Made by a program: the position numbers and the translations under genes. The notes beneath the pieces are model-generated. The model saw nothing but the letters and a program-made list of their open reading frames with translations, was not told the origin of the DNA and did no database searches. DNA of 63,127 nt, filler included, from Octopus bimaculoides (Eukaryota): NCBI RefSeq assembly GCF_001194135.2. It is 6 parts of 5 records of this genome, joined end to end, with 100 filler letters (N's around TTAATTAATTAA, not from the genome) between each part and the next. Parts side by side here need not be neighbours in the genome. Positions count along the whole stretch, not along the records: positions 29,647 to 51,773 come from NC_069004.1; 5 more parts are not named here. One strand, given 5' to 3'. Positions 1 to 63,127 of this stretch are shown one piece after another. Positions within the stretch are counted from its first letter, which is position 1. Each line of letters opens with the position of its first letter.

Positions 1-30
1 TATATATATATATATATATATATATAACTT

Positions 31-192
31 AAAGAAGCCCGTCATATATATATATATATATATATGTTTGCATGTCTGTGTTTGTCCCCCACCCCACTAT
101 CGCTTGACAACCGATGTTAGTGTGCTTACGTCCCCGTAACGTAGCGGTTCGGCAAGACCGATCGAATAAGTACTAGGCTTACAAAGAATAAG
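31..192 (+). mobile_element. SINE family B (CORE-like tRNA-derived SINE with internal TA/TG microsatellite), 3' half
   Basis: Matches the copy at 13770-14094 (aaagaagcccgtc...gtttgtcccc...cgcttgacaaccgatg...aataagtactaggctt). Confidence 0.8.
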
Positions 193-532
193 TGGGGTTA
201 CAATCAGTCAATCATGAGGGTAGATAGAAGAATGAGGTTGTAAATTATAGAATAGTTAAAAGGCATATCGCTTCCCCCTAATATTACTGGATTTGTGCCA
301 AATCATCATTATCATCATCATCATCATCATCATATTATTATTATTATTATCTAAGAATGCCGTAATTTAAAAATAGCATGACCTATCTAAATGTGGTATT
401 TACCGTATGAAATACCAATGGGTGCAAATGGCAAAGCACTATGTAAATCATTGATACATACATATGTGCGTATGTGTGTGCGTGTGTGTGTGTATGTGTG
501 TGCATGTGCGCGTATGTGTGTGTGTGCGTGTA

Positions 533-566
<34 letters not shown>

Positions 567-1123
567 TGTGTTTCCTCTGCAACGGCAGTAAATCAAGAGA
601 TAAGAACGCCAATATCCTCTTAGTGCCATTGAGAAGAAAATAGCCTCAATGCTAGCTCACTTCTTTTATAAGAAAATAAAACTACTCATGTGCCGAAACA
701 GATATATATATACACACATATATACTGACGGAAGTGTATGAGACACGAACACGGACATGCACACAGAAAATGTAATATAACATCATACACGTAATCATAA
801 AAAAAAAATCACCGCTTACCACCCACGCTTCACACAGTATTATACATATAGATAAACGTTCACGCGCACTCATACATCCGACACACACACACACGCATAC
901 ATCAGAACGTGGAGATTTTCCTACACGTACACACGTATAAACACCTGCAACAGATGCTTCCAAGTATACACTTTTTACGCCCAATGAAACACACATACAA
1001 ACGCACCTTCGAATACACACTCATTACACATGTATAGGCGTTTGCCTATACATGTGTAAAGTGTATACAAACAGCGTGTATACATACACCTTGACACGAG
1101 CAGATATATACCCATATCACACT

Positions 1124-1540
1124 TTCTTTTCTACTCTAGGCACAAGAGCCGAAATTTTGGGGGAAAGGGCCTGTCGATTAGATCGGTACTTAATATATCG
1201 ACCCCGAAAGGATGAAAAGGCAAAGTCGACCTCGGCGGAATTTGAACTCAGAACATAAAGACAGACGAAATGCTACTAAGCATTTCGTCCGACGTGCTAA
1301 CGTTTCTTATTTCTTTATTGCCCACAAGGGGGCTGCACACAGAGGGGAGAAACAAGGACAGACATAGGGATTAAGTCGATTAGGTCGACTCCAGTGCGTA
1401 ACTGGTACTTTATTTATCGACCCCGAAAGGATGAAAGGCAAAGTCGACCTCGGCGGAATTTGAACTCAGAACGTACAAGACAGACGAAATACCGCTAAGC
1501 ATTTCGCCCGGCGTGCTAACGTTTCTGCCAGCTCGCCGCC
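1124..1540 (-). mobile_element. Two tandem copies of SINE family A (tRNA-derived head ggcggcgagctggcagaaacgttagc), carrying different 3' tails
   Basis: Reverse complement of the 12577-12805 and 16237-16451 copies; A-box/B-box-like head (tggcagaaacgttagc, gagttcaaattcc). Confidence 0.85.
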
Positions 1541-1985
1541 GTCCATATCACACATTCTGACGCCGGTTCATATGACGGAGAAATCCTGCATTAGATGCAG
1601 CACTTTTGCCTCTTCTCTACTAGAGGCAACACTTAAACACTCGCGCAGAAATATTTTACACGGGCAGATGGAGAAAGTGAGAGAGAGAAACAGGGACTAC
1701 ATGTACATACAAACACGACTAGATGCTCACACACATAAACAGGGAGAACGAGAGAAACTTTAAAGGTCTGACGTCAAATAAGTCAACGTCGAATCACTAA
1801 TACGAAATAGGCAGCGCCAAAACGACTGTGCCGGAATGTCGCAAAATGTGTATGTGTGAATGCATCGCTTACACGTGTATTTACGAACCCAGATGGACAC
1901 ATTTTCATATTTCATGTACGTGACTGCGTCTGCTCGTATTGATCAGCACACGTTTGCCTTCCCATATATTTACTTCTTCTTCGTT

Positions 1986-2360
1986 GTGGAGGCACAATGG
2001 TCTAGTGCTTAGGGCAGCGGACTCGCGGTCGTAGGATCGCGGTTTCGATTCCCAGACCGGGCGTTGTGAGTGTTTATTGAGCGAAAACACCTAAAAGCTC
2101 CACGAGGCTCCGGCAGGGAATGGTGGCGAACCCTGCTGTACTCTTTCACCACAACTTTCTCTCACTCTTACTTCATGCTTCTGTTGTGCCTGTAATTGAA
2201 AGGGTCAGCCTTGTCACGCTGAATATCCCCGAGAACTACGTTAAGGGTACACGTGTCTGTGGAGTACTCAGCCACTTGCACGTTAATTTCACGAGCAGGC
2301 TGTTCCGTTGATCGGATCAACTGGAACTCTCGTCGTCGTAACCGACGGAGTGCCAACTTC
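1986..2360 (+). mobile_element. SINE family C, near full length (tRNA-like head gtggaggcacaatggtctagtg...gtttcgattccc)
   Basis: Pol III A/B boxes; further partial copies at about 17230-17495, 19449-19525 and 27725-27930. Confidence 0.8.
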
Positions 2361-2865
2361 TTCGTGTTCACACTTTCATTCTTTCCTAGATATAATCATA
2401 TAGTACCCTTATACACGCAAATACATACACAGGTACACATCCACGCACAGTCACACATACACACACGTATATAGATACACACATACTAATAACTGCAATG
2501 ATAATTATGGTTTCAAATTTTTGCACAAAGCCAGCAATTTCGGGAGAGTGGGTGAGTCGATTACATCGATCTCAGTACTCAACTGGTGTTTAATTTATCG
2601 ACCCCGAAAGGATGAAATGCAAAGTCGACCTCGGTGAAATTTGAAATTTGATGTAATAAGCTTGTCCCAACCCCTCAATTTTGAGGGGTTGGGACAAGCT
2701 TATTACATCGATCCCAGTGCTTCACTAGTTCTTTATTTTGTCGACCCGGAAAGAGAAAAGCAGAATTGACCTCAGCGATATTGAAAGAGACCAGCTCTGC
2801 GTCGCCTAAAGTTATAGCCTGTCTCTTCTTTGTTTTGTTGCGCAGAACATCTGTGAGTGGCTCTT

Positions 2866-2965
2866 AACTAGTGGTTAAGAGCGCGGGCTACTAACCCCAA
2901 GATTCCGAGTTCGATTCCAGGCAGTGACCTGGATAATAATAATAATGATAATAATAATAATAATG

Positions 2966-3002
<37 letters not shown>

Positions 3003-3094
3003 CAACAATAGCAACAACAACAACAACGACGACAACGACGACGATGATGATGATGATGATAATAATATTAATAATAATAATGATAATAATAATA
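2866..3094 (+). mobile_element. Short tRNA-derived SINE with compound triplet tail (ATA)n(ACA)n(ACG)n(ATG)n
   Basis: tagtggttaagagcgcgggctactaaccccaagattccgagttcgattcc has A and B boxes and is directly followed by the triplet array. Confidence 0.6.
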
Positions 3095-3254
3095 GTCGTG
3101 CGCTGTTTATCTTGATATGAGTTCACCATGTCGCGCACATATGGTTATGACGCATGTGCCTGGTGTACCCTTATCAGACGGGTAGTCATGATGGGTATAT
3201 TGGGCTTCGTATATTTTACCCCAGTGTCACTTTGATGGCATGCACTGCTCTCTC

Positions 3255-3301
<47 letters not shown>

Positions 3302-3304
<3 letters not shown>

Positions 3305-3485
3305 TCGAAAAATAGCTTAGGAATGAGAACTCAGGTTCGAAATTTTCCCAAAGATACCTGATGAAGGCTGGAGGGTAATATCAGCCGAAACGTTATGTTA
3401 ACAACAAACAAGATGAGGACAAATATCCGTCAAATGTAAATAATGTACATAACGTATATAATTCCTCATCTCTTAAATATAGAAC
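3302..3485 (+). mobile_element. Penelope-like element 3' terminal segment with a hammerhead-like core
   Basis: ctgatgaag-stem-cgaaacgtt pattern typical of PLE ends; related degenerate ends at about 22185-22335 (+) and 58915-59075 (-). Confidence 0.55.
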
Positions 3486-3581
3486 TTTATCTATGCCGTT
3501 TTCATAGCTATACTGCGCTCGAAATTTACTTCCTTATCTGTAAAATACCAATACATTCGGCACTTCCAAAGTTTCTTTATC

Positions 3582-3686
<105 letters not shown>

Positions 3687-4698
3687 GTTATAGTTAATGC
3701 GTTCGAAGAATAAATTCATTAGACTGTTAGTGACGTCATTTGGCCGACTATTTTCATAACGAAAGGTCTTCTTCCCACGCCAGATTGTAATCAACCATAC
3801 TAATTATGACTTTACAACAACAATATTTCATTCAACGCAGTTTCGTGCGACTTTAGTCAATTAATTCGAGTTTTGAGTAAATATTATGCACAATAGCGAA
3901 TGTACAAATTGCTGTTCTAATATAAGAACGAATCGTTCTTTTGGATATAAGAATGGCAGATTGGGTATTAATAGCTGATGGCGTGTAACAACACAGAAAC
4001 ATATGCGTCCTAATGGCGGCGAGCTGGCAGAAACGTTAGCACGCCGGGCGAAATGCTTAGCGGTGTGTAGCCCCTTGTGGGTAGTAAACAAAGAAATAAG
4101 AAACGTTAGCACNNNNNNNNNNNNNNNNNNNNNNNNNNNNNNNNNNNNNNNNNNNNNNNNNNNNNNNNNNNNNNNNNNNNNNNNNNNNNNNNNNNNNNNN
4201 NNNNNNNNNNNNNNNNNNNNNNNNNNNNNNNNNNNNNNNNNNNNNNNNNNNNNNNNNNNNNNNNNNNNNNNNNNNNNNNNNNNNNNNNNNNNNNNNNNNN
4301 NNNNNNNNNNNNNNNNNNNNNNNNNNNNNNNNNNNNNNNNNNNNNNNNNNNNNNNNNNNNNNNNNNNNNNNNNNNNNNNNNNNNNNNNNNNNNNNNNNNN
4401 NNNNNNNNNNNNNNNNNNNNNNNNNNNNNNNNNNNNNNNNNNNNNNNNNNNNNNNNNNNNNNNNNNNNNNNNNNNNNNNNNNNNNNNNNNNNNNNNNNNN
4501 NNNNNNNNNNNNNNNNNNNNNNNNNNNNNNNNNNNNNNNNNNNNNNNNNNNNNNNNNNNNNNNNNNNNNNNNNNNNNNNNNNNNNNNNNNNNNNNNNNNN
4601 NNNNNNNNNNNNNNNNNNNNNNNNNNNNNNNNNNNNNNNNNNNNNNNNNNNNNNNNNNNNNNNNNNNNNNNNNNNNNNNNNNNNNNNNNNNNNNNNNN

Positions 4699-4950
4699 AC
4701 TTATTCTATCGATTTCTTTTTGCCGAACCTCTAAGTTACGGGGACGTAAACACACCAGCATCGGTTGTCAAGCGATGTTGGGGGCACAAATACAGACACA
4801 CAAACATATACACACACATACATATACATATATACGACGGGCTTCTTTCAGTTTCCGTCTACCAAATCCACTCACAAGGCTTTGGTCGGCCCGAGGTTAT
4901 AGTAGAAGACACTTGCCCAAGATGCCACGCAGTGGGACTGAACCCGGAAC
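4699..4950 (-). mobile_element. SINE family B copy
   Basis: Reverse complement of 13770-14094. Confidence 0.85.
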
Positions 4951-5199
4951 CTTATTCTATTATGAATGCAAAACAACACGAGACACTCGCCCCTCGAGTT
5001 TCGTTTTCCATACACTATCTGCGAGTCTTTGTTTACTCACCTACGGTACTCTACGCATTTTCTTTTAATATATTTTAATTAATGTGTTATACAGAGCAGT
5101 GCAGTACTGTACTGTATTTTTATTTATTAATCTATTAATTTTTAGGCGTGAAAATGCTTATTATACTACAGAAATAATTAAAATCAGAAAAAATATAAA

Positions 5200-5330
5200 T
5201 GCGTATCAGTCGCAGAAACCCGTGATATACTGAGGAGTCCACGACACAAATTTACATATATTGGCGAGAAATATCCGCGATGTTCTGAGGACGCGATAGG
5301 TGAACCGCGATATGGCGAGTGATTACTGTA
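5200..5330. mobile_element. Tigger/pogo-like MITE end
   Basis: Ends gtgaaccgcgatatggcgagtgattactg|TA, the reverse complement of a Tigger-type TIR (TA-CAGTAATC.CTCGC.ATATCGCGGTTCAC); partner TIR not found. Confidence 0.5.
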
Positions 5331-5605
5331 TATTTCTTTTCACTGTATCTTTTATCTTTTACTTCCTTCATTCATTGTAACGCAGCCGTGCTGGAGCGTC
5401 GTATTGAAAGGTCTAGTTGAACAAGTTGAACAAGTAAGCCCCGATACTTTCTTTTGTGGAACCGCTAACTTACAAGGACAACACCGGTAATCAGGTGGTG
5501 GTGGTGGTGGTGGTGGTGGTGGTAGTGGTAGTGGTGGGTTACATGCACAAGGACACACATATATATATATAGGACGGCCTACCACATATGAAGTATAGGG
5601 TCACA

Positions 5606-5642
<37 letters not shown>

Positions 5643-5721
5643 AGTGTGTATCACAGTACTGACCATACTATCAGATACTGTTACACATCATTGGTCACAG
5701 TGCACTTCCATTTCTGTCTCC

Positions 5722-6385
5722 ATTACTCTCTTTTACTCTTACTTGTTTCAGTCATTTGATTGCGGCCATGCTGGAGCACCACCTTTAGTCGAGCAAATCG
5801 ACCCCAGGACTTATTCTTTGGAAGCCTAGTACTTATTCTATCGGTCCATTTTGCCGAACCGCTAAGTTACGGGAACGTAAACACACCAGCATCAGTTGTC
5901 AAGCGATGTTAGGGAGGAAAACACAGACACACAAAAACACACATACACACATATATATATATATATACATATTACAAATTAAAAGGGTAAAGGAATTATC
6001 AATTTATTAATTAATAAATCAATTAATAATTAATAATTTTTACCAAGCCCAACGGTATGAAAGCATCATTATTGGTGGAGAACTTATTCAAAAAAAGTTC
6101 ATATATTTATAAATATAATTAAGGGATCAGCAAAATATTTGCTTCACCATATACCGAAGTTCAGAAAAATAGCAGCTAAAAAAGCTGAGAATCTCGCAGA
6201 TAGCATCACTTGTAACTCACTTGCCTTAATTATATATATACATATATATACGACGGTCTTCTTTCAGTTTCTGTCTACCAAATCCACTCACAAGGCTTTG
6301 ATCGGCCCGAGGCTATAGTAGAAGACACTTGCCCATGGAACCATGTGGTTAGTAAGCAAGCTACTTACCACACAGCCACTCCTGC
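5722..6385 (-). mobile_element. SINE family B split by a ~260-bp insertion in its internal (TA)n tract
   Basis: 3' half at 5722-5970 and 5' half at 6232-6385, same orientation, separated by unrelated AT-rich sequence. Confidence 0.75.
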
Positions 6386-7169
6386 ATCATCCATTTCAAT
6401 ATTCACTCGAATTGCGTATGAAATGTAGGAAAGATTTAAGTTTGGCCAACAGACACACTGTTTAAAAATAAAACGTGGTAGCCATGGTTGGAACGCTTTG
6501 AGCATAGATTTGCTTTATTAGAGTTAAACAACAAAAGGAAATCAGCTTCATCATTATCATCATCACCACGACCACCACGACGACCACCACCACCACCATC
6601 ATCATCGTCGCCATCACCACCATGTTACCTTCACCATCGTGACCGGCGTCGTCGTAATCATCATCATCATCATTATCATCATCATCATCATCATCATCAT
6701 TACAACAGCCAACAACAAAATAACATACTAAATAAGGAATAAAAAAAACAGGTATAAAAAAGAAAAAAAAAAGGTCAAGAAAGAAAATTAAAAGGAAAAA
6801 AAAGGGGAAAAAATTAAGAACGTACTTGGTTTCCAGAAATATAATCTGGGAACCATAAAACAAATCCCACAAAGAAACCAACCACCACAAAAACAAATAA
6901 TTATAAATAGATATAAAAATATATAAAACAATAAACACTTTTCACTTTTAGCCATAAAGTAGATTTTTTTTTTTTTTCACCATTTTGATGCTGCCAGGCA
7001 GCGCCATCCGGTGTATGTGGTTCTTAGATACTACAGTAGTCGATGCTCATAAAGACCCTTGGTACTTTCGACTGATTTAAACCGTTTAAGCATGAATAAG
7101 CAATTAGGTCAACTATTGGGGATGGCCTTGTTTAGGGTATTTTTTTTTGTTGTTTGTTGTTATTGTTTA

Positions 7170-7460
7170 CCCCATCTCTCTGTCTATATATGTGTCTGTC
7201 TATCTGTATATCTGCTTGTTTATATATCTGTCTGTCTAGCTATATGTCTGTCAGTCCGTCTATTTATATATCTGTCTGTCTATGTCTGTGTGTGTGTGTG
7301 TCTGTGTGTGCGTGTGCGTGCGTGTGCGTGCATGTGTGTGTGTCTGCCTAAGTATCTGTCTATATATGCGTCTCTCTGTCAATAAATCTGCCTATCTATA
7401 TATCTGTCTGGCTATTTTTATATCTATCTATCTATCTATCTATCTACCTACCTACCTACG

Positions 7461-7494
<34 letters not shown>

Positions 7495-7509
7495 CCTACC
7501 TACCTATCC

Positions 7510-7567
<58 letters not shown>

Positions 7568-7730
7568 GTGTTTGTTTGTCTGACTGTCTGTCTGTCTATA
7601 TATCTGTCTATGTCTCTATCTCTGTCTCACTGTCTATTTATGCATTTGCCTGTGTGTCTATCCAAATATATGTCTGTCTGTCTGTTTGTCTGTCTGTCTC
7701 TATCTATCTATCTATCTATCATCTATCTAT
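7170..7730. repeat. Compound (TCTG)n/(TG)n/(TCTA)n microsatellite field
   Basis: Direct reading; source of the spurious YLSI-type ORFs. Similar fields at 14245-14480, 18760-19040, 22640-23190 and 56405-56490. Confidence 0.95.
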
Positions 7731-8422
7731 CATCATGGACGGACGGTAGATACATCGGCTCCCATGTAAGNNNNNNNNNNNNNNNNNNNNNNNNNNNNNN
7801 NNNNNNNNNNNNNNNNNNNNNNNNNNNNNNNNNNNNNNNNNNNNNNNNNNNNNNNNNNNNNNNNNNNNNNGAGAGAGAGAGAGAGAAGAGAAGAAAGGAA
7901 AGAGGGAAGTATGGCAGATCTTTGAAGATGAAAATAAGAAAACAAGTTAAAAGTGGCAATGAATGGAGAAAATTTTATTTTTGAATAATATAAAAGAAGA
8001 AAAAGAAAAACAAAAGCATGAGAGAGAACGTGAAATAATGAGATGTATGAGGGAGTGAAAGAAGAAAAGAACGAGTGGTGAAGGAATAAAAGACGAGAGA
8101 TGATAAAAGAGGAAGAACTATAGAATGAACAGAGGAAGAGTTGCTTGTCTAAAGGAAATTGAGGTTTTATCATAGGCTGTGAGTATACACATCCTCTTTT
8201 AATTATGAGAAATGCTTGTATCGCAGGAATGGGTTTTGAACAAGTGATTCAACACAATTATGAGTTTAACAGCCCGGTTCTACTTATGTATATCAGCTCT
8301 CATTACGTTCGGAAACACCACTTCTTGTTTCTTTGAAACATGGATGCATGGTTCTTTGTATAATATCTGCGTGCGTGCGTGTGTGTGTGTGAAGAGAGAG
8401 AGAGCGAGAAAGGGAGAGAGGG

Positions 8423-8470
<48 letters not shown>

Positions 8471-8956
8471 GAGAGAAAAAGAATATGTTTGTGTGCCGTG
8501 AAGATAAGAGAATATATCAGGCAACAATCTTATATACATTTAATTAAGTGGGTACTAACATACTTAACGTAGAGAACTGTGTGAAAAAAAAAAAGGCGTA
8601 ATTAATTAAAAATCCACCCGAAGTGAGGAGGAAAATATCATTAGCTGAATGATATTTACTCTTGTCAATAAAAACGGTGGGAGACGTCTCTGAAATTTAA
8701 ATTAATTTTTTTTAAAATTGAATTTAGGCATTCACTTTTCTCTGAGTCTGAACTCGGACAAACACGGTGACATCGCTGAACAAGAGTAGTCTCCTCTTCC
8801 TTTCTTGATTAGAATTTATCATTAACTCAATGGTTTTGCTTTATTTGTTTTTGTCTTTTGCTTTTACGCCGACTGCAATCTTAATTAATTAACGTTTGCT
8901 GATTCATTACATTAAGTATATGTTAACTTCTGCTTAATTATTTATTTCTCATACAG

Positions 8957-9005
8957 AAGGTGCCCATGGGTAATTGCTTATATACAGTGAAGTTAGCAGA
9001 TGTCG
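8957..9005 (+). other. Orphan 49-nt exon candidate (KVPMGNCLYTVKLADV)
   Basis: tttatttctcatacag| acceptor and G|gtaagt donor; only one frame is open; no parent gene identified. Confidence 0.3.
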
Positions 9006-9404
9006 GTAAGTTTTTGTCGTGTGCAGATGAAAAAGCTATCGTTTCTAGACTCTTCCTTTTCGCCTTGGAGAGAAAAATCTTACATACACAGCTAACGTAG
9101 TGATAAATCATCGTAGAAGTCTTTCACAGTTGCTAGAATTAACAGCTACATCACTCTCAAATCCAATCCTGCTTTCTTAAACAGAGGAGGACATATTGGT
9201 TTCTGTAGCACTAACTTATCAATATATCAACATAGAAGATTCCATTTGTTTGACACCAAATAATAAGCGTTTTAATAAAGTTAGTTCTTGTGTATCTTAA
9301 ATGGCTAATATGTCTCTTCCACACTGCAATCGTTTTTGTTTTAACTCAGATCGACTCATCTGCTTGGTCTCAGATCGAATCATCTGCTTGGCAAGTACAC
9401 CTCC

Positions 9405-9600
9405 GATATATGCGAGGGGGTGCTGGAAAGTTTCTGGCTTTAAGGGTATCGCGAAAGTCTTGGTTGAAGGTCCAACCTTGCAAGTTCTTTATCAGGGTTT
9501 AGAAAAACTGAAGGATCGCTGTAATAAGTGCGTGAATCTAAGAGGGGAATATGTTAAATAAAATCATAATTAACTAATCTTCCTGTATTTCTAGTAGTTC
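9405..9600 (+). mobile_element. Internally deleted mariner derivative (TIR-like start plus transposase C-terminus)
   Basis: TA-tgcgagggggtgctggaaagtt start; frame LYQGLEKLKDRCNKCVNLRGEYVK* resembles the mariner C-terminal motif FY..GI.KL..RW.KC....G.Y. Confidence 0.6.
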
Positions 9601-10114
9601 GATCTACTAGAATTAGTAGCCAATCCTGTTTTTACTTTTTTTTTTTTTTTTTTTTAAACGGGANNNNNNNNNNCAAATTGGTGTACTCATAATAGACTGA
9701 TATTCGTTTCCAATGGTAACAGAATGTCTCGTAAAGTTCACGTGAGTTGAAAAAAAAAAAATTAAAGAATAGACAAGAGACCAACTGACCGCGTCCAACA
9801 TGAAATCAGTAAAGTTTTAAATTACATATAAATAGTTATATCCTGCACCACATATACGGAAATACTTTTTTTGTATCCTAAAGGATTGAAATTCTTGCGT
9901 CTTTCATATGGTATGTAATAAATTGTGAGCTTTTTAATATATTTCCAGTTGTCGTCTGTCTTTACGTTCTGAGTTCGAATTCTGCTAAAGTCGACTTTGC
10001 CTTTCATCCTTTCGGGGTCGATAAATCAAGTACCAGTTGCGTACTGGCGTCGATCTAATCGACTGGCCCCACCCCCAAAATTTCGGGCCTTGTGTCTAGA
10101 GTAGAAAAGATTAC

Positions 10115-10400
10115 ACTATTCAATTCTCAGTGTCCTTAAGTTCATCACTATACCATTGCCCTCAATCAGAGTCTTGACCATAGATTTAGAAGGACGACCA
10201 TTGTCCATCTTTCTACAGGTAGGCTTGTAAATGAAAACTTGGCTGCCAAGCAACTCTGGATATTACAGACAATGCCAAACAAGCCCCAACAGTGTCCCTG
10301 CTATTTTGTTTGTAAACTGAGGGAGGTCACCCTACAGTTGCTCATTGGTCATTTCTACTTCACTTGCATATCTTAATCCATCCTCTGTACAAGACTCAAC
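10115..10400 (-). mobile_element. Decayed non-LTR retrotransposon (RTEX/Proto2-like) ORF2 C-terminus
   Basis: Minus frame GDLPQFTNKI...LVWHCL*YPELLGSQVFIYKPT...GRPSKSMVKTL resembles LYG.LP....I..RRL..AGHC.RHPE......W.P....GRP. Confidence 0.5.
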
Positions 10401-34400: not shown

Positions 34401-37400
34401 GCAGACTTGTTTTAAGAAGGGTTCCAGCCATGGACTTCCATTCTTATCCCCAGACTCAATTGGCCCATAAACTGTTTGTTGAGTCTTTGAGACAGAGGAA
34501 GGTGATGAATGGGGTAGTGGGGTGGGGGCTGAAGACATTGCCTTGTTCTTGTCAAACTGAGAGTCCTTGTCTTTGCAACAGTATAGGCTTCAGCTGTCCA
34601 ACAGTTACATGGTGGCAGTAATCCAGGCAACAGTTTATATTGATCACCGAAGGACTGGTTCAATTCATCCAACAAACTTCTGTGTTTTTATTAATCCAAA
34701 GGTTGGATTAGATTCTTTCTAGAAGACCCTTATCCGAGGTACTGTGCATTGGGATTGATCCTGGTGCCATGCGGTTATCGATGCTTATAACCCTTTACCA
34801 ATGTTTTGTAAATATTGGGTGTAATTTGTAGGAGATTTGCTTGCTATTTCTAGCAATTTGGAAGCCTGCAGAGATCAGTTCCTAGCCTTTTCACTTTCAG
34901 GACCCTCTCTCCGCCTCCTTTTTATTTAAGTAAATTTCCTATGGAAGCCAGGCCTTTAAAAAGTTTGTCAACTCAAGTTTTGAACTCATCTCACCAACTC
35001 TTCCTCACTTTCTTCCACACCATCAGATCTCGGACTGCTCACATAGATCCTCTCTTTTTTGTTGACAGTAAATTCACTTGACCTTTTCTACCCCAATTCA
35101 TTTCATTGTTGTTATTTAACTTTCGACTCAGCCTTCATTTAGCTGATCCATGAAAGTCATTCCAGTCATGACCATTCCATCTGTCTTCTGTGCAGAGTGT
35201 TAGAGACTATCTGAGTTAACCTAAGAATATGAAGCAGAACCTTTCATCCCTTCTGAAGTTAAAATGAAATCCCAGTGCAGTACTCGAGTGGATGGCAGTG
35301 ACTAGCCCCTCCCCTCAAAATTGCTGGCCTTGTTCCTAAATCAGAAGCAATTATTATTGGTGGTGGATGGCTGAGTTTGTGCATCAAACAAAATGCATTG
35401 AGTTGAAATCATGTCAAAGTTGACTTTCCCTTTCATCTTCAAGGAGTTGATAAAATAAAGGACCAGTCATCTCGCCATTGTCGGTTTATGTCCACTTTTG
35501 CATGCTAGTAAGGGTTAGATATTTTAAGTTGGTATTTTATGCAAGATGCCCTTGCTGTTACCCTTTTGGTCACCACAGGGATTTGCTGTACCCATTTGAA
35601 ACCCGAGGTCCTTGTAATTATTATTTAAAGTTTTTCTTTGATCTTTTCACTTGTTATACTGTTATCTTAGATTTTCTTTATCCGTTTTAGGGGCCATGTG
35701 GCCATAATTGTCAACGTTGCAAGCAAATGAGGCTTAACTCCCTCTAACTACACACAGTTAGAGGAACTTTATCAAAAGTATAGTGAGTCTAAGGGTCTTC
35801 GTATTCTAGCCTTCCCATGTAACCAATTTGCTTCCCAGGTAAGTTCTCTAACTTCTTATTCTAAGACAAATTTCCTCAAAGTTTCTTCACAGGATCCCCA
35901 AAATTCTGGGATAGAATTTAGGGGTTCCACAAGGGTTTTTTTTTTTTTTATTAAAATTTAGAAAATTTAGTTTATGAAACAAATACCACTTTAGAGATGT
36001 TTATATTTTTTTTATATTATTTCTCTAAAATTGTTTTTGTTTTGTCTTAATTGGAGTCAGGATTCTGGGATTTTAGTAATTCTGAGTTCAAATCTCACTT
36101 TGACCTCCTTGGGTGGCATTTCGTCTATGACTCAGTAACAAATGAAATGCCACCCAAAGAGGTCACATTTAATGTCCACTTTCTGAGGAATATTCGAGTC
36201 AAGTCTGTGCCTGAAAGGTATCTTTCTCCCTCACTTTTGGAGGCTTTGTAGTCTTGTCTCAGTTTGTCCCCGTATTATCTCCAACGACGTAGTTCTATTT
36301 TTTTTTCTTTAAATCAGTGGTATAAGGGAGGCAACTCTTCTCCACACATCTTTAAATTTTCAATATTATTTTATTAGCGATAATCGAAATTTCTGAAGTT
36401 AGCCTGGCCTTTGCCCAAAGATGAACTGTAAATTATTCAGCGGCGAGCTGAGTTGTTACTGCGCCAGACAAAATGCTGAGTGGAATTTCGTCCATTGTTA
36501 CTTTCAGAGTTCAAATTCTGCCGAGGTTGACTTGCATTTCATCCTTTCACCAGTTGAACCCTAGGGTCAATGTAATCAACGACCCACCCCCACCAAATTT
36601 CAATCCTTGTGCCTATAGTAGAAAGGATTATTATTATTATTATTATTAGTAGTAGTAGTAGTATTTAGATGTCGAGTTGGCAGAATTGTTAGCAAGCCAG
36701 ATAAAATGCTTAGCAATGTTTTGCCCATTGCTAAGTTCTGAGTTCAAATTTCGCTGAGGTCGACTTTGCTTTTTGACCTTTTGAGGTCGATAAAGTAAGT
36801 ACCAGTGAAACACCAGGATCGATATCACCGACTAGTCCCCTCCCGCAAAATTCCGAGGCTTTGTGCCTTCAGTGGAAAGGATGATGATGATGATGATGGT
36901 GGTTGTTGTTGTTGTGGATTAGCTTAAGTGTTAGATCATTGGAGAACATGTTTTGTGTTTCAAGTTACACTGATCGGACTTTCCTCCTTCTGCGGATTAA
37001 TAAAGTATCAGTCTAGTTGTGGGATCGATCACATTGACTAAACCCATCCACTAAAAACTGCTATGTGCCGAAAGGAAGGGAATTGGCAGAATCGTTAGAG
37101 CATCTGACAAAATACTTGATCTTTGTTTTACCTCTTAACATTTGGAGCTCAAATCCCACCACAGTGTTGTGTCTATAAAGCCAAATAACTATCATCTACT
37201 GGAGAAAATCTAATTAACAGCTCTCTGTACCTAAAACTGGGGTCTCTTTGGTGAGGCTACCATCTACTGCAGCAGTAGATGTCTCCATGGTACTACTTTA
37301 TTCTGTATTAGATAGTAAGGTACAAGATAAGGGAGATTTTCTGCACTTTCTAGCTGATAAAGCAACCATGTACAAGCACTGAAATGCACCTCAGATTCTA

Positions 37401-39931
37401 GTCTGGAAGTAAAATAGGAAATTGTTAAAATTGACAGATTTTTGTGCATCAAAAATTGTTTTTGTTTCTTATAGGAACCTGGAACTAACGAAGAGATCAA
37501 AGATTTTGTTAGTAAAAAATATCAAGTTTCTTTTGATATGTTCAGTAAAATAGACGTGAATGGCAAGTCAGCTCACCCTTTGTGGATATTTTTGAAAAAA
37601 GAACAGCCTGGATTTCTAACTGAGTAAGGAGGAACTTTTCTCAACTTCATTTATTTTCCTCAATAATTTAATAGCAATTTTCAAATTGTAGATTTTTTAA
37701 TATGTCTGTCATGCATGCGAAATGAAAAGAGGTTCACCTACCTTCTTCTCTCGTCTGTGCTTGTCTAGTAGTAGTCACTCCAGTGATCCTGCCCTACCCT
37801 GTCACCCAGTGCTATCTGACCAACCCAGGAGAGAATCCCCTGACGTCCGTCCACGATGCCTCAGCCAGCTAAAAGAGCCCGACCCTGTCCTGTCTCCCCT
37901 GCACTTCCCTTCTCATGCTTCTTCTTCCAGTCAGTCCCTTGACCATTGACGTCATGGCCCTCTTCCGGCTCATCCCTACACACCCCCGTTGATCTCAAAG
38001 ATCACCTCCTCACTTCAATCCATGTTGAAATCTACCACCCACCTGGGTGGGCACCTTGCATGTTAGGATCTTCTTAAACTGGGAACCTCATTCTCTTCCT
38101 CTTCTCCACAATCATCACCCAACGAAACAACAATCCTACGAACATCCAAAGCATGACACAACATTCCATCCACAGTGATATCGTTTTTGGAATTAACAGC
38201 CGTCACTATTTCTCTGTTCAACTGAATTGTGCAGCGTGCCTTTGGTGGCTGTCCAATGACTGAAACTGTTGAAAGAATAAAGTCTATTTATTTGTATTTC
38301 ATGTTGCAGTGGCATCAAATGGAATTTGACCAAATTCCTCATCAACAAAGAAGGTGTTCCTGTGAAACGTTATGGTCCAAAAACAGCCCCAAAGGTGACT
38401 CTTTACACTTTTCTCTTCTGCCATTAACAATGTTAAGCTGGTCTTTTATTGTTTGGTTGTTAAATGATATTGAGGCATTGTCTTATAGTCGGATGCCTTT
38501 CCCTTGATAACACTGTGTAACACAATTTTTGTGTAGCAACTGGGTAGCAACTGCTTTTTTCTTTTTATTTACTTACGCCAGTATGAAAAATAGCTAATAT
38601 TTCCTTCAAACTTTACTTTTGTTACATTTAGGCAAATCTCTATGATGCTCCCCCACTATTCTTGCTCACGGTCAGAGCCAATAAGGGACATGCTCAAGTG
38701 GTTAATGTCAAGCAACTGTCAACAGAATACTTGCTATAATGATATTTTTGTTTCAGCAACTCTGTGCTGAATCTATTTGAAATGTAATGAAAAATAAGTC
38801 AGTTTCAAAACATTGATGTCCAGGTCACAAAAGCCAAGTTTGAAGAGAATAGTTGTCATTTCAATTGATTTCTAGATAGAAGCAAATAGGAAATAGCACT
38901 TTACTGATCAAAGACAAAAATTTGATCCGTTGTGTAATTTTCCCTTTTATTCCATAAAGATTATTTCTTCCACTTATTTTTCAAAATGCTGATCTCAAGG
39001 GTGAATTTTTTTTTTTTCTGACAAACTTGACTGAATTTTAAACTTAATGTAAGATACAGATTATAAACATAAAAACACTCCATGTACACTTATAAATGAC
39101 AGGCTTCTCAACAGTTTCCACCTACCAATTTCACTCACGAACCATTGGCTGTCCCACAGCAGTAATAGAAGGCACTTGCCCAAGGTGATTCACATGAAGC
39201 CATACTTGCTCTTTGATAGTAAAAAAAAAAGTGGCGGGACAGGAGTGGCCGTGTGGTTGAGGTTTGCTTCCCAATCACATGGTTTTGGGTTCATACCCAC
39301 TTCATGGCACCTTGGGAATGTCTTCTGCTATAACCCTGGGCCAACCAAAGCCTGTTTGTATGCATGTGTTGATGCCTCCTTTACTGGATATTGCATCAGT
39401 TGTAAACAAGTGTCACTGCCATGACAAGTCCTTTGTCTCCAGTCTTCTGAGATCTTTTCTGGTCATGGGAAAATATTACTGTTAAATAGAAACCAATGAG
39501 GATTAGCAACAAGGAGGGTATCCAGTTGTAGATTATAATTTCTAGTTTGGGCACACAGGGCCAGCTATTTTTTGAGGGGAGGGGGGGAGTCAGTTACATT
39601 GAGCCCAGTGCTCAACTGGGCTCAATGTAACTGACTTCTGAAAGGATGAAAGGCAATCTGTCTTGGCAGCATCTGAACTCAGAATGTAAAGATGCAGAAG
39701 AAATAGCATTGAGCATTTTGTCCAGTGTAGTAATGGTTCCTTCATCTGACTACCTTTCTATATCTGCTCTCTCACTCACACATCTATCTATCTATATCTA
39801 TATCTGTCTGTCTGTCTGTCTAATTGTCTGTCTGTCTAATTGTCTGTCTGTCTAATTGTCTGTCTGTCTAATTGTCTGTCTGTTTCTTGTCTTTTCAGGA
39901 AATAGAAAAAGACTTGGCTATTTATTGGTAA
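31345..39931 (+). CDS. GPX4: Selenoprotein glutathione peroxidase, GPx4/PHGPx-like; 6 coding exons: join(31345..31422,34302..34378,35691..35838,37475..37623,38310..38394,39899..39931), 189 aa, Sec65
   Basis: Manual splicing gives one frame with GT-AG introns and matching phases (0,2,0,2,0): [189 protein letters not shown]. GPx motifs NVASx[22 protein letters not shown] and KWN are present. Exons 2-6 are secure; exon 1 is less so. Confidence 0.93.
32940..34250 (-). mobile_element. CRE-clade-like non-LTR retrotransposon fragment in GPx4 intron 1 (antisense)
   Basis: ILGLPI...[28 protein letters not shown]; QRKWDTI...[13 protein letters not shown]; C-terminal RLFQCIS../LQGNAFSIL. These resemble CRE ORF blocks; many stops and frameshifts. 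Confidence 0.7.
34302..34378 (+). CDS. GPX4: GPx4 exon 2 ([26 protein letters not shown])
   Basis: tgttatttcag| acceptor and CG|gtaagt donor; matches the GPx4 N-terminal pattern EFSAKxIDGxxVxLxKYRG. Confidence 0.93.
35691..35838 (+). CDS. GPX4: GPx4 exon 3 with the in-frame Sec codon TGA at 35728-35730
   Basis: ccgttttag| acceptor and CAG|gtaagt donor; VNVASK-TGA-GLT at the catalytic position; [12 protein letters not shown]. Confidence 0.96.
36436..36878 (+). mobile_element. Two diverged SINE family A copies in GPx4 intron 3
   Basis: cggcgagctg...gagttcaaattctgccgaggttgac...ccttgtgcctatagtagaaagga, repeated after an (ATT)n(AGT)n tail. Confidence 0.75.
37475..37623 (+). CDS. GPX4: GPx4 exon 4
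   Basis: tttcttatag| acceptor and GA|gtaagg donor; [11 protein letters not shown]...[22 protein letters not shown]. Confidence 0.95.
37750..38190 (-). mobile_element. Gypsy-type LTR retrotransposon 3' end (integrase C-terminus, PPT, LTR) in GPx4 intron 4
   Basis: Minus frame [15 protein letters not shown]...[18 protein letters not shown] resembles the .VDG..RH..D.R...LRRS.R...PP..DY pol tail. Followed by G-rich aacgggggtg and a TG-starting LTR (TGTAGGGATG at 37980). Confidence 0.55.
38310..38394 (+). CDS. GPX4: GPx4 exon 5
   Basis: atgttgcag| acceptor and AAG|gtgact donor; [23 protein letters not shown]. Confidence 0.95.
39545..39735 (-). mobile_element. SINE family A copy in GPx4 intron 5, containing a perfect 20-bp-arm palindrome
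   Basis: ggcacacagggcc...gaaaggatgaaaggcaa...gaactcagaatgtaaag in minus orientation. Confidence 0.75.
39899..39931 (+). CDS. GPX4: GPx4 exon 6 coding part ([10 protein letters not shown])
   Basis: cttgtcttttcag| acceptor; IEKDL motif as at the GPx4 C-terminus; ends in TAA; followed by the SECIS. Confidence 0.9.
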   Translation, partial: EIEKDLAIYW

Positions 39932-39990
39932 CCAAACCCCTTACTCTCTCAGACTGACATTCTATGGTGTTGACTATTCTGACGTAACTT

Positions 39991-40036
39991 ATGAAGGAAG
40001 TTTCCTAAAACCATTCCTTGGTAGAAAACTCCTGAT
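39991..40036 (+). promoter_or_regulatory. Type II SECIS element in the GPx4 3' UTR
   Basis: A-UGAA (39991-39995) pairs opposite UGAU (40033-40036) as the quartet. Helix II is GGAAGUUUCCU/AGAAAACUCC, with one bulge and one mismatch. Unpaired AAA at 40007-40009. Apical mini-helix ACCA/UGGU with a UUCCU loop. Helix I is not clearly resolved by eye. Confidence 0.88.
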
Positions 40037-40128
40037 TTCTCTGGTTTCTCTCATTTTGGTCAACACTGTTTTGATGTCTGTCTGTTTGTCCCTCCTTCAC
40101 TTCATTAATTTTTTTTTTTTTTTATTCA

Positions 40129-40172
40129 ATTAAAACAAAAATAGTTCAGTCACTCAGTGTTGTTGTTGCTTG
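40129..40172 (+). terminator. Probable GPx4 polyadenylation signal (ATTAAA) with downstream GT-rich element
   Basis: ATTAAA at 40129-40134, about 95 nt after the SECIS, followed by gtgttgttgttgcttg at about 40157-40172. Confidence 0.5.
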
Positions 40173-41164
40173 ATTCATTAATATTTTCTGGAACTGTTGT
40201 TAATTACATGGACCAGTAATTACTGGTACACTGTATTTTTACAGGTGAGTGTCTGTACAACTCGGGCAGAGTAAATATCACAAGGTATTTTGGTTCAGAC
40301 ATTTGTTGGTTCAACATCTGAAGATGTGGGATGAATTTTCTTAAAACCAAGACTGGTGTGAGGAAGGGCAACCATGTGGAGGGTACTTGAGGGAGATATG
40401 TCATTGTTGGCATTAGTGTCAAAATGCAAGGGTCTGTCAGTCCATTGCCTAGGGTTTGTACTTTTTTTTTATTTATCTTAAAGAGCAAAGTTAACCTCTG
40501 AGCAATTTGAACTCGGAACAAATACCACAAGATATTCTATCCAACAACCTAACAATGGCAGTAGGGCACGGGGGTTGCCAGGGTTGGAAAGGAGATAAGT
40601 TATTCATCCACCACTGGGAAGAAGATTGAAGAATTTTTTTTTTTTTCTAATTAATAAAGGTGATGGANNNNNNNNNNNNNNNNNNNNNNNNNNNNNNNNN
40701 NNNNNNNNNNNNNNNNNNNNNNNNNNNNNNNNNNNNNNNNNNNNNNNNNNNNNNNNNNNNNNNNNNNNNNNNNNNNNNNNNNNNNNNNNNNNNNNNNNNN
40801 NNNNNNNNNNNNNNNNNNNNNNNNNNNNNNNNNNNNNNNNNNNNNNNNNNNNNNNNNNNNNNNNNNNNNNNNNNNNNNNNNNNNNNNNNNNNNNNNNNNN
40901 NNNNNNNNNNNNNNNNNNNNNNNNNNNNNNNNNNNNNNNNNNNNNNNNNNNNNNNNNNNNNNNNNNNNNNNNNNNNNNNNNNNNNNNNNNNNNNNNNNNN
41001 NNNNNNNNNNNNNNNNNNNNNNNNNNNNNNNNNNNNNNNNNNNNNNNNNNNNNTTCAAGAATAAACTCTCAATTACGTAACATTTTCATTATAACATTTT
41101 TTACTTCAAATGGTCGTGCCTGATTCAACATTATTCTTAAAGAAATTAAAGAAAAAAGAAAGGC

Positions 41165-41705
41165 ACCATAACACGATTGGGTTAGCAGTAGTGGAGGTCA
41201 TTCTGAAAGCTTAGCTGCTGAAATCAGAACATGCTGGGCAAAGTTCAGAGATCTGCCTCTGTTAGTAACAAAGGGCTTCTCCCTCAGAATAAAAGGCACA
41301 TCGTATGATGCCTGTGTGTATGAACAGCTATGCTACATGGCAGTGAAACACAAGCTGTAACTACAGAGTACATGTGAAGGCTTGAAAGAAACGAAGCCAG
41401 AATGCTTTGCTGGATGGGTAATATCAGTGTGCCTGTATGAGAGAGTGTAAGCGATTTGAGAGAAAAACTGGATATGAGGCATCAGATGTAGGCAAAGGAG
41501 AAAACTGCTGGTTTGGTTATGTGTTGCATATGGATGAGGACAGTTGCATGAAGTGTCAATCTGTAATTGTGGAGAGAACAAGTGGAAGGGGTAGATGCAG
41601 GAAGACATGGGATGAAGTGGTGAGAAAGGATTTTCAGATGCTGGGCTTCACTGAGAGGATGACAAGGAACTGAGACTTCTGGTGGTCCGTTGTGCTTGAG
41701 AAGAC
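41165..41705 (+). mobile_element. Decayed RTE-clade LINE ORF2 C-terminal fragment
   Basis: RTCWAKFRDL/PLLVTKG, then WFGYVLHMDEDSCMK...GRGRCRKTWDEVVRKD; same family as 45100-46410 and 48131-48852. Confidence 0.8.
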
Positions 41706-41959
41706 ATGTGAAGCTGTTTAAAATTATCCTTCCATACAGCCATGTCTCTCACATCCCTCTTCAGCTGAGCAATTCTAATCTTGTGGCATCATAGGTGCTG
41801 ATGCCTGACCTTGAAATGATAAAAAGTTAAATTAACCTTGGTGGGATTTGAACTTTGCTGCCAAAAGAGGATGGTGGGACAATCTTCACAATGGACTCAG
41901 CTGATGCCTGTGGCTTCATCCTACATGTGACAGTAGGTGTTCAAGAAAAACTCACAGCA

Positions 41960-42534
41960 ATGATCAGCTGTTGTCAAGCGCATGTAGAGCAGTTTCATTT
42001 TCCCATTTGCATCTTGAAATGGCTCACAGCATTTTCACATCTTGTACTGGCAATAGAAAAACGCATCAGACAGTGGCCACACATTTTCATCCCAGTAGCT
42101 ACCCTCTTGACCTAGAGCAGCTCTATCTCCACCAGGCACTTAATGTAGGCCTCTGTTTTCAGTCAGAGACCGTGTGGGAAGGTGAATAGAGGCATAACGT
42201 CACCATCACTACTGATCACTCTAAATACCATGATGTCGATTGGATGTTTGATTTTTATCCCTCTCAGTACATGTCCTCAGATTGCACTATACTCAGATTG
42301 ACATCCAAACACTCTGAAATATTCATATTGGAGCTTCTGGCGCGAATGCCAAGCAGTACAGTATGTCGTTTCCAAATTTCTGGCAGAGTGAATTGTATCA
42401 TGGTGCTGTTTTTCTCACAGGGAGTGCCCAGCTGACCCTACTATAATGTGTAGTTGACAAAATCAAAAACAAACTATGCACATGCATGAAATTAAAAATA
42501 TAAAATGGTGACAATTTACCTATTACACCCTGTA
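41960..42534 (-). mobile_element. Internally deleted maT/mariner-like transposon with one TIR
   Basis: Ends ...gtgacaatttacctattacaccctg|TA. Minus frames MIQFTLPEIWKRHTVLLGIRA (N-terminus) and IKHPIDIMVFRVISSDGDVMPLFTFPHGL*LKTEAYIKCL (DDD core start). Confidence 0.7.
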
Positions 42535-45099
42535 ATTATATATATATATATATATATACACACACAAGAAGGCAGGAGAAGTAGATGTACTTCAACTAGT
42601 GTTCCAGTAAGTGAAACAGGTGCTATGTAGTTGCTAGAGTTTCTATGTTGACAAATAACAGGAGAGAAAACAAATAGATTAAAAACTAAAATAGATGATG
42701 ATAGATAAAAATAAAATATTTTGATAAATTCTAAAATGTTAGTGAGATAAGGATCCTTGCCAACAGAGTAAACTGGTCAAGTACTACTATGATATTTTTG
42801 TTGGTATGTTTGTGTATATGTAGATGTATGTATATATGTAATAATGTATGTGTGTATATGTATAGATGAGCATTTGTATGTATTTACTTTTGCTTTCACC
42901 TATACAAACAGATATATACATATATCTTTATCAATGCACATATACTCAACATTCTTTATATATATTTTTATTTAAGTTTTCCATTTTATGAGGATTTTTT
43001 TTCTTTTTTCCATTTACATTCTCCCTTCCAAAGCCCACCTACTGATCAGTTATCATCCTTGTACTACAAATTGTTCCATTTGTATCAATTATCAGTTACA
43101 TGTTGCAACAACACTAAGTACAACCCAACCGACTTGTTAGTAATGTGCAATCAATGGATAATTTGATAAAAAAAAATCCCACTTTTAATCAAGATTAATA
43201 AGTGAACGCAGTGATTTAGATAACCCAGAATAGAAACCTGAAAATGGAATGGATAAAGCAGACCGTCGACTGCAGGAAAAGCCCCAAACTTGAAGGACGT
43301 GAAATTGTGTGAAGGCAACTGTTGTTCAAACAATTAAGTCTTAATCCAATTAGTTGTTTATAAAATGATCGAAGAATCAAAATTCAAGTTTATGGATGGG
43401 ATAATCTATAAGGTAAAAGATTAGCCCATTTGTAATTCCCACAATTTAATCTATCAACTAACAGGTTAGACTTTACACTGGCGGCAAATAAGTTAAGAAA
43501 ATACAAGATAAATTCCATATGTCTTGTAAGTCCAGTCATCAATTCCCCACAGGGAAAGTTCACCATAATCGATTCACTGTTTAAAAATTATTATTATTTT
43601 TTTTCAATAAAATAGTTCTTAGCTATTAATGGCGAGATACTATGGATACGTTTTCTCAGTAAACTTTGCTTGCAGTGAATTGATAGCGGTGAACTTATCT
43701 ATAATCCAAATTCCATTAAGTGGACAGATAGTAGAAATGAATTTACTTAATTTTAAAATATTCTTAATATATAAACATTCAGATTTAACTACAAAGCACC
43801 AATGAATTGACAAAGGAAGTAATTTATGAAAAAATGGGGAATTGCACTTAAACATTTAAGTTTGTAATGTTGAAGGGCTACCCAAAATTTCTCAACTCCA
43901 GTACACTACTGGTAGTCATCACTCCTGAATGGGTTAGGGTTAGGGGACCATGTACCATGCTTTCATTTATTGTTCTAGAGGCCTGAGTAGTCATGAGCAG
44001 ATATGGACACTCACTCAGCAGAACATTAAAGACACAACACATCACTCAGTTCAGGAACAAAACCCATGGCTTTATGACTATGATCTAAATACCCCAACCA
44101 CCACACCATTTGTTTTCCCCATTCAAAGACGACTGTAGAGATATAAAATATATCATGCCCTTTTTTTTTTAAACTTGAAGGAAGAAATAGATTTTGATCC
44201 CTACAATTTCAGAGTTCAGGGTTAGGACAAGACCTTGCAGTTGCTCCTTAACCCCTTTAGAACAGGATAGAGATGCTGATTTATGGCTAAAGGACTTTGT
44301 TTTGCATCATTTGTGCCTGTAAATAATGGCTTGTCTTCAATAGCAGCTCAATGTACCTCAAATTGTACCCTCTCATTTCAACTTATAAATAGTTATATTA
44401 GATTCTCTGTTTCTAAACATGACCAGAATGGTTTGGGTTGTGGCCCTGCCGGATCATAGTCGATCTGGGCTTAAACAAGTTTGGATCAAACTTAAGAAGC
44501 TGGTGGTTGTGAGGAGGATTACAACTTGAAACCAGATGAGTCACCAGGTGAGCCTTTACACCATCCTCTCAGTCCGCTCAATGTCTTCCAAAGCAAAGGT
44601 ATAGCTGACACAGCTTGGCACCAGTGATGCCATGCTTCTCATCAGAGCACAAAGAACCAAAAGAGAAACCCCAGCATGCAATACTCGACCCTGAAACTGT
44701 TCTGCCTACCCACCACCTTGTATTTGTACTTTTTTATTGACCCCTTAAATAGAAAGGGCAAAGCTGTCCTTAACTGCATTTGGAATGAAAGCATTGAAAG
44801 TTGTAACAAATGTTGCAATGAATTCTTTCCTCTCTGTTGTTGTCTTGAAATAAACAATAACATATCAGATAGTGTTGTTTGCTTTAGCAGACTACGTTTG
44901 ATAATAAGTGTGATGGTCATGGCTAGAATTCCTTTAATCTGCTTGAAGTTATCTGACTCTTGGAGTTTAATAGCAACTGCAACAATTAAAAACTGGGGAA
45001 AAAATATGGATAGTTAAGGCAAAATGTAATAATAATAATAATAATAATGTATTCAGATTTTGGTACAAGTCCAGCAATTTCAGTGGAGGTGATAAGTTG

Positions 45100-46410
45100 A
45101 TCATCATCATCATTGTTTAACATCCATTTTCCATGCTAGCATGGGTTGGATGGTTTGATTGAAGACTGGCAAGCCAGTAGGCTGCACCAGGCTCAATTTG
45201 ATCTGGTAAAGTTTCTACAGCTGGATGCCCTTCCTAACACCAACCACTCCGAGAGTGTCGTGGATGCTTTTTACATGCCACTGGCATGGGATTCAGTCAG
45301 GCAGCACTGACAGCAGCCACATTTGAGTGGAGCTTTTTACATTCCACCAGCATTGGGAGCACTGGCATTGACCCATGCTCAAATGGTGCTTATTATGTGC
45401 CACCAGCACAGGTGCCAATCAGGTGGTACAAGCATTGGCCATGGCTACAATTTCACTTGACCCAATAGGTCTTCTCAAGCACAGCATATTGCCTGATGAT
45501 TTTAGGGTACTTTTAAATAGGCTGGTTATGTGACACTGGCATTAGTCACGGCTGCGATCTCACTTTACTTGCCGAGTCTTCTCAATCACAGCAGATCTCC
45601 AAAGGTCTTGGTCTCTTATCATTGCCTCTGTGAGGCCCAACATTCAAAGGTTGTACTTCACCCCCTCATCCCATGTCTTTCTGGGTCTCCCTCTTCCACA
45701 GATTCCTTCCATTGTTAGGGTGTGATACTTCTTCACACAGCTCTCCTCATCCATACACAGCACATGACCATACCAGCACGTCTCTCCTGCACACCACATC
45801 TGCTTCATTTCTTTCAAGCCTAGGCATGGCCCATATTTCGTTGCCATGGTAGCACACATGTATCATACAGTTGACCTTTCACTCTGAGTGAGAGACCCTT
45901 TGTTACCAGCAGAGGTAGGAGCTTTCTGAACTTTGCCCAGGCTATTCTTATTCTAGCGGCTTTGCTCTCAGAGCATCCACCCCCACTACAGACTTGATCT
46001 CCTAGGTAGCAGAAGCTATCAACTACTTCTAGTATCTGCCCCTGGCATGTGATAGAATCTGTTTTCTGTTCATCTTCGGTGTTTATTGCCCCTGTGCATC
46101 TGCCACACACAAAAAACTATCTTCCCAGTTAACTTTCCTTTGATATTGCTGCACCTCTTATGTGTCCATAGCTTACACTGGGTACATCTTATGGGGTTTC
46201 TACCTATACCTTTTTCTACAGATTGAGCAGGGCCACCTACCTGAAGGGATTTGTGATTTGTCTGCCTTCCTATTTACTAAGACTTTGGTTTTTGCTAGAT
46301 TGACTCTAAGGCCCTTCGATTCTAGACCCTGTTTCCACACCTGAAACTTCATCTCTAGTTCTGGTAGTGACTCAGCTATTAGAGCAAGGTCATCAGCATA
46401 GAGGAGCTAT
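45100..46410 (-). mobile_element. 5'-truncated RTE-clade LINE (RT C-half plus 3' UTR with short ATG/TGA-repeat tail)
   Basis: LLYADDLALIAES (about 46370-46405), GLRVNLAKTKV, VDSFCYLGD, RIRIAWAKFRKLLPLL, WYGHV, GRGRPRKTW; 3' UTR ends ...ttaaacaatgatgatgatg. Confidence 0.9.
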
Positions 46411-48130
46411 GGAAGGTTTGTGCAGAGATTACAAACACCTGCACCACCTTTCTCATCTATTATCACTTGATAATCATACCTTGCTCTAGTTCTGACCAGA
46501 CTGGAGCACATGCTCTTTCACTTTCTTCTACTCATCAGGTTGCCGTCAGCATCCACAAAGTGATGGCTGATGATGCAGAGACACGTTTTAAGGCCATGAT
46601 TTCTTCAGTAAATTTTTAGACAGTGAACAGGTGTGATTATTATGTCAGATGAGTCATTTAAATCAGAAAGTGTAAAAGACCTTACATCTGAAATAAGGGG
46701 ACAACTTAGGTTTTTGAAGGGATTTGCAATGTTTTGATGTCAAAAATGCAGTTGCATCTTGGAACAATTCATACTTTAGATCTTGTATATTTCTGGTTGT
46801 GTATCGGCACCAGTAGTTTGTCGGTGACTGATGTGACTGGAATTTCTGTTTACCTTTGTCTGTGCATGCTTTTGGTGTTGTTGTTGTTTTGTGCTTCATA
46901 AAGCCAGTTTTTCCCCTTTCAGAGAGAGTAGTGGAGTTGAAGATTTATCTCTGTCTGCTGTTCTTCTTGTTGTTGTTTTGCTTGTGTTTGTGATGAGACT
47001 TTATGTGATTGAAGTTTTATTTGTTTTTGTTTACATCCAGCTTATTACCACTGTTGTTGCTGTTGTAGTGGTGGTGGTGGTGCTGGTGACCCTTTTCTCT
47101 CTTCCTTCTACTTCTATGACCTTTTTCACACCAAATACAGTAGAACAAAAAAAATAAGACACAAAGCTTCCTTTCTTGTTGTTTTCTGTAGGAATGTTGG
47201 TATTTAAAACAGGGTAGGTTGGTTTTTAAACTGGACGAACAGGCAAAATATTCAGAACAGTTTGGTGACAAAAATGACAAAATTGAGAAAAGAAAGAGTT
47301 AAAACTGAAAAACCTTTTGGCCAGTTTCTTGTCCTTCATTAAAACTTGAAGTAATTAAACCACATTCTATTAAATATTTTTTTTGTTCCTGATTTCAGCC
47401 ACTGGACTGTGGCCCTTCTGGAGCACTGACTTGGATTTCAGTCAATCATTCTGAAACCAGAAATTATATCAGCTTGGTATTTATTTTATCGATTTTGATT
47501 TATTGAACCCCTAAGTTACAGTTTTGATATGAAGAGGTGTAACTTGACCTTAGTTCAGACCACTTTCATGAGCACACACACACACACACACACATGACGA
47601 GCTTGCACAGTTTCTGCCAATCAAATCCCACTCACAAGGTATTGGTCAACCCTAAGTGGTGAAAGAAAGATAAGGAAGACTTGATATCATTTGTGTTGTT
47701 GCTTCAGAGGTGTCATACTCCTCTGCTGCCCCAACTGTTGACAACCCTCTTTGATGTGTTGATTGTCATTGGATGTCTGTTGTTGTTGCTGTTGTTGTAT
47801 CACCAGCAACACTGATGGTTCATGTTTTTTTTTGTTTTTTTTGTGAACAGAAGGTTCTCAGGTGATTGTATTACCACATGTGTGGTACCTAGGATTTCTG
47901 CATTCTACCATGATATGCAGTTAGGTGTTGTTTGAAAGGTTTCTCTGACTGGGAATATTGTCCAGATTTTTTTGACTGTATATGACTTCGACTTCTATAA
48001 AAAATTCTGAGCCAATTTTCCTGATGGTACCTTTTCACATGCAAGGTTGTGTCCTCTTCCTTAAGAATAACACATGTCATACACCACAATTATTCTTCAA
48101 TTCTGTTGGCACGTTCATCACTTTTGTAAT

Positions 48131-48852
48131 CACCAGTATGCTCCGTTGGATGTGTAATGTCAATGTGAATACCCGTCAGAGTGTAAGTATCTTGAGAGAA
48201 AAGCTGAACATTAGAAGCATCAGTTGTGGTGTGCAAGAGAGACGATTGCGCTGGTATGGACATGTGGTGAGAATGGATGAGGATAGCTGCGTGAAAAAGT
48301 GCCACACCCTAACAGTTGAGGGAACCCGTGGAAGAGGTAGGCCCAGGAAGACCTGGGCTGAGGTGGTGAGGCAAGACCTTCGTACATTGGGCCTCACCGA
48401 GGCGATGACTACTGACCGAGACCTTTGGAAANNNNNNNNNNNNNNNNNNNNNNNNNNNNNNNNNNNNNNNNNNNNNNNNNNNNNNNNNNNNNNNNNNNNN
48501 NNNNNNNNNNNNNNNNNNNNNNNNNNNNNNNNNNNNNNNNNNNNNNNNNNNNNNNNNNNNNNNNNNNNNNNNNNNNNNNNNNNNNNNNNNNNNNNNNNNN
48601 NNNNNNNNNNNNNNNNNNNNNNNNNNNNNNNNNNNNNNNNNNNNNNNNNNNNNNNNNNNNNNNNNNNNNTGCGGGTGACACGTAAAAGCACCCACTACAC
48701 TCTCTGAGTGGTTGGCGTTAGGAAGGGCATCCAGCTGTAGAAACTCTGCCAAATTAGATTGGAGCCTGGTGTTGCCATCCGGTTTCACCAGTCCTCAGTC
48801 AAATCGTCCAACCCATGCTAGCATGGAAAGCGGACGTTAAACGATGATGATG
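48131..48852 (+). mobile_element. 5'-truncated RTE-clade LINE copy spanning a gap
   Basis: MLRWMCNV...RRLRWYGHVVRMDEDSCVKKC...GRGRPRKTW; after the gap, 3' UTR gtggttggcgttaggaagggcatccagc...gttaaacgatgatgatg. Confidence 0.88.
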
Positions 48853-50100
48853 CATGTTGGAATGAGGGTGAGAGTCTCCCTCATGCATCAAACAGTGGAA
48901 TGCCCCTATGTTGGGGCTTTTAAAAGGAATCCTATCCAGACAGTCCCATATCACTTGTTGCAAGTTTGTGACATGCTATAGGCCCAATTAGGCACTACTC
49001 TGCATCATCTCATGTGGCCCTTTCAATCAGTGGACCCTTATCCATCATGCATTATTCCCTTGATTGTTTCATCCAAGAGCTAATATGATCCACTTGCTGT
49101 TTCCCTTGATGAGCCTTTTCATGTCTCTTAGATTTTTCAAAAAAACCCTATTCAACTATTCTTACAGTTCTTACATAAGAGACTTGTCCCCTTTTCTGTT
49201 GCCTGGCAACGATGTGAATTTTGATATTTAATTTAAATATGAAATATTAGAGAATGAAAAAAAAAATCCTCATGTCATTGAAATTTTGAATAAAATAATA
49301 GAAAGCTGTGATATTTTTTTTGAATGAACAAATTTATGGCAAATAAATCCTTTATTGACAAAAACCAATTTTTTGATGAGAGTCAAATTATGATTATGGT
49401 TTGATTAATTACAATTGATGAGGATTAAATGTCTTTTGGAGACTCATTTGAAATCTTGCTCCCACTTCCCTGCAACCTGATGAGAATAATAACAATAATA
49501 ATAATTGGTGGTGGGCAGTGATAACAATGAGGGTGGGGTATATCCTTCAACTTTTGGAAGAGTGCACGTGAAGTGGGAGGTGATAGAGGTGAAGTAGGAG
49601 GTGAAAGGAGTGAAGTGGGGTGGTGGTGATAGTGGTGAAGTGAGAAATGATAGAGGTGAAGTAGGAGGTGAAAGGGGTGAAATGGGGGGGAGGTGATAGA
49701 GGTGAAGTGAGAGGTGATGGAAGTACTGATATTAGTTCTAATGGTTTAAACATGGTTTTGACCATTGAAGTAACATGACATCATTGCCAAATCATAAAAG
49801 TATTGTCCCATTTTTAATAACCCCCATCCATTCAAATATCTCGATCTTGTTCTTGTCGTTGTAGTACTTGTTGCTGTTGTTGGTGGTGGTGGTGGTTGTC
49901 ATGATAATGGGAATGGTAGTTTTGATGGAGGTAATGGTAGTTGGGCTGCCGCTGCTGGGCCAATGTCAGCTGTTGCTGCTTCTATTTTTCTGATGACATA
50001 TTCAACTGACAACACTTCTCAGTATCTCAAGTGGCTCCATCTACTTCAATTTTTACCTATTGCACCACTTGAATACCTGACTGGTCCTGTGTTGACTGAG

Positions 50101-50140
<40 letters not shown>

Positions 50141-50574
50141 ATCTCTCTCACTTTCTATATATATATGGGAAAAAAAGTTAAGGTAGAAAATGAGAAAATG
50201 CTAAAATAATTTTATAAAAAACACTTCAGTACCGGTTTCAGTCATTGAGACTTTTTCAACTCTAAGTATGGAAAACAATTAAATTTTGGAAAAATTAAAA
50301 GAAAAGTTTTTTTAGGTCACTTGTATATATATTCATATCTTTGTATTGGAAATATAATATCTTTGTATTGGAAATATAATATAACAAAGCAGGGAAGAAG
50401 AAAGTATTTACACAACATTCTATGTCAATGATTCATGGTGAACTGATACCAACATTGACTGCCAATCGTCGTTTGCAGATCTTTTGTTTCATAACAATGA
50501 GTCAGTCCACCTTTTAGTCACTTGGTTGTGTGCGGTCAGAATCCTTCCACAACATATATGTATATATATATTTA

Positions 50575-51082
50575 TACAGGAGTTGGACAAAATGATGGAA
50601 ACACCTTAAAATTTAAAACAAATTTCTTTTAATATGGGGTAGGACCGCCTTTGGCAGTAATTACAGCTTGAATTCTACAAGATATGGACTCCTACGAAGT
50701 TTGAATTGCTTCCAAAGGAATTCTTGTCCATTTTCTTTTAGCTAAAACAGTCTTCAGTTCTTATAGTGATGATGGTAGAGGATATGAACTCCTTACTTGT
50801 TTTTCTAAAATGCATCATAAATGTTAAATAATATTGAGATCTGGGGACTGTGGTGGCCAGATAAGATGTTCAACTTCACTAGAATGTTCCTCATGCCATT
50901 CAGTAACAACCTTAGCTGTGTGAATTGGTGCATTATCATCCTGGAAGATTGCATTTCTCTCTGGAAACAGTTCTGCAACCATAGGATGAATTTGATCAGA
51001 TGAAATGCTTAAATAGACTTGACTATTAATTCTGCCATGAAGAGAAACCATTGGGCTGGCAAATTTCCATGATATAGCCCCC
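50575..51082 (-). mobile_element. Tc1-family transposon 3' fragment (DDE domain) with TIR
   Basis: TA-CAGGAGTTGGACAAAATGATGGAAACACC TIR; minus frame IFQDDNAPIHTAKVV.EW...HLIWPPQSPDLNII. Confidence 0.88.
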
Positions 51083-51436
51083 TAGATCATCAGGAAAGAA
51101 AGGTGAAAAACAATAACTACAACAACAACGACAGCAATCCTTTCTACTGAAGGCACAAGGCCTGACATTTTGGGGAAGGGGACCAGTCAATTATATTGGA
51201 CCCAGTACACAACTGGTACTTAATCTATTGACCCTGAAAGGATGACAGGCAAAATCAACCCCAGTGGAATTTGAACTCAGAATGTAAAGACGGACGAAAT
51301 GCTGCGAAGCATTTCTCCCAGCATGCTAACATTATTGTAACAGTTTCAGATCAGGATGCTCGCATAAGTTGCATGCATTTTCTCCCTTTTGATGGAATTT
51401 TCCAATTTCGTTTTTCTGCCAACTTGCTGCCTTATC

Positions 51437-51773
51437 ATCATCATCATCATCATCGTTTAACGTCTGCTTTCCATGCTAGCATGGGTTGGACGATTTGACT
51501 GAGGACTGGTGCAACCGGATGGCTACACCAGGCTCCAATCTGATTTGGTAGAGTTTCTACAGCTGGATGCCCTTCCTAACGCCAACCACTCAGAGAGTGT
51601 AGTGGGTGCTTTTACGTGTCACCCGCACGAAAACGGCCACACTCGAAATGGTGTCTTTTATGTGCCACCCGCACAAGAGCCAGTCCAGGGGCACTGGCAA
51701 CGATCTCGCTCGAAAATCCTACGGGAGCCAGTCAGGCGGTACTGGCAACGGCCACGCTCAAAATGGTGCATCT
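51437..51773 (-). mobile_element. RTE LINE 3' UTR copy
   Basis: Reverse complement of 48670-48852 with (CAT)n tail. Confidence 0.85.
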
Positions 51774-51873
51774 NNNNNNNNNNNNNNNNNNNNNNNNNNN
51801 NNNNNNNNNNNNNNNNNTTAATTAATTAANNNNNNNNNNNNNNNNNNNNNNNNNNNNNNNNNNNNNNNNNNNN

Positions 51874-51924
<51 letters not shown>

Positions 51925-52029
51925 GTGTGTATTAAGAAAATATATATAGGGTAGAAAAATTAGAGAAACTTTTTCTACCACTGGTTAGAATGCATGAAAG
52001 AATCAATAGACAACATATTTTTCATATAA

Positions 52030-52527
52030 AATTAGTGTACATTTATACACCAAAGACTTGAGCCTAACAGGCCACCTTACATGCTAAAAAGAGCAGTCAA
52101 AGCTCAAACCACGGTTAAGAGTAATTTCAAAGGGGATGAAAAATAAAATCATTTTTTTCAATAGTTACCACATGTACCCTACGTTTCGAAAATCAATTAA
52201 CAAATAAAATAATTTGCCTTCCGTGTTCTCATCAGCACGGGCGCAACAAATATATATCTGTGGAACATAGAAGACAACAAATGTTCCATCTATATTTATA
52301 TTATAATTTTTCAAATCCACCGCGCAAGCGCAGTTATAGTCGGCAGCAAATAAAACTATATATGCCAGCATTCTTCATAATTACGAGATAACTATAAAAA
52401 ATGCTTTTTTATTTTTCATCCCCTTCGAAAATTACTCTTAACCGTGGTTTGGGTTTTCGGCTGCTCTTTTCAGCATGTAATGTGGCCTGTTAGGCTCACC
52501 TCTTTTGCGTGTAAATGTACACTAATT
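52030..52527. mobile_element. MITE with ~140-bp terminal inverted repeats
   Basis: Left arm aattagtgtacatttatacacc...ggttaagagtaatttcaaaggggatgaaaaataaaa...atagtta (about 52030-52168) is complementary to the right arm (about 52388-52527). Confidence 0.85.
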
Positions 52528-53135
52528 ATATATATATATATATANNNNNNNNNNNNNNNNNNNNNNNNNNNNNNNNNNNNNNNNNNNNNNNNNNNNNNNN
52601 NNNNNNNNNNNNNNNNNNNNNNNNNNNNNNNNNNNNNNNNNNNNNNNNNNNNNNNNNNNNNNNNNNNNNNNNNNNNNNNNNNNNNNNNNNNNNNNNNNNN
52701 NNNNNNNNNNNNNNNNNNNNNNNNNNNNNNNNNNNNNNNNNNNNNNNNNNNNNNNNNNNNNNNNNNNNNNNNNNNNNNNNNNNNNNNNNNNNNNNNNNNN
52801 NNNNNNNNNNNNNNNNNNNNNNNNNNNNNNNNNNNNNNNNNNNNNNNNNNNNNNNNNNNNNNNNNNNNNNNNNNNNNNNNNNNNNNNNNNNNNNNNNNNN
52901 NNNNNNNNNNNNNNNNNNNNNNNNNNNNNNNNNNNNNNNNNNNNNNNNNNNNNNNNNNNNNNNNNNNNNNNNNNNNNNNNNNNNNNNNNNNNNNNNNNNN
53001 NNNNNNNNNNNNNNNNNNNNNNNNNNNNNNNNNNNNNNNNNNNNNNNNNNNNNNNNNNNNNNNNNNNNNNNNNNNNNNNNNNNNNNNNNNNNNNNNNNNN
53101 NNNNNNNNNNNNNNNNNNNNNNNNNNNNNNNNNNN

Positions 53136-53700
53136 TTGCTTCATCTTTGCAGATGATTGCCGTCTCCCCACGTAGTCCCATCAAACATCATCAGCTCCAA
53201 ACGTCCTTCCTTGACCCCTTAGGTCGCTCTTAAGTCCAGCATTAGATTTGCACGCTCTGCACAAAACCTGACAGACAAAAGATGTGCCATTTATTGGATT
53301 TATTGGGTCACCTTGTGGGATGTCATTCTTATGTACCCTCATATGCCTTTTAAGACCAGATATTGATTTGCAGATATTTTTGCACACAACACGTCTCACC
53401 TAGCGCTGGAGAGATAGTGCTTCATATAGTTGGCTTTTATGTCATTTTTAATAAGTAATGTACCCAGATATACAGAGCAGTAAACGACCACACACCTCAC
53501 AAATCCAGCTCACTATGTTCATACTGTAGCCTTTTCGAAACTGGCGTTTAAGATTTTCATGATCAAGACGTCTCTCTTCAAGCATTCTGCAGCCTTCCTT
53601 CACATGTTCTCTCCATTTACGCCTCCATTTACGCCATCCTTACATCTTTTTCTTGGTTTGTCCAGAAGGTGTCTCCCAGTGTGCAATTGACTGTAAATTG
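53136..53700 (-). mobile_element. Second RTE-type LINE family, 3' end with C-terminal C2H2-like zinc knuckles
   Basis: DKPRKRCKDG...WREHVKEG; VCKNICKSISGLKRHMRVH; VCQVLCRACKSNAGLKS. Confidence 0.65.
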
Positions 53701-53711
53701 CACACATATAA

Positions 53712-54422
53712 TCTCTGAGAGATCAACGCAGTAGCTGCACTGACAAGTAATACTCTTAACCACTTTAGCTTAGCTTTCCGTTCGAACAGACTCTACAGCG
53801 ATTTTCTTAACCTCAAGAGGACATCTGTTCTGGCTGGTTAACGATGCACAGCTGCATCCGATAAAGTTGCGAGCAGGGGAGCGAGCCCCTACCATCTCCT
53901 AGTGACGGAACCAGTAAGATAGTCCTTGTTTCGGGCTATTTCTGCCACTCCTCAGTACTGCACACCTCGTCAGACAGAGATGATAGCAGCTCACTTCTGC
54001 ACGCAATATGTATATTTCAAGCGAACACACAGTGAAATATTAGAACTAGCATTTTTGCTTGTTGCAAAATCAGCGACTGTGTGTTCCCTTGAAATATATA
54101 TGTATTGCGTGCAAAAGCGAGGTGCTGTCATCTCTAGCAGACGAAGTGTGTAGTACTGAGGAGTGGCAGAAATAGCCCGAAACCAGGGCTGATCTACTGG
54201 TTCCGTTGCCAGGAGATGATAGGGGTTCGCTACCTTGCTCGCAATTTTATTGGACTCAGCTGAGCATCGTTGACCAGCTAGAGGTGTCCTCTAGGGGTTA
54301 AAACATCACAGTAGAGTCCGCTCGAACAACGGACAGCCATGTTAAAGTGGGTACGAATATTACTTGTCAATACAATTACTGCGTTGATCTCTAAGAGAAA
54401 TTTTAGAACTAGCATTTTTGCT
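53712..54422. repeat. Diverged inverted repeat (~320-bp arms) with a 20-bp direct repeat at the centre and right edge
   Basis: 53712-54034 is complementary to about 54076-54399; ttagaactagcatttttgct occurs at 54040-54059 and 54403-54422. Confidence 0.9.
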
Positions 54423-55094
54423 AATATATATATATATATGTACACAACTGTACAAATATGAGTAAATAAACATAGATAACATGTATACATATACATGTGT
54501 GGGTGTGGGTNNNNNNNNNNNNNNNNNNNNNNNNNNNNNNNNNNNNNNNNNNNNNNNNNNNNNNNNNNNNNNNNNNNNNNNNNNNNNNNNNNNNNNNNNN
54601 NNNNNNNNNNNNNNNNNNNNNNNNNNNNNNNNNNNNNNNNNNNNNNNNNNNNNNNNNNNNNNNNNNNNNNNNNNNNNNNNNNNNNNNNNNNNNNNNNNNN
54701 NNNNNNNNNNNNNNNNNNNNNNNNNNNNNNNNNNNNNNNNNNNNNNNNNNNNNNNNNNNNNNNNNNNNNNNNNNNNNNNNNNNNNNNNNNNNNNNNNNNN
54801 NNNNNNNNNNNNNNNNNNNNNNNNNNNNNNNNNNNNNNNNNNNNNNNNNNNNNNNNNNNNNNNNNNNNNNNNNNNNNNNNNNNNNNNNNNNNNNNNNNNN
54901 NNNNNNNNNNNNNNNNNNNNNNNNNNNNNNNNNNNNNNNNNNNNNNNNNNNNNNNNNNNNNNNNNNNNNNNNNNNNNNNNNNNNNNNNNNNNNNNNNNNN
55001 NNNNNNNNNNNNNNNNNNNNNNNNNNNNNNNNNNNNNNNNNNNNNNNNNNNNNNNNNNNNNNNNNNNNNNNNNNNNNNNNNNNNNNNNNNNNNN

Positions 55095-55150
<56 letters not shown>

Positions 55151-55347
55151 AGTGTTTGTGTGTGTGCGCGCGTATGTATAAAAATAAATTTAAGTAATGT
55201 TGCCAAAGAATGATAGACATAACTAGAGTTTATGGTTACTGGAATATGAAGATAGAAATATTTTAACATTTTGAAATAAACAAACTTCTAATGCAATAGA
55301 AACCAATCGTTTAATGGACCTGACAAATATGTATGTATGTATGTGTG

Positions 55348-55386
<39 letters not shown>

Positions 55387-56407
55387 ATGTATATATATAT
55401 ATATATGCAGGTATGTATATATATATAGATATAGATATAGCTATATATGTCTGTATGTATCGCGAACATACATACGAATGAACCATCCCATATTTGCATC
55501 TCTTTGGATATGCATGTATTTTAGATAAGCTTTTTGGTGAAGTTAGAATATATATAGTATGTAAATATGATAACACCCTCGGCGATAAACAAAGACATAA
55601 ATATTTTCTGCTTCAAATCTTGCGAAAATTCATACGAATATCCACTATTTATTGTATAATAATCACTATTACAAAATCCCATTTTTGCCCTATTTTTGCA
55701 AAATGTTCGGTTTTGGAATCAGATTTTACATACTCTTTACATTATAATAGTGAACAGTATTAAATTTCGAAAGCAGCATTTTGATATGTTGTATCACACA
55801 GAGAAGTGGTTTCCTATAACTGTAGAACTGAAAATACACCCCTTGGCAATTATCAGAAATATCTCACGTTAAAGTTTGTCATTAGTCATACGATGTCTTA
55901 AAATTTAGCTATACACATTTATGTGTGTGTGTATTTGTGGGTTTGTGTGTGTGTGTGTGTGTGTGTGTAGACATGTGAGTTACTGTATCGCACACCTGAT
56001 TTTAAGATTGCGGTTTCGATTCCTGAATCAGGCGATGTGCTGTGTTCTTGAGCAAAACACTTCTTTTCTTTTTGCCTGCAAAATAAATAACCATTCGACA
56101 GATCGGTTTCACATCCACATGGGAATATATACAGAACCCGCGAAAACCGCCTTAGCTCGGAAAGGGCCTTTGATCATGTTGATAAATATATATATGTATG
56201 TGTGTGAGTGTATGTGTATGAGCGCATACATGTATGTATATGTATAGNNNNNNNNNNNNNNNNNNNNNNNNNNNNNNNNNNNNNNNNNNNNTTAATTAAT
56301 TAANNNNNNNNNNNNNNNNNNNNNNNNNNNNNNNNNNNNNNNNNNNNATATATATATATATATCCATATGTCTATATATATATGTAAGGAGAAACAAATA
56401 GACTGAC

Positions 56408-56490
<83 letters not shown>

Positions 56491-56979
56491 CGAATTATAT
56501 GATGTACAGTCAGCTGTCAGTAGCAAACGAGTGAGACTTGATAACACCGGGCTTTCGCTAATTGCTTCACATGTTTAAGTAATCGCGAATAGACACCAGG
56601 CTTCCTTTCCCTTGACCTAGCAGAACATTCACGATGTGGCAGCTCGATGGAGGAAGGGCTATACGACAACCATTCAATTGGCATTCATTACAGTTGAGCT
56701 CACTGGAGCATTTTGAAATGAGTCGCTTTGTTCAAAGATACAACGCACTGTCCATGTACGAAACTTGAGGTGCCTGAGTCACTTATACAGTTTTACAGTT
56801 AATAGAGATATGTGTTTGTGTATGTGTGTGTGTGTTGGTGTGCACATATAGATAGACAGACAGACAGGCGGACGGACATACATGCATACATACATACATG
56901 ATTTCAAATTATGCCCTTAATTGTTCTAATTAGAAGAATGGATTGGGCTTCTGAGTCCTGCCAGGGACTCACATTTTAT

Positions 56980-58860
56980 TGCACTGATGTAACAACGTGT
57001 GAATCTTGCAGTACCACTTTGGTGAAACTTCAGATAACTGTTCAGTTCACCTCCTGATGCACATTATTTTCTGCACACCCAGCATGCAGGGATGCCATAT
57101 AATGCACAGTTAACAAGTTTCCTATGTCTGTGGCTTCTCTGATGACTTCTCAGACTTGCCTTACTGAGACAGAAATGACCACACTCGTTACATGTTTCAT
57201 CGGGCTGTGCGCCAGTATACTCAGATAAATTCACATCAAGATCCTTATGAACATCTCTCTTGATATGATTTGGTTCAAACTCTCTCCTCTCACCATGAAC
57301 TGCTTTCTTCCGTGATGAATGATCTAGAGCAAGGAATTCCTATCCAATTTCCAACATTTTGACCTCCAGTATATTTTTAATGCCGTCCTTATACCTTAAT
57401 TTTTGTTTGTGTGCCGGTCTCTTACACGGGGCTAACTCACCACACAGAAATTGTTTGAGCACCTGATTGCATTCCATTCTCATCACATGACCACTCCATC
57501 ATAATCAGTGCTAAAGTACGAGAGATTCTACACTGGTAGACTGAGAGCGTTCGAGGACTTCAATGTCATTTACATACATTTGCCATCGGATATACTGTAC
57601 AGTGTACTTTATTCCCACAAAGTATTTTGTATGCCACAAAACACCTATGCTGTACTTTACACTTCATCTGCATGTACAAGGTTTCGTTCTTGGGTTTTTC
57701 TTGTTCTCTACCACAGATTCTTGTAAGCGCTACATCTTCGTCATGTAATAGTGTATGAACTTCATTTTCATGAAACCATTTTCAATATTTTTTTTCCTCT
57801 AAACACATAGACGCCTCCCGTGAGTCATTGAATTATTGGTTGACCATTCTCTTCACTAACTTTTCCTTAATAGCGTCATCTTTCAAACGAGTTACAATTA
57901 ATTTCTTTTAAATAGTCACACCATTGGTTCTTACCTTCGGTTTTATAACAAAGTTCACTTTTACGCGAACAAGACAAAAGTCAGTCCAGCATTCAGTTCC
58001 CCGTCTATGCTGATTCAACACATCGTGAACATCACGCTTACAAGCAAAAACAAAATCAATTATATCCCACTTCTTCGAACCTGACTGTATCCATATGGTT
58101 TTGTATCTTTCTGCTAGAACATGGTGTCCATTGGGTATAAATCCAGTTCCTGACACATTTGGAGCAGTAACAAGCCATTACTATTGTACTTTCCAGCTCT
58201 CTGTTTTCCGACTACATTCCAGGTTTAGTAATCCTTGTCACATTTTGCACTGACGTCACCAAATATGACAACTTTATCAGCACAAAGAATCTTGCGCCTG
58301 CCGAGCCAGACTCTTTTATTATCCGTTCTGGAGTCCTTATTGCCATCATTTGCAAATTACAAATTATTATAATTTTTCATTGAGTGTTTTGCCTTTTTAC
58401 GCTACGGCCAGTTATGGTGTGCAACATATAATAGAGATGTTGATGGAGATATTTTAAAAAATCAGCGATTTCTGTGCTTGAATTTTCTTTTTTAATGAGA
58501 AATGGTTTGCTTAGGGCCAATCCTACTCTTTCAACAACATAGGCATTTGTTCAAAAAGAAAGACTAGTGTACATCATTGGATGCAAACGAAGCTACAGGT
58601 GTTACATTGGAGTTTGCCTTCTCCAAGAGAGCTGTGTCTCACTCAACAGCAGTTGGATGGTCATTTGGCTCTATTGAGCTCAATCGCCGTTTGAAAGGTC
58701 TTGTTTTTCGACTTTCAGAATGTCATTGATCATCCTCCTTACCAAGTAGGCTTGGCAGTGTCGCTAGTTGAGTCTCCGAAGGCCCGACCAGGCGTCACGT
58801 TGTACTGTCACCACGTTGTACATGTCATCAATAGTACTAAGAGTGGATTGACTCACCCAG
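56980..58860 (-). mobile_element. Heavily deleted RTE (BovB-like) LINE: 5' region, AP-endonuclease end and zinc-knuckle C-terminus
   Basis: WIQSGSKKWDIIDFVFACKRDVHDV...GTECWTDFCLVRVK resembles the APE C-terminal W.HP.SK.WH.IDY...RD..DV...GA.CWTDH.LV; also RPAHKQKLRYKDGIK. Confidence 0.7.
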
Positions 58861-58864
58861 ATAT

Positions 58865-58908
<44 letters not shown>

Positions 58909-58914
58909 AGAATT

Positions 58915-59570
58915 CACAAAAAAAGAAAAGACGAAGACAGGTGGTGTAGACAACAAACAGATGTATTAGTTTAACGCTCGAGAAGTGAAAAAATCTTTAA
59001 CGTTTCGAGCCTACACTCTTCCACTGAAAGGAACACAGAAAGAAACAAGGAGAGAAAATGAAGAATGTGTAGTGGCTAGCATTCTATCACTGCGAATGTC
59101 GGACAGAGGGGTCACACAGGAGAGCAAGGAAGAAGGGGAGATAATAATGTAGTGGTGATCCCAATACGAAGGTGCTTGTGCGTGTGTATAAGAGTGTATG
59201 TATGTACGTGTGGAAGAGGGCTGGTGATCTTGACGTGTGCGTGTGTGGATGTGTAGGTGTGAAGTGGGGGGGCTGGGAAGTGGTTAGTGGTGTGATGTGA
59301 TGTGATGTGTTTTGTAGTATGGTGGTGTATGGTGTAGTGGTGTGTGGTGTGGTGTGATAGTGTTGGGAGGTGGGGGAGGCGAAAGTGGGGAAAGCAAGGG
59401 TGGGATGTAGGCAAGGGTGAGTGTGGGGGTAGAGGTGGAGTATGTGTGTATGCAGGGGGTGGGGTAGAGGTGAGGTATGTGGGAAGGGATGTAAGGGATG
59501 GAGTGGGATGGGAAGGATAGGGAAGGTGGGGTGGGATGGGAAGGATAGGGAATGTGGGGTGGGAATGTGT
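58915..59570 (-). mobile_element. Penelope-like element end with G-rich low-complexity tract
   Basis: Reverse complement reads gaagagtgtaggctcgaaacgttaaag...tacaccacctgtcttcgtc, homologous to 22185-22335. Confidence 0.55.
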
Positions 59571-60838
59571 NNNNNNNNNNNNNNNNNNNNNNNNNNNNNN
59601 NNNNNNNNNNNNNNNNNNNNNNNNNNNNNNNNNNNNNNNNNNNNNNNNNNNNNNNNNNNNNNNNNNNNNNNNNNNNNNNNNNNNNNNNNNNNNNNNNNNN
59701 NNNNNNNNNNNNNNNNNNNNNNNNNNNNNNNNNNNNNNNNNNNNNNNNNNNNNNNNNNNNNNNNNNNNNNNNNNNNNNNNNNNNNNNNNNNNNNNNNNNN
59801 NNNNNNNNNNNNNNNNNNNNNNNNNNNNNNNNNNNNNNNNNNNNNNNNNNNNNNNNNNNNNNNNNNNNNNNNNNNNNNNNNNNNNNNNNNNNNNNNNNNN
59901 NNNNNNNNNNNNNNNNNNNNNNNNNNNNNNNNNNNNNNNNNNNNNNNNNNNNNNNNNNNNNNNNNNNNNNNNNNNNNNNNNNNNNNNNNNNNNNNNNNNN
60001 NNNNNNNNNNNNNNNNNNNNNNNNNNNNNNNNNNAGGTGGGTGGGAGGAAGTAGGTGGGTGGGAGGAAGTAGGTGGGAGGGGATGTATATATATATATAT
60101 ATATAATGTAAGAAGTATTTTCATCTCAGTGATTCTCTTGGAGTTAGCTCCAGTGTTTATAGTTTAAGATTTTAAACACCTAAGACGGAAATATTGTCAA
60201 CTAACCTAATAGATAATCTCAGATGATTGAATAGTTTCAAAGCACTGTATTATATATACGAGGCCCTGCCATGTTTGTACTAAATTTGTTAAAAAAATTC
60301 TCGAGGATATCTTCTCCAGATATTCATAATTAGCGCCAGTACATTCTCCCTATTTATGTATATATTGATCAAACCTAGTCTTCCTAACAGAACAGAATAT
60401 GCTTCCTTGAGATCTAATAAAACCAAAATATTTCAGCTACTTTCACTATTTAGCTTTAAAACCAATTCCACTGCCATACTGTATTTTTTATATTTTCCAA
60501 AAATGCGATTATCTTATTTGAAGTTATCTATCTTGCCTGTTATTTAAAGATCCCCAGGATAGAGTTTTAGTATATTCATTTCATGGATAATGTAACTTAA
60601 TCGAAGCTTTTTAAATCACTGCCTTGCGTACGTCATACCCAACTATTTCAATTAAATACTAGAACTGATTAATTAAAATTTGCTATTATTTATATTATCG
60701 ATCGAGAGAAGGCATTCATTATTATGTAATCCAAACGATCGTTTTCGTTATAAACAGGTCAGCCATGATCAAAACTTTTTCTGGTTGTCGTAACGTTAGT
60801 GGGTTATATATATGTGTGTATATATATATATATATGTT

Positions 60839-60895
<57 letters not shown>

Positions 60896-61008
60896 GATAG
60901 ATAGATAGATAGATACTTGAATATATATATAGATATAGATATATATATGTTTATAGATATATATATATATATATAGTTTGTATGTATATACATATATACA
61001 TACAGTCA

Positions 61009-61065
<57 letters not shown>

Positions 61066-61460
61066 AAATCCATACACTGTCTTTATATACAGTGGCACAT
61101 GTGTTCATGCATGTAAGGGCAATGTGTATGCGAGTGCAAGTGGATGTGTAAGTACTAGGTTATTTTCCATTTAACAGTCTCTCGGCAGTAACGAAGAAAT
61201 TTCCTCAACTGGCCCGTTAAATTGAAATTTCANNNNNNNNNNTTGCTTATTTTGATTTTTTGATCACCTCGTTTTTGGAATGGTTTTTGTATAATACCAT
61301 ACCATACTATATTCTGGTGCCTAAACATAAGTACCATATTCAATTTTGAATCTAAATCTAAACCTTTTATATTGATACACATACCAACTGCACGATAAAT
61401 ACAGGCCTAATTACATTAAGTTAATAAAGATGCGAGAAATAGATGCACTAAAACACTAGC

Positions 61461-61707
61461 AGTGGAGGCGCGTGGCTTAGTGGTTAGCGTGTCAGCACCA
61501 TGATCATAAGATTGCAGTTTCGATTCCTGGACCGGGCGGCGCGTTGTGTTCTTGAGCAAAACGCTTCATTTCACGTTGCTCCAGTCCACTCAGCTGGCAA
61601 AAGTGAGTAACGCTGCGATGGACTGGCGTCCTGTCCAGCTCGGGAACACATACGCCAGTGAAACCGGGAAACCGGGCCCATGAGCCTGGCTAGGCTTTAA
61701 AAAGGCG
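61461..61707 (+). mobile_element. tRNA-derived SINE family E (composite central domains)
   Basis: A/B boxes (tggcttagtggttag, gtttcgattcc), tgtgttcttgagcaaaac, and tgcgatggactggcgtcctgtccag, which resembles the V-SINE domain; degenerate copy at about 55995-56180. Confidence 0.7.
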
Positions 61708-63127
61708 AGAGAAGAAAAAACACTAGCAAGTTATTCTACGTATAGAAAATGTAAGCAAATAAAAGTTGATAGTAATAGAATCCACTGTTAATAAATTTAC
61801 ATAATTTGGTGACGCAAACAGGAAATATAGAACTCAATACATGATCAAATATATANNNNNNNNNNNNNNNNNNNNNNNNNNNNNNNNNNNNNNNNNNNNT
61901 TAATTAATTAANNNNNNNNNNNNNNNNNNNNNNNNNNNNNNNNNNNNNNNNNNNNTATATATATATATACAGACACACATATATGTGTGTGTGTTTTCTG
62001 TATGTGTGTGTGTGTGTGTGTGTATAATCAGTTCTAAATACTCGACATAAAAATGTGGTTCGAACGCTAGAATCTGCGGACTTTCGCCGAGAAAATTTCT
62101 TTTAAAGACGTATTTTGTTAGCAAACACAATATACTGCAGGGTTAAGCGAAACGGATCCCTCCACAATTAACCACGAAAACGGCACATACGTATTTTACT
62201 ATCTTTGGTGTTTTTCAGTGCCGTTGACTCTCCTCACTTCCGAAATGAAGTAGACATAACTTGTCTGAAAAGTTCATAAACAACTCGCTAACTATCGACG
62301 GCGTTGCATAAGTAGAATAAATTCACATTATAATATAAACATTAACAATACCACATACATAAAATGTACGTATTGTATAAACGCCCGAAGCTACGATTGT
62401 TCGCCCACGAAAACATCACGTTACAATGGGTAGAGTGTTAAAATAAACGCAATATATTTCAGAGTTAAGCGAAACGAAATCGGACGAGATGAGATCAGCC
62501 GCAAATACACGAAAATAAGTATCGGTCGCACACTCCTATATATGTATATATTTTTATATATTTAAAATTATTCAAATATACAGATCACAGCCGATATTAA
62601 TTGGCAGTATAAGCATCGGTTTTGCATTTAGGAGGATGGGAATAATCACCTGAACCGAACACAGAATAATCACCTCAACCGAACACAGAAATGAAATTGC
62701 AATTATTCAATCGATTCTCGAGTAATAGATAGAAATATAGTTTCAACAGATTCTGAAATCACAGCGTAATGAAACAAAAATAGAAGCCATGCAGCATTTC
62801 ACCAAATTCTCTATCGCACTGGAATCGCTGTGTATATTCGCAATAATTTGTTCAACTTTATAAAATAGAACGGCATGCAAATATATACAAAATCCATGTT
62901 GATAGATGTCAAAATAAACCGCAGAGTGTTATAATAATTGATATATGTTGCTTGCTATTCAAAATTAGCATGAGGATATAATACAAATAAGAAAATAAAT
63001 TACTTACGTAAACAATATTTTGGATAACTATGTCATTCAATGCAATTTTTTTGAAACAAATTAATTAAATATTTATTTGTTTTGTATCAAAATTTATATA
63101 ATGAAGTAATATATATATATATATATA

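Follow-up and report, generated by a model that had tools for sequence, protein, structure and literature searches.

The window considered here is a stretch of 63,127 nucleotides of Octopus bimaculoides DNA, and the piece of it that derives from NC_069004.1 (positions 29,647 to 51,773, or 22 kb) carries a GPx4-type glutathione peroxidase gene of six exons on the + strand, which opens with an ATG at 31345 and closes with a TAA stop (Table 1). Its 189 codons (570 nt coding) contain a single in-frame TGA ahead of this stop and are free of frameshifts, and all five introns are of the GT-AG type with ten of ten splice sites intact; the exons that follow the selenocysteine (Sec) exon have polypyrimidine/AG acceptors and GT donors. 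An earlier, sequence-only reading of this DNA had counted five introns and had followed the frame from the TGA through three more exons to the real stop, and both points hold, with the two upstream exons completing the gene. Exon 1 encodes a 26-residue N-terminal extension with two basic and zero acidic residues, which resembles a targeting peptide, and exon 6 encodes a C-terminal motif common to the relatives (for example ...EIEKDLDKYW in P0002).

No other GPx gene was found in the piece, where the paralog ObimGPx04B matches the GPx04A exons only, at 53-71% identity. A tRNA scan of the piece found none, and seven longer ORFs from intronic and flanking DNA had no match in Pfam. Two matches to miRNA families (36096-36170 and 39585-39639), one of which scores equally on both strands, reached 34-35 bits where the cut-offs are 70-90, and were treated as generic palindromes.

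Table 1. Features of the GPx4-type gene and its 3' UTR, in positions of the window.
Feature	Position	Strand	Remarks
Exon 1, coding part (ATG + 26 codons)	31345..31422	+	donor GTAAGG; tblastn of public model P0001 at 100% identity
Exon 2 (ends in split codon)	34302..34378	+	acceptor tttcag, donor gtaagt
Exon 3 (Sec codon; FPCNQFASQ motif with catalytic Gln Q101)	35691..35838	+	
Selenocysteine codon 65 (in-frame TGA), peroxidatic residue of VNVASK-U-GLT	35728..35730	+	
Perfect 9-bp hairpin (CCUCUAACU / AGUUAGAGG, 6-nt loop)	35741..35764	+	starts 10 nt after the UGA
Exon 4 (C-terminal part ...KKEQPGFLT)	37475..37623	+	
Exon 5 (catalytic Trp-Asn pair W155, N156 in GIKWNLTKF)	38310..38394	+	
Exon 6, coding part and TAA stop (39929-39931)	39899..39931	+	
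Type II SECIS, 3' UTR	39984..40048	+	Rfam SECIS_1, 24.7 bits; relatives-only model R1; covariation
ATTAAA, first hexamer downstream of the stop to resemble a poly(A) signal	40129..40134	+	81 nt past the SECIS; pattern scan of 39932-40667

The encoded protein matches the Pfam GSHPx family (PF00255) across profile positions 1-108 of 108, with a score of 156.6 bits (cut-off 27) and an E-value of 1.8e-46. Its best matches in the PDB are GPX4 chains (E about 1e-58, range 1e-55 to 1e-59), with GPX7/8 between 1e-31 and 1e-34 and GPX1/2/3/6 between 1e-23 and 1e-28, and on this comparison it is nearer to GPX4 than to GPX1, 2, 3, 5, 6, 7 or 8. The oligomerisation loop of the tetrameric GPx enzymes is missing, as residues 4-159 of the query (156 residues) align to residues 9-188 of 1GP1 (180 residues); over the aligned span GPx1 exceeds the octopus protein by about 24 residues, and with GPX4 chains the alignment of this span is 1:1. 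The catalytic tetrad of Sec, Gln, Trp and Asn proposed from the sequence is complete, comprising U65, Q101 (in NQFASQEPG) and W155-N156 (in IKWNLTKF), and in an alignment of 120 sequences (A1) Trp and Asn stand in every sequence, with Gln at least 90% conserved in its column.

Mammalian GPX4, or PHGPx (PDB 2OBI, 7L8M, 5H5Q), shares with the octopus protein the tetrad and the monomer-type length, and identity to human GPX4 is about 55%. Both genes place the UGA in the N-terminal third, have a type II SECIS in the 3' UTR and encode an N-terminal extension in exon 1, whereas the mammalian gene has seven coding exons and the octopus gene six. Exon 1 lacks a further in-frame ATG, none stands upstream in the frame of exon 2, and a cytosolic form is therefore impossible via the alternative-start route used in mammals.

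The TGA does lie at the GPx peroxidatic position, in exon 3, as had been claimed. Among the 119 best database relatives the Sec column is occupied by 'W' in 37 and by Cys in 82, the latter mostly from insects. These insect homologues (Gtpx, or 'probable phospholipid hydroperoxide glutathione peroxidase') are 61-68% identical to the octopus protein and equal to it in domain and length, but have Cys (TGY) where the octopus gene encodes Sec, and need no SECIS because Cys replaces Sec. The sequence-only reading had raised the prospect of Cys in close orthologues; in all ten distinct relatives' contigs examined, which are mRNA-like, the codon at this position is TGA. The searchable collections yielded no closer orthologue from a cephalopod, their best relatives being 75% and 69% identical, and a homology search with the C-terminal 67 residues likewise found no closer orthologue, its best match being 69% identical. 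A metagenome scan for relatives yielded 80 loci of at most 59% identity, among which the active-site motif was matched 80 times (77 with Cys and three with TGA). Many of the Cys-type loci are long contigs that look microbial, and the metagenome loci are of no use for testing the hairpin or the SECIS.

The SECIS element places its AUGA (39991-39994) opposite GA at 40034-40035, and helix 2 is formed by 39995-40006 paired with 40023-40033. The pairs consist of U.U, G.A and A.G followed by 10 Watson-Crick pairs, together with a single C.A mismatch and a single bulged A, and lead to an unpaired AAAA at 40007-40010, beyond which an apical mini-helix of 3 bp (CCA/UGG, 40011-40013 / 40019-40021) closes on a 5-nt loop. 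The AAR thus occupies an internal bulge instead of the terminal loop and is followed by an apical mini-helix, which is the arrangement of the type II class; the mini-helix is also present in the aligned SECIS elements of relatives. The AUGA begins 59 nt past the TAA and 434 nt (spliced) past the UGA, in close agreement with the 60 and about 435 nt first claimed. No poly(A)-signal-like hexamer lies between the stop and the SECIS in the pattern scan.

Scoring of the element by covariance model had been put forward as a check. The Rfam SECIS_1 match is the sole SECIS match on both strands of the 22 kb piece, with an E-value of 0.74 after multiplication by 4227 families and of about 2e-4 for the single family tested, but at 24.7 bits it falls short of the gathering score of 35. 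It lies within the range of the relatives' UGA-containing GPx4 mRNAs, of which five of six score 21.7-31.7 bits and the sixth 41.3 bits, and we consider the cut-off too strict for the GPx4 group because five of these six elements score so low. In a search of three relatives (L005, L007 and L012) SECIS_1 found no match at E up to 10. A second model (R1), built from the SECIS elements of six relatives with the window left out, returned the octopus element as its unique top match (20.1 bits, E 0.02), the next match reaching 9.2 bits. In the alignment of seven SECIS sequences 87.9% of cells pair, against 32-51% when the partners are slid, and compensatory changes are seen in 10 of 13 pairs, with a covariation score reached by none of 500 shuffles. 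The thermodynamic fold of the region (-14.8 kcal/mol, z +0.81) is no better than that of shuffled sequence, a measure that is uninformative here because SECIS function rests on non-Watson-Crick pairs. The nearest relative (L001, 75% identical) has no 3' UTR to compare because its contig ends at the stop codon.

Taken as a Sec-encoding gene of GPx4 type, the overall reading is supported by the in-frame UGA, the full tetrad and the type II SECIS in the 3' UTR, and its description as 'hidden' was overstated. The protein of RefSeq XM_014922939.1, with U at residue 65, agrees with the reconstructed protein in all 189 residues, and the record appears in Trenz et al. (2021; PMC8614756, Table S1), with SeCys 'Yes', as ObimGPx04A, a name that the phylogeny in the same paper also gives to the gene. 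By our reading of the layout of that table, ObimGPx04A corresponds to LOC106874999, 'glutathione peroxidase-like'. The suspicion that automated pipelines mis-splice the gene is correct for the UniProt entry A0A0L8GSX8_OCTBM and incorrect for XM_014922939.1. The UniProt model could be rebuilt from the window without any residue differing: a spurious exon at 34587-34701 takes the place of the stretch of exon 3 that bears the UGA, the exon restarts at 35758 after an internal acceptor, and exon 6 goes unused as the model reads into intron 5. An exact look-up in a collection of 15 billion proteins found neither the corrected protein (with X or W for Sec) nor the 64-residue truncation, and returned only the mis-spliced model; since the versions used carried X or W, not U, this look-up says nothing on RefSeq. 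Only one older public gene model is therefore wrong, and the gene with its selenocysteine was already known.

The locus is almost certainly ObimGPx04A, an intact gene of six exons whose 189-residue product is a monomeric glutathione peroxidase of GPx4 type with a predicted peroxidatic selenocysteine, and the alternatives turn on how the TGA is treated. If translation ended at it, giving a 64-residue fragment, we would be dealing with a pseudogene or with a null allele of a GPx of Cys type, and it can be said for this that a single base change separates TGA from TGC or TGT, that Cys is the residue found in most of the 119 relatives and that the SECIS scores under the Rfam cut-off. Such a locus is very improbable given that the 570 nt hold no other stop or frameshift and all ten splice sites are intact, that a SECIS of correct core and geometry, unique in the 22 kb, stands just past the true stop, that TGA recurs at the same position in each of the ten contigs, and that RefSeq models the codon as Sec. 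Editing offers a different escape from the stop, as the mRNAs of coleoid cephalopods are edited extensively and A-to-I conversion of the UGA to UGG would give Trp in place of Sec. This general knowledge is all that speaks for editing, nothing in the analysis supporting it, and we regard it as the least probable of the alternatives: an enzyme with Trp as its peroxidatic residue would have no catalytic activity, the conserved SECIS would be unnecessary, and when exon 3 is folded with its flanks, the UGA in the minimum-free-energy structure marks the 5' end of a helix of 6 bp (GAGGCU/AGCCUU) and is not enclosed in a long duplex.

The UGA might also be avoided altogether if A0A0L8GSX8 were a genuine isoform, using exon 34587-34701, entering exon 3 at 35758 and retaining intron 5. 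The model is deposited in a public database and is rebuilt exactly with AG/GT boundaries present in the window, but its product is without the VNVASKUG active-site strand, its 38 residues LQLSNSYM...INPK have no counterpart in the 119 relatives, whose alignment is continuous there, and the conserved C-terminal EIEKDL..YW is lost to an intron-encoded end. These features fit 'Skipped', a known class of selenoprotein misannotation (PMC12822975), and a real isoform of this kind is hardly to be expected.

ObimGPx04A has a further feature shortly 3' of the Sec codon, a hairpin (35741-35764) of -12.8 kcal/mol, as stable as which only 2.5% of synonymous recodings fold, and whose arms are made partly of synonymous codon choices. 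In one relative that also encodes GLTPSNY-QL (L002) an 11-bp hairpin lies in exactly the same register, with compensatory third-position changes (UCU/UUA to AGC/UUG) and only 0.3% of recodings folding as well. The corresponding hairpin of L001 is weak, at 14-28% in the synonymous-codon control, and across 11 GPx4-type sequences the hairpin is missing in eight. The selenocysteine redefinition element (SRE) of SELENON and of some other mammalian selenoprotein mRNAs is likewise a stable coding-region structure shortly 3' of a Sec UGA, but the SELENON SRE is spaced about 6 nt from the UGA and the octopus hairpin 10 nt, and the latter is kept in register in only two to three of 11 GPx4-type mRNAs. 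The SRE concept is cited in PMC9599142. That the hairpin serves as a recoding stimulator of this kind in a subset of invertebrate GPx4 mRNAs is a speculative suggestion, and we would think it rather unlikely.

By homology with characterised GPx4, UGA codon 65 of ObimGPx04A would be read as Sec by the ribosome, with the type II SECIS of the 3' UTR expected to recruit SBP2 and eEFSec with Sec-tRNA(Sec), and the Sec/Gln/Trp/Asn tetrad would reduce hydroperoxides with thiols, probably including lipid hydroperoxides. Sec insertion, the substrate range and a targeting role for the 26-residue N-terminal extension are inferred, and an anti-ferroptosis role of octopus GPx04A is suggested by homology. 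The gene had been cast as the likely lipid-peroxide enzyme of this animal, yet it is not alone, as PMC8614756 (Table S1) lists for this species another Sec gene of GPx4 type, ObimGPx04B (XM_014914499.1). The two proteins are 62% identical over 157 residues and have in common the VNVASKUGLT motif and Sec, but GPx04B lies at a separate locus outside the piece and has a different N-terminus, about 60 residues longer. With two Sec GPx4-type paralogs, neither can be assumed to be the ferroptosis guard of the octopus without experiments.

A0A0L8GSX8_OCTBM is chimeric, with neither the active site nor the genuine C-terminal end, and is due for replacement; it also illustrates the 'Skipped' class cleanly. 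Sec-containing GPx4 genes with a SECIS in the 3' UTR are textbook knowledge across non-insect, non-nematode animals, and the value of the present finding is one of curation, its biological weight being small.

The gene, on the plus strand of the ~22 kb piece that comes from NC_069004.1, consists of six exons separated by five introns, all GT-AG, of 2879, 1312, 1636, 686 and 1504 nt. The human GPX4 sequence used as the tblastn query served only as a probe. The coding sequence of 570 nt holds 189 codons and a stop, with codon 65 as its sole in-frame stop, and this rebuilt model agrees with the coordinates, exon count, TAA stop codon and distances proposed in the sequence-only reading. Directly upstream of exon 1 lies a purine-rich (GA/GAA)n low-complexity tract (31020-31320) containing TATA-like strings, e.g. 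TATATATAAATAG at ~31264-31276, ~70 nt before the ATG, and a (TCTG)n / (TCTGTCTGTCTAATTG)n microsatellite of ~120 nt (39775-39898) abuts the last-exon acceptor and supplies its pyrimidine-rich tract.

Coordinates of the octopus GPx4-type gene, the UniProt model of it and its SECIS element
Feature	Position	Strand	Remarks
Exon 1	31345-31422	+	holds ATG; located through public octopus model
Exon 2	34302-34378	+	tblastn with human GPX4 probe
Exon 3	35691-35838	+	preceded by ...ccgttttag, ends at GTAAGT donor; carries TGA
Sec codon TGA	35728-35730	+	codon 65, in-frame within exon 3
Exon 4	37475-37623	+	frame kept
Exon 5	38310-38394	+	frame kept
Exon 6, coding part	39899-39931	+	frame kept; TAA stop 39929-39931
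A0A0L8GSX8_OCTBM exons	31345-31422, 34302-34378, 34587-34701, from 35758, 37475-37623, 38310-38427	+	
SECIS helix 1	G39984-C40048, A39986-U40046, A39987-U40045, C39988-G40044	+	4/5 pairs
SECIS core	A39991, then U39992.U40036, G39993.A40035, A39994.G40034	+	
SECIS helix 2	39995-40006 with 40023-40033	+	10 Watson-Crick pairs, one C.A mismatch, bulged A39999
SECIS unpaired AAAA	40007-40010	+	
SECIS apical mini-helix		+	3 bp CCA/UGG around UUCCU loop

The encoded protein matches the Pfam GSHPx profile over its whole length (E 1.8e-46), and its best natural matches among solved structures are human and mouse GPX4 and a Schistosoma GPx (E ~1e-58), ahead of GPX7/8 (1e-31 to 1e-34) and the tetrameric GPX1/2/3/6 (1e-23 to 1e-28). 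It is ~24 residues shorter than GPx1 across the aligned span, and the oligomerisation loop is therefore absent. The full catalytic tetrad is present (U65, Q101, W155, N156); aligned with 119 relatives, the protein shows no variation at Trp and Asn and at least 90% conservation at Gln.

At the Sec column the 119 best database relatives have either Cys (82, the named ones mostly insects) or 'W' (37), and in all ten contigs fetched for the latter, which are distinct, intron-less and mRNA-like, the 'W' is a TGA codon, so that an in-frame TGA is the rule among non-insect relatives. The 'W' arose because gene callers applied a genetic code that assigns TGA to Trp. The proposal that the octopus TGA encodes Sec is supported by the intact frame, the SECIS in its expected place, the TGA of the relatives and the U in the XM_014922939.1 protein. 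Many public GPx4-type protein entries are UGA artefacts, as with the 37/119 top relatives of this first search, and the matches of a second search were mostly fragments of 67-116 residues starting C-terminal to the Sec position, among them Schistosoma mekongi MN116_000368 and a Labeo rohita 'glutathione peroxidase 4a'. Two metagenome contigs, L074 and L075, encode a GPx-like sequence, VNTASR-*-GFTPQY, in which the * is an in-frame TGA (residue ~537 of frame 0); one of them is 112 kb long and therefore may be microbial, and the sequence could be a bacterial Sec-GPx.

The SECIS is type II in layout, its AUGA starting 59 nt past the TAA and 434 nt past the UGA in the spliced mRNA. With both strands of the piece searched against all 4227 Rfam families it was the sole SECIS match (39984-40048, 24.7 bits, E 0.74, or ~2e-4 for a single family on division by the family count), and with the 3' region scanned alone E was 0.025 over all families. 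The score falls below the Rfam gathering score of 35 bits; the same model gave 21.7, 23.1, 23.4, 26.3, 31.7 and 41.3 bits for the 3' UTR SECIS in the UGA-containing mRNAs of six of nine distinct relatives, and three of these six begin 60-64 nt past the stop, like the octopus element. An independent covariance model, made from the six relatives' SECIS with the window excluded and searched with filters off, found a single significant match in the piece (39978-40043, 20.1 bits, E ~0.02), the runner-up reaching 9.2 bits (E 3). In a seven-sequence alignment that takes in the window sequence, compensatory double changes occur in 10 of 13 pairs and the covariation score was reached by none of 500 shuffles; across helix 2 and the apical mini-helix, 87.9% of cells are paired, a share that drops to 32-51% with partners slid by 1-3 columns. 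The thermodynamic fold of the region is not better than that of shuffled sequence, which is neutral for the SECIS case. No AATAAA or ATTAAA occurs between stop and SECIS, the first such hexamer being ATTAAA at 40129. Two assembly gaps are present (40668-41053, 48432-48669), and since the former lies ~620 nt past the SECIS a longer 3' UTR is not traceable beyond it.

The top database match is the UniProt entry A0A0L8GSX8_OCTBM, 'Glutathione peroxidase', from Octopus bimaculoides, a chimeric and faulty model of this gene, ObimGPx04A, all 205 residues of which were regenerated exactly from the window. It includes a spurious 115-nt exon within intron 2 (34587-34701), restarts at 35758 behind an internal CAG, so that the UGA is lost together with 67 nt of exon 3, and runs 33 nt into intron 5 (38395-38427) to a TAA, missing exon 6. 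The error is of the 'Skipped' type of selenoprotein misannotation, recorded in a 2026 survey (PMC12822975), and the mis-splicing by automated pipelines that had been predicted as likely is thus borne out for this entry. The further suggestion that the gene is hidden did not survive: Table S1 of Trenz et al. 2021 (PMC8614756) gives ObimGPx04A as XM_014922939.1 with SeCys 'Yes', and our reconstruction is identical to the listed protein, with its U, at 189/189 residues, so the RefSeq model is correct and the gene is already in the literature. By our reading of the table's row layout, its RefSeq name is 'glutathione peroxidase-like (LOC106874999)'.

Against a pseudogene, in which the TGA would be a real stop, stand the unbroken reading frame, the intact splice sites, a SECIS in the right place, the TGA carried by relatives and RefSeq's model of the gene. 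Were the UGA-skipping form in A0A0L8GSX8_OCTBM a genuine product, it would be an isoform without the active-site strand, with 38 residues present in no relative and with the conserved C-terminus gone. A cephalopod could conceivably turn the UGA into UGG by A-to-I editing, but the enzyme would then be inactive and the conserved SECIS purposeless, and in the minimum-free-energy fold the UGA occupies the 5' end of a 6-bp helix, outside any long duplex.

In the fold of exon 3 a perfect 9-bp hairpin, CCUCUAACU-ACACAC-AGUUAGAGG (35741-35764), starts 10 nt past the UGA. The 16 codons after the UGA fold at -12.8 kcal/mol, equalled by 2.5-2.8% of random synonymous recodings. The relative L002, likewise encoding GLTPSNY-QL, forms an in-register hairpin of 11 bp, its 6-nt loop likewise in the same position, equalled by 0.3% of recodings, and two pairs show compensatory changes between it and octopus (UCU/UUA to AGC/UUG; C-G to G-C). 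In the nearest relative, L001, the in-register stem is weaker and falls short of significance, and the hairpin is absent from the other 8 of the 11 sequences compared, which use CUN leucine codons. It resembles the selenocysteine redefinition element (SRE) of some mammalian selenoprotein mRNAs, a concept cited in PMC9599142. The hairpin could be SRE-like, or could come about as a side effect of the conserved peptide; as a candidate it is a weak lead, much of the complementarity being dictated by that peptide and the sample being small.

Two near-perfect palindromic hairpins lie in intron 3 (36096-36170, 65 nt self-complementary at 83%) and intron 5 (39585-39639, 49 nt at 90%, within a repeat copy). 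Both match unrelated miRNA families below threshold, with equal matches on the two strands for the former, and are probably repeat-derived. Dispersed short repeats in introns 3 and 5 as well as downstream of the gene (36456-36913, 39570-39733, 51106-51331; mutual identity 67-76%) look SINE-like; ARAGORN found no tRNA in the piece. A repeat in three copies, in both orientations and 70-80% identical (41188-41705, 45576-45989, 47982-48431), holds an ORF with ...RRLRWYGHVVRMDEDS...GRPRKTW, which resembles the C-terminal part of ORFs from non-LTR retrotransposons and has no Pfam match. Another of ~183 nt is also present three times (45100-45281, 48670-48852 on the minus strand, 51440-51627), the last two copies being 97% identical, inverted and ~2.6 kb apart, and one copy adjoining the gap at 48432-48669.

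The observation is therefore confirmed in every detail and its biological interpretation supported, while its novelty is not borne out; what remains is a correction of the UniProt model and a speculative hairpin. A second GPx4-type gene with a Sec appears in the same Table S1 (PMC8614756): ObimGPx04B (XM_014914499.1), 62% identical to ObimGPx04A and located elsewhere in the genome. ObimGPx04A, proposed as the likely lipid-peroxide enzyme of the animal, is by homology a candidate lipid-hydroperoxide reductase of the octopus, but, given ObimGPx04B, not the sole one.
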